A DNA stretch of 41,305 bases, taken from positions 1-41,305 of the forward strand of contig CAIXYX010000140.1 in NCBI GenBank assembly GCA_903923795.1, given 5' to 3'. This stretch comes from an uncultured Candidatus Micrarchaeota archaeon (GTDB taxonomy: Archaea > Micrarchaeota > Micrarchaeia > Anstonellales > Anstonellaceae). The notes below the pieces were generated by a model. It had not been told where the DNA came from and ran no database searches. It was given only the letters and a program-made list of their open reading frames with translations. Shown one piece after another: positions 1 to 41,305 of the stretch. Each line of letters begins with the position of its first letter. Positions within the stretch are counted from its first letter, which is position 1. A program made the position numbers and the translations under genes.

Positions 1-339
1 GTTATTCTCCCGCAGGCGGCCTTGACCGGAGTGAATCTGTCAGATATGAGTGCGAGCCATCTGTCGAATGCCTCGGCCGTGGTCGAATACGAGAGGTTGT
101 CGCCGGAGGGGCGGGCAGTCAAGTATCATACAGACCGCACGTCATCGGAGCATTTCCAGCAGCTGGCGCTGGATTTCAATATACTTTTCATACCTGTTGA
201 TTCGCCTTTTATGGGAGATGAGGCGGCCGGGCTCGCGCGCGACGGAATTATGGCGGCGAGAGCGGATGTGCTGATGGTGTGCGACCGGGAGAGCGGAGTG
301 GCATGGGGAAAAATAGAAGAGATGAAACCGGCGGTGTGA
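1..339 (+). CDS. Hypothetical protein, 3' part (5'-truncated by window edge)
   Basis: Frame 1 is open from base 1 to TGA at 339 and converges on the next gene. No recognisable motif. Confidence 0.55.
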   Translation, partial: VILPQAALTGVNLSDMSASHLSNASAVVEYERLSPEGRAVKYHTDRTSSEHFQQLALDFNILFIPVDSPFMGDEAAGLARDGIMAARADVLMVCDRESGVAWGKIEEMKPAV

Positions 340-372
340 AAATCGGCAGTGTGAGTATTGCGGAAAAAAGCC

Positions 373-1263
373 CTAATACATCACTATTACCGATTCCGTG
401 TAATACCTCGCCGAGCCGTAGCGCACGCGGCGGTGCACATTCTCGCTCAATGCATTCCACGCCGCCTCGGGGGATTCGTTCAGATTGCCGAGGTGGAAAT
501 TGAGGCGTATGATGCGGTTCGGTATCATGTGCCGCGTGCTTTTGGGCGGAAGAGGGTGGCCCGCGACCGCCTGCGAGATTATCTCCCCTTTTGTGAATGA
601 GCGGCGCATGATGACGGGAAAACCCTTGTCGAGGAAATAGTCGAGGCGGCTGTCCTCGATGAAATGAAGGCCCGCCCCGTTGCTTGACTCCTCGGGCGGC
701 ACACTATGCGCCGGGGCAGAGCCGTGCTGGCTATTGCCGCCGGAACCGTGCGAGTGGCCGCTGGCGCTGGCGCCATTTGGTTTTAGCATGCCAAGAAAGC
801 GGCTCTGGTCTGATATGAGAGTCTCGAGTTTGCGCTCGGTCGATGGCAGGAGGGAGAAGGAGTCGATGCCGTTTTTGCGCCTGCACAGCATGAATGCCGC
901 ATCCATCCTATCGAGGGCGGCCTGCCCTGCTGCGCGGTCGACCGGTTCTGCGCGGCCCATGCGCTCGAGCGGGAGCGATTGTGTGGCTAAGTACCAGCCG
1001 CCCACGCGTATGTCGGGTGAATCGTAATCCACCACCTGGCACACGGCGTTCTCGGTTTTTAATGAGTGGAGAACGGCGCGGCGGTGGTTGCCGTCCAGCA
1101 CGACGCGGTGCTTTTTGTCGACGATAATCGGGTCGACGAGGCGGCCCAGATTGAGCATGTTCTCGCGCAGGTGGTGCTCGTTCTCGGGGATGGTCTGCTC
1201 ATGAATGCGCAATGTCTCCAAGGGCAGTATCTGCAAAGAGGACAGGATTTCTTCAGCCAGCAT
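373..1263 (-). CDS. serK: SerK/SbnI-family free serine kinase (ParB/Srx-like N-terminal domain)
   Basis: Motifs HEQ, PIIVD..VLDGNHR, VDY...V.GWY, TKGEII and PPKSTRH match the Thermococcus SerK pattern (PHEQ, DGHHR, LDY..VYTWY, TKEEV, SPKTTRH). Sits near serine genes. ATG at 1263 preferred over TTG at 1275. Confidence 0.75.
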   Translation of the reverse strand: MLAEEILSSLQILPLETLRIHEQTIPENEHHLRENMLNLGRLVDPIIVDKKHRVVLDGNHRRAVLHSLKTENAVCQVVDYDSPDIRVGGWYLATQSLPLERMGRAEPVDRAAGQAALDRMDAAFMLCRRKNGIDSFSLLPSTERKLETLISDQSRFLGMLKPNGASASGHSHGSGGNSQHGSAPAHSVPPEESSNGAGLHFIEDSRLDYFLDKGFPVIMRRSFTKGEIISQAVAGHPLPPKSTRHMIPNRIIRLNFHLGNLNESPEAAWNALSENVHRRVRYGSARYYTESVIVMY

Positions 1264-1380
1264 AGAATTCCCCAAGCGTTTGGGCTCTGCAAATGATTGT
1301 GATTAGGAACCCTAACAAATGGACTATGCACCGACGCCTTTTTTAATGCCTTAGCTGGACTATTGCCTGAGGGATAGAGC

Positions 1381-1851
1381 ATGGCGGACAACTACCGACT
1401 CGTTCACGCTATCGCGCTCATATTCACAGTCACCATGGGTTTGATGGTGGTGCTGGGCGCGATGGTCATGATGTACGGCAATTTCGAACTGGGCATCATA
1501 TTGTTCGTGCTGGGCCTCGTGCTGGTCATCTCGAACGAGAGCATATTGCCCCGCCTGCGCAGAATGCGCAATCGGAATTCGAACTCTACTCTCGAGCCTG
1601 GCCTTTTGGAAGAGGTGGCGAACCTGGCCACCATCGGCTACGCCCCGCCGATTCTCGTCGGCGTGTATCTTTACATGAGCGGGCAGAGCGACTTCAAACT
1701 GATTATTTTCATGGCCGTGAGCTTCACGGTGGTGACGATGAAGATATTCGCAAAAGTCGCCTCGAGCCGCTACACTTACCGGCCTCTGGGTGGCGAGGAA
1801 GTGTATGCGTACACACCGCCGGCCGAGGAAGCAAGCGAGCCGGGCGTTTGA
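1381..1851 (+). CDS. Hypothetical membrane protein, about 4 TM helices
   Basis: Four hydrophobic segments; AT-rich TTTTTAA box about 35 nt upstream. Confidence 0.7.
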   Translation: MADNYRLVHAIALIFTVTMGLMVVLGAMVMMYGNFELGIILFVLGLVLVISNESILPRLRRMRNRNSNSTLEPGLLEEVANLATIGYAPPILVGVYLYMSGQSDFKLIIFMAVSFTVVTMKIFAKVASSRYTYRPLGGEEVYAYTPPAEEASEPGV

Positions 1852-1867
1852 ATAATTCATTTGTTTT

Positions 1868-2149
1868 TCACCAAATCTGCTTTCCATAATATCTTTCCAC
1901 TATCCCCAGAATTTTTGCCTTTTGATGCGGATTGAGCGAGATGTGGATTTCGTTGGTCTTCTTGAGCCAGGTGATGAACCCCTCGTCTGCCAGCTCTTTG
2001 GCCAGCTCTTCGGCAATTGGGCGGGCGGCTTGAGGCAAGGCGCTTTTCACGTGCTCAAGCGCAGTATGCTTCGCACCCCATCTCCGATGTCGGGAGAGCT
2101 TGTAGAGGATATGGGCTTTGAGCTGTTCGCGGGAATTTATCTCGGGCAT
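1868..2149 (-). CDS. Small conserved archaeal hypothetical protein, winged-helix-like (ILYKL..RRWGAKHT..ELADEGFI..ISLNP)
   Basis: Compact basic ORF resembling, from memory, a family common in DPANN genomes. Start uncertain (2149 or 2182); TTTATAAT on the minus strand at 2181-2188. Confidence 0.65.
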   Translation of the reverse strand: MPEINSREQLKAHILYKLSRHRRWGAKHTALEHVKSALPQAARPIAEELAKELADEGFITWLKKTNEIHISLNPHQKAKILGIVERYYGKQIW

Positions 2150-2267
2150 GGCATCAGCCAAAATGAAAAGGAGATTTTTCATTATAAACACCCCGAGGGT
2201 GACTTTCCGCTTATAGTATATTATTTTAAACATCAATATTCATATAATTAGATATAGAGGCGATGCT

Positions 2268-2621
2268 ATGGAAGAGGAAAATTCAATGTTTTTGCAGTTC
2301 TTCGGCGATAGCCCGCAGTTTCGGATGATAGACTTCCTTCTCGAGCACAGGTTGGAGGATTTCACCAAGACCGAAATCGCGGCAGGCGCCGGCATCAGCT
2401 GGGCCAGCCTGTTCAACCACTGGGGCACGCTGGCTGCGCACGGCATCGTCAAGCAGACGAGGAGCGTGGGGCGGGCCACGCTCTATCAATTGGATGAGAC
2501 GAACAAGATTGTCAAGCAGCTTAGGGCGATTGAGCTGGCGCTGATAAAAGAGGGCGCGCAAGTTGAGGAAGAGAGAGTGGAATTGAAAGCCAAAGTATCT
2601 AATAAGAGGCAAAAGAACTAG
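2268..2621 (+). CDS. Winged helix-turn-helix transcriptional regulator (ArsR-like)
   Basis: FGDSPQFRMIDFLL..TKTEIAAGAGISWASL..L...GIV..TRSVGRATLYQL; GAGG just upstream of the ATG. Confidence 0.85.
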   Translation: MEEENSMFLQFFGDSPQFRMIDFLLEHRLEDFTKTEIAAGAGISWASLFNHWGTLAAHGIVKQTRSVGRATLYQLDETNKIVKQLRAIELALIKEGAQVEEERVELKAKVSNKRQKN

Positions 2622-3904
2622 AAGTCTATCCTTTCAGTCCCCATGAAGTCCTGCAATACTTTTGGAATCGCCACGCCAGCCTCGTCCTGGAAATTTTCCA
2701 AGATGGCAACGAGAGTGCGGCCCACGGCAAGGCCGGAGCCGTTGAGCGTGTGCACAAATTCATTTTTCCCCTCGCGGCGGAATTTTATCTGCGCTCTGCG
2801 TGCTTGGAAATCAGTGCAATTCGAGCATGAGGATATTTCGCGGTAAGTGTCCTGTGACGGCAGCCAGACCTCGATGTCATATGTTTTGGCCGAGGCGAAG
2901 CCCATGTCGCCGGTGCACAAGAGGCGCGTGCGGTAAGACAGGCCCAAACCTTGCAGGATGGATTCGGCGTCGCGCGTGAGGCTCTCGAGCTCGTCATATG
3001 AGCGCTCGGGCAGGCTGAATTTGACCAGTTCGACTTTCATGAACTGATGCTGGCGAATGAGCCCCTTGATGTCTTTCTGGTAATTGCCGGCCTCGGAGCG
3101 GAAGCAGGGCGTGAGGGCGCAATAGCGCAGGGGGAGCTGTGTCTCCTCAAGCACTTCGCCGGAGTGTAAATTTGTGAGAGGCACTTCGGCAGTGGGGATG
3201 AGCCACAAAGAGTTGGCGTCGGCTGCGCCCATCGCCTGCTCGCCCGCTGCCGCCCTGTACAAATCTCCGGCGAATTTCGGTAATTGGCCTGTGCCGGTCA
3301 TTGTCTTGGTGTTGACGAGAAATGGAACCGCCGCCTCTTTGTAATGATTCATTGCGTGCACCGAGAGCATGTAATTTGACAATGCGCGCTCGAGGCGCGC
3401 CATCTCACCGTAGAGGACGGTGAAGCGCGAGCCGGACAGTTTGACGCCCCGCTCGAAATCTAATAGTTTTGGGAAAATGTCGTAATGGGGCAAGACATCA
3501 TCCGCGTGCAGTTTTGGCGCGCCCCATTTGCGCACCTCGACATTTTCGCTCTCATCTTTTCCTAATGGCACGCTTTCGTGCGGCACATTGGGCACTGTGA
3601 GGAGAATAGACTCCATCTGCGCCTCGAGCTGCGCGGCCTGCTCGTCGAGCACTTTTATCTTGGCGGCGATGTCCTGCGTCTGCTTGATTATGGGGGCGAT
3701 TTCCTGCCCTGCCTTTTTCGCGGCATTGATTTCCATTGACAATTTGTTGCGCTCGTTTTTCAGCTTGTCGCCGGAAGATTTGACCTGCCGCCAAGCCTCA
3801 TCGAGCTTGAGTATGTGGTCGATGGGCTCGGTCGGGGCATTTCTTTTCTTTAGCGCGAGGCGGAATGGTTCGGGGCCGGTGCGGAGGGCTTTTAGGTCGA
3901 GCAT
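2618..3904 (-). CDS. serS: Seryl-tRNA synthetase (canonical/bacterial type)
   Basis: N-terminal coiled coil, LIPTAEVP, motif 2 FRSEAG..GLIRQHQF.KVE, EISSCSNCTDFQARR, HTLNGSGLAVGR. Start MLDLK follows GTGA. Confidence 0.97.
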   Translation of the reverse strand: MLDLKALRTGPEPFRLALKKRNAPTEPIDHILKLDEAWRQVKSSGDKLKNERNKLSMEINAAKKAGQEIAPIIKQTQDIAAKIKVLDEQAAQLEAQMESILLTVPNVPHESVPLGKDESENVEVRKWGAPKLHADDVLPHYDIFPKLLDFERGVKLSGSRFTVLYGEMARLERALSNYMLSVHAMNHYKEAAVPFLVNTKTMTGTGQLPKFAGDLYRAAAGEQAMGAADANSLWLIPTAEVPLTNLHSGEVLEETQLPLRYCALTPCFRSEAGNYQKDIKGLIRQHQFMKVELVKFSLPERSYDELESLTRDAESILQGLGLSYRTRLLCTGDMGFASAKTYDIEVWLPSQDTYREISSCSNCTDFQARRAQIKFRREGKNEFVHTLNGSGLAVGRTLVAILENFQDEAGVAIPKVLQDFMGTERIDF

Positions 3905-3956
3905 GGGAATCACGAGAGGGCGTTGCTCAAGGCAGGGCATCATGCCCGCAAAAGCT

Positions 3957-4853
3957 TCACGCCGTGAGCTTCTGTCGCAATTGAGCTATTAAATCATCGC
4001 CTATGCGCTCCTGCGCCTCTATTGTTGAAGCGGCGATGTGGGGCGTGAGAAGAACATTGTCTAATTTGGTGAGCGGGCCGGAATATGGCTCGGATGGGAA
4101 GACATCGAGGGCTGCCCCTGCCAAATGGCCGGATTTGAGGGCGGAAATGAGCGCGGCCTCATCGACGAGAAATCCTCTTGCCGTGTTGATGACATAGCTG
4201 CCTTTTTTCATCTTCGAGATGCTTTTTGCATTGAGAATCGCCGGGCTGCCGGCGGGCATTGATGCGTGCAAAGAGACGATGTCGACTTGGGGCAAGAGTT
4301 CGTCCACGCTTGCAAAATAGGGATAAGACAAATCACTTGCTTTGTGCGGGTCGGTGTAGATGACGCGCATGCCCAAAGCGACGGCTTTTGCTGCGACTAA
4401 TCGGCCGATGCGGCCCATTCCGACGAGGCCAAGAGTCTTGCCCGAAATCTCATTGCCGGTGCAATTCTTTTTCTCCCATTTGCCGGACAGCATCGAGGAG
4501 TGGGCATATCCGACTTTGCGAAGCAGGGAAATCATCATGCCGATTGTCATCTCGGCAACGGCATTGGAGGAGGCGCCGGGCGTGTTGATGACTTGGATAT
4601 TCTTGGCTTTGCAGGCGGGCACATCGACATTGTCGAGGCCGACTCCGGCGCGGGCGACAATCTTGAGCTTGGTGGCAGACTCAATCAACTCAGCATTCAC
4701 TTTTGTCGCCGAGCGGACGATGAGCACATCGGCATCGGAAAGGGCGGCCGAAAGATTTTTCGGCGTGAGGACGACCGTGCCCAAACCTTGCAAACCTTTC
4801 ACAACCGATGCCTCCATCGGGTCCGCGATAATGATTTTTGAGAATGAGTCCAT
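3957..4853 (-). CDS. serA: D-3-phosphoglycerate dehydrogenase, short form lacking the ACT domain
   Basis: IVRSATKV, RAGVGLDNVD, NAVAE, GMGRIG, INTARG, AALDVF..EP, TPHIAAST.EAQ; operon context. Confidence 0.88.
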   Translation of the reverse strand: MDSFSKIIIADPMEASVVKGLQGLGTVVLTPKNLSAALSDADVLIVRSATKVNAELIESATKLKIVARAGVGLDNVDVPACKAKNIQVINTPGASSNAVAEMTIGMMISLLRKVGYAHSSMLSGKWEKKNCTGNEISGKTLGLVGMGRIGRLVAAKAVALGMRVIYTDPHKASDLSYPYFASVDELLPQVDIVSLHASMPAGSPAILNAKSISKMKKGSYVINTARGFLVDEAALISALKSGHLAGAALDVFPSEPYSGPLTKLDNVLLTPHIAASTIEAQERIGDDLIAQLRQKLTA

Positions 4854-4877
4854 GGTCAGCACCCCATATCTGATTTG

Positions 4878-5948
4878 TTAAACGCCCAATTTCGATTTCA
4901 CCGCTTGCAAGGCATCCAAGCCCGCATCGATTTTCACCATGTCCAAGTCGCCCATGTTGCAGAAGCGCAAAGTCGTCTCGGCCCAGTCGGCGTGCCCGCC
5001 GCCCAATTTGACCCCATGGTCTGATTGGAGGAACTGGTTTATCTCCTTGTTTTTGGAGCAGAAGAAGGCTGTGACTGTGCTTGATTCGAAGCCTTCTTCG
5101 GTCACAAGAGAAAAACCCATCTTCATAAGGCGCGAGCGCACATGCTCCGCCATCTCGCTCTGGCGGGCGATGAAGGCGGACTGGCCCTCTTTTTTGAGCA
5201 TGTCGAGGGCAATGCGCAAAGAGTAGATGATGGAGACGGCAGGCGTGAAGGCAGTCTCGCTCTTTGGCGCGAATTTGCGGTAAGTCTTGAAATTCATGAA
5301 ATTCGAGCGCACTGGAGCAAGTTCGATGGCCTTGACCGCGTCGGGCGAATGCGAGACTACCGTGAGGCCTGGCGGGCAGCCCAAGCTTTTTTGGCTGGCA
5401 AACGAGTAGAAGTCGATGTGGTCGGCTACATGGTCTACGGGATAGGCGGGCCAGGCAGATGTGCCGTCCAAGAGGGTGAGCATGCCTTTTCCTTTGGCAT
5501 ATTTGCATATTTCGCTTGTTTTGTTCAAGATGCCGGGGGAAGTCTCATGATGAACCATGGCGAAAAGTTTTACTCCGGCCGCTGCGGCTTTGTCGATGTG
5601 GGGTTTGGCTCTCTCTAAATTCCAACCCTTGGCGTCTTTGAGCCGCTCGAAGCGAGTTTCATAATAGAGGGCGCAATGCTCTTTCAATTTGTCGCCGAAT
5701 GCGCCATTTGACAAGACGAGGGCTTTTCCGCCGAGAGGAAGCGCGTTCTGCACATTTGCCTCGACGCCCAAGGAGCCGGAGCCAGTCATGATATGCACTT
5801 CGGCTGCCTTGAGCATGGATTTGAGGTCGACTATGATTGGCTGGTAGATGGCCTGAAATGGCTTGCCTCTATGCGTCATCATCTCTTGTGTCTGCGCTGT
5901 CGAGACTTTCGGGAAAACGGCCACAGGCCCGGGCGTGAAAAGCATCAT
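4878..5948 (-). CDS. PLP-dependent class V aminotransferase (serine-pyruvate/phosphoserine aminotransferase, SerC role)
   Basis: LFTPGP, GSGSLGVEA, NGAFG, HHETSPG, DGTS, ASQKSLGCPPGL (PLP lysine); directly upstream of serA. Confidence 0.88.
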   Translation of the reverse strand: MMLFTPGPVAVFPKVSTAQTQEMMTHRGKPFQAIYQPIIVDLKSMLKAAEVHIMTGSGSLGVEANVQNALPLGGKALVLSNGAFGDKLKEHCALYYETRFERLKDAKGWNLERAKPHIDKAAAAGVKLFAMVHHETSPGILNKTSEICKYAKGKGMLTLLDGTSAWPAYPVDHVADHIDFYSFASQKSLGCPPGLTVVSHSPDAVKAIELAPVRSNFMNFKTYRKFAPKSETAFTPAVSIIYSLRIALDMLKKEGQSAFIARQSEMAEHVRSRLMKMGFSLVTEEGFESSTVTAFFCSKNKEINQFLQSDHGVKLGGGHADWAETTLRFCNMGDLDMVKIDAGLDALQAVKSKLGV

Positions 5949-6040
5949 AGGGAATCACCAGATGAATGGATAATCAGTTCATAGACGCCAAAATCTTTAA
6001 TAGACGCGTTAGAAGGGCCAAGACACTCGAGCCAGGATAA

Positions 6041-6883
6041 TTAGTCATACAATACGGTTGTGCCGCCTATGCCGAAGAAGTTCAAGGTTAGCATTACGGC
6101 GAAGAGCAGCAAGAGGACGATGAACGCGCTGCGGATATGCCCGCTCGACACATGCCCCTTCGATAAAGCGATGGAGCCAAAGAATGAGCCGATGGCAGCG
6201 GCGATGCCCGTGCCGAGGAGGAGAGCGACGTTTATCGGTCCGATGAACATGAGATGGCCCAAGAGGCCCAATATGGATGCAAGCAGAGTGCACACGTGCG
6301 AGAGGATGGCGGCGCGCTTTGGAGTCATGCCGGATTCAATGAGAAACGGCACAAGGAATACGCCGCCGCCGATGCCGAGTGTGCCTGAGAGAACACCGGT
6401 TGTGCCGCCCATGGCGGCTCTGCGCATGGCAACACCGGCTGCCTGCCCGCCGGTTTCCTCGAGAAAGCCCGCCTCTCCCTCGGCCAATCTGGGTTTGGGT
6501 TTGCTGATTTTCGACCAGGTTATCATCCGCACGGCGATTGCGAAGAGGGCGAGGGCGAAGAGGCCGATGATGATATGCGGGGGGAGCATCTGCGCGAACC
6601 ACACACCCAGCGGCGCGCCGAGGAAAGCGCCGGCGAAGATGAAGGCGGCCGATTTGTATTCTTTTGCTGTGAGAAGGCCGACGCGGTGGAAGTTGAAAGA
6701 GGAGATGGCGGTTGTGATGACGTTCAGGGACAGGCCCACTAAGATGGCCATATCTATCGGGATGCCGAGCCAGAAGAAGATGGGCACATAGATGGAGGCG
6801 CCGCCCAAGCCAAGGACGGCGAAGATGCCCGAGAGGAAGAGGACGAGGATTGGGGCGATGATTATTGGATCCATGGAAATCAT
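6041..6883 (-). CDS. TauE/SafE (TSUP) family permease
   Basis: Repeated GLGGA..VP and GIGGGVFLVP motifs with about 8 TM helices; ATGA overlap with the gpmA stop. Confidence 0.9.
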   Translation of the reverse strand: MISMDPIIIAPILVLFLSGIFAVLGLGGASIYVPIFFWLGIPIDMAILVGLSLNVITTAISSFNFHRVGLLTAKEYKSAAFIFAGAFLGAPLGVWFAQMLPPHIIIGLFALALFAIAVRMITWSKISKPKPRLAEGEAGFLEETGGQAAGVAMRRAAMGGTTGVLSGTLGIGGGVFLVPFLIESGMTPKRAAILSHVCTLLASILGLLGHLMFIGPINVALLLGTGIAAAIGSFFGSIALSKGHVSSGHIRSAFIVLLLLFAVMLTLNFFGIGGTTVLYD

Positions 6884-7491
6884 TGTTCTAATATTTCCTT
6901 GGCGATGATTTTCATGGACGAGTCGAATTCGTAGACATAGGAGGTGCCAGTAGGGATTTCGAGCGCCATCACCTGCTCGGGCGAGAGTTTATCGAGATAC
7001 ATGACGATGGCACGAAGCGAATTGCCGTGCGCGGCCACGAGCACATTATTGCCGGCTGCGAGATTTTTGGCGATATTGGACTTGTAGAATGGAACCACGC
7101 GCGCTGCGGTGTCGGCGAGGCATTCGCCGTTCGGCGGGCGCACATCATAGCTTCTCCGCCAGAGCTGCACCTGCTCGGGGCCGTATTTGACGCGCAGGTC
7201 ATCCTTGTTCAAGCCCTGCAAATCACCGTAATGCCGCTCGTTTAGGGCCGCGTCTTTCAGCACAGAGATATTTTTCTGGTTAAGATCGGTCAGTATGATG
7301 TCGAGTGTGTCCTGGGCGCGGATGAGAGCAGAGGTGTAGGCCTTATCGAAACGATAGCCGTTGAGGGCGGCGGCGGCCTTGCTCGCCTCCTTCTCCCCTT
7401 GCGGCGAGAGCTTGACATCTATCCAGCCAGTAAACCTGTTTTGGAGGTTCCATTCAGATTGCCCGTGGCGCACAAGCACAAGGTATGCCAT
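6880..7491 (-). CDS. gpmA: 2,3-bisphosphoglycerate-dependent phosphoglycerate mutase
   Basis: LVRHGQSEWN.NRFTGW.D, LNERHYGDLQGLNK, WRRSYDVRPP, AHGNSLRA, IPTG. Start MAYLVL at 7491. Confidence 0.95.
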   Translation of the reverse strand: MAYLVLVRHGQSEWNLQNRFTGWIDVKLSPQGEKEASKAAAALNGYRFDKAYTSALIRAQDTLDIILTDLNQKNISVLKDAALNERHYGDLQGLNKDDLRVKYGPEQVQLWRRSYDVRPPNGECLADTAARVVPFYKSNIAKNLAAGNNVLVAAHGNSLRAIVMYLDKLSPEQVMALEIPTGTSYVYEFDSSMKIIAKEILEQ

Positions 7492-7513
7492 GATGAGAGG
7501 TAGTCGAAGAAGA

Positions 7514-7520
7514 TTTATAA
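7514..7520. promoter_or_regulatory. Putative bidirectional TATA box between gpmA and the 1465-aa gene
   Basis: TTTATAA centred in a 54-bp divergent gap, about 23-26 nt from both ATGs. Confidence 0.6.
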
Positions 7521-7545
7521 CCGGTGTCTTGGCATTGGGAAGCAT

Positions 7546-10500
7546 ATGGCGGATTTGAAGGCACCGAAGAGGATTCTTCAGAGCGACTCACAGAACTCCC
7601 TGCCCGTGACGACGATGGAGGAGAACCCGCAGTTGATTGATCTGCTGCACAACCCCTCCAAAGCATATGACCACTTCACCGAGCTGAAGGAAGCGGTTGC
7701 CAGCAGTACCGCCGTGCATCCGAATTACCTGAAAGTTGTGCCGAGCATGAACAACGATAAAAATGTCAAGTCCGGCGAAGTGAAAAACACGCAAGCAAAG
7801 AAAGAAACCTCATTAAACTGCAATCAGGCCATGCAGAAGATTGACCAGTTCTATTCTCTCTATGCTTCCGAGTTGGACAGTATAGAATATGGCAAGAGCC
7901 TGCAGAATGTTCAGGATACATGGACTTCGGGCACTAATTCGCAGAAAGAGGGTCTTTCGTCCTCCGGCGCGCAGATGGACAATCTGGACCCGTTCAAGAC
8001 ACAAAGCACGCCAACGCAATTGGCGGAATCATTTGACGGATATTCAAAATACTCGAAGGCGAATATCGAGAAGAAGGTGGCGGAATTTACAACAGAGGAT
8101 GAGAAAAAGAATTATGTGCTAAACCTCCTGAGCGAGATGGCGGGAGTCGAGGGCGTGGTCCGCTCGATGCGGGCCGAGAAATATATGGCCGGCGCCTATG
8201 ATTTTGGCAAAGATTCCAAAGAGGAGGTGAGGCGCAACCTCGCAGCATGGCTGATTGGCACCCACGCGACGGCAGAATCGATGGCAGGGGAATTGGAGAA
8301 GAGCAAGAACGCGAAAAACCCGAACAGCGTTTATCATGATGCGTGGCTTCTGCTCTACGCCAAAAGCGACAGGGCGTCAGTTGCTTGGGGTGCCAAGAGC
8401 TTGTATGATGCATTAGGCGACAATTGGGAAAATCTTGGCAGAGATGAGCGGAGCATTGACAAAGTCATAGATATGTGCAAAGACATACAGAAAACGCAGG
8501 GCCGAGTCATGGAAGATTTGGCGCATCAGGAAAATGTGGAGATAAACGGATGGACTTTGGCATTTGTAAGTGAGCATGGGCAGGCCATTGTGGATGTGGG
8601 TGTGGCGGCGACCTCGGCGCTCCTCCTCCAGCCCGAGTTGAGCATGTATTATTTCGGATTCCGCGGCGCAGGCATGGCGGTGGAGGGGGCGGTTGAGGGC
8701 GACTGGGGAAAAGCCTTCACAGGCACGATGATGGCGATTCCGCTGGTGGGCAGGGCAGGCAGGGTGCTGGCACCGTCGAGCAAGATGATGAAATGGGGCA
8801 CGAGCGTGGCCGGTGCAACTTCGGCTACCGCATTCACCGGCATGATGGCTTATGACAGCACCAAACTGCTTTACGAAGCCAGTCACACATATTTCACGCT
8901 GTCGGATTATGTTGGAATAGCGCAGAATGCCGCATTTGTGGCAGGAATACAAATGACTGAGAAGATGCTGACGGGCACGAAGAAAGTTATGGCGCAAAGA
9001 AAGAGGGCGGCGGCAAAGCAGGCAGATAAAAATGACAAGACGGTGAAAACAAAGAAGCCTGTGCAGGCATATGCGGAAGCCAAAGACGCACCAGAGACCA
9101 AGTCGATTTATTCTGCAAAAGATTACATGGCTGACCCGTATTCGGGAGCGCGTTTTCGAAAGCTCTATTCGGCTGTCGAGAATGTGGTACCCGGCATTAT
9201 TGAGAAAGACCCCGGCACCGCTCTTTATCTGAACATCATCGCCAAGAGTTTCAGTGACAGAGGAGTGAATGCGCTGCTTAGCGAGATGAACAAAATCAAA
9301 TGGCTGGATGGGAAGAGGGGCAAACTGAAAATGGCATCGCCTGAGGAGCAGAAAGACGGGCTTTGGAAGCTGCTGCTCGATTCCGAACATCTGGAAGATA
9401 TACAGAAAAGAGGCGGCGAAAATCCGTATCCGGTGGATAAACTGTATTCATTCCCGGCCAACATGCTGGACCCGATTATTTGGTTTGGGAAGAAAATCGG
9501 GGCTGCGGCGAAGAAAACCGCGAAGAAGATGAAAAAGAAAGCGAAGCAGACTGCGCCGGTCGCGGAACAACCAACGCAGGAGAAGAGAGTGGAGATCTCC
9601 AAGTTACCTTACGCGAATGAGGAAACCGCCGGCATACCCAAAGCCCTACAGCCCGACGAGGTCAAAAAACCCTTCATCGGCCTAAAGGAGACGAAACCGC
9701 TCCTGCGCCAGGCCATGCTGGACAACCCGAACAAAGACGTCAAGGACATGGTCAACGAGCACTGGGCAGACACCGAAGGACTCCTCAATATGATGTGGAA
9801 TGTGTGGGACAGGAAGATGGTGGATGACTATGCCGATTATATCCGCAAGTGCACCACCGCGGGAGAGGTGGCTGAACACGGCTGGGCGCTCATCGAGCAG
9901 TTCGAGAACCGCTCACGGCGGACCATGATCAGGACGAAGACAAAGACCGGGGTGGCGGATGGCGGCGAGAATGCCCTCGCCCAATTAAGCGACAAGCGCA
10001 AGGTGCTCTTCCATCACTTAAAGAACGATATAGACCATCCATTGGTCATCTGCGAACTTGCCCGCGGAAGGCTTGAAAAGAATGGATTTTCAAAAGAGGC
10101 GCAGGCTATCAAGGAATACGAGGACAAATTGCGGCTCATCTCGCGTGGAGAAGGCAAGGCCGGCGGCCAGATGGGCGCGACAGATTATTACAAACAGATG
10201 ATCTCGAGCGATGCGACGAATGGCACGCTTGCCGCAAACGGCCAGATGGTAATCGATTTATCGGTTGAAGCCGAGAAAGTTTTTGGCGAAGCTTACCAGG
10301 TGCTCAAGAAGATGAATGAGAATGGGCCGACCAAAGGCCTGCTGAGCGGCAGCCTCGAGGATGTGGAGCCCCGCAAGATAATGGACGAACACGGAGCCGA
10401 GACGAAAATCCCCGGATGGTTCGAGAGGATTTCCAAAAACCGCCAGGAAGTCATCAACCCCAGCGAGATGGACATAAAGACCGAGGATATCGGTTCGCTC

Positions 10501-11943
10501 ATCAAAAGCAGATTCGCCGATGTGACTGCGCCTGCCACGAAGATATATGCAGAGGTCGATGGAGATTTGCTCATGCAGGCATTTGATAATGTGCTCGGCA
10601 ACGCGGATAAATACAAGGCGGCGGGCACGAAAGTCAAGGTGGATGTGCTCGAGCGGGATGGCCTGATTCACATACAGGTATCGAACAGGGTGGAGGCGGG
10701 CGGGGGCATAACAAATGAGATGTGGAACCGAGCGTTGCGGGGGGAGTCCAACGACAATGCGACCCCGAACTCGACAGGGGTGGGCATACTGGGGAGCATC
10801 GCAGTCATAGATGGATTCGACGGGCGCATAAATCTCGTTGACGGCGGCAGGGAGAGCGGAACCACCACAATTGAAATCACGGTGCCAAGCAACGAGGAGG
10901 CGGGAGGGAATCTGATGAATTCTGGCCCGACTTCCGGGACCTCGCAGAGCCTGTCCATGCAAAACGCCCTCTCTGATGTCGGGTACACATCCGCAGAAAG
11001 CCAAAGACTGGCGCAGGCTAATATGCAGAGATATCTGGATGACTTCTATCCAGGTGTGAAGATAGAGGACGTGCAGTTCCTGGACTTCGGCGGAGTCAAC
11101 GACGTATATGCCCTGAGATACAAAGACGAGACTCTCGGGCTCATCAAGGGGAGCAGCCTGGTGGCAGATAAATTCATGCTGGATTTGTATCGCAGGATGG
11201 GGTTCGACCAGGGATACTCGATAATGCGCTATGGGAATATCGATATCATGCAGTTTGCGGAAGGCACAAGCCTCTCCGCATGCATACGCGGCGGGCATAT
11301 CCGCTCGGTGCGCACCGGCGATGATGGCAAGCTGATTAGGGAGGATGTCCCGCTTGACGAGAGGATCATGTCCGAGCTGGCATATGAGTACGGGAGGCAG
11401 ATGGCGGTGCACGAAGCATTCTCGCTTCATGACCCCCATGGAGACAATTTTCGGGCAGTCATGATAGACGGCAAAGCCAAAATCATCCGTATAGATATGG
11501 AAGGTGCTACGATCGGAGGGATGGTGTCTGAGGATTATGTCGACGCATTCTCGGACACGCATGCGTGGACCAGCCCTGACGGCCAGTATTACGCCCAGCT
11601 AAAAGCCGGCTTTGAGGCGCAGGCCCAGCTCATCTACGATAATAGGGCCGAGCTGATTCAAAGGCTCGGAGAGGTTGAGTCGGAACTTGGTTCTGATAAG
11701 ACGCTTCCGCATCAGATAGAAGGAATCTCCCAGGCCACAATCGGCACCAGCTTCCCGACCACGATTGCGCGCCTCGCGCGGACACCGCAGATGGCATGGG
11801 AAAGTTTCTTAAAAGAGGGGAAGACGGGGGAGAGCAATGAATACGTTCAACCCGACTTCGACGAGGAGGCGTATCGCTATTATCAGACAATGCATCCGGA
11901 TTGGACCCACGAGCAGATAATGAGGGAGATGGAAGAGGAATGA
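7546..11943 (+). CDS. 1465-aa multidomain protein: helical N-terminus, Gly/Ala-rich membrane region, HisKA/HATPase_c-like core, C-terminal PI3K/HipA-like kinase domain
   Basis: Membrane region ~8550-8960 includes AIPLVGRAGR. H-box-like FHHLKNDIDHPL (~10008); N-box LLMQAFDNVLGNADKY (~10567); G-boxes GGGI and STGVGI; TTIEITVP. Then GGVNDVY, LIKG, DPHGDN (11431) and IDME (11491). Confidence 0.75.
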   Translation: MADLKAPKRILQSDSQNSLPVTTMEENPQLIDLLHNPSKAYDHFTELKEAVASSTAVHPNYLKVVPSMNNDKNVKSGEVKNTQAKKETSLNCNQAMQKIDQFYSLYASELDSIEYGKSLQNVQDTWTSGTNSQKEGLSSSGAQMDNLDPFKTQSTPTQLAESFDGYSKYSKANIEKKVAEFTTEDEKKNYVLNLLSEMAGVEGVVRSMRAEKYMAGAYDFGKDSKEEVRRNLAAWLIGTHATAESMAGELEKSKNAKNPNSVYHDAWLLLYAKSDRASVAWGAKSLYDALGDNWENLGRDERSIDKVIDMCKDIQKTQGRVMEDLAHQENVEINGWTLAFVSEHGQAIVDVGVAATSALLLQPELSMYYFGFRGAGMAVEGAVEGDWGKAFTGTMMAIPLVGRAGRVLAPSSKMMKWGTSVAGATSATAFTGMMAYDSTKLLYEASHTYFTLSDYVGIAQNAAFVAGIQMTEKMLTGTKKVMAQRKRAAAKQADKNDKTVKTKKPVQAYAEAKDAPETKSIYSAKDYMADPYSGARFRKLYSAVENVVPGIIEKDPGTALYLNIIAKSFSDRGVNALLSEMNKIKWLDGKRGKLKMASPEEQKDGLWKLLLDSEHLEDIQKRGGENPYPVDKLYSFPANMLDPIIWFGKKIGAAAKKTAKKMKKKAKQTAPVAEQPTQEKRVEISKLPYANEETAGIPKALQPDEVKKPFIGLKETKPLLRQAMLDNPNKDVKDMVNEHWADTEGLLNMMWNVWDRKMVDDYADYIRKCTTAGEVAEHGWALIEQFENRSRRTMIRTKTKTGVADGGENALAQLSDKRKVLFHHLKNDIDHPLVICELARGRLEKNGFSKEAQAIKEYEDKLRLISRGEGKAGGQMGATDYYKQMISSDATNGTLAANGQMVIDLSVEAEKVFGEAYQVLKKMNENGPTKGLLSGSLEDVEPRKIMDEHGAETKIPGWFERISKNRQEVINPSEMDIKTEDIGSLIKSRFADVTAPATKIYAEVDGDLLMQAFDNVLGNADKYKAAGTKVKVDVLERDGLIHIQVSNRVEAGGGITNEMWNRALRGESNDNATPNSTGVGILGSIAVIDGFDGRINLVDGGRESGTTTIEITVPSNEEAGGNLMNSGPTSGTSQSLSMQNALSDVGYTSAESQRLAQANMQRYLDDFYPGVKIEDVQFLDFGGVNDVYALRYKDETLGLIKGSSLVADKFMLDLYRRMGFDQGYSIMRYGNIDIMQFAEGTSLSACIRGGHIRSVRTGDDGKLIREDVPLDERIMSELAYEYGRQMAVHEAFSLHDPHGDNFRAVMIDGKAKIIRIDMEGATIGGMVSEDYVDAFSDTHAWTSPDGQYYAQLKAGFEAQAQLIYDNRAELIQRLGEVESELGSDKTLPHQIEGISQATIGTSFPTTIARLARTPQMAWESFLKEGKTGESNEYVQPDFDEEAYRYYQTMHPDWTHEQIMREMEEE

Positions 11944-12035
11944 CGATGAGAGATGACTGGAGGAGACGAAAATGACGAGTGATGCAAAAGCAGCAGCATG
12001 TCGGTATTAAATAATCAAAAAACACAGGTGTGCGC

Positions 12036-12692
12036 ATGAAGAAAAACACAGTCAGCGTCGATCGGCTGCGCAGGTTCGGCGACGAGACGCAAGGCATAGG
12101 CTCGAGGCTGAGCGTATTGGCCAAAATAGGTCCGGCGAAGGAACTGATTGACAGGAGAGTTGACGGGAAGAGCCAGAGTATCGGAAGCGTGTGGGTCGAG
12201 GCAGGTGGCTGGATGAATCCGGACACCGTGAAAGAGGCACCGCAGATAGATGCCTCGCCAATGCTGAACACGCTGATGATGCTGGCCAGAAAGCACGGCA
12301 TAAGAGATGTTGGCTTTGGCAATACGGAGCGCATCATGCTCGGGGCATCCTCGCTCGAATTGCCGAAAAACGCGTTCGCTGGATTTGTTGTGTGGAACGC
12401 CACCAGACCCGAGAGCTTCCATGACGGGCTCGACGCTTTCCTCTCATATATCACGGACGCGACTCCGCAGACTTGGGCGCGGCGCCATGGCGCGAAGAAT
12501 TCGGCGCTGGCGATGTTCGCGGACGGCGTGGCGAATGATGGCGTGGCATTCTTCTCATCGGTGCCGGTGATGAGCGATGAGGCGCTGGCAGGGAAGTTCA
12601 AGACATTCTCGCTCCATCGAAAAGACATCGAGAATTTCGCGGCGGATGAGAAGACAGAGATTTGCGCGGCGGTGGCGAGAAATCAGGCGTGA
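12036..12692 (+). CDS. Hypothetical protein
   Basis: ATG preceded by AGGTG and TATTAAATA; globular composition; no recognised motif. Confidence 0.7.
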   Translation: MKKNTVSVDRLRRFGDETQGIGSRLSVLAKIGPAKELIDRRVDGKSQSIGSVWVEAGGWMNPDTVKEAPQIDASPMLNTLMMLARKHGIRDVGFGNTERIMLGASSLELPKNAFAGFVVWNATRPESFHDGLDAFLSYITDATPQTWARRHGAKNSALAMFADGVANDGVAFFSSVPVMSDEALAGKFKTFSLHRKDIENFAADEKTEICAAVARNQA

Positions 12693-12790
12693 CACCGGAT
12701 ACGACGCACATAGGTGTTCCGCTTCTTGGAAAAAAGTCCGCGCCCGCACGGCCAAGACCGTTTTAAACACTGCCGCGCTGCCATAGGCAT

Positions 12791-14896
12791 ATGGCCGCCC
12801 GACGAGGAAGAAATGGGGAAAAAACAAACCCGAAAGCGCACGCACCGGCCAGAAAGACGGCGCGCAATCCTGCTTTTGCAAATCAGAAGAAAACAGCCCA
12901 CGCGATAAAACCGCACCAGCGCATTGAGATGGCCGCCGAGTGGAATGCGCGCGCCATGGCACGGGGCGAATTCGAGAAAACCAAGCTCGGGTTCGACAGA
13001 GTCTCGCCGACGGCGGATTTGCCCGAGGGGCCGGCGCCTCTCATCTCCGTGATGCCGCCGCCTAATCCGGTTCCGCAAGCGCCTATCGGCGAGCCGAAGG
13101 CAGATTCTGCCAAGCGAATCGCGAATAGATGGTTCGCGCATAGGCCCGGCACATTGCAGATGGTTCTGGCGCTCACAGTCATGATCACTTTCGTCTTGTT
13201 CACATATCTTGACTGGTGGCCGGCAGTGATGGCGAATCCCCAGACAACGCAGCTGCCTTACTTCATTTTCCGAACGCTGATTCGGATGCTCTTGGCATAT
13301 GTGCTGGTGGTGGCATTCGCGCTGCCTGTCGGCATCATCGCGGGCCTGTATCGAAGACCAAGGCAAATAATCCTCCCGCTGCTCGACATCTTGCAGTCCA
13401 TACCAGTGTTGGGCTACCAGCCGGCAGCCATCGCGCTTTTCGTCGGAATGCTGCCCGCATTGGGCGCGGTGCAGTTCGGATATGAGATGGCCGCCATTTT
13501 CCTCATATTCACCGGCATGGCATGGGCAGTTGTCTTCTCGATAATCGGCGCGGTGCGAAACATCCCCGATGATTTGCGCATGGCATCGAACGCTTTCGGC
13601 ATCCGCGACTGGACGTATATGCGCCATGTGGTGCTGCCGTGCATTTTGCCCTCGTTCATAACGGGCTCTATTCTTGCATGGGGCGGGGGATGGTATTTCC
13701 TCGTGGCCGCCGAGATGATAACATATGGCGCGGCAACGCATTCGCTGCCCGGCCTTGGCACATATTTGGGAGATGCGATTTCGAAACAGGGCAATGTGCC
13801 GTCAGCCGTGTTCGGGCTCATAGTTTTTGTCGCGCTCATCTATTCCATCAACCAGATGGTGTGGAAGCCGTTGCAGGTGTGGGCGCGGCGCTATAGAACG
13901 CAGACCACGACGGGCTCGGCATTGGGGGAGGATACGGAGGTGTCGCACAGCATCGTGCTGACTGCGCTGCGAAACGGATTCGCAAGATTCGATGCCCGGG
14001 CCACGCCGTTCTTTTTGGCATGGTGGCGACGGGCCGTGCGCGCACGGAGATTGGGAGGATTGCTCACCCACGTGCCGAGAAAGAAAAGGCATGTGCCTGC
14101 GCCGCTGTATCGGCAGTGGGCGCTCTATCTCATCTTCTTTGGCGTTGTGGTGATGGGCCTCGCCTACTTCTTCTCGGCCGCTCTTGAGCAGCCGCTTATC
14201 GGCCTCCACGCATCGCTTGCGGCGCATCCGGAAGTTGAGAGCCTGCCGACTTTGGCATTCTACTCGTGGCTGCGAATCGGCATTGCGTATATTCTGGCGC
14301 TTGCGTGGACATTGTGCGCGGCAATCGCCATCACGCGCTCGAAAAAACTTTCGGAAGTTTTCTTTCCGCTCTTTGACATAGGCCAGTCCACGCCGGCATT
14401 GGCGCTCTTTCCGTTCATGGTGCTCATTGTCATCCGCCTGTTCGGCGGAGGCGGTTTCGCCGTGGAAGTCGTCTCGATACTTCTCCTCCTGACCGGCATG
14501 CAGTGGTATCTTCTCTTCAACATCATCGGCGCATTGAGGCAGATGCCGGGCGACATATTGGAGGCTTCGCGGGCTTTCAATATCAAGGGATGGGCGTATT
14601 ACAAGAACATCCTGCTGCCCGCCATATTCCCCGGAATTTTGCTGGGCTCCATTCAGGCGTGGGGCGGGGCGTGGAATGCGTCGATTGTGAGTGAGTTCGT
14701 CACTTTCGAGGGGCACCAGTATTCTGTGCAGGGCTTAGGCTCGTTTTTGACGCAGGCCACGCTGGCACCCTCCCCCGACCCGCGGATACTTGCGCTGGCT
14801 GTGGCGACGATGACGCTTGTCGTGCTTTTGATGAACACGCTTGTGTGGAAGCCCCTGTTCGCATATGCCGAGAGGTTCAGATTCCATCTGACATGA
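12791..14896 (+). CDS. NitT/TauT-family ABC transporter permease with two fused BPD_transp_1 domains
   Basis: Duplicated DILQSIPVL/DIGQSTPAL, IPDDL/MPGDIL and WGGGW/WGGAW motifs; Pro/basic N-terminal extension of about 110 aa. Confidence 0.92.
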   Translation: MAARRGRNGEKTNPKAHAPARKTARNPAFANQKKTAHAIKPHQRIEMAAEWNARAMARGEFEKTKLGFDRVSPTADLPEGPAPLISVMPPPNPVPQAPIGEPKADSAKRIANRWFAHRPGTLQMVLALTVMITFVLFTYLDWWPAVMANPQTTQLPYFIFRTLIRMLLAYVLVVAFALPVGIIAGLYRRPRQIILPLLDILQSIPVLGYQPAAIALFVGMLPALGAVQFGYEMAAIFLIFTGMAWAVVFSIIGAVRNIPDDLRMASNAFGIRDWTYMRHVVLPCILPSFITGSILAWGGGWYFLVAAEMITYGAATHSLPGLGTYLGDAISKQGNVPSAVFGLIVFVALIYSINQMVWKPLQVWARRYRTQTTTGSALGEDTEVSHSIVLTALRNGFARFDARATPFFLAWWRRAVRARRLGGLLTHVPRKKRHVPAPLYRQWALYLIFFGVVVMGLAYFFSAALEQPLIGLHASLAAHPEVESLPTLAFYSWLRIGIAYILALAWTLCAAIAITRSKKLSEVFFPLFDIGQSTPALALFPFMVLIVIRLFGGGGFAVEVVSILLLLTGMQWYLLFNIIGALRQMPGDILEASRAFNIKGWAYYKNILLPAIFPGILLGSIQAWGGAWNASIVSEFVTFEGHQYSVQGLGSFLTQATLAPSPDPRILALAVATMTLVVLLMNTLVWKPLFAYAERFRFHLT

Positions 14897-14955
14897 GGAT
14901 GGGATAATAAATTGTGTGAATGATTTGAGAAATCGACGATATTTGGAGAAACGCC

Positions 14956-15789
14956 ATGCGAATGCAACCCCGTATCTCGACACGCCCCCGCACACCGGAG
15001 GTCGAAGTGCGCCATGTGCGGCGCGAGTACTCCGAAGGCGGCAAGAGCGTGCTCGCGCTCGACGACTTGTCGTTTCATATAAACGAGCACGAATTCGTGT
15101 GCATCATAGGGCCGTCCGGCTGCGGCAAATCGACATTGCTGCGCCTCTTGGCGGGCCTCGAATTCCCCACCTCGGGCTCTGTGCTGTTCGGCGGCCGGCC
15201 GGTCACGGGCCCTAACCCGAAAAGTTCGGCGATGATTTTCCAGACGTTCGGCCTGCTGCCCTGGCGCACGGTCTATGAGAACATCGAGCTGGGCTTGCAG
15301 GGCATAGCGATGCCCGAGGACAGGAGGAAAGATGTCATAGACAAATATATCAAGCTCATGGACTTGGAGGATTTCACGGACGCCCACCCTGCCGAATTGT
15401 CGGGAGGGATGCGCCAGCGCGTGGGCATAGCCCGTGCGCTTGCCGTCGAGCCTCGGGTGCTTTTGATGGACGAGCCGTTCTCCATGCTTGATGCGCAGAC
15501 CGCCGAGGCGCTGCGGCGTGATGTTCTCGACATCTGGAACGACAAGAGGATGAAGACAAACACATTTGTCATGGTGACGCACCTCATAGAGGAGTCGGTG
15601 TTCATGGCAGACAGGATTATTGTGCTCTCGAAGAGGCCGGGGAGGCTTGTTGCGGATGTGCCGGTCGATGTTCCACGGCCCCGCGCGGAGCATGCGCGAG
15701 ACGCGGAATTCTTCGAGATGTGCGACATGCTCAAAAGGCTCATCACATACCATGGCGGCGCGGACACTGGAGGAATGGGAAAGGTATAG
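14956..15789 (+). CDS. NitT/TauT-family ABC transporter ATPase
   Basis: GPSGCGKST, LSGGMRQRV, LLMDEPFS, VTH. Confidence 0.95.
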   Translation: MRMQPRISTRPRTPEVEVRHVRREYSEGGKSVLALDDLSFHINEHEFVCIIGPSGCGKSTLLRLLAGLEFPTSGSVLFGGRPVTGPNPKSSAMIFQTFGLLPWRTVYENIELGLQGIAMPEDRRKDVIDKYIKLMDLEDFTDAHPAELSGGMRQRVGIARALAVEPRVLLMDEPFSMLDAQTAEALRRDVLDIWNDKRMKTNTFVMVTHLIEESVFMADRIIVLSKRPGRLVADVPVDVPRPRAEHARDAEFFEMCDMLKRLITYHGGADTGGMGKV

Positions 15790-15888
15790 TGAAGCGGAGA
15801 TTTGGGAAAGTGTGATGGGGGAATTTTGGAAGTGCGATGATAATGATATATTCTTCTTTGATGTAAATTTTCTATGGAGTCGATTGAT

Positions 15889-16848
15889 ATGACTGAGAAA
15901 AATTCCTCAAATGTTTATGATGTGCTCATCGTCGGCGCGGGCTGCGCGGGTTCTGGCGCGGCCATGTATGCCGCCCGCTTCGGGCTCAAGGTGCTTATGA
16001 TTGGCGAGATGCCGGGCGGCACCATCACCACCACGCACATCGTCGAGAATTATCCCGGATTTGAGAGCATAACCGGCATGGAATTAGGCGAGCGGCTGCT
16101 GCACCATGCACAAAGCTATGGGGTCGAGATGAAGATGGAGAAAGTCGTGAAGGTGGAGAAGAAAAATGAGTTATTCGCCACAACCACAGACTCGGATGCC
16201 ACATATCTCTCTCGCACCATTATCGCCGCCACCGGCGCCGAATGGAAGAAATTGGGCGCGCCGGGCGAGCGAGAGTTTGCGAACAAGGGAGTGCATTACT
16301 GCGCGCTTTGCGACGGCGGATTCTACAAAAATAAAGTGATTGCGGTCATAGGCTCGGGGGATTCGGCAGCAAAAGAGTCCCAACTATTGGCCGAGTACGG
16401 CTCGCGCGTGTATGTGTTTGTGCGCGGGCCTGCGCTTCATGGCGAGCCCATCAACAATGCGAGAGTGGCCAAGAATCCAAAGATTACGGTTTTCACAGAC
16501 GTGCAGGTTACGGAAATTTTGGGCAATGAGAAGAAGAGGGCGGGATTTTTGAAATTGACAAAACCCTGTGCGCCGGTTGGCGCTAAACCAACCGATAAAT
16601 TCCCCATCGACGCCGTTTTCGTGCTGATCGGGCACGCTCCGATTAGCCAATGGGCCGCCCCATTGGGCGTGGCACTGAACAAGAAAGGCGAGATTGTCAT
16701 AGATCGGGAGAGCCGGACCAATGTGCCCCACCTCTATGCGGCAGGAGATGTGACGAATGGCATATTCAAACAGGCCATTGTGGGCGTGTCGGAAGGGGTG
16801 TCGGCGGCGTATTCGGCATACACGGATTTGAAGAAGGGGGAAAAGTAG
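15889..16848 (+). CDS. trxB: Thioredoxin reductase
   Basis: GAGCAG FAD site, VENYPG, GVHYCALCDG (CxxC), GSGDSA, AAGDVT. Start 15874 or 15889. Confidence 0.92.
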   Translation: MTEKNSSNVYDVLIVGAGCAGSGAAMYAARFGLKVLMIGEMPGGTITTTHIVENYPGFESITGMELGERLLHHAQSYGVEMKMEKVVKVEKKNELFATTTDSDATYLSRTIIAATGAEWKKLGAPGEREFANKGVHYCALCDGGFYKNKVIAVIGSGDSAAKESQLLAEYGSRVYVFVRGPALHGEPINNARVAKNPKITVFTDVQVTEILGNEKKRAGFLKLTKPCAPVGAKPTDKFPIDAVFVLIGHAPISQWAAPLGVALNKKGEIVIDRESRTNVPHLYAAGDVTNGIFKQAIVGVSEGVSAAYSAYTDLKKGEK

Positions 16849-16943
16849 ATTTCGCCAAAAAACTCCGCCCGAAACCGATGACGGATGCCCCCTCGACTGG
16901 CCGGCGGCCCAATCTTTTTAAACACCCCAACCGTTAGGGGGCC

Positions 16944-19900
16944 ATGTTCACCCCGCGTCGTGGTTTGGCAGGCCGGCAGGAGAAGCCGTTCGAAGGAAAA
17001 GAAATGGGTCGGTCGTCGTCCGGGACCCGCGGGGCGCTTGCCATGCGCGCGCAGACAACTGTTGAATATATCGTGCTTTTCGCCGCCATCGCCGTTTTGG
17101 TGCTCGTTCTTGCAAACCTTTTGGGAGTGCTGCCCAAGAACTCCGGAATGCAGATAGAACAGTCGAAGGCATATTGGAGCAGTCAGGCTGGACCCATCAA
17201 AGTGAAGGACTGGTCGATGGCTACAATAAAACAGGACTCGCCGTTGGCTGCGGATGCCAACTTATCACTTGTGCTCTCTAATCCCACACGAGACACCATC
17301 ATTATCAAGGCCATCACGCTTGCGCCGGGCAATTTCAGCTCGGTTATGGATGCGTCAGGGAATTGGATGGGCACAAGCACATCTCTTTCCATTGTCCTGC
17401 TGCCGGGTGAGGAGAGGACTATTGTTGCGCTGCACCATGGAGTGGGGGCTGGCGCGTATATCCCGGCCGAATACTATTCGCAGATATTGACGCTCACATA
17501 CTCTACCGGACTTGGCACTTCGCGCGAGACGGGCGCATTGCCGCTTGTTGGCAGCAACAGGTATATTGTCGGGAGCGTTGGCGCCTGCCCGCCGCCGCTG
17601 ACCAGCTGTGGTGGCGGAGCGTGCGCAGAGGCTGGCCACTGTTGTGGAAGCGGTGCTTGCAATTCCCAGCAGACATGCTGCGGAGGGAGCACATGCTGCA
17701 ACAGCGGATCTGAGAGCTGCCAGAGCGGTTCGTGCGTGGCTGTTTCCGGCTGCAATGCGCCGAATTTCACATGCAATGGCATATGCTGCGATGCGGCTTC
17801 GTATAATCTGTGCCAGGGAGACACGCAGTGCGCATATTGTGACAGAGCAAAGACATGCGGCGAATATTGCTGCGGGGATTCGGAAACATGCGTGAATTCT
17901 GGTGCCGGAAGCTATGCTGGAGCATGCCAGATTGTTACACCTGCATGCACGGCCCCGAACACCACGTGCGGCACATGGTGCTGCGCACAGGGACAGACAT
18001 GCGTGAACAGCAGTGCGGCCACGTATGACGGAGCATGCCAGGCTGCGGCGACCTGCGTATCCCCGAACATCACATGCGGGGCTTGGTGCTGCGCGGACGG
18101 GCTAGGATGCATGAATGACACTGCCAGCACATATGAGGGGGCTTGCCAGGAAGCGATGTTCGAATGCCCTGAGCAGTACGACATTTGCGGGATATGGTGC
18201 TGCGAGCATGGAGACACATGCGATCCGGACGGATTGACATATGATCAGGCATGCCGAGTGGATAGAAACTGCACTTCCCCAAACTCGGTGAAATGCGGAA
18301 CCAACTGCTGCCTGGACAATCAGACATGCAATGAGACGACTCGGGTGTGCGTGGACACTAAATCTTGCTCAGACCCATCAGGGTGGAATTCGTATAATCA
18401 GACATGTGTAAATGACTGCGATGCCACGACGCAGTACTGTGATGGCACTAGTTGCCTGTGCGCCAATCGGAGTCTGATAGCCTGCAGCTCGAATTCGTCG
18501 GATTATGATGCGTCTACGATGACATGCATCGATGACTGTGATCATTCGACCCAATACTGCAATGGAGCTTGCCAGTGCGCCCCGAGCACGAATGTTCCAT
18601 GCAATTCCGGCATCGGAGTGTATGACTCGAGCAGGACGTGCTTGGACAACTGCGACGGCAATACTTATTGTGATGGCAATTGCTTGTGCCAGCCGCGCCC
18701 GGTAGTATACTGCAGCAACAGCCCGGATTTCAACGCGGGCACGAGGATATGCGCAGACGACTGCAACCGCAGCCTGTATTCTGGCTGCGCCGGAGATTGC
18801 ACGTGCATACCCCTTGACTTGACCAGATATTGCAACGCGCACGGAGTTTTCGATGGCGGCAGTCTGCAATGCCTGAGCAATTGCAGTGATTATGCAAATG
18901 CTTTCGGTTTTGATCCAAACACTCTGACGTGTATCGACAACTGCAATTCGGCGACCCAGTACTGCGACCCCAACACCTGCCTGTGCGACATCAAACAACC
19001 GGTGCAATGCGCGAATTTCGCCCGGCCATTTGACTTCAACAATCCCGGCACATACTGGAATAATATGACGATGAGCTGCCAGGATAATTGCGCAGTACTT
19101 GGTTCTGATGTGCAATGCGACGGCTCGAACTGCACCTGCTGCTATGCAGAAGGTCATCAGTGCGATATCACACCGAACTCGCCGCCGCCCGGCTGCTGTG
19201 GTGGACTGGTCTGCAATTCCTCAGGGATGTGCGCACCTGCGCCGCCAGTGATACTATGCTCGAACAGCTCGACTCCCTTGCTACCGGTTCCGGGAGATCC
19301 GGAATATTATGATAGATACTGCCAGGACGATGTCGCGCAGAAAGTTGGAACAGGATATGCATGCAACTTGAACGGCTGCAATTACTATCCGGTTTGCGGA
19401 TACAACACTACATACTGCGCAGAGGGAGCGTGCTGCTATGCAAACCAGAGCTGTGTGAATGGGGCGTGCGTGAACTCGTGCGCGGCTGGCACCACGTATT
19501 GCAATGATACGAACGGAAATTACGTTGGTTGCTGCGCCGCAGGCTCGGTGTGCAATTCGCTCAAGGGAATGTGCGTGGTGAATTCGACATGCTCGGGCGC
19601 GAATCTGTCATTGTGCGGCAATGCGTGCTGCAACCTCTCGAGTCAGGCATGCAGCGGCGGCGCCTGCATAAACTGCGCCGCCGGGATGGGCTCGTGCGGA
19701 AGCACATGCTGCGCTGCATCTGATTGCCGCACAGGCGGAGTTTGCTGCCCGAGCAGCAGATGGGTCAGTGCCACGAACACTTGCTGCGAGATAGGGAATG
19801 TGAGCTCGAATGGCCACTGCTGCCCGGCGAACCAGACATATGCCAACGGCGGATGCTGCCCGGCAGGGCAGATTTATTCAAATGGAGCATGCTGCGCGAT

Positions 19901-21137
19901 CAACACGTGGAATGGCACGATGTGCTGCCCGAGCGGGCAGTATGCGGTGAATGGCACCTGCCAATGCAGCGGCGGAAACCTCACATGTGGCTCGACTTGC
20001 TGCAATCCGACCACGCAGTCGTGCAATGAAGATTCGGGCACTTGCACAACATGTGGAGGCGGCCAGACAATGTGCGGGGGCTCATGCTGCGCTGCAGGGA
20101 ATTGCCGCAATGGAAATGTATGCTGCCCAGCCAATAGATGGAATGCCAGCACGAACACATGCTGCCCGGCCGAGAGATGGAACAGCAACACGAACACATG
20201 CTGCCCGGTCGGGCAGGTGAATGGGAATGGAGTGTGCTGCCAGGCGGGAAGATGGAACGCGGGTACGGGAGTATGCTGCCCAGACAGCAAATGGAGTGGA
20301 AGTCAGTGCTGCCCGGAGGGCAAGACCCCGTATTTGGGCACTTGTTTGTGCAATGGAAGAATAACCTGCAACTACGAATGCTGCAATTCGACAAGCCAGG
20401 GAGATGCGACAGATCAGGTATGCAATATGACGGGGCATATGAATTACAGCACTGGCACCGATTACTACACTTATGCCTGCGTGACCTGCCCGGCAGGAAC
20501 AGATAAATGCGGAACTAGCTGCTGCGCGAGCGGAAGATGCTTTGGCGGAGGAGCGGCCTGCTGCCCAGTTAACACGACGTATTTCAGCTATGGCGCGACA
20601 TGCTGCCCGAATGATCGAGTGGTTAATGGCGCATGCTGCCCGAAAAATAAAGTGATTGCGGGCGGAGTCTGCTGCGATGCGGCGTATGCACACGGAGACG
20701 TGTGCTGCCTCCCCAACCCTTACAACGAAAGCCAATATGCGATGTATTATGGGTATACGAACGGAAACCGCTGGACTGGCTCGACTTGCTGTCCATATGG
20801 ACAGGCATATGTGAATGGAAGCTGCTGTGCGCTGGACCATATTGCCCTCACAAACTCGAATTTGGGAGGATACGCATACTGCTGTGATTCAGGCAGCTGG
20901 GGCACCCCGGGCAGATACTTCGGTGATTCGATATGCTGCCCAGTGGGGACAACGTTTTCATGGACGGGCGGAAACCTGGATAGAGCAGACTTGAACATCT
21001 CAAACGTATGCTGCCCGAACGCACGCTGGGTGCATGATCCACACGGATATGATATCTGCTGCCCGGTCGGAAAAACGATCACGAACGGAGTTTGCGAGTG
21101 CTGGCTGAATAGATATGGAGAATGCGTGACGTCATGA
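16944..21137 (+). CDS. Giant Cys-rich surface protein with class III (prepilin-type) signal peptide
   Basis: RA|QTTVEYIVLFAAIAVLVLVL cleavage motif; about 180-aa pilin-like domain; Cys-rich repeats from ~17586 to the end; TTTTTAAA at 16915-16922. Confidence 0.85.
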   Translation: MFTPRRGLAGRQEKPFEGKEMGRSSSGTRGALAMRAQTTVEYIVLFAAIAVLVLVLANLLGVLPKNSGMQIEQSKAYWSSQAGPIKVKDWSMATIKQDSPLAADANLSLVLSNPTRDTIIIKAITLAPGNFSSVMDASGNWMGTSTSLSIVLLPGEERTIVALHHGVGAGAYIPAEYYSQILTLTYSTGLGTSRETGALPLVGSNRYIVGSVGACPPPLTSCGGGACAEAGHCCGSGACNSQQTCCGGSTCCNSGSESCQSGSCVAVSGCNAPNFTCNGICCDAASYNLCQGDTQCAYCDRAKTCGEYCCGDSETCVNSGAGSYAGACQIVTPACTAPNTTCGTWCCAQGQTCVNSSAATYDGACQAAATCVSPNITCGAWCCADGLGCMNDTASTYEGACQEAMFECPEQYDICGIWCCEHGDTCDPDGLTYDQACRVDRNCTSPNSVKCGTNCCLDNQTCNETTRVCVDTKSCSDPSGWNSYNQTCVNDCDATTQYCDGTSCLCANRSLIACSSNSSDYDASTMTCIDDCDHSTQYCNGACQCAPSTNVPCNSGIGVYDSSRTCLDNCDGNTYCDGNCLCQPRPVVYCSNSPDFNAGTRICADDCNRSLYSGCAGDCTCIPLDLTRYCNAHGVFDGGSLQCLSNCSDYANAFGFDPNTLTCIDNCNSATQYCDPNTCLCDIKQPVQCANFARPFDFNNPGTYWNNMTMSCQDNCAVLGSDVQCDGSNCTCCYAEGHQCDITPNSPPPGCCGGLVCNSSGMCAPAPPVILCSNSSTPLLPVPGDPEYYDRYCQDDVAQKVGTGYACNLNGCNYYPVCGYNTTYCAEGACCYANQSCVNGACVNSCAAGTTYCNDTNGNYVGCCAAGSVCNSLKGMCVVNSTCSGANLSLCGNACCNLSSQACSGGACINCAAGMGSCGSTCCAASDCRTGGVCCPSSRWVSATNTCCEIGNVSSNGHCCPANQTYANGGCCPAGQIYSNGACCAINTWNGTMCCPSGQYAVNGTCQCSGGNLTCGSTCCNPTTQSCNEDSGTCTTCGGGQTMCGGSCCAAGNCRNGNVCCPANRWNASTNTCCPAERWNSNTNTCCPVGQVNGNGVCCQAGRWNAGTGVCCPDSKWSGSQCCPEGKTPYLGTCLCNGRITCNYECCNSTSQGDATDQVCNMTGHMNYSTGTDYYTYACVTCPAGTDKCGTSCCASGRCFGGGAACCPVNTTYFSYGATCCPNDRVVNGACCPKNKVIAGGVCCDAAYAHGDVCCLPNPYNESQYAMYYGYTNGNRWTGSTCCPYGQAYVNGSCCALDHIALTNSNLGGYAYCCDSGSWGTPGRYFGDSICCPVGTTFSWTGGNLDRADLNISNVCCPNARWVHDPHGYDICCPVGKTITNGVCECWLNRYGECVTS
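20121..20207 (+). repeat. 39-bp in-frame tandem repeat encoding CCPAxRWNxxTNT
   Basis: tgctgcccagccaatagatggaatgccagcacgaacaca followed by tgctgcccggccgagagatggaacagcaacacgaacaca, then tgctgcccg. Confidence 0.85.
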
Positions 21138-21324
21138 TAGGGCAAACAAAAGCATAGTGAGGTTATGGCCCGACCAGAAAGTTTCTGGCCAACTTCGGCA
21201 GCCCCGTCCATCTGCCTTTATATACTTTAGTCTGGCCAAATTATCTATTCAGCTGGTCTTTTCGAAGATAGGCATTTGCCGAGAAGGCCATACTGTTTAG
21301 TAAAAACCGTGCGGGTGATCAGGC

Positions 21325-21969
21325 ATGGAAAACGAGTCTATTTTGCAGCAAAAGATGCAGGCGCTAAAGACGGGCACGACTACGGTCGGACTGGCCTGCT
21401 CTGACGGCGTGATTCTGGCCTCGGACAGACGGGCCACAATGGGATATTTCATCGCGTCAAAAGACGTGCAGAAGGTTTTCCAAATTGACGAGAAGATAGC
21501 CATGACGGTGGCAGGCTCGGTGGCGGACGCGCAATTCTTGGTGCGTTTGCTCCAATCCGAATGCCGCCTGTATAAATTACGCTACGGGCGCAACATGACG
21601 ACAAAGAACGCCGCGTCGCTCTTGGCGAACATGATGTTCCAATACAAGTATTTCCCATACTGGGTACAGCTCATAGTCGCAGGATATGACGAGAAGGCCG
21701 AAGTGTATTCGATTGACATGCTGGGCGGAGTGACTGAGGAGAGATTCACCTCCACTGGCTCCGGCTCGCCTGTCGCATACGGAGTCATTGAAGAGGGCTT
21801 CAAGTCGGGCGGTGCGATAAAGGAGAATGCCGCCGTGGCTGCAAAAGCGATTGCCATGGCCATGCGCCGCGATGCGGCCACGGGCGAATATGTCGACGTG
21901 GTGACCATCACCAAATCGGGCTTCAAACGCCTCGAGAAAAGCGATGTAGTGAAATTGCTCGAGAATTAG
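21325..21969 (+). CDS. psmB: 20S proteasome beta subunit
   Basis: Propeptide ending KTG|TTTVG, ASDRRAT, AGSVADAQ, TGSGSPVAYG, RDAATG. Confidence 0.97.
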   Translation: MENESILQQKMQALKTGTTTVGLACSDGVILASDRRATMGYFIASKDVQKVFQIDEKIAMTVAGSVADAQFLVRLLQSECRLYKLRYGRNMTTKNAASLLANMMFQYKYFPYWVQLIVAGYDEKAEVYSIDMLGGVTEERFTSTGSGSPVAYGVIEEGFKSGGAIKENAAVAAKAIAMAMRRDAATGEYVDVVTITKSGFKRLEKSDVVKLLEN

Positions 21970-21998
21970 ACTAGAAGAGAGATATCGTAACCAGACAG

Positions 21999-22032
21999 AT
22001 GGCCCGGAGTTAAGGCACCCCGGCCATTTTTT
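21999..22032 (+). terminator. Hairpin plus T-tract after psmB
   Basis: ATGGCC..GGAGT / ACCCC..GGCCAT stem followed by TTTTTT. Confidence 0.5.
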
Positions 22033-22128
22033 CATTTATCATTTGTTTTCATGGACATGATTTGTCCAGTCAAACACTTGCAGTCGTCAGACAAATTTAA
22101 ATTAACGTCATATTCGAGAGGTTTTCTA

Positions 22129-24021
22129 ATGGATTTCAAGGAAATAGAGAAGAAGGCGATGGAGCTGATTCCGGCCGAATGCAAGCTCACAAAAGTCGAG
22201 GCCGAAGGCTTGGACGTAGTCATATATCTCAAGGACTTGCACGCTTTTTACGCCAATGACCAGCTTATTCGAAAATTGGCCGGAGCCCTGCGCAAGCGGG
22301 TGCTGATTCGCGCCGACCCATCCGCGCTAAAGCCGCCTGAAGAGTCGCTCATCGCCATACGCGAGATAGTCCCCGCAGACGCGGGAGTGAGCGAAGTGAG
22401 GTTCACGCCAGAATTCGGCGAGGTCATGATTGAGGCATTGAAGCCCGGCCTTGTGGTTGGAAAGGGCGGCGGCACGCTCAAGGCCATTGTTGAGAGGACG
22501 GGCTGGGCGCCGCAGGTGCAGCGCCAGCCTACGATGGCATCCTCCACGGTGAAAGGCGTGCGGGCATCTTTGCAGAAAGAGGCCGGCACGAGGAAGAAAT
22601 TTTTGCAGAATTTGGGCAAAAAGATATGCGGGCCGATTCTCAAATCAGACTATGTAAAAGTGACGGCGCTGGGAGGATTTCAGGAAGTGGGCCGCTCGTG
22701 CGCTCTTGTCGAGACGCCGCATTCGCGTATACTCATAGACTGCGGCATCAACCCCGAAACTTTCGAGCCCACAAAGGCGTATCCTTACCTCTCGGCCATG
22801 AAACTTGAGCTTGACAAGATAGACGCAGTCGTGCTCACGCACGCGCATTTGGACCACTGCGGATTCGTTCCCTACCTCTTCGCATACGGCTATGACGGGC
22901 CGGTGTATTGCACGCCGCCGACGCGCGACTTGATGGTGCTTTTGCAGATGGACTACATTAATTTGGCGGCGCGGCAGAAAGAAGGAGCAGCACCATATGG
23001 CGTGAAGGACATCCAAAAGCAATTGGCGCACACCATATGCTTTGACTACGGCGAAGTGATGGACATCACGCCCGAGGTGAAATTGACATTCTACAATGCA
23101 GGCCACATTTTGGGCTCGGCGCAGGTGCATCTTCACATCGGCGATGGACTGCACAATCTTGTCTTCACAGGAGACATCAAGTACGGCTTCACACGCTTAA
23201 CCGACCAGGCGGCCACGCAGTTCCCGCGCCTCGAATCGCTTTTCATGGAGTCGACATACGGCGGGCACAACGACATCATGCCGAGCAGGTTCGACACCGA
23301 GAAAAGGCTCACCGAACTGGTGAAGAGTGTCATCAGCCGAAAAGGCAGGGTGCTGATTCCGGTGTTCTCTGTGGGCCGCTCGCAGGAATTGATGATGGTG
23401 ATGGAGGAATTCGCGGCCCGAAATCCGGATCTGAATTTCCCGGTTTATATCGACGGCATGGTGCTGGAGGCTTCGGCGATTCATACGGCCTACCCAGAAT
23501 ACTTGAGGCACAACATACAGAGGCGCGTGCTCTCCAACGACTCGCCGTTCGAATCCAAGATATTCGTGCCCGCCAAAGGCGAGCGCAAGGACATCGTCGA
23601 GGGCGACCCGTGCGTCATATTGGCGCCATCAGGCATGATGACGGGAGGCCCGGTGCTCGATTACTTCCGCATGATGGCCGAGGATGAGAAAAACGCGCTC
23701 TTCTTCGTCGGATACCAGTCTTCGCTGTCAGTGGGAAGGAAGATACAGCGGGGGCTCAAGGAGATTCCGGTGATGGGCGATGACGGCAGGAGCAACAGCA
23801 TCAAAATCAACATGGAAGTGGACACAGTCGAGGGATTCTCGGGCCACTCGGACCGCAACCAGCTCATGCATTTCGCCAAAGCCATTCGGCCATCGCCACA
23901 GCGGATATTCACGCTGCATGGAGATGAAAATAAGTGCGAGGATTTGGCGCGAAGCATAAGCAGGCAGTTCAACGTCGAATGCAGGGCGCCGATGGACTTG
24001 GACAGCATAAGGCTGAAATAA
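22129..24021 (+). CDS. fttA: beta-CASP ribonuclease aCPSF1 / transcription termination factor FttA
   Basis: N-terminal KH domains (KPGLVVGKGG), GGFQEVGRSC, HAHLDH, AGHILGS, MESTYG, GFSGHSD. Conserved archaeal adjacency to psmB. GAGGT precedes the ATG at 22129. Confidence 0.95.
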   Translation: MDFKEIEKKAMELIPAECKLTKVEAEGLDVVIYLKDLHAFYANDQLIRKLAGALRKRVLIRADPSALKPPEESLIAIREIVPADAGVSEVRFTPEFGEVMIEALKPGLVVGKGGGTLKAIVERTGWAPQVQRQPTMASSTVKGVRASLQKEAGTRKKFLQNLGKKICGPILKSDYVKVTALGGFQEVGRSCALVETPHSRILIDCGINPETFEPTKAYPYLSAMKLELDKIDAVVLTHAHLDHCGFVPYLFAYGYDGPVYCTPPTRDLMVLLQMDYINLAARQKEGAAPYGVKDIQKQLAHTICFDYGEVMDITPEVKLTFYNAGHILGSAQVHLHIGDGLHNLVFTGDIKYGFTRLTDQAATQFPRLESLFMESTYGGHNDIMPSRFDTEKRLTELVKSVISRKGRVLIPVFSVGRSQELMMVMEEFAARNPDLNFPVYIDGMVLEASAIHTAYPEYLRHNIQRRVLSNDSPFESKIFVPAKGERKDIVEGDPCVILAPSGMMTGGPVLDYFRMMAEDEKNALFFVGYQSSLSVGRKIQRGLKEIPVMGDDGRSNSIKINMEVDTVEGFSGHSDRNQLMHFAKAIRPSPQRIFTLHGDENKCEDLARSISRQFNVECRAPMDLDSIRLK

Positions 24022-24047
24022 AGAAAAAGAAGCTCTCTTTTGTTTTT

Positions 24048-24587
24048 CTAATTCTTATTCCCGTCAATCTCTTTTCTCACTGCCGCCAGCACAGCCTCGT
24101 AATCCGGATGCGCGCCGGTGTCATTCACATATTGGGCATGGGCCAATTTGCCATCCTGGCCGACGACGAAAACGGCTCTTGAGAGCAGGCGCAGCTCCTT
24201 GAACAGAACGCCGTATTTGACGCCCACATCTGCCAAACGATGGTCGGAGAGGAAATAGGTGTTGGGCTTCGGCGCGCCTGCGCAGAATCTTCCTTGGGCG
24301 AACGGCAAATCCATCGAGACTGTGATGAGGCACGCCTGCCCGCCAAGTTTTCCCACTTCAGCCTCGAAGCGGTGCGTCTCGCCAGAGCACACGCCGGTGT
24401 CAAGCGAGGGCACGGTGGTGATGATTTTCACAATTGAGGATGGAACGAGCGACAGCACGGATTGGAGCTGCTGATTGGCATCCACGGCTTTCGCGTCGGG
24501 GGCCATATCGCCGGTTTCGAGCGCTAAGCCTTCCAATTCCATTGGCTTGCCGCCCCAGAGGGCTGTGCGCACTGCATCGACGGACAT
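24048..24587 (-). CDS. tpx: Thiol peroxidase (Tpx, atypical 2-Cys peroxiredoxin)
   Basis: VPSLDTGVC, SMDLPFAQGRFC, LLSRAVFV, HPDYE; AGGTGA upstream of the ATG at 24587. Confidence 0.93.
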   Translation of the reverse strand: MSVDAVRTALWGGKPMELEGLALETGDMAPDAKAVDANQQLQSVLSLVPSSIVKIITTVPSLDTGVCSGETHRFEAEVGKLGGQACLITVSMDLPFAQGRFCAGAPKPNTYFLSDHRLADVGVKYGVLFKELRLLSRAVFVVGQDGKLAHAQYVNDTGAHPDYEAVLAAVRKEIDGNKN

Positions 24588-24630
24588 AGAATCACCTGTT
24601 GGTAGAACGATGGCGGGAGATAAAAAAGAG

Positions 24631-24750
24631 GACGGACCGGCGGGTAATAGTCCGGGGGATGCGGCAGCCCATGAGATGGACGAGTAACGGCTCAGGGGAT
24701 GTGATTGCACAGGAGATGGACGGATAACAACCGGAGGATGAATGGATAGG
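24631..24750. repeat. Three degenerate direct repeats with 40-nt period
   Basis: cgggtaatagtccgggggatg (24641), cgagtaacggctcaggggatg (24681), cggataacaaccggaggatg (24721); gagatgga precedes copies 2 and 3. Confidence 0.55.
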
Positions 24751-24753
24751 ATG

Positions 24754-25380
24754 TCAATATTCGCCCAAGGCATACAGCAGGTGGGAATAGGCGTCCGACA
24801 CATAGGAGTCATACATACCATAGATGCGCTCCTGGTGCGCTTTTAGCGCTGCCCGAATGTTCTTGCGCAGACGGCCGCTGAGGCGTTCACTCGACTCCTC
24901 GAGGAGCTTTATGCGGTGCAGGGTGAGATTCTGCTCAAAGAATTTCAGCACAGTCATGACAGGGTGATAGGTGCCCAAATCCATGGCGCAGGACATTATC
25001 TCGGTGTCGAAACGGTCGGGGTCGCCTGAAGCCGGCCGCATGTGCCGCCACAGAGTTATGGCCGACTGCTGCATGACGACCATCTCCTGATGCGCCTTGA
25101 GCGAGGGGTTTCTCAACGACTTTGAATCCAGTTTCGCCAAACGCTGCAGGATATACGTGGCCTGGAGGTTTTTGTCTATCATCAGGTTATGGCCGTCCCG
25201 TTCCATGAAATAGAAGAAACAGTATGTTTTGTCGAGCACCCGCTTCTCCGGAACGGAGATGCGGCGGTTCACGCGAGAGGAATGGTATGGGGAGAGCGGG
25301 CGGCGATTGCAGATGGGCTGGAAATTCGGCATGCCATCCAGCACGCCCAGATTGTACTGCCTGAGGAATTTGTAGCGCAT
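24754..25380 (-). CDS. Hypothetical helical protein, paralogue of the adjacent gene
   Basis: Collinear by-eye alignment with 25406-26083. Confidence 0.75.
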   Translation of the reverse strand: MRYKFLRQYNLGVLDGMPNFQPICNRRPLSPYHSSRVNRRISVPEKRVLDKTYCFFYFMERDGHNLMIDKNLQATYILQRLAKLDSKSLRNPSLKAHQEMVVMQQSAITLWRHMRPASGDPDRFDTEIMSCAMDLGTYHPVMTVLKFFEQNLTLHRIKLLEESSERLSGRLRKNIRAALKAHQERIYGMYDSYVSDAYSHLLYALGEY

Positions 25381-25405
25381 ATTGGTAATTGTTGGGAAAT
25401 GAGGA

Positions 25406-26083
25406 TTATATTCCTATTTGCCCGATTTCGGCAATAGGCGGGCCGGGCGACGGGGGGCTGGCGGCGAGCAGATGGCCAAAGCCGCTGTTTTGGAGCATGA
25501 GCGAGATGCGATAGCGCGCCTTCTTGGGCAGCTTGGGCCGCAACTCGATAAGGAGCCGTGCGCGCCCCTCGTCCATATCCTGCGAGAAGAAGACGAACAC
25601 CGCCTCGAGGGGCAGGGGGATGGCGACAGGGAGGGAGTTTCGGACGATATCTGATTTATAGAGATGGTAAGCTTTTTGCAGAAGATTCCGGTCGAAGATA
25701 TCTGCCGCGTCCGGCCGGATGGCGCGTTGCCGGCCCCAGATTTCGGCTGCCAGCTCTACACACTTGGCCAGACGCCCGATTGAATAATGGTTGATGCTGC
25801 CGGGGCGGATTTCCTGCAGATTGCGCAGGCGATAGAGCAGGTCCTGCGGCCGGTAGATTTTACACGGAGTGACACGTGCGTCGTGGCCCGCCAGTATGTG
25901 GAAGAGGAGGACGGTCCTTCGCAGGAACTGGTATTCGGCCATGTCCGGAATCTGTTTGAACTCTATCTGAGAGTAGAATCTGGCGGAGTAATGTTTAGAC
26001 AATTTTATCTGATTAGAGAAATGCTCGAATGAGGGTTTTTCCTCCAGCTTCCCGTCGCGCAATGCATTGATTAGATTGGCCAT
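25406..26083 (-). CDS. Hypothetical helical protein, paralogue of the adjacent gene
   Basis: Start MANLIN at 26083 avoids overlap with metG and aligns with the paralogue's N-terminus. Confidence 0.75.
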   Translation of the reverse strand: MANLINALRDGKLEEKPSFEHFSNQIKLSKHYSARFYSQIEFKQIPDMAEYQFLRRTVLLFHILAGHDARVTPCKIYRPQDLLYRLRNLQEIRPGSINHYSIGRLAKCVELAAEIWGRQRAIRPDAADIFDRNLLQKAYHLYKSDIVRNSLPVAIPLPLEAVFVFFSQDMDEGRARLLIELRPKLPKKARYRISLMLQNSGFGHLLAASPPSPGPPIAEIGQIGI

Positions 26084-26137
26084 ATTGAGGTTTTTTGGGT
26101 TCACATACTTATATTCTTTCGTGCCGATTATGGGAGC

Positions 26138-28447
26138 ATGGCAAAGATCCTCATCACCTCGGCCCTGCCCTATGTGAATAATGTGCCCCACTTGGGCAAT
26201 CTGATAGGCTGCGTTCTGTCAGCCGACGTTTTCGCCCGCTTCTGCCGCTCACGCGGTTATGAGACTCTTTATGTGTGCGGCACGGATGAATACGGCACCG
26301 CCACAGAGGCCAAAGCCATAGAGGAGGGCGTGAGCCCGCGCGAGATTTGTGATAAGTATTTCGCCATACACAAGGGCATCTATGACTGGTTCAACATCTC
26401 GACAGATCGGTTTGGAAGGACTTCGGAACCCCTGCATGCGAAGCACACGCAGGACATATTCACCTCTTTGCACAAGAACAAGATGCTGGTGGAGAAAGAG
26501 GTCGAGCAGCCGTACGACGCGAAGATGAAGATGTTTTTGGCGGACAGGTTCGTGTCTGGAATTTGCCCGTTCTGCAAATCAGCGGATGCACGGGCAGACC
26601 AGTGCGACAAATGCGGCAAATTGCTCACCTATTCGGAATTGGGCGAACCGAAGAGCAAGCTGTCGGGGACAACGCCAGTCATGCGCAAGACGAAACATCT
26701 ATTCTTGGACTTGGCCAAATCACAACCGAAACTGGAGAAATGGATAGATGGCATCGAAGCTGAGGGGAGATGGTCGGCGAATACTGTTGCGATTGCGCGC
26801 TCATGGCTACACGAGGGTTTGCACGCCCGCTCGATTACGCGGGATTTGAAATGGGGCGTGCCTGTGCCGCTCAAGGATTGGGAAAATAAAGTGCTTTACG
26901 TTTGGTTCGATGCGCCGATTGGATATATTTCGATAACGGCTGCTCACACGAAGAAATGGAAAGAGTGGTGGATGGCTGGAAATGGAACTGCGACTGGAAA
27001 GGAAGCAGGGGCGGCAGGAAAAGCGGATGGCTCATCCGGCAAATCCGATGTGCGGCATTACGAATTCATAGGCAAGGACAATGTGCCTTTCCATGCCATA
27101 ATCTTCCCCGCCATGCTCATGGGCACAGAGCAGAACTGGACTCTGCCATATTATATCTCTTCGACCGAATTCTTGAATTACGAGGACGGCAAATTCTCCA
27201 AGAGCAAAGGGGTCGGGGTGTTCGGCAACGACGCCGTTGCGTCGGGGATTCCGGCCGATGTTTGGCGCTACTATTTGCTGGCCACGCGGCCAGAATCTGC
27301 GGATGCCACTTTCTCATGGGATGAGTTCGGAAGCCGGCTGAACAAGGAATTGCTCGGCAACTACGGCAACTTGGTGAATAGGGCACTCATGTTTTTGACG
27401 CAGAATTTCGACGGAGTCGTGCCGGAGGCTGAATTGAGCGATACGGATGAGGCATTCTTGGCAGACGTGCATATCCGCCTTGCGCGCGAAGCCGACCTCT
27501 TGGAGAAAGTGCAATTACGGGCCGCCCTTTCCGAATTCATGGGAGCTGCCGCCGCTGCCAATGCATATTTCCAGACGCAGGCGCCATGGAAGGCGATAAA
27601 GGAAGACCCGCCACGCGCTGCTGCCACGATGAATGTGCTTGTGCAGGTCATCAAGGATTTGGCCATCGCATCAGAGCCGTATTTGCCTAGCAGCTCAGCA
27701 TCTGTTTTCAAACAGTTGAATGTGCAGGCGCAAAGTTGGAAAGATATAGGGCAGAAGAGGATTCCTGCGGGGCACAGAATTGGGACGCCGGTGCATCTGT
27801 TCAAGCCTATTGATGCGAAAGTGCTTGCTTCGCTTAGGGAGAAATATTCGGGGAAACAGAAGAAAACAACAGATGCCTCGCCTGCATCAAAATCGACCAC
27901 TTCGGCTTCGAACTCGAAACCTGCTTCGAACTCGACGTCTCGCGCGAATGCTTCAGCCGCGCCGGTCACTCCACTAACGCTCGAGAATCTCCAGCTTGAG
28001 GTCGGTTTGATCGAATCCGTCGAAAAACATCCTAATGCCGAAAAGCTTTATGTGGAGAAAATCATTTTGTCCGGCGGCGAGATTCGCACGGTCTGCTCGG
28101 GTTTGGCCCAGCACATGCCGATGTCGGATTTGCAGGGGCGCTCTTGCGTGATTGTGAAAAATCTCAAACCAGCCAAATTGCGCGGAGTGGAGAGCGCCGG
28201 AATGCTGCTTGTTGCTGAAGATGAGGCGCACGTGATGGAGATAATTTCACCAGATGCGCCGGCCGGCACGCCGATAACATTTGATGGCGTGAAGTCGAAT
28301 GCGAAATTGCCAGCCATCTCGATTGACGAATTCTTTTCTGTGAAAATGGAGGTGAAAGATGGCAAAATCTTTGCTAACGGGCACGCGCTTCTGGTTGATG
28401 GCAAGCCAATCAAATTGGTGAAAGTAAAAGACGGGAAAGTGAGCTAA
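26138..28447 (+). CDS. metG: Methionyl-tRNA synthetase with C-terminal tRNA-binding (Trbp111-like) domain
   Basis: ALPYVNNVPHLGN, GTDEYG, Zn knuckle CPFC..CDKC, YVWFDA, GKDN, KFSKS, HPNAEKLY..NLKPAKLRGVESAGMLL. Confidence 0.97.
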   Translation: MAKILITSALPYVNNVPHLGNLIGCVLSADVFARFCRSRGYETLYVCGTDEYGTATEAKAIEEGVSPREICDKYFAIHKGIYDWFNISTDRFGRTSEPLHAKHTQDIFTSLHKNKMLVEKEVEQPYDAKMKMFLADRFVSGICPFCKSADARADQCDKCGKLLTYSELGEPKSKLSGTTPVMRKTKHLFLDLAKSQPKLEKWIDGIEAEGRWSANTVAIARSWLHEGLHARSITRDLKWGVPVPLKDWENKVLYVWFDAPIGYISITAAHTKKWKEWWMAGNGTATGKEAGAAGKADGSSGKSDVRHYEFIGKDNVPFHAIIFPAMLMGTEQNWTLPYYISSTEFLNYEDGKFSKSKGVGVFGNDAVASGIPADVWRYYLLATRPESADATFSWDEFGSRLNKELLGNYGNLVNRALMFLTQNFDGVVPEAELSDTDEAFLADVHIRLAREADLLEKVQLRAALSEFMGAAAAANAYFQTQAPWKAIKEDPPRAAATMNVLVQVIKDLAIASEPYLPSSSASVFKQLNVQAQSWKDIGQKRIPAGHRIGTPVHLFKPIDAKVLASLREKYSGKQKKTTDASPASKSTTSASNSKPASNSTSRANASAAPVTPLTLENLQLEVGLIESVEKHPNAEKLYVEKIILSGGEIRTVCSGLAQHMPMSDLQGRSCVIVKNLKPAKLRGVESAGMLLVAEDEAHVMEIISPDAPAGTPITFDGVKSNAKLPAISIDEFFSVKMEVKDGKIFANGHALLVDGKPIKLVKVKDGKVS

Positions 28448-28465
28448 AAGAGAAATGCAAGAAAA

Positions 28466-28855
28466 ATGGAGGGGTTTGAGATGGACTTGAGACTCGCCTG
28501 TTTGCTTGCTTTTTCATTTCTCCTAATTTCGGGCTGCTCAGGCCCGTCAACAAATGTGCCGAATATGACTGATGAGCAATGCATCGCGCAAAAGGGCGAT
28601 GTTGTGACACCCATGCAAGCGGGCGCTGCGCCTTGCCCGCTCATGTACATGACACTTATCGGCAACATCTCCAACCCCGCGACAAGCAAAGCGGATTTCT
28701 GCTGCCAGTGGAGGAGCGGGAGCATGCAATACCGCCGCGCATCGCTCAAGAACGCCACGGCAGGGCATTATGTTGTCTATAATATGGGGAATGACAATGG
28801 GACAGTGGCCTATATTGGGCTCACACTTGTCAATGAATCTGACATTTCGAAATGA
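28466..28855 (+). CDS. Small secreted/lipoprotein-like protein with several Cys
   Basis: Hydrophobic signal ending in LISG|C lipobox; C..C..CC pattern. Start 28466 or 28481. Confidence 0.65.
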   Translation: MEGFEMDLRLACLLAFSFLLISGCSGPSTNVPNMTDEQCIAQKGDVVTPMQAGAAPCPLMYMTLIGNISNPATSKADFCCQWRSGSMQYRRASLKNATAGHYVVYNMGNDNGTVAYIGLTLVNESDISK

Positions 28856-28867
28856 TGGAAGAAGATG

Positions 28868-28979
28868 CGCCCCGGCTGGGATTTGAACCCAGATCACAAA
28901 CTTTCGCCTGAATACCGCATAGGAAGCGGGGTTAAGCCATTCGGAGGCTTGTGTCCTATCCAGGTTGGACTACCAGGGC
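28868..28979 (-). tRNA. tRNA-Arg(CCG) with 38-nt intron at canonical 37/38 (intron 28903-28940)
   Basis: Acceptor GCCCTGG/CCGGGGC, D stem GTCC/GGAC, anticodon stem CAAGC/GTTTG, anticodon CCG at 28944-28942, T arm CTGGG TTCAAAT CCCAG. CCA not encoded. Confidence 0.92.
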
Positions 28980-29006
28980 ATTGGTGAACTTAATCATCGT
29001 CCTATA

Positions 29007-29014
29007 TTTATAAA
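29007..29014. promoter_or_regulatory. Palindromic TATA box TTTATAAA serving divergent RNA genes
   Basis: Lies about 28 nt from the tRNA-Arg 5' end and about 24 nt from the structured element at 29038. Confidence 0.7.
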
Positions 29015-29037
29015 TTGAAGATGGAAATAGAAATAGT

Positions 29038-29123
29038 AACCCGCAGGGGGAGGAAATCAGGAAGAACCTCAAACTGAAAGGAGGGGGACGTCTGAATAGC
29101 GAGTGTTCCCCCGCCTTGCGGTT
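29038..29123 (+). ncRNA. Putative structured RNA / tRNA-Cys leader of unknown family
   Basis: Closing helix CCGCAGGG/CCTTGCGG, internal GGGGGACG/TGTTCCCC stem, and GAGG/CCTC plus TCAG/CTGA pairings. Starts at the predicted TSS and ends 3 nt before tRNA-Cys. Confidence 0.5.
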
Positions 29124-29126
29124 CGG

Positions 29127-29197
29127 GCCAGGTTGGCAGAGAGGCTATGCATCCGCCTGCAGAGCGGATTAGGGGGGTTCGATTCCCTCACCTGGCT
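29127..29197 (+). tRNA. tRNA-Cys(GCA)
   Basis: GCCAGGT/ACCTGGC acceptor, TCCGC CT GCA GA GCGGA anticodon arm, GGGGG TTCGATT CCCTC T arm, U73; T-tract follows. Confidence 0.96.
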
Positions 29198-29303
29198 ACC
29201 GCCTTTTTTATGAATACCTGCTTTTTTTATAGATACATAAATTACAGTCGTGCCAAAAAACGCAAGTTGCTAAAAAACAAATTACACATAAAACGTCTCG
29301 AAT

Positions 29304-30254
29304 TTAGTTTCTCTCTTTCCTATCCCCTCTCTCGTCATATCTTTTGCGCAATTCCGCATCGCCTAAAATCGAATAAGCCGCATTGACGTGCCTCATCTGC
29401 TCCTCGGCAGATGGATTGTGAGAATTCACATCGGGGTGAAGCTTCTTTGCAAGAGTGTAATACGTGCGTTTTATCTCCTCGGCAGTTGCGGTTCTCTCCA
29501 GCCCGAGAATGTCATACAACTTGCGCTGGCGGGACATCTCCATGTGCTGCTCCCACACCTGATTAGCTTCTTCCTCACGATGAGGCGCGAATTTGAGGAA
29601 ATTCTCCAATGCCATCTTGGCATATTCTTTGTCGTGGTCTGACAATGCCTCGCGCATCTCCTCCATGGCTCGCTCAGCGAAGAGATGATAGGCTTCCGCT
29701 TTGCGGGAAGGCCCGTAGCGAAGAAGCTCGCTCAATGCCTTTATCTCGACAGGGCCTCCTCTGTTTTCGTTGATGAGTTTCTTGAGTTTCGACATGTAAT
29801 ACTGCGCGATGAGCTGATGAGCCTCGGGTTTGCGCTGCGGGGCGTAGAAAAGCACATTGGCCAATTCTTTTCCATAAGAGGCGATTCCGCTTGTCGAGAG
29901 TATGTCGCTCAATTCGCCCATGTGATAATCGGCGAACCACATGCTGGCCTCATCGATGCGCTCGGGGGCCAATTTCATCAGCATCTCGAGGCATTTCTTG
30001 GCTGACGGCAATTTGCCGGCCTCGAGGCGCGTCTCTATCTCCACCATCAGAAAGTCGGCCAAATGAGGACGGAGAGTCTCTTCGGCCTGAATTGGCTGGA
30101 TAAACTTTGCAGCTCCTGCGAAATCGTCTTTGGCCAATAAGAGGCCGAAAGCGCGGATGGATTCGCCGTCCGCTGCGCTGCGGGCGCCGCTGGCATGGCT
30201 TTCGGGCGTTTGGCCGGTTTTCTCGGGCGTTTGGTTTGTTTTTGAGTGTGGCAT
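29304..30254 (-). CDS. Helical-repeat protein with C-terminal DnaJ J-domain
   Basis: LYDILGL..EEIKRTY..LAKKLHPDVN..AYSILGD..RKRYD, preceded by four repeats of about 41 aa centred on (A/G)PxR..EA. Confidence 0.88.
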   Translation of the reverse strand: MPHSKTNQTPEKTGQTPESHASGARSAADGESIRAFGLLLAKDDFAGAAKFIQPIQAEETLRPHLADFLMVEIETRLEAGKLPSAKKCLEMLMKLAPERIDEASMWFADYHMGELSDILSTSGIASYGKELANVLFYAPQRKPEAHQLIAQYYMSKLKKLINENRGGPVEIKALSELLRYGPSRKAEAYHLFAERAMEEMREALSDHDKEYAKMALENFLKFAPHREEEANQVWEQHMEMSRQRKLYDILGLERTATAEEIKRTYYTLAKKLHPDVNSHNPSAEEQMRHVNAAYSILGDAELRKRYDERGDRKERN

Positions 30255-30379
30255 CTAATCCCTTTGATGCTTGAATTAGGCAGATTGCCCGTTTTAATAC
30301 CGCCATAGGCGGGTTCTGAGCGTTTGGATTGCGAGAAATGACCAATCGGCTTTTATTTGCGCAATACATCTCTCATCTT

Positions 30380-31606
30380 ATGGCGGGAATACGGATTCTG
30401 GCGTTGTTTTTGCTTCTCTTCGCGTCGATGGCATGCATAGAGCAGAAAACAAACGAAACGAATCAGAATGCGACCTCGGATTTATCGAATTCGACCCAGA
30501 GCTATTCGAATCTGTCGGATAATGCAACTGCCGCGCCTTATTTCCACCTCAACACCGTGCCCCCGCAGAGGATAAAAAATCTGGCGCGGGGAGTGAATGT
30601 GGCCAACTGGTTCTGGTATCCGGCATATAGCGATTCGGCGCATTTCGAAGAATATATGACAGACACAGAATTGGAATGGCTGAATGCACGGGGTTTCACT
30701 TTCATCAGATTGCCCGTGGACCCGAAACTGCTTTATTTGGAGGGCATGCCCGGAACGCCGAATGAGACGACTCTTGCACACATCAATAATGCCACAGCAA
30801 GAGTGCTTGCCCATAATCTCTCTATTGTCATAGAGCTGCACGAGAATGACTGGAGCCGTTTGGAGAATGACGCGGCATATGATGACGGATTGGTGAAATT
30901 GTGGGGCGCTATGGCGAAGAACTTGAGCCGTTTCGATTCGGACAAAGTTTTCTTCGAGCCGGTGAATGAGCCGCGTTATTACACAAATCCTCTCGCATGG
31001 TTTTCGCTGCAAGACAGATTTTTGAGCGCTATTCGCGCATCGGCGCCGAATAACACTATTTTCGCCACCGGGCCTATCATGTCATCAGTGCAGGGCACAA
31101 TGCTCAATGAGCCGGTCGATGATGGAAACATCATCTACACATTCCATTTCTATGACCCTGCCGCGTTCACCCATCAGGGCGCGGGATGGCTGCCGGGCGG
31201 ATTCGACCAGATAAAGAATTTGGCTTATCCATATGAGGAGGCGAATTGCGGGGAAGTGGCGGCCAACACCACCCCCGCGCTGGCAAAGGCTGCGGTGAAA
31301 CAGTATTGCGCGGATGAGTGGAATGCGACAGTTGTGCGCAAGAAGATTGGGGTGATTGCCGATTGGGCAAAAGAGAAGAATGTCACCTTGCTGGCCGGAG
31401 AATTCGGCACGTATGAAGTGGTGACTCCTCCGGCTTCGCGCGCTGCTTGGCTGAAAGATGCGAGGATGACATTTGATGAGAATAAAATCGGCTGGTGCGT
31501 GTGGAGCTATGACACGGGCTTTGGCATAGGGGCGAAATTAGGCGAGGATGGAGAAGTGCATGCAGATGAGGCGGCCATGGATGCGCTTGGCTTGGGGCAG
31601 AAGTAG
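30380..31606 (+). CDS. Secreted/lipid-anchored glycoside hydrolase family 5 (cellulase-like)
   Basis: Signal peptide with SMA|C; RGVN, FIRLPV, FEPVNEP (acid/base), TFHFYDP..FTHQGA.W, GEFG (nucleophile), GWCVWSY. Confidence 0.92.
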   Translation: MAGIRILALFLLLFASMACIEQKTNETNQNATSDLSNSTQSYSNLSDNATAAPYFHLNTVPPQRIKNLARGVNVANWFWYPAYSDSAHFEEYMTDTELEWLNARGFTFIRLPVDPKLLYLEGMPGTPNETTLAHINNATARVLAHNLSIVIELHENDWSRLENDAAYDDGLVKLWGAMAKNLSRFDSDKVFFEPVNEPRYYTNPLAWFSLQDRFLSAIRASAPNNTIFATGPIMSSVQGTMLNEPVDDGNIIYTFHFYDPAAFTHQGAGWLPGGFDQIKNLAYPYEEANCGEVAANTTPALAKAAVKQYCADEWNATVVRKKIGVIADWAKEKNVTLLAGEFGTYEVVTPPASRAAWLKDARMTFDENKIGWCVWSYDTGFGIGAKLGEDGEVHADEAAMDALGLGQK

Positions 31607-31636
31607 AAGCGGCGAGCGGAATTTGGCAAAATCAAT

Positions 31637-31774
31637 CTAATCTTTTTTCCAGCCGATGAGGCCCGTGCATTCGGGGCAAATCAAAAGAGTGCCGGCGGGC
31701 GTGTCAGATTCTTTGGGCTCAACTAACGCGCCGCAGCGGGGGCAATTCACTTTCTTGCTCGAGGGGTTTGTCAT
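31637..31774 (-). CDS. 45-aa CPxCG-type zinc-finger microprotein (not in ORF track)
   Basis: MTNPSSKKVNCPRCGALVEPKESDTPAGTLLICPECTGLIGWKKD*; GAGGT SD-like site 6 nt upstream; 20 nt after the GGR-family stop. Confidence 0.8.
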   Translation of the reverse strand: MTNPSSKKVNCPRCGALVEPKESDTPAGTLLICPECTGLIGWKKD

Positions 31775-31794
31775 AATATTACCTCAGCATTTTT

Positions 31795-33078
31795 TTATGG
31801 AAGCAATAATTTTAGATAAAACAGGGGGTCTTTCACCTGCTGTTTCGCCTCATCTGAACCGAGCATGTCGATTATCATCTGCCTGAACGCGGGCTTGCTC
31901 GCCGCTTTGCCTATGAACATGTTGAGCAAAAATCTGCTGCGCGAGGCCTGCTGCAAATTATAAGATGTTTTTATCTCGGGGCGGAGCTGGCTTTCCACGA
32001 GTGCGGAATAGGGAGCGAGTGATTGGGCGGAGAGCGGCTCTTCTCCCGACTCTTTGCCAAGAGCTTCATCGATCGTTTGCGCGGCGAATTGGCCGGAGGA
32101 GAGCGCATTGCCCACGCCCTCACCCGAGAATGGGTCGACAAGGGAGGCGGCATCGCCAACAAGCACCCATCCGTCTCCGAAATTTGTGCGGGCGTATGAG
32201 CCGTTGGGGATTATCCATGCGCCTATTTGGCCCTCCTGTTTCGCGTTCGCGAAACGGGCTGAGAGCATCGGGTGATTTGCGATGGCGTTGAGAAGAATCT
32301 TGTTCGGATGCTCTGGGCGCTTCTTTATGTCGGAGTTAAGGATGCCCAAGCCGACGTTGGCCGTGCCGTCGCCCATAGGAAAAACCCACAGATAGCCAGG
32401 CAGCACCTGGTCGATGAAGAAGAGCTCTATGTGGTCGGAGAGGCCGGCGACATCGCGCCAATAGCCGCGGACAGCCATGAATTGATGTTCGGGAGGGACG
32501 CCGGGCAAACCCAAAAGGCGGACAATGGCAGAACCTGCGCCGTCTGCGCCGATGACGACTCTGGAGCGGAAAGTGCGGGCTTTGCTGATAGGTGGAGCCG
32601 CTGTGGCTCGGTCGGCATCGCAGCCCGACACCCCGCACACGCGCCCGTTTGCATCGCGCTCGAGCGCCAGGACGGTGAAATTGTCCAAGAGAGTGATGTT
32701 GGGCTCGGATTTGGCGGCTGAATAGAGGATGGCATCTGTCGATTTGCGGCGCAGGCAGTAGCCTGCGCATTGCATGCCGTCGGCATTGGGGAATGGTACC
32801 ATCACTTGCTTGCCATTTGGCGAGACCATTTTGAGGCCGGTTATGACGCCGTGAGCGGGCGCCTCGAGCTTGTCGAGAAGATGCAGGCGGCGCAGCACGC
32901 CGATAGATTTGCCGGATACGGCGTCTCCACAGACCTTCTCGCGCGGGAATTTCGCCTTGTCGATGAGCAGCACATAATGGCCCGCTCGTGCCAAAAAGAG
33001 GGCTGCCGAGCAGCCGGCCGGGCCGGAGCCGACGACGATGGCGTCATAAAGAAGGTCTTTAGTGGGGGATGTGCTCAT
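31795..33078 (-). CDS. Geranylgeranyl reductase-family FAD-dependent oxidoreductase
   Basis: VVGSGPAG, FPREKVCGDA, IGADG..S, PGYLWVFP, ANVGLG, LVGDAA..VDPFSGEG. Confidence 0.9.
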   Translation of the reverse strand: MSTSPTKDLLYDAIVVGSGPAGCSAALFLARAGHYVLLIDKAKFPREKVCGDAVSGKSIGVLRRLHLLDKLEAPAHGVITGLKMVSPNGKQVMVPFPNADGMQCAGYCLRRKSTDAILYSAAKSEPNITLLDNFTVLALERDANGRVCGVSGCDADRATAAPPISKARTFRSRVVIGADGAGSAIVRLLGLPGVPPEHQFMAVRGYWRDVAGLSDHIELFFIDQVLPGYLWVFPMGDGTANVGLGILNSDIKKRPEHPNKILLNAIANHPMLSARFANAKQEGQIGAWIIPNGSYARTNFGDGWVLVGDAASLVDPFSGEGVGNALSSGQFAAQTIDEALGKESGEEPLSAQSLAPYSALVESQLRPEIKTSYNLQQASRSRFLLNMFIGKAASKPAFRQMIIDMLGSDEAKQQVKDPLFYLKLLLP

Positions 33079-33140
33079 GAAAACGACCAATAGAGATACG
33101 AAAGATAAGTATTAGAGGTTTATGGACGCAACGAAAATAT

Positions 33141-34310
33141 ATGCTGCAACGCGATATCCTGCTCATCGCCGCTTTAGCGCTCCTTTTGTTCAGCGCAAGC
33201 GCCAATGTGATGCAATGGATGGGGAACGGCGACCTGTCGAAAGATATGGCCACGCTCAATGACAGCTACAATTCCGACAGAGTCGCATGGTCGGCGCAGA
33301 GCCAGGATTTCTCGGCGCAGATAGCGCGGCTGAATTCGCATTCTGATGCGCTGCAGGCGCAGATAGACGGCCTGCGGGCGCAATTAACCACGCAGACTTC
33401 GCAGAGAGTGGCGGCCGAGAACGCGCTTGCGCAGGCGCAGTCTGACATAACGTCGCGCGAAGCCATGCTGGCCGCGCAGTCGGCACGGATGCAGAACCTG
33501 CTCGCCAATTTCACGAATTTGCAGAACGACATAAACGATTCGATGAAATGGTTTCGGGACAATTCCGTCATCAGGGCCGACATGAACACGAATCTGGATT
33601 ATATCGAACCCCGCGTCATCGAGGATTGCGTTGATGGGGGCGTGCTGAATCTGGCATGCGTGGACCACATCCTGCAGCAGAGGATGGCCACGATAAGGTA
33701 CCGCCACGATTCATCGTCGAATTCTAGCAACAGGTTCCAGTCATTGGCCGAGACTGCGGCGAGGGGGAGCGGGGACTGCAAGGACTATTCCCTGCTGCTA
33801 AAAGCCATACTCAACACCGTGAAGGAGAAGAATCCGGGCTTGCACATAAGCGCGTGGGAGCCGGGTGGCTTGGACTCGTATATCATATTTCCGAAAGCCA
33901 GCCTGAACCCGCTTGGAAAAGACACATATTGGTATATGCCAAATTCGCGCGGGGTTGATTTGGGGAGCTTGGATGACGTGCATGGATATGTGGTGTGCTA
34001 TGCCATCAATTCGAGCGAGGGGCATTGCACAGTGGCGCTGTCAGGGGTGGAGGTGAATGACAGCTCGCAGATTCCCCTCGCGATGAATGGGGCGGCGGTG
34101 TTCGAGCCGCAGGACGGGCAGTATTACGGGCGCATAGGCCATGAATTCTCATTGTGCACGGCTTCTCGGTGGTGGGACTGCAGCACCACGCCAAATGTCA
34201 TCATTTTGATAATCAGCGACAAGGATTTGTACAGGATAGAGAATGGCAAGTGGGTGGGCTACGGGGATTATGCGAAAGAGGTTGCGGATGTTTCTGCGGC
34301 GGGCGGATAG
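33141..34310 (+). CDS. Membrane-anchored/secreted coiled-coil protein with transglutaminase-like cysteine protease domain
   Basis: N-terminal hydrophobic helix, heptad coiled coil, then GDCKDYSLL (Cys), EGHC (His) and FEPQ (acidic residue). Confidence 0.78.
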   Translation: MLQRDILLIAALALLLFSASANVMQWMGNGDLSKDMATLNDSYNSDRVAWSAQSQDFSAQIARLNSHSDALQAQIDGLRAQLTTQTSQRVAAENALAQAQSDITSREAMLAAQSARMQNLLANFTNLQNDINDSMKWFRDNSVIRADMNTNLDYIEPRVIEDCVDGGVLNLACVDHILQQRMATIRYRHDSSSNSSNRFQSLAETAARGSGDCKDYSLLLKAILNTVKEKNPGLHISAWEPGGLDSYIIFPKASLNPLGKDTYWYMPNSRGVDLGSLDDVHGYVVCYAINSSEGHCTVALSGVEVNDSSQIPLAMNGAAVFEPQDGQYYGRIGHEFSLCTASRWWDCSTTPNVIILIISDKDLYRIENGKWVGYGDYAKEVADVSAAGG

Positions 34311-34386
34311 AGGGGATTTAAATTAACGAGGATGGATAACATATTGAAGATGATTTGCCTAAAACAAACGAATTGTGGTGATTTTG

Positions 34387-34521
34387 ATGAGAAAAGCAGG
34401 TTCAGCACGGCGCAATCTTTCGAGAAAAGGCGTGGCACGCGGCAAAGTGAAGGCGCGCAAGACAGTTGGCAAGGCGCAGTCCATGAGGGACAAGGGTAAA
34501 TGTTGTTGCGGCAAATGCTAG
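34387..34521 (+). CDS. 44-aa highly basic microprotein with C-terminal CCCGKC (not in ORF track)
   Basis: MRKAGSARRNLSRKGVARGKVKARKTVGKAQSMRDKGKCCCGKC*; GGTGA SD-like site, TTTAAA upstream, T-rich tract downstream. Confidence 0.7.
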   Translation: MRKAGSARRNLSRKGVARGKVKARKTVGKAQSMRDKGKCCCGKC

Positions 34522-34564
34522 ATGGAATTTTTCTTTATTTTTAATTTCTGATTTTATTTATCGC

Positions 34565-37000
34565 TCATTCGTTTTTCTCTGCTTCCAAACCTTTAGCGGC
34601 CAGCTTCTTCGCCTCCTCCTTGTCGAGGAACTTGTTGTTGTTGCCGCACTGCGGCGAGAAGATGCATCTTGGACAGCCTGATTCACACGGGCAGGCAGCA
34701 AGTCTGTCCGCCGACATCTGGATGCATTCGCCATATCTTGGCATCACCATTTTTGAGAGGCCCGAGCCGCCTTCGCTGCCCTCGTAATAGAAAATTCTGC
34801 CGTCTGGATATGAGATGCCGCCTATCTCGGCAGGGTCTGCGCCGCACAGGGCCGGCATCATTGCGATGGAAACATGCTCCAAGGCATGCAAACCGTCGGC
34901 GAAGAGTGCATTGCCTGCATTTGAGAATGACCAGTCTGTCCAAAAGGCGGAAGTGTCGAATTCGTGAATCAGAGGCTCATCTAATTCGTGGCGGGCGATG
35001 ACTTGGCTTGTGAAAGAATCCTTGAGCATGTAGCCGTAGACTTCGTTTGAGATGTGCACCGGCCCTCTTGCCATGGGCACTGCACCCCACTGACTTTCGC
35101 TTTCGGTGTCGAGGATGCTGGCAGTCTTTTTTCTTAGTGACTGGGTGAAATATGGCTCGTCGCCATGGATTCTTGTGACATGCGCGACTTGCTCATCCAA
35201 ATCGAGTGACTGCGAGCGGTAGCGCCTGCCGCCGATGAGATAGATGGCGCCGGGGTAGAGCTCTCCGATGGCAATGGACGCCTCGCGCTCGCCGACTTGC
35301 TTGCCGGTCTCTGCGTCTATTATCCGCACCCTCTTGCCTGCATTTCGCAAGGAGAGTGTCTGCGCTTTTCTTATGCCGGCGACGGTTGTGGAATAGCGGC
35401 CCGCCCATGTGCGGAGGAATTGCTCTTCGACGAGTTTGGCGCATAATGCCTTGTCTGATTCATTCAATTCAGCATCATCGAGAGGCGCGTCTCTTGCCGC
35501 CGAGAGGAGGTGCCACAGGCGCACATGTGGATTGTCGGGTTTCGCGTGGCAATTTTCGGCTTTGCCCAAGAGGTAGACGTTTGGATTCGAGGCATAATAT
35601 TGGTCAAGAGGATTGTCTCTTGCCACGAGAATCGCGTAGCTGTCCTGTCCTTTCCTTCCCACTCTTCCGATGCGCTGGCGAAGCCTTGTGACTGTGCCGG
35701 GGAAACCTGCCAAAATGGCGGCATCGGCATCGCCGACATCCATGCCCAACTCGAGCGCGCTTGTGGCAGCCAGAATTTTCGTGCGGCCCGAATGGAAAGA
35801 CGCCTCGAGGTCGCGGCGCTGGTCGGGGGGAAGGCCGGAGCGGTAGACTGCGAGAGGAAGATCCATCTTCTCGGCGATGAGGCCCAAACGCTCCACCATA
35901 TTGTGAGAATTGCCGAAGATGAGGGTTTTTTTCTCTAGCTCCTTGGCTAATTTGAGGCAGGTGGTGATGACGCTCTCCTCGGATTCGCTGATGACTGCAT
36001 GGTGTATGAGGCCTCTGGGGGCACCCGTGCCCTGCACCAGTTCGAAATGTTTTCTGCCCGTGAGAAGTTCGGCGAATTCGAGCGCGTTGCCGATTGTGGC
36101 GGAGGAGCAGATGAATTGGGTGTGCATTGCCGCAGGGTCAATGTCTATTTCTTCATCTGTTTTGATTTGCGCAGATTCTGACTTTGCGGCAGCCATTAGA
36201 GAGTCGGCTGTTTTGAAAGCTGAGAGAGGGGAGGATGAGATGGGGAGCGAGGAAGAAGTTGCGCCGAGCGAAGCATGGGCAGAATTCTCGTCCAAATCGA
36301 GCTCGAAAAGCCGGCGCTGAGATGGGTCGAACTTCGGTTTTTTTGAATTCTGCTTGTTATTTTTTTTCTCATCCGGCTCCTTGATTTTCACTTTTTTTGC
36401 CAATGCATGCGGGTTTGCTCGTATGTATTTGATGAGCCTCTGCAAACGCCACAGCACATTGGAGACGTGCGAGCCAAGAGTGCCCGAATAGGCGTGCATC
36501 TCGTCCACCACGACGTATTGAAGTCTTGAGAAAAACGGTTTCCACAAGCGCGAATTGAGCAGCATGAAATGGAGCATGTCAACATTGGTGATTATGACAT
36601 GGGGGAAATCGCCGCGTATTTTCGTGCGCTGGGCGGTGGGCGTGTCGCCGTCATAGACTGCGGAGCGCACGCCCAAGAGGTTGAATTCTCTTATCCTGTT
36701 CCACTGGTCGCGGGAGAGGGCTTTTGTCGGGAAGAGCAAGAGAGAGCACTTGCCCGCCATTGCGGCTTCGACAACCGGCACCATGTAGCATTCGGTCTTG
36801 CCGGCAGCGGTGGGGGCCATGAGGACGAGGTCTTTTCCTTGGCGGATTAATTGAATGGCTTTGGTTTGATGGTCATAGAATCGCGTTATGCCCCGGTTTC
36901 TTAGCACTTCGCGCAGATTCGGCCTCATCTCCAGTGAGTCGTCGTATTGAGGGGGGTGGGGAGGCTCCTCAATCCATTGGGGATGGTAGGACTCGAGCAT
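34565..37000 (-). CDS. SF2 DEAH-box helicase with C-terminal DUF1998/Zn domain (Hrq1/MrfA/SftH type)
   Basis: YDHQ, APTAAGKT, YDGDT, TNVDMLH, DEMH, SSAT, ATSALELGMDVG, QRIGRVGR, LHALEH, CPCESGCPRC..PQCGN. Confidence 0.93.
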   Translation of the reverse strand: MLESYHPQWIEEPPHPPQYDDSLEMRPNLREVLRNRGITRFYDHQTKAIQLIRQGKDLVLMAPTAAGKTECYMVPVVEAAMAGKCSLLLFPTKALSRDQWNRIREFNLLGVRSAVYDGDTPTAQRTKIRGDFPHVIITNVDMLHFMLLNSRLWKPFFSRLQYVVVDEMHAYSGTLGSHVSNVLWRLQRLIKYIRANPHALAKKVKIKEPDEKKNNKQNSKKPKFDPSQRRLFELDLDENSAHASLGATSSSLPISSSPLSAFKTADSLMAAAKSESAQIKTDEEIDIDPAAMHTQFICSSATIGNALEFAELLTGRKHFELVQGTGAPRGLIHHAVISESEESVITTCLKLAKELEKKTLIFGNSHNMVERLGLIAEKMDLPLAVYRSGLPPDQRRDLEASFHSGRTKILAATSALELGMDVGDADAAILAGFPGTVTRLRQRIGRVGRKGQDSYAILVARDNPLDQYYASNPNVYLLGKAENCHAKPDNPHVRLWHLLSAARDAPLDDAELNESDKALCAKLVEEQFLRTWAGRYSTTVAGIRKAQTLSLRNAGKRVRIIDAETGKQVGEREASIAIGELYPGAIYLIGGRRYRSQSLDLDEQVAHVTRIHGDEPYFTQSLRKKTASILDTESESQWGAVPMARGPVHISNEVYGYMLKDSFTSQVIARHELDEPLIHEFDTSAFWTDWSFSNAGNALFADGLHALEHVSIAMMPALCGADPAEIGGISYPDGRIFYYEGSEGGSGLSKMVMPRYGECIQMSADRLAACPCESGCPRCIFSPQCGNNNKFLDKEEAKKLAAKGLEAEKNE

Positions 37001-37023
37001 GAAGGGATTTTATGCGGAGAGGA

Positions 37024-37062
37024 ATTTAAACGGGTGTTCGGACAGTTTGGCTTGACCGAACA
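37024..37062. promoter_or_regulatory. Divergent TATA (ATTTAAAC) plus inverted repeat TGTTCGG-N14-CCGAACA
   Basis: Perfect 7-bp arms at 37035-37041 and 37056-37062, immediately after the TATA-like box. Confidence 0.5.
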
Positions 37063-37064
37063 AA

Positions 37065-38339
37065 ATGGCGAGTAGTATTAAAAGAGGAAATAAAGTCAGA
37101 GATATGAAAACGCGTGAATCGGATCTGTTGAATGAAACGAAATGGCAGCGTCGTGTTTCTCGAAGTAAAATGATTGGCTGGATAATCCTGGTTCTGCTTG
37201 CCCAGATGATGATTGTTTGCGCAGGCTCTAATTATGCGCAAGTGGGGGTCTGCATAAACGATAAATCAGCCCCGGATTCGTCAGCTGGAATTTGGCAAAA
37301 TGGATATCACTGCAGTTATGACGAGACTGGAATTTCGGGTGATGAACCGCAAATCAGATGCGTGGTGTGCACAGCGGCAGGAGATGCGGCAAATTCAGGG
37401 GCAGCTCAAACAGACAAGACAACTCTGAATTTTGAATCTGGCGACAAGGACGCCAAAAAAGCTTCGGCAGGATGGTTTGATGGAATTGGCGGATGGTTCG
37501 GGGAACAGGCGGACAGCTTCGCACAGGCGCTTGCTGGAGCCGGCAAAAGTGTGCGCAAGGCGCTTGACCCCGGCTTCTGCGAGACAAATGCGGATTGCAG
37601 CGCAAATGAGATATGCAAGCCGGGCTTAGGCTGCAGCGCGGCTCCGGCCTGCAACACCTGGAGAAAAGATGAGGGGAGCTCCGGACAAGTCAGGTTGGTA
37701 TTCATTGGAGACGGTTTTAGGACAGATGAAGACTTGAGAAAGGCAGTTGATGGAGTTGTTGATTGGGATGGCACGAATTATGGCCTGATGTCGCTCGAAC
37801 CATTCAAAAGCCACAAATTCCAGTTCGACATCTATTATGTGAGGTTGAATGAGAGCATCTGGGTCACAAATCAGAATAATCGAAGTCATGTGGATGAAGA
37901 AACCGTCGAAGAACAAAGTAAAATCTGTGGAGATACCGACCAATACATACTGCTCTCAAGACAGAGTTTTCGGTCATATGCTTATTTTGAATATGGAGAG
38001 GCATATGTTTCCTTGGGTAATGAATGGCTTTCCCAGTTCCAAAACAGGCTCGTGGACCATGAGTTCGGCCACTCGTTCGGGAAACTTAAGGATGAATATG
38101 TTGAGGACGGAAAAGAAGACTTGCCCGGACCACCCAATTGCGCCAGCAGCCAAGAAGAAGCCGAAAGCTGGTGGGGAGACATGCCGGGGACAGGCTATTT
38201 CGATGGATGCAGTTATGTGAGCGGCAATATCCGGCCCACGGAGAATTCAGTCATGCGGGACCAGTATTTGCTGTGGGATAGTTACGGACCGGTGAATGAG
38301 ATGCAGATACGGGATGTGCTCAACAGCGTCAGTAGGTGA
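37065..38339 (+). CDS. Secreted M64 (IgA peptidase-like) zinc metallopeptidase with Cys-rich N-terminal modules
   Basis: LVFIGDGF, EPFKSHK..F.IYY, HEFGHSFGKLKDEY, PNC, RPTENSVMR; EGF-like CETNADCSANEIC. Start may be 37170. Confidence 0.85.
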   Translation: MASSIKRGNKVRDMKTRESDLLNETKWQRRVSRSKMIGWIILVLLAQMMIVCAGSNYAQVGVCINDKSAPDSSAGIWQNGYHCSYDETGISGDEPQIRCVVCTAAGDAANSGAAQTDKTTLNFESGDKDAKKASAGWFDGIGGWFGEQADSFAQALAGAGKSVRKALDPGFCETNADCSANEICKPGLGCSAAPACNTWRKDEGSSGQVRLVFIGDGFRTDEDLRKAVDGVVDWDGTNYGLMSLEPFKSHKFQFDIYYVRLNESIWVTNQNNRSHVDEETVEEQSKICGDTDQYILLSRQSFRSYAYFEYGEAYVSLGNEWLSQFQNRLVDHEFGHSFGKLKDEYVEDGKEDLPGPPNCASSQEEAESWWGDMPGTGYFDGCSYVSGNIRPTENSVMRDQYLLWDSYGPVNEMQIRDVLNSVSR

Positions 38340-38345
38340 TCTCTT

Positions 38346-39035
38346 ATGCGGGCATGGATGATTATTATCGGAATGATGCTATTAGTTGGCAACGTGCTCG
38401 CCGCCAGCACTCTTCCGCGTTATGGCATGGCGTATTCTCTTAATTTCGAATTGGCGGATGGAAAACTGACCTGCCCGAACTGGAGTCTTAGCGATGGAGA
38501 TGGGCGGAGATATGATGTTTACGAAGCAGATGGCACCCACCGCCTGTCTGCATTCGACGCGAGCGGGAAGGAGCTTTACACATTCAGGTTCTATCTATTT
38601 GCCACACCGTCTTATGCCGCACCCCGGGATTTCTTTGATGAAAACGGGACACAGATAAAATTCAAGGATGATAGTGATCTGCCAAGAGACCCCCGCTTGC
38701 GATCGTATCTGTACCCCCCTTACCACCCAAATGCCACCCGGTTGGAGGTGAGCGAGCTCAACGGCACGGTTTTGCTTGAGGTGGATGTTTCCAAATACGC
38801 GCATCTGGACTGGCAGGCAATCAAGAGGAACCGGGATGAATTCTACAAGAATAAGGCGAATCAGACCTCTGGAGATGCCAATCCGCCAAAACCGCCAGTG
38901 AACTGGACGAACGCATTCTACGGACTGTTGATGATACTCGCGGCCATCGCGTTGGTTTTGGGGAGTGCCATATTCTTGAAAAATTGGATGAAAAAGAGTG
39001 AAAAACAAAATGACGGAAAAATATTGAAAAAATGA
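38346..39035 (+). CDS. Surface protein with signal peptide and C-terminal TM anchor
   Basis: N-terminal signal, beta-rich body, Pro linker, hydrophobic helix and Lys-rich tail; AGGTGA overlaps the upstream stop. Confidence 0.78.
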   Translation: MRAWMIIIGMMLLVGNVLAASTLPRYGMAYSLNFELADGKLTCPNWSLSDGDGRRYDVYEADGTHRLSAFDASGKELYTFRFYLFATPSYAAPRDFFDENGTQIKFKDDSDLPRDPRLRSYLYPPYHPNATRLEVSELNGTVLLEVDVSKYAHLDWQAIKRNRDEFYKNKANQTSGDANPPKPPVNWTNAFYGLLMILAAIALVLGSAIFLKNWMKKSEKQNDGKILKK

Positions 39036-39042
39036 AAAAGAC

Positions 39043-39960
39043 TTATTTCGCCTTGGCCATCTCGGCGGCGATTATCGTCTTGAAGCCCGGCTGGAGCTTC
39101 CCGGCGTTGTCGGTGTAGTTCTCGTATGGCAGGGCGCCGACAACCAATCTGCCGGTCACGATGTCGCCTTTTCTCACGCCGATGATGAAGCTGGGGGTTC
39201 CGCCCACTCCGGCCGCGCTGCCGGCTGCCTGCTGGGCTGCCAATGTGGCATCTTTGCCAGTGGCGGTGCAGTTGTTGAATTTGGCCATGTCGAGGCCGAG
39301 GGATTGCGCGAGGGTCTTCAATCCCGTGTCATCAGTCGTGCTGGTGTTGAATATCAGGTCGTGCATGGCCCAGTATTTGTTCTGGTCGCCTGCGCATTCA
39401 ACTGCCACGTGGGCGGGCTTGGCGGTCGGGTGCACGATGTAGTTGATGTGTATCATGTCGATTTGGCCGCCTGAGGCGTTCATGACCTGATGCATGGTGG
39501 GCTGCACCCTGACGCAGAATGGGCACTGGAAGTCGGAGAATTCCACTATGGTGAGTTTGGCGCTTGCGTTGCCCAAGATGGCACGGCCGCTCACATTCAC
39601 CACGCCGGTCTGCACGGGCGCTGGGGCTGACGGGGCGGATGGAGCCTGCTGGCCTGTTCCGCACCCGTTTTGCGCGCCATTGTTCGCCGCATTGGCTGCT
39701 GCATTATTCGCTGCATTGGCTGCCGCGTTGGCGGCTGTGCCGGTCGGAGCGGTGAGGTTGATGGTGTTGTTCACCGGCGCATTGACCACGACGGTGAAAC
39801 TCTTGGCTGAGAGGGTTTCATTGAGCGAGCTCATGGAGAAGTATATGGAGGCGGAGATGAGGGCGCCGACAAGAATCAATGAGAAGGCCAGAAGATATGT
39901 CGGATTGGCCTCGGACGAATGTGAATGCGTATGGCCCGCATATGACTTATCCTCGCTCAT
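39043..39960 (-). CDS. Membrane-anchored DsbA/BdbD-family thiol-disulfide oxidoreductase
   Basis: N-terminal TM helix, Ala/Asn linker, IVEFSDFQCPFC, A.ECAGDQ.KYW.MHD, GVGGTPSF (cis-Pro); GGAGGT SD. Confidence 0.92.
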   Translation of the reverse strand: MSEDKSYAGHTHSHSSEANPTYLLAFSLILVGALISASIYFSMSSLNETLSAKSFTVVVNAPVNNTINLTAPTGTAANAAANAANNAAANAANNGAQNGCGTGQQAPSAPSAPAPVQTGVVNVSGRAILGNASAKLTIVEFSDFQCPFCVRVQPTMHQVMNASGGQIDMIHINYIVHPTAKPAHVAVECAGDQNKYWAMHDLIFNTSTTDDTGLKTLAQSLGLDMAKFNNCTATGKDATLAAQQAAGSAAGVGGTPSFIIGVRKGDIVTGRLVVGALPYENYTDNAGKLQPGFKTIIAAEMAKAK

Positions 39961-40102
39961 AGAATTACCTCCCTCGTATTTTTGTCTTTCCTCGAACCCA
40001 CCACGAGGTTAGACGTCGTTTGTTTGTGAAGGCAATGCAGAGATGGTTTTTAATTATGACGACTATGGTGGGAGAAAGAGAGATGGATTGTGAAAAAAAT
40101 AT

Positions 40103-40684
40103 TTATGTATTCCGGCGAGGGATGACTTTGAGCCGGTCTTTCATTTCGCTCAGTTTCTTGTCGGAATCTGTCGCGAGATCTTGTGTGTCGTTGACGGTTT
40201 TGTTGATTAGATTCTGATTGGCGACACCAGTCATGCCTTTGTCGGTTGCGGGGTTGCGGGAGGAGAAATCTTCGGAGGATTCAGAATCGGGAACGACTAT
40301 ATTTTGCTCGCTTCTCGAGATGCCGCTATTTTTCAGGAATGTGCGGATAGCGGTTCTTTCTGCTGATAGTTCTTTCTTTTCGCCAGCGCTTGTTTCCGGG
40401 GCCGCGAGTTTTGTGCGGATTTCCCTTAGCCTATGAAAGATTTCGTCAGTATCTGCGCTGGTTCCGGTTGGCTCATGATGAAAGATGTCCTTGAACTCCT
40501 CACGACCGGTTTTGCCTGAGATTTTGTCTTTTGCGTCGGAATTCAGATGAATTGAGATAAGACGATCGAGCCTTTCCGCCCGCTCCGGATTTCGGATTCT
40601 CCATGCGCTTTGCTTGTCCTGAGGTTGTGCATTCTGAACAAGGTTCGGTGGATAGTTGTTTGCTATGAGTTGGAAGAGAAGCAT
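40103..40684 (-). CDS. Hypothetical hydrophilic protein
   Basis: 193-aa ATG-initiated ORF filling the gap; charged and helical; no motif. Confidence 0.55.
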   Translation of the reverse strand: MLLFQLIANNYPPNLVQNAQPQDKQSAWRIRNPERAERLDRLISIHLNSDAKDKISGKTGREEFKDIFHHEPTGTSADTDEIFHRLREIRTKLAAPETSAGEKKELSAERTAIRTFLKNSGISRSEQNIVVPDSESSEDFSSRNPATDKGMTGVANQNLINKTVNDTQDLATDSDKKLSEMKDRLKVIPRRNT

Positions 40685-40847
40685 CAGAATCCCTCAGAAA
40701 TTTCCCTTGACTTCATGGAGTACAAAGAGGACAAAGGCTCTTAAAATCGATGATGAAACATGGGGTAGGCATCACACACGAAAAGCAGATGTTTTGAGAC
40801 CGTCCAATATCCAAACCTATATATCTGATTTTCGAAAAAGTTATCGC

Positions 40848-41305
40848 ATGACCATCGAACCGTTCCAAGAGATGAAACAAAGCATCGAGGAAAGAATCCC
40901 TGACTACGACACCGAGCAGTTCGAGACCATGAGGGACCGGATTCGCAAGGCGCTCAGGGAGAAAGAGAGCGAGATGCTGCTTTCGGTGCGCAGCCTCAAA
41001 ATTCTCATCTTGGGAGATTGGAATGACAAGGCCAAAATGGAACGATTGGTGGAACTAAAGCGCCTCCTGCTCAAAAATGGATTGTATGCAGAGACCATCG
41101 ACTCTTACTACAATCCGAATACGCGGGGTGGTTTGAGTCAGATACAAGTGTTCGAGACCTGCTGCATCATGCACCAGCTCATCGTATTCATCGATGGCGA
41201 AGGCCCGGGCACGCTCACCGAACAAAACTACCTGGCCCTCAATTACCAGTTCCAGTTCAAAGTCCTGTTCTACATCGAGGAATCGAAGTTCGACCGGCTC
41301 AAGGA
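40848..41305 (+). CDS. Hypothetical protein with NDT/TIR-like Rossmannoid features (3'-truncated; not in ORF track)
   Basis: Open frame MTIEPFQEMKQ..KILILGDW..LKRLLLKNGL..LIVFIDGEGPGTLTEQNYL..KVLFYIE runs to the window end; TATATAT about 24 nt upstream. Confidence 0.7.
   Translation, partial: MTIEPFQEMKQSIEERIPDYDTEQFETMRDRIRKALREKESEMLLSVRSLKILILGDWNDKAKMERLVELKRLLLKNGLYAETIDSYYNPNTRGGLSQIQVFETCCIMHQLIVFIDGEGPGTLTEQNYLALNYQFQFKVLFYIEESKFDRLK

Follow-up and report, generated by a model that had tools for sequence, protein, structure and literature searches.

A single giant gene in the window analysed here, a 41,305-nucleotide stretch of Candidatus Micrarchaeota DNA, encodes a mosaic protein that unites an N-terminal helical module (N-module), a His-kinase module (HK module) and a C-terminal kinase (Ckin), all of which are shuffled in relatives, an arrangement that is new here. 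On its structural model, Ckin is a previously undescribed PI3K/PI4K-type kinase, and genes encoding kinases of this type almost always have a small partner gene directly downstream. We give about an even chance to the reading that this Micrarchaeota-specific, fast-evolving mosaic, with its kinase core and downstream partner, forms a module for conflict or host interaction. For the giant protein, a role in conflict or as an effector is plausible, and a cell-autonomous signalling role is possible.

Reading frame and modules of the giant protein

The reading frame originally predicted is open over its full length (Table 1), and a second contig on record encodes an identical 1465-residue protein. 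In addition, the junctions between linker and HK module and between HK module and kinase are spanned by 100%-identical contig pieces from four pond-metagenome runs of two studies, with no joints, no indels and no variants in the four runs. This second contig and the junction-bridging pieces show that the fusion did not arise in assembly. Its own genome has one copy of the gene, which lies in a neighbourhood of conserved housekeeping genes. By the archaeal promoter rule for TATA-box spacing to the start in leaderless transcripts, the placement of an upstream TTTATA element suggests a leaderless transcript. Every motif quoted in the original prediction was located in the protein. A Pfam search returned HATPase_c as the sole match, and neither Pfam nor hydropathy revealed a recognisable secretion or trafficking domain or a signal peptide; Kyte-Doolittle values first rise above 1.0 in a segment beginning at residue 337, in agreement with the predicted lack of a signal peptide.

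Table 1. Positions of the giant gene, its modules and motifs, and its neighbouring elements in the window.
Feature	Position	Strand	Basis or remark
TATA-box-like TTTATA	7514..7519	+	~29 nt upstream of ATG; direct reading
Giant gene (P0001, mosaic protein, 1465 aa)	7546..11943	+	Open frame; direct reading
N-module, aa 60-520	7723..9105	+	Alignments of relatives; conserved, all-helical
Gly/Ala/Ser-rich weakly hydrophobic helices, aa ~337-470	8554..8955	+	Kyte-Doolittle; hold GDWGKA and AIPLVGRAGR
Lys-rich linker 1, aa 478-505	8977..9060	+	Composition
Middle region, aa ~531-817	9136..9996	+	Unique to the giant protein from this genome
Lys-rich linker 2, aa 649-668	9490-9549	+	Composition; inside middle region
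His-kinase-like module, aa 818-1122	9997..10911	+	Pfam HATPase_c, family profile, alignment
H-box-like FHHLKND, His823	10012-10014 (His823 codon)	+	Conserved motif, then long helical spacer
HATPase_c, aa 1005-1115	10558-10890	+	Pfam
Ckin, aa 1150-1465 (316 residues)	10993..11940	+	AF2, Foldseek, VIA-align
Lys1201 of Ckin	11146-11148	+	LIKG, aa 1199-1202
DPHGDN of Ckin, aa 1296-1301	11431-11448	+	Catalytic motif
RIDME of Ckin, aa 1315-1319	11488-11502	+	Metal-binding-type motif
orf220 (P0012 from its Met), family A partner gene	12036..12692	+	Starts 93 nt after giant-gene stop

The N-module is, by its alignments, the conserved N-terminal part of a Micrarchaeota giant-protein family: across the phylum its profile matched 13 of 401 genomes, with 10 of 30 in the own family, it matched no Pfam family, and its AF2 model is all-helical at low confidence (pLDDT 51.7). 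Within its weakly hydrophobic helices lie the motifs GDWGKA (aa 385-390) and AIPLVGRAGR (aa 397-406), and residues G374, G381 and M396 are almost invariant. The Kyte-Doolittle maximum over a 19-residue window is 1.34 (1.2-1.76 in relatives), which places the giant protein and most relatives below the usual membrane-helix threshold of 1.6; the membrane insertion originally proposed was therefore not supported, and membrane association of these helices is possible. The suggested link to PT-TG through an IPxVG motif likewise found no support, as PF14449 matched none of 14 N-modules at E <= 1 and the P..GR motif is confined to three close relatives. Both Lys-rich linkers were confirmed by composition, and the middle region that encloses the second of them had no BLAST or HMM match in the giant proteins of relatives and no Pfam match.

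The original call of a His-kinase-type ATPase core agrees with the HATPase_c match (E 2.2e-7; score 31.8 bits, cut-off 26.4), in which the N box (N1015/N1019; NADKY, aa 1019-1023) and the G2 box (STGVGILG) are present and the G1 box is altered (VSNRVEAGGGI, aa 1045-1055), its Asp being substituted in the giant protein of this genome. A family profile of the module matched 48 solved His-kinase sequences (best 5.8e-21), and the same type of His kinase also occurs in relatives as stand-alone proteins of 496 and 576 residues. Pfam found no HisKA or DHp domain in the giant protein; a single H[DNH]xKN motif, located 186-243 residues before the N box, is kept in seven giant-protein modules. No receiver domain was found in the window, as had been noted, and where Response_reg does match in the own genome, three times, the domains are stand-alone and on other contigs. 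Among five relatives, none has a response regulator on the giant-gene contig, and two of them (84% and 87% complete) have no receiver domain detected genome-wide; the combination of an invariant architecture with a cognate response regulator, which the original prediction had named as an argument against an effector, was thus not encountered in these relatives.

The C-terminal kinase and its downstream partner

The AF2 model of Ckin (pLDDT 81.4, pTM 0.77) has Vps34 and PI3Kalpha as its top Foldseek matches (E 3e-6), and VIA-align returned Z scores of 14.8 for ATM and Vps34, 14.2 for PI4KIII and 13.8 for PI4KIIalpha, against about 10 for aminoglycoside kinases, RIO and WaaP. The C-terminal kinase fold, on which the original prediction had staked its reading, is thus recovered, and it is PI3K/PI4K-like; the HipA-like label fits less well, with a Z of 9.9 for CtkA compared to 13-14.8 for PI3K, PI4K and PIKK. 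A Gly loop (FGGVNDVY) spans residues 1181-1188, and K1201, D1296, N1301 and R1315-I-D1317 are invariant in all 13 aligned relatives, with H1298 kept in 10 and an acidic residue at the D1209 position in 12; judged by these conserved residues, Ckin is probably catalytically intact. The shared PI3K/PI4K fold cannot separate a lipid from a protein substrate.

At the sequence level, Ckin matched neither PF00454 nor any solved kinase, and the Ckin family has no match in Pfam. Among 1.84 billion representative proteins, seven matches were obtained at E <= 0.001, all of them C-terminal in larger proteins, and both matches with a named source are Candidatus Micrarchaeota MAGs. Within the phylum, the Ckin profile matched 13 of 301 genomes.

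The gene downstream of the giant gene, orf220, matched no known family. Its homologues directly adjoin giant genes with N-module and Ckin in four of four cases, and are convergent with the giant gene in two of the four family-A loci. Wherever Ckin scores E <= 1e-24 and the downstream DNA is assessable, a gene of family A or B stands at the end of the giant gene, overlapping it or within about 100 nt, in 13 of 13 loci, a linkage that is likewise new here; partners left out of profile building score E 2.5e-47 (L017), 1e-5 (L059) and 2.2e-20 (L073), and none of the four N-module genes lacking Ckin has such a partner. The two families show weak homology to each other (hhalign probability 27.6%, P 6.5e-4). 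Because a small partner gene is nearly always found downstream of a Ckin-type kinase, the target of kinase and partner together may be a membrane or the host cell.

Divergence, distribution and competing explanations

Relatives with a shared N-terminus and swapped C-termini, as originally envisaged, do exist: the N-HK-Ckin architecture is found in three genomes of two genera, N-Ckin in four and N-HK without Ckin in three, while Ckin is joined to other N-termini in at least six genomes. With N-HK-Ckin present in two genera, this is not a freely polymorphic architecture. Alignment to the positional orthologue from the same genus yields 24.7% identity over 962 columns, compared with 71%, 85% and 75% for the flanking ABC permease, ABC ATPase and TrxR, indicating a fast divergence of the giant protein relative to its neighbours that is new here. 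The order gpmA - giant gene - orf220 - ABC transporter - trxB is common to two species of the genus, partner gene and gene order are kept across three genera, and the giant protein is, by homology searches, restricted to the Micrarchaeota lineage.

We propose that the functional core of the system would be the C-terminal PI3K/PI4K/PIKK-class kinase, working with the small protein encoded downstream (orf220 in this genome, a member of family A or B in others), which could be an inhibitor (immunity protein), adaptor or chaperone of the kinase. The N-module, whose hydrophobic helices are rich in small residues, and the Lys-rich linkers would most likely tether the enzyme to a membrane surface, where the kinase "warhead" might transfer phosphate, at the symbiont-host interface, to a protein or to the head group of a membrane lipid. 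Because the G1 aspartate is lost in this copy, the inserted HK module, with its conserved His and Bergerat ATP-binding fold, may either add or regulate a second phosphotransfer or be regulatory only. In favour of the proposal stand the kinase fold with its catalytic residues, the rarity of Ckin, the partner linkage, the mosaicism, the fast divergence and the His-kinase matches. Counting against it, no export route is evident for the giant protein, which has neither signal peptide nor trafficking domain; its candidate membrane helices lie below the hydropathy threshold in a module modelled at low confidence; and the single-copy housekeeping locus, the stand-alone receivers, the recurrence of N-HK-Ckin and the weak homology between partner families weigh in the same direction. 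This proposal retains both kinase calls and the swapped C-termini of the original interpretation, and abandons its PT-TG, HipA-like and membrane-insertion elements.

The conserved housekeeping neighbourhood and single copy are as compatible with an ordinary, vertically inherited function of the cell as with a conflict role. The protein might stay within the micrarchaeal cell, anchored on the inner side of that cell's membrane, with the HK module phosphorylating a stand-alone receiver, the PI3K-fold kinase modifying an own lipid or protein, and orf220 serving as a regulatory subunit comparable to those of eukaryotic PI3Ks. The absence of an export signal, the chromosomal place between gpmA and the ABC transporter in two species, the genome's three receiver domains on other contigs, which could serve the HK module, the stand-alone His kinases and the repeated N-HK-Ckin architecture are all consistent with such a signalling hub. 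Against it stand the extreme divergence (25% identity versus 71-85% for flanking genes), the shuffling of modules and their patchy distribution, the lack of receivers on the giant-gene contigs of five relatives and of any detected receiver in two of them, and the missing G1 aspartate, so that we hold it possible but rather unlikely.

It is improbable that Ckin is instead a LanM-like kinase acting on Ser/Thr of a dedicated downstream protein or peptide, with the partner as its substrate and not its regulator. In its favour, LicM2 (6st5; Z 13.8, rmsd 3.7, 225 aligned, 15% identity) and CylM (5dzt; Z 12.9) rank with the best structural matches and show the smallest rmsd values, and the downstream side has a small gene in tight linkage; however, PI3K, PI4K and PIKK reach equal or higher Z, Pfam identified neither a LanC-type cyclase nor any further lanthipeptide domain in the protein or its relatives, and the partner, at about 220 residues, lacks the form of a short, Cys/Ser/Thr-rich precursor carrying a leader peptide. 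The replaced G1 aspartate, the very fast overall divergence and a middle region without relatives might also point to a decaying or non-functional fusion, an evolutionary remnant with inactive kinase modules, but a 4.4 kb frame that is open and free of variants, Ckin catalytic residues that are all intact and invariant, and a partner gene and gene order kept across genera make this highly improbable.

Comparison with known systems

PI3K, PI4K and PIKK enzymes (PF00454; Vps34 2x6f, PI3Kalpha 4ykn, PI4KIIIbeta 8q6f, PI4KIIalpha 4pla, ATM 8oxm) provide the best match to the bilobal fold of Ckin and share with it, in the same order, a beta-3 lysine, a D-x-H-x-x-N loop and an (R)ID-x-E/G metal-binding motif, the catalytic loop being DRHxxN in PI3K-type enzymes and DPHGDN in Ckin. 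In contrast to them, Ckin has only 10-15% identity to the structures, comprises ~280-316 residues without helical (PIK), C2 or FAT domains, and forms the C-terminus of archaeal mosaic proteins with a dedicated small partner gene. The HK module resembles HisKA-class sensor kinases (WalK/YycG 3sl2, HK853 2c2a, CpxA 4biu) in its N and G2 boxes and in an H-box-like H-D/H-x-K-N conserved upstream, but its His precedes the N box by 192 residues, as opposed to the usual ~110-120 (HK853), and it differs further in its missing G1 aspartate, the lack of an adjacent response regulator and its embedding in a larger mosaic.

Polymorphic toxin and effector-immunity systems, reportedly described by Zhang, Aravind and colleagues in 2012, share with the giant-protein family a constant N-terminal module followed by variable middle and C-terminal modules, a catalytic domain at the extreme C-terminus with a small co-varying gene behind it, and fast divergence; this likeness is one of genes, toxicity and immunity being putative. 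Unlike them, the giant protein has no PT-TG, LXG, RHS or signal-peptide trafficking part, and its locus is single-copy in a housekeeping neighbourhood, without orphan-cassette arrays and with a convergent partner in half of the family-A loci.

Bacterial phosphoinositide-kinase effectors include Legionella LepB, MavQ and LegA5, Francisella OpiA and Rickettsia Risk1 (PMC7298712). Like the giant protein, and likened to it by description and not by sequence, these are PI3K/PI4K-type kinases of prokaryotic symbionts or pathogens; they are used on the membranes of another cell, as the giant protein would be on the reading proposed here. Known secretion systems deliver them into eukaryotic hosts with phosphoinositide signalling, whereas the presumed host of the micrarchaeon is another archaeon and no secretion system is evident. 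SPEARE proteins, also compared by description only, carry protease, adhesion and nuclease domains, while the domains of the giant protein are kinases. The SPEARE proteins of Nanohaloarchaeota (PMC6642349) are giant host-interaction proteins of DPANN archaea for which an action on the host has been proposed; like them, the giant protein is a large, lineage-specific, multi-domain product of an ultra-small symbiotic archaeon.

The C-terminal kinase domain

The C-terminal domain of the giant protein P0001 (hereafter Ckin) matches no family in Pfam (to E <= 10) or NCBIfam over residues 1150-1465 and falls by sequence outside PF00454 (PI3_PI4_kinase), and a profile of its family retrieves no kinase from the PDB at E <= 1. 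Searched exhaustively by phmmer with this domain, a set of 1.84 billion representatives yielded seven proteins at E <= 0.001, two of them at E <= 1e-10, and in each the match forms the C-terminus of a protein of 479-1590 residues; Candidatus Micrarchaeota MAGs are the recorded source of two remote homologues. Within the phylum, the Ckin profile detects the domain in 13 of 301 genomes. The phmmer proteins and the loci of relatives together provided a 13-row alignment, from which an AlphaFold2 model of the domain was calculated (pLDDT 81.4, pTM 0.77).

The predicted fold is bilobal and has PI3K, PI4K and PIKK as its nearest solved structures, in line with the kinase fold that the original prediction had claimed for this segment. 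Foldseek comparison to the PDB places Vps34 and PI3Kalpha on top (E 3e-6, TM about 0.47-0.50), and VIA-align, run on a library of 48,161 chains, returns ATM and Vps34 (Z 14.8), PI4KIIIalpha and PI4KIIIbeta (Z 14.2), PI4KIIalpha and LanM (LicM2; Z 13.8), actin-fragmin kinase and Bud32 (Z 12.9), and the aminoglycoside kinases (APH), RIO, WaaP and CtkA (Z about 10). In the Foldseek viral library, the domain matches a phage protein that carries the annotation of a PI3/4-kinase catalytic domain (E 3.3e-5). As to the likeness to HipA that had also been proposed, CtkA (3akj), which we take to be HipA-like, reaches Z 9.9 against 13-14.8 for PI3K, PI4K and PIKK, and no HipA chain is among the VIA-align matches listed.

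Residues K1201, D1296, N1301 and R1315-I-D1317 are invariant in all 13 rows of the alignment, H1298 is kept in ten of them and an acidic residue stands opposite D1209 in twelve, the order of the catalytic residues agreeing with the strands and helices of the AlphaFold2 model. The features that define PI3K, PI4K and PIKK, namely an ATP-anchoring lysine on strand beta-3, a D-x-H-x-x-N catalytic loop and a metal-binding aspartate equivalent to that of DFG, are all present in Ckin. Because of these structural matches and the conservation of the catalytic residues, Ckin constitutes a new family of the PI3K/PI4K/PIKK structural class and is probably active. Members of this class phosphorylate inositol lipids or, in the case of PIKKs, S/T-Q proteins; the modelled fold cannot tell a lipid from a protein substrate.

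The partner gene and its locus

The small gene downstream of the giant gene, orf220 (encoding P0012), has homologues in four of the 41 genomes of the family sample, and all four loci of this partner family (family A) adjoin giant genes with both the N-terminal helical module (N-module) and Ckin, two of them co-directional and two convergent. A second partner family (family B, alignment A7; 185-254 residues) lies downstream of other Ckin genes, co-directional and often overlapping the giant-gene stop, and its profile recovers members outside its training set (L017, E 2.5e-47; L059, E 1e-5; and L073, E 2.2e-20, which sits in a named Micrarchaeota MAG). All 13 loci that combine a Ckin match at E <= 1e-24 with available downstream DNA have a partner from one of the two families, and one genome (G023) has both; two loci end too soon for the partner to be judged. 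Among the weaker Ckin matches a partner is seen in one of four assessable cases, and beside N-module genes devoid of Ckin in none of four. The constant unit is the kinase with its partner; the N-module, the His-kinase-like module (HK) and other inserts are accessories.

In hhalign comparisons, families A and B are collinear over 99 columns (P 6.5e-4, probability 27.6%), which makes homology between them no more than possible. Neither family has a match in Pfam, PADLOC or the PDB, the ESM Atlas holds no usable match for orf220, and complex prediction for the kinase domain and orf220 gave a score of 0.00, with no verdict from the tool.

Gene order (gpmA, giant gene, orf220, ABC permease, ABC ATPase, trxB, Cys-rich protein) is common to the window and the same-genus genome G005. 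Between the two, identity amounts to 71% for the ABC permease, 85% for the ABC ATPase and 75% for TrxR, as against 24.7% over 962 aligned columns for the giant protein (16-24% per module) and 22-24% for orf220. Synteny was compared with G005 alone, since the ABC-permease orthologue of G003, the only other same-genus genome with one, lies at a contig start. P0002, an extremely Cys-rich protein of the window without a Pfam family, is 40% identical to its G005 orthologue at the same position, and its N-terminus looks like a class III (pilin-type) signal peptide of archaea.

The giant-gene reading frame is open throughout, and all motifs quoted in the original prediction were found in P0001 where it had placed them, together with the Lys-rich linkers and the absence of a signal peptide that it had described; the first hydrophobic stretch runs from residue 337 onward. 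A second contig on record carries a protein identical to P0001, and contig pieces of 100% identity, which come from two studies with four pond-metagenome runs between them, span the N-module/linker, linker/HK and HK/kinase junctions with no joints and no indels, ruling out an assembly chimera as the source of the fusion. The genome itself (1.24 Mb in 146 contigs) is 88% complete. The neighbours of the giant gene are housekeeping genes (serS, 2-hydroxyacid dehydrogenase, aminotransferase, TauE, gpmA, ABC transporter and trxB), and a mobile-element or viral origin was rejected on this ground.

Because its conserved core begins at residue 22, the divergent gpmA-type gene probably has its true start at an internal methionine (about nt 7491), and this start leaves a short promoter region before the giant gene, consistent with an archaeal leaderless start. 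The spacing of the TTTATA element is one that the archaeal promoter rule links with such starts. A word-indexed protein search with the whole of P0001 returned only P0001; searches with alignment A1 returned nothing among proteins of 2784-5000 residues and, at near lengths, P0001 itself and one relative only. PADLOC had no match for P0001, and a related-locus search with protein P0010 yielded no relative.

Coordinates of features in the window, in the giant protein and in related loci
Feature	Nucleotides	Strand	Residues	Remark
gpmA-type histidine phosphatase ORF	6880-7545	-		Divergent; abuts giant-gene ATG, no spacer
TTTATA element	about 29 nt 5' of giant-gene ATG			Read from sequence
Giant gene (P0001)	7546-11943	+	1-1465	1465 codons
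N-module			60-520	In P0001
Lys-rich linkers			478-505; 649-668	In P0001
Middle region			~531-817	In P0001
HK			818-1122	In P0001
Ckin			1150-1465	In P0001
orf220 (P0012)	12036-12692	+		Family A partner
P0002	16944-21137	+		1397 aa, extremely Cys-rich
tRNA-Cys(GCA)	29126-29200	+		Sole tRNA of window
Transglutaminase-like core with TPR			575-733	In P0008
Transglutaminase-like core with TPR			1016-1222	In P0009
Further shared module	L009:4223-9283		~1035-1350	Giant protein of a relative
Stand-alone histidine kinase	L005:385-1872	+		496 aa, relative
Stand-alone histidine kinase	L006:85-1812	+		576 aa, relative

Accessory modules and their exchange among relatives

The N-module is conserved (alignments A4 and A5). 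Among 401 genomes of the phylum its profile detects it in 13, with ten of 30 in the family of this archaeon, always near the N-terminus, in ORFs of 424-2491 residues. The module is also present in P0004 and P0005, both of which end in Ckin. Its AlphaFold2 model is all-helical at low confidence (pLDDT 51.7), and its profile finds no relative in the PDB or Pfam. Pfam and NCBIfam report no domain, and hence no secretion or trafficking domain, in residues 1-800 of P0001. The link to the PT-TG domain of polymorphic toxins (PF14449) that had been proposed from an IPxVG-like motif did not hold: none of 14 N-modules matches PT-TG at E <= 1, P0001 has no match even at E <= 10, and the motif is limited to three close sequences. 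The ESM Atlas returned only sub-threshold matches for the N-module (0.85-0.87), one PT-TG-bearing cluster being among them at 0.85. Its Gly/Ala/Ser-rich helices, with 19-residue Kyte-Doolittle values of 1.34 in P0001 and 1.2-1.76 in relatives, are borderline candidates for membrane helices.

Mapping of the giant ORFs of relatives with HMMs of the three modules revealed the predicted pattern of a shared N-terminus with exchanged C-termini. The arrangement N-HK-Ckin occurs in P0001, G005 and G018, N-Ckin in G023, G324, G014 and G267, N-HK lacking Ckin in G006, G008 and G001, and the N-module with other tails in G006 (contig C51) and G003. Furthermore, Ckin is carried on unrelated N-termini in G020, G010, G022, G228, G230 and G082, with weaker matches, in ORFs of up to 5183 residues, in G261, G276, G271, G069 and G028. 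The ORF reported as 5183 residues (L060, on contig C15 of G261) has its weak Ckin-profile match (E 3e-12) at an internal position.

In two remote homologues, P0008 and P0009, a transglutaminase-like core with TPR repeats separates the hydrophobic region from the kinase. A further module of about 240-320 residues, shared by the giants of five relatives (L009, L069, L066, L015 and L068) and without a Pfam family, is absent from P0001, and no relative was found for the middle region of P0001. An HEAYH (HExxH-like) motif occurs in P0005 and in the G324 protein.

The claim of a His-kinase ATPase core in HK was borne out by HATPase_c (PF02518; E 2.2e-7; 31.8 bits, the cut-off being 26.4). The best solved relative of the module is the ATP-binding domain of WalK/YycG, and a profile of nine related modules matched 48 solved histidine-kinase sequences (best 5.8e-21). 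The N box (N1015, N1019) and the glycine of STG-x-G (G2 box) are invariant across the nine aligned modules. The G1 box is altered in P0001, as had been noted, to N-R-V-E-A-G-G-G, replacing Asp-x-Gly-x-Gly with its adenine-binding aspartate; it reads N-D-(V/T)-.. in the closest relatives and D-D-G-x-G in more distant ones. ATP binding by the HK of P0001, judged from this replacement, is therefore doubtful.

Pfam detects no HisKA domain in HK at E <= 10. Seven modules have one H[DNH]xKN motif each (His823 in P0001), 186-243 residues before the N box. When solved kinases are aligned by profile, this motif does not fall on their H box. In the stand-alone histidine kinases of two relatives the same motif, as HD(L/I)KN, lies some 70 residues from the N-terminus, and an unusually long spacer of 326-409 residues separates it from the N box. 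Three receiver matches are present in the genome of this archaeon, all on contigs other than that of the giant gene; among five relatives with HK-bearing giants, none has a receiver on the giant-gene contig, and in two of them none was detected at all.

Possible roles and comparison with known systems

Micrarchaeota, like other DPANN archaea, rely on host cells, and hardly anything is known of the molecules that they use on these hosts. We give about even chances to an effector, conflict or host-interaction role for the giant protein and its partner. Such a role is favoured by the position of Ckin, which forms the very end of the protein and is immediately followed by a small gene, by the shuffling of modules, by the patchy distribution (13 of 301 genomes), by the extreme divergence and by the symbiotic lineage, and is disfavoured by the lack of an export signal, by the presence of just one copy, set among housekeeping genes in a conserved neighbourhood, by the recurrence of N-HK-Ckin and by the stand-alone receivers of the genome. 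A cell-autonomous signalling hub is a tentative alternative to which we assign a clearly smaller probability, and a LanM-like kinase with a protein substrate of its own, LanM being among the structural matches of the model, appears very improbable.

Within the effector or host-interaction role, a specific and in our view rather unlikely version would have Ckin serve as the warhead in an effector-immunity-like system of archaea. The PI3K-fold kinase would pass from the DPANN symbiont into or onto a host archaeon, for instance through cell-cell contact or a cytoplasmic bridge. Its substrate there would be a host protein or a membrane lipid that bears inositol or sugar, and the family A or B partner would keep it inactive in the producer. 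If this were true, inter-archaeal effectors would gain their first kinase-based family, and archaeal symbiosis its first lipid-kinase-type enzyme.

The locus offers a concrete two-gene module, an undescribed PI3K/PI4K-class kinase family with a dedicated partner, which is lineage-restricted, diverges much more rapidly than the surrounding genes and is joined to differing accessory modules. Were the kinase to act on lipids, it would bring phosphoinositide-type chemistry into the interactions between archaeal cells; were it to act on proteins, it would add a new atypical protein-kinase family, and in either case the family merits its own name. The His-kinase fusion is new, as are the N-terminal and partner-gene families and the divergence seen at a fixed locus; the folds are of known kinds. 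As far as the literature was searched, the pairing of a PI3K-class kinase with a histidine-kinase core had not been described before. No paper on this kinase family was found in the literature searched on DPANN archaea and Micrarchaeota, and the main text of PMC12892359 does not mention 'two-component', 'giant', 'effector' or 'phosphatidylinositol'.

Among known systems, the giant protein with its partner resembles the polymorphic toxin systems with PT-TG in having variable C-termini on a constant N-terminal part and a small downstream gene with a putative immunity role, and differs from them in that P0001 has neither PT-TG nor a secretion or trafficking domain. Unlike two-component sensor histidine kinases, the HK of P0001 has no G1 aspartate and no nearby cognate response regulator; what it has in common with them is a HATPase_c domain in which the N box and the G2 box are kept.

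Follow-up and report, generated by a model that had tools for sequence, protein, structure and literature searches.

The locus and its genes

The window analysed here is a stretch of 41,305 nucleotides from a member of the Micrarchaeota, tiny archaea of a symbiotic type. One long gene, encoding a pilin-like protein with a cysteine-rich tail, lies in a slot between two housekeeping genes:

15874..16848, + strand, thioredoxin-reductase-like gene (trxB), left border of the variable slot
16944..21137, + strand, gene for the tailed pilin-like protein (single ORF, 1,397 aa)
21325..21969, + strand, proteasome subunit gene (psmB), right border of the slot
22051-24021, fttA/aCPSF1, following the proteasome subunit gene
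39043..39960, - strand, gene for a membrane-anchored DsbA-like protein (CPFC), a candidate disulfide catalyst with a putative link to the tailed pilin

The trxB-slot-psmB arrangement is kept in three genomes (G000, G161 and G167) at 72-81% DNA identity, and the slot DNA of the three aligns over only 177 nt, located in the head of the protein.

Signal peptide and pilin-type head

Three alternative start codons, M1 (16944), M21 (17004) and M34 (17043), leave the choice of start uncertain, and the mature protein has 1,361 aa whichever is used. Its N-terminal part is organized as follows:

16944..17051, + strand, hydrophilic leader ending in R35-A36, with a predicted prepilin-peptidase cut before Q37 (sequence, PF04021)
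17052..17132, + strand, hydrophobic alpha1 helix, aa 37-63, the only membrane or pilus-core segment (hydropathy, head model)
17052..17582, + strand, Cys-free pilin-type head, aa 37-213, long helix and beta-sandwich (model, Atlas, family profile, fold search)

The first-pass annotation had proposed a class III signal (RA/QTTVE, the slash marking the cut) followed by a pilin-like domain, and both were recovered. The signal reads R35-A36/Q37-T-T-V-E41, with Gln at +1 and Glu at +5; it leads into the hydrophobic helix and the head, and residues 1-213 hold no cysteine. PF04021 matched the signal with 24.8 bits in the genome search, above its cut-off of 23.7, whereas hmmscan gave 22.4 bits for the head and 18.6 bits for the whole protein, both below that cut-off, which counts against a pilin. 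Kyte-Doolittle hydropathy peaks at 2.9 over residues 37-63 and reaches at most 1.36 further downstream. Since this is the only hydrophobic segment, a C-terminal anchor is absent, as had been stated earlier.

The head model (pLDDT 91.3) predicts a long helix plus a beta-sandwich and aligns with the archaeal pilins 8fk7 (Z 6.9, rmsd 2.8, 89 residues aligned) and 6w8u (Z 6.5, rmsd 3.3, 97 aligned) and with the archaellin 5tfy (Z 6.5, rmsd 3.1, 100 aligned). Unrelated Ig-like domains (Z 8.8-8.0) match it best in structure and the pilins rank below them (Z 6.5-6.9), which also counts against the pilin reading. In the Atlas, the head matched Microcaldota clusters of 169-213 aa at 0.95, and a head profile matched, along its length, many class III proteins of 150-260 aa from the Micrarchaeota family. 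The same profile gave chance matches only against PDB sequences, and a related-locus search with the head as query returned no confirmed locus. At the level of sequence, export with a class III signal and a pilin-type head are both supported.

Anatomy of the tail

The tail comprises residues 214-1397, and these 1,184 aa contain 192 Cys (16.2%), 42 CC pairs and 36 N-x-S/T sequons. Shuffled tails had on average 26.8 CC pairs and 17.5 sequons, and the real counts were reached in none of 1000 shuffles. These values agree with the tail of about 1180 residues, 15-20% Cys and many sequons that had been read by eye. CxxC motifs (5) and His (11) are few. Because self-blastp of the protein listed no internal repeat pairs, the repeat units were defined by Cys spacing and profiles:

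17583..17828, + strand, proximal Cys-rich segment, aa 214-295 (unit analysis; first 131 tail residues at 62% to P0004)
17829..18356, + strand, block a, five ~36-aa units C-x6-C-x3-CC-x5-C-x11-C, aa 296-471, the last degenerate (Cys spacing, profile)
18366..19142, + strand, block b, six units of ~38 aa, each with six Cys in EGF-like spacing and no CC, aa 475-733 (Cys spacing, profile)
19143..19583, + strand, less regular Cys-rich segment, aa 734-880 (unit analysis)
19584..19967, + strand, higher-order unit d1, aa 881-1008, six-rung CC ladder (model pLDDT 91.2)
19965..20351, + strand, higher-order unit d2, aa 1008-1136, CCPxxRWN ladder (49% to d1)
20451..20723, + strand, shortened unit d3, aa 1170-1260 (profile, unit alignment)
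20559..21134, + strand, distal CC ladder, aa 1206-1397, its loops longer and rich in aromatic residues, a candidate binding end (unit analysis)

The repeat families named by the first-pass annotation were all recovered, with changes in copy number. Its four or so copies of block a correspond to four full units, to which a degenerate fifth is added; the exact CGxWCC motif occurs only three times, as does [YF]xGAC, and the block a profile also matched G167, P0002, P0003 and P0004 above the control maximum. About five copies of block b had been counted, and C.D[DN]C indeed occurs five times, while the units number six and TQYC is found three times; two copies of block b occur in G248. For the short CCP..RWN units (block c), CCP is present 16 times, with CC spaced every 11-13 aa, but RWN merely three times. 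Two of the roughly three higher-order units are full and the third is shortened. The repeats are old, since they are only 68-81% alike at the DNA level.

Fold and family membership of the tail

Pfam searches with five tail segments, six long head-family relatives and P0002 assigned no tail family, NCBIfam gave no match for the tail, and PDB sequences gave none either. The Pfam and PDB searches recognised no binding domain in the tail, which counts against an adhesin. An Atlas search with aa 885-1260 reached at best 0.77, which is unusable. The model of unit d1 (pLDDT 91.2) predicts short beta-strands forming stacked beta-hairpins. Foldseek with this unit found no match at E <= 0.001, and the best structural match was a weak one to granulin AaE (6cku; Z 3.0, rmsd 2.9, 46 residues aligned on the CC ladder). 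Together with conotoxin MiXXVIIA (6ppc, Z 2.2), it accounts for two of the three matches at Z >= 2 among 48,161 chains. The tail thus resembles the granulin/mini-granulin fold in its repeated CC pairs and predicted hairpin stack (PMC7463432, PMC4527844), and differs from it in its open-ended ladder, in CC spacing (9-12 here vs 5-8) and in these low Z scores. The 12-Cys granulin module, as defined in PMC4527844 and searched strictly or loosely, had no match in any of 12 proteins.

Coral galaxins (PF24748) are likewise secreted tandem di-Cys repeat proteins of similar Cys content, as described in PMC2726143; unlike them, the present protein is prokaryotic, is fused to a pilin head and has no PF24748 match. 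Block b has the EGF six-Cys spacing with C-x-C at six sites, and the EGF Pfam models did not match it at E <= 1; on teneurin-type EGF segments the best score of the block b profile was 8.1 bits, against a control maximum of 19.6. PF04885 (STIG1) and PF01683 (EB) had no match in the five tail segments at E <= 1, with HMMER filters that drop weak matches. Membership of the tail in the granulin, galaxin, EGF or STIG1 families is not supported.

A search with the CC ladder gave 33 non-self matches, with P0032 and P0033 set aside as apparently spurious. Four of the 33 begin like bacterial pilins (P0007 and P0018 by TadE above cut-off, P0006 and P0036 by eye), and six carry the PF24748 galaxin repeat, four of them above cut-off. 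The description of the repeats as eukaryote-like holds as a resemblance only: the tail has no Pfam family, the ladder also occurs on bacterial pilin-type proteins, and the GC3 is native. A eukaryotic origin of the tail by recent transfer was ruled out, GC3 being 0.62 in both head and tail and 0.63-0.73 in six other genes.

Relatives with conserved heads and mosaic tails

A complete long version is found in 8 of 42 genomes of the Micrarchaeota family, and in the matches listed no genome has more than one complete long gene. Signal and head are kept in all family members, the head being the most conserved part, and the same head occurs with no tail, with a short Cys tail, with a Gly-rich cargo or with Cys tails of 880-1,200 aa. 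The first-pass annotation had suggested looking for paralogues that combine this head with variable tails; such paralogues, and orthologues too, do exist. The near-identical alleles G002 and P0040 are 100% identical over columns 1-600 and then 21-88% identical to column 1200. G161 shares ~970 tail residues with P0002 and P0003, while a grouping of their heads in one clade was rejected (p-AU 4e-6). Repeat expansion, the mode of evolution first proposed, explains the internal blocks; between relatives, the main mode is the exchange or replacement of tail segments. Some of this mosaicism may stem from chimeric assembly in the metagenome bins. New here are the long versions in this family, with heads conserved while tails are mosaic.

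Export, pilus and disulfide machinery

The lack of a prepilin peptidase or type IV pilus machinery had been named as evidence against the annotation. The genome has an A24 prepilin peptidase (PF01478) on contig C78, with no NCBIfam match, as well as three ATPases and six platform matches; on contigs C11 and C29 an ATPase gene precedes two platform genes. AglB is present, which together with the sequon enrichment is consistent with the predicted glycosylation. Two membrane-anchored DsbA-like proteins are in keeping with the predicted disulfide bonding; VKOR was not found in this 88%-complete genome.

Proposed function and alternatives

The preferred reading, with a probability of about 0.58, is an archaeal modular minor pilin of low copy number, which would display at the tip of a type IV pilus a glycosylated stalk stiffened by a disulfide ladder, and would bind a host or surface through an exchangeable far end. 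The protein would be exported unfolded through Sec, N-glycosylated on its tail by AglB, oxidized by a DsbA-like protein, cleaved before Gln37 and extruded by one of the three ATPase/platform sets, and the stalk may reach tens of nanometres. Specificity would be renewed by recombination of tail segments behind the conserved head. Counting against this reading, only 5 of the 12 tails are clearly enriched in sequons, and 3 of the 10 complete tails have an odd number of Cys.

A rather unlikely alternative is a membrane-anchored surface stalk, still serving attachment or recognition, whose class III helix is an anchor only and never enters a filament (an arrangement proposed for the Sulfolobus class III sugar-binding proteins). 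The gene stands alone amid housekeeping genes, outside the three ATPase loci and away from the platform genes, a position that counts against a pilin; 1,184 aa is a very large load for a pilin; PibD is described as also processing non-pilin substrates (PMC4187195); and the +1 residue is Val instead of Gln in G167, P0002 and P0003, which, like the His at -2 in P0004, counts against a pilin. A plain anchor, however, would not need the full globular head that is the family's most conserved part, and stand-alone pilin genes are described as common in archaea (PMC4858521). It is improbable that the tail is instead a galaxin-like, glycan-dense structural or protective rod that keeps the cell or pilus spaced, bundled or shielded, its far-end variation reflecting escape from viruses or predators and not host choice. 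Such variation would fit any external selective agent, Pfam found no lectin or other known binding domain, some ladder matches carry galaxin repeats, and a framework role is discussed for di-Cys repeat proteins (PMC2726143). Yet the single long gene per genome among the matches listed suits a tip component over a coat, the G403 tail is almost without sequons (1 vs 8.3 expected), and bacteria also carry the ladder behind pilin-type N-termini. A cytoplasmic or metal-binding, metallothionein-like protein with a signal arising by chance was rejected: the high Cys content and borderline PF04021 score would suit it, but the signal and head are conserved throughout the family, sequons are enriched in the tail, CxxC and His are few, and unit d1 is modelled as a hairpin stack.

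The neighbouring gene in related genomes offers a further reading. In five of seven assessable loci, from three genera with differing flanking genes, the gene directly downstream of the long pilin, 15-145 bp off, ends in PF18962, a Bacteroidota T9SS-type tail, and those five genomes hold only 2-4 PF18962 matches each. That this neighbour is the real adhesin or effector, docking on the pilin with the stalk as its carrier, is very improbable. This window and G248 lack the adjacency, two of the five pairs are convergent, kin genomes are not independent, and surface genes inserting at a common hot spot would explain the adjacency too; in genus g3, moreover, 12 of 23 genomes have T9SS-type tails but no long pilin among the matches listed. 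A broader proposal is speculative and has a low probability: the pilus-borne granulin-like ladder with its recombining tips and the T9SS-tail neighbour would form one host-recognition cassette, the archaea being episymbionts or predators of Bacteroidota/FCB and the stalk alleles setting host range.

Comparison with known systems and significance

The modular pilin design itself is already known from bacteria, with examples in S. sanguinis PilB (pilin + vWA) and PilC (pilin + ConA-like lectin) and in ETEC CofB; bulky modular pilins are modelled at the pilus tip, and those of S. sanguinis are described as adhesins (PMC8179133, PMC9934059). Like these, the present protein has a class III signal, a predicted pilin module, a grafted bulky C-terminal module, a probably low copy number and an expected tip display; the 1,184-aa tail and the occurrence of the same head without it fit a C-terminal module of this type. 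Unlike them, it has a head predicted to be archaeal and Ig-like, and its cargo is a di-Cys array with no catalogued domain, mosaic among relatives and predicted to be N-glycosylated. The modular-pilin survey used a bacterial motif, and its main text does not contain the word 'archaea' (PMC8179133).

A second comparison is with the Epd (system 1) pilins of Methanococcus maripaludis. EppA-processed pilins are described as having Gln at +1 and an acidic +5 (PMC4187195), as here with Q37 and E41, and the gene order on contigs C11 and C29, with two platform genes after the ATPase, is also Epd-like; system 1 pili have been reported in Nanobdellati (PMC13705601). In contrast, there is no Epd-like operon with eppA around the gene, whose neighbours are trxB and a proteasome gene, the peptidase lying on C78. 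The head was not matched to EpdA-E, and the available text of PMC4187195 and PMC13705601 describes no such stalk for Epd pili.

A literature search found no paper on Micrarchaeota with type IX secretion, none on Micrarchaeota with pilin and cysteine-rich, and none on this family among the papers listed. To our knowledge, how DPANN archaea choose and retain their hosts is largely unknown. If the modular minor pilin reading is true, this single-copy pilin, whose head stays fixed while a tip of 1,000 residues can be exchanged, would be a candidate host-range determinant; stalk alleles could be paired with co-occurring hosts in metagenomes, and distal fragments could be used as probes. Modular pilins, so far surveyed in bacteria, would be extended to archaea, and a predicted open-ended di-Cys hairpin ladder, solved so far only in short eukaryotic modules, would be placed on prokaryotic appendages.

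The sequencing-run search listed no RNA run as carrying the gene. One read joint skips 397 bases between repeats and, having a short side of 20 letters, was left uncounted. Four pond-metagenome DNA runs, all from one study, cover most of the gene with identical stretches and may be the source of the assembly.

Architecture of the tailed pilin-like protein

The 1,397-aa ORF at 16944-21137 of the window was confirmed, and its GC3 is native. Residues 1-213, which include the head, contain no Cys; the remaining 1,184 residues, the tail, contain 192 (16.2%). The tail holds 42 CC pairs and 36 sequons, against means of 26.8 and 17.5 in shuffles of the same region; the observed values were reached in 0 of 1000. 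The sole hydrophobic stretch spans residues 37-63. The first-pass annotation had described a Cys- and sequon-rich region of about 1180 aa without a C-terminal anchor, and both features are borne out. All four of its repeat types were recovered as well, with corrected counts: block a has five units (one degenerate), block b six, block d three (the third shortened), and RWN occurs just three times. Repeat copies are 68-81% alike in DNA. Pond-metagenome contigs from four runs of one study, which may be the source, carry identical pieces covering most of the gene, none of them end to end.

Pilin-type head and pilus machinery

The signal sequence, R-A|Q-T-T-V-E, shares with EppA substrates the Gln+1 and Glu+5 described for them in PMC4187195. 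PF04021 scored above cut-off in one scan and below it in two. The head model (pLDDT 91.3, 14 sequences) has helices at 2-28 and 35-49 and a beta-sandwich. This modelled fold fits a pilin without proving one, because archaeal pilins and archaellin (Z 6.5-6.9) are outscored by unrelated Ig-like domains (Z 8.0-8.8). In the Atlas the head matched Microcaldota clusters at 0.95; their proteins are 169-213 aa long, and in one cluster 20% of the members have PF04021.

The genome carrying the gene, G000 (1.24 Mb, 88% complete), encodes one A24 peptidase, three T2SSE ATPases and six platform matches adjoining the ATPases, so the objection foreseen in the first-pass annotation, that prepilin peptidase or type IV pilus machinery might be missing, does not arise. 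It also encodes one STT3/AglB and two DsbA-like proteins, the copy in the window having an N-terminal hydrophobic segment and CPFC; VKOR had no match in this 88% complete genome. A motif scan returned 11 class III candidates. A closely similar tandem pair of class III proteins (KG|QSAMEYLMTYGW) on contig C13 (L045:72-1504) are candidate major pilins. At the pilus ATPase locus on contig C11 (609-12525), Cys-poor ORFs of 1,593 and 1,147 aa flank the ATPase and two platform genes.

Head family and mosaic tails

The head profile matched all 42 family genomes, for the most part in short proteins. Complete long versions, 1,066-1,406 aa counted from the signal, occur in at least 8 of the 42, one each among the matches listed (G000, G161, G167, G403, G279, G170, G248, G002). 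Three further heads (G287, G242, G271) are truncated by contig ends, and the matches listed include no long version from the 23 genomes of genus g3. Complete tails are 13-16.5% Cys and lack an anchor. The head is also found tail-less, with a short Cys tail, or, in a G000 paralogue on contig C95 (L046:889-2125, ending at the contig end), with a Gly-rich domain and a few CC units; paralogues and orthologues sharing the head and differing in the tail do exist. The C95 paralogue follows a 1,478-aa secreted protein, and relatives of that protein stand ahead of head-only pilins in G161 and G357. The long gene of G167 comes directly after a short pilin (L026:5882-6568) whose head is the same and whose tail holds 11 Cys, possibly a partner or duplication. 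In G239, two more class III-type proteins bear a Cys-rich tail of another kind (L034:2613-4319, with weak conotoxin/EB-like Pfam scores, and L034:66-1172).

In G000, G161 and G167 the long gene fills a shared slot, with trxB on one side and the proteasome/fttA genes on the other. The flanks are 72-81% alike, and slot DNA is alignable over just 177 nt of the G161 head. With Cys masked, the tail in the window aligns with that of P0004, marginally P0003, and not G161. The G161 tail shares its first ~190 residues with G170 and G002 and the following ~970 with P0002 and P0003, whose heads cluster with G167 (100/100); a head tree constrained to join G161, P0002 and P0003 was rejected (p-AU 4e-6). 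G002 and P0040 are identical over 600 columns and thereafter 21-88% identical to column 1200, P0040 being longer by about 110 residues; identity between G002 and P0041 drops from 99% to 63-89%. These sequence patterns are explained if distal segments were exchanged or replaced repeatedly, and chimeric bins could contribute.

Likenesses of the tail

The tail had no match in Pfam, NCBIfam or PDB sequences, and STIG1 was not assigned, the tail being without a Pfam match. The first block d unit, d1, was modelled at pLDDT 91.2 with short paired strands; only 3 of 48,161 chains reached Z 2, and Foldseek gave nothing significant. Zebrafish granulin AaE ranks first, with a weak match on the CC ladder (Z 3.0, rmsd 2.9, 46 aligned), and conotoxin MiXXVIIA third; PMC7463432 describes the former as a four-hairpin stack and the latter as a mini-granulin. 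The granulin pattern is absent, and granulin was not assigned.

A search with residues 885-1259 matched 33 other proteins, including leishmanolysin-domain membrane proteins, a nemertean vWA protein, small secreted proteins, and bacterial pilins (two TadE-type and, judged by eye, two type IV-like). The CC ladder follows bacterial pilin-type N-termini (type IV-like, TadE) in P0006, P0036, P0007 and P0018, and a leishmanolysin domain in P0005 and P0030. Such matches of Cys-rich low-complexity sequence may reflect convergence. Six of the 33 match the galaxin repeat; the tailed pilin does not and was not assigned there. Block b resembles EGF in Cys spacing only and was not called EGF. Nor was the protein assigned to the Epd pilins.

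Proposed role and alternatives

Beyond the anatomy, we infer that the tailed pilin is a modular minor pilin (probability roughly 0.58). By analogy it was likened to S. sanguinis PilB/PilC, as portrayed in PMC8179133 and PMC9934059, and the sequence features tested for that class are present. It would be exported, glycosylated and oxidised outside the cell, cleaved before Gln37, and placed at a pilus tip, where a stiff stalk would hold out its variable end towards a host or surface. Two archaeal surveys (PMC4858521, PMC13705601) mention, in the portions consulted, large adhesin-like and Cys-containing components, and not Micrarchaeota; our literature search found nothing on Micrarchaeota with a Cys-rich pilin or with type IX secretion.

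A stalk anchored in the membrane is the less probable reading, though a serious one, and a shield or framework is improbable. That the protein carries a neighbour with a T9SS-type C-terminal domain (PF18962) is more doubtful still. Five of seven assessable loci (G161, G279, G170, G167, G002) have, at a distance of 15-145 bp, an immediate downstream gene that ends in a PF18962 match, four above cut-off and that of G002 below; the G403 neighbour is cut by a contig end and falls outside the seven.

Downstream genes ending in PF18962
L022:10625-12391, downstream PF18962 gene
L023:10205-12214, downstream PF18962 gene
L024:4351-6369, downstream PF18962 gene
L026:11037-12524, downstream PF18962 gene
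L027:38-1171, downstream PF18962 gene

However, no such gene adjoins in G000 or G248, the kin genomes counted are not independent, and a hot spot shared by surface genes would give the same adjacency picture. The single PF18962 protein of G000 (about 660 aa) lies away from the tailed pilin, on contig C2 (L051:1243-3228). Blastp among four of the neighbours found no likeness. PF18962 occurs in 28 of the 42 family genomes; a class sample had it in 15 of 21 other genomes of the family vs 4 of 229 outside the family. Metal binding is very improbable.

Other genes in the window

A 1,465-aa protein (7546-11943) has HATPase_c (residues 1005-1115) as its sole Pfam match. Two secreted-looking proteins are also encoded: one (37065-38339) carries an M64 peptidase domain along with a short stretch rich in Cys, and the other (30329-31606) is a GH5 cellulase-family protein, here in a Micrarchaeota.
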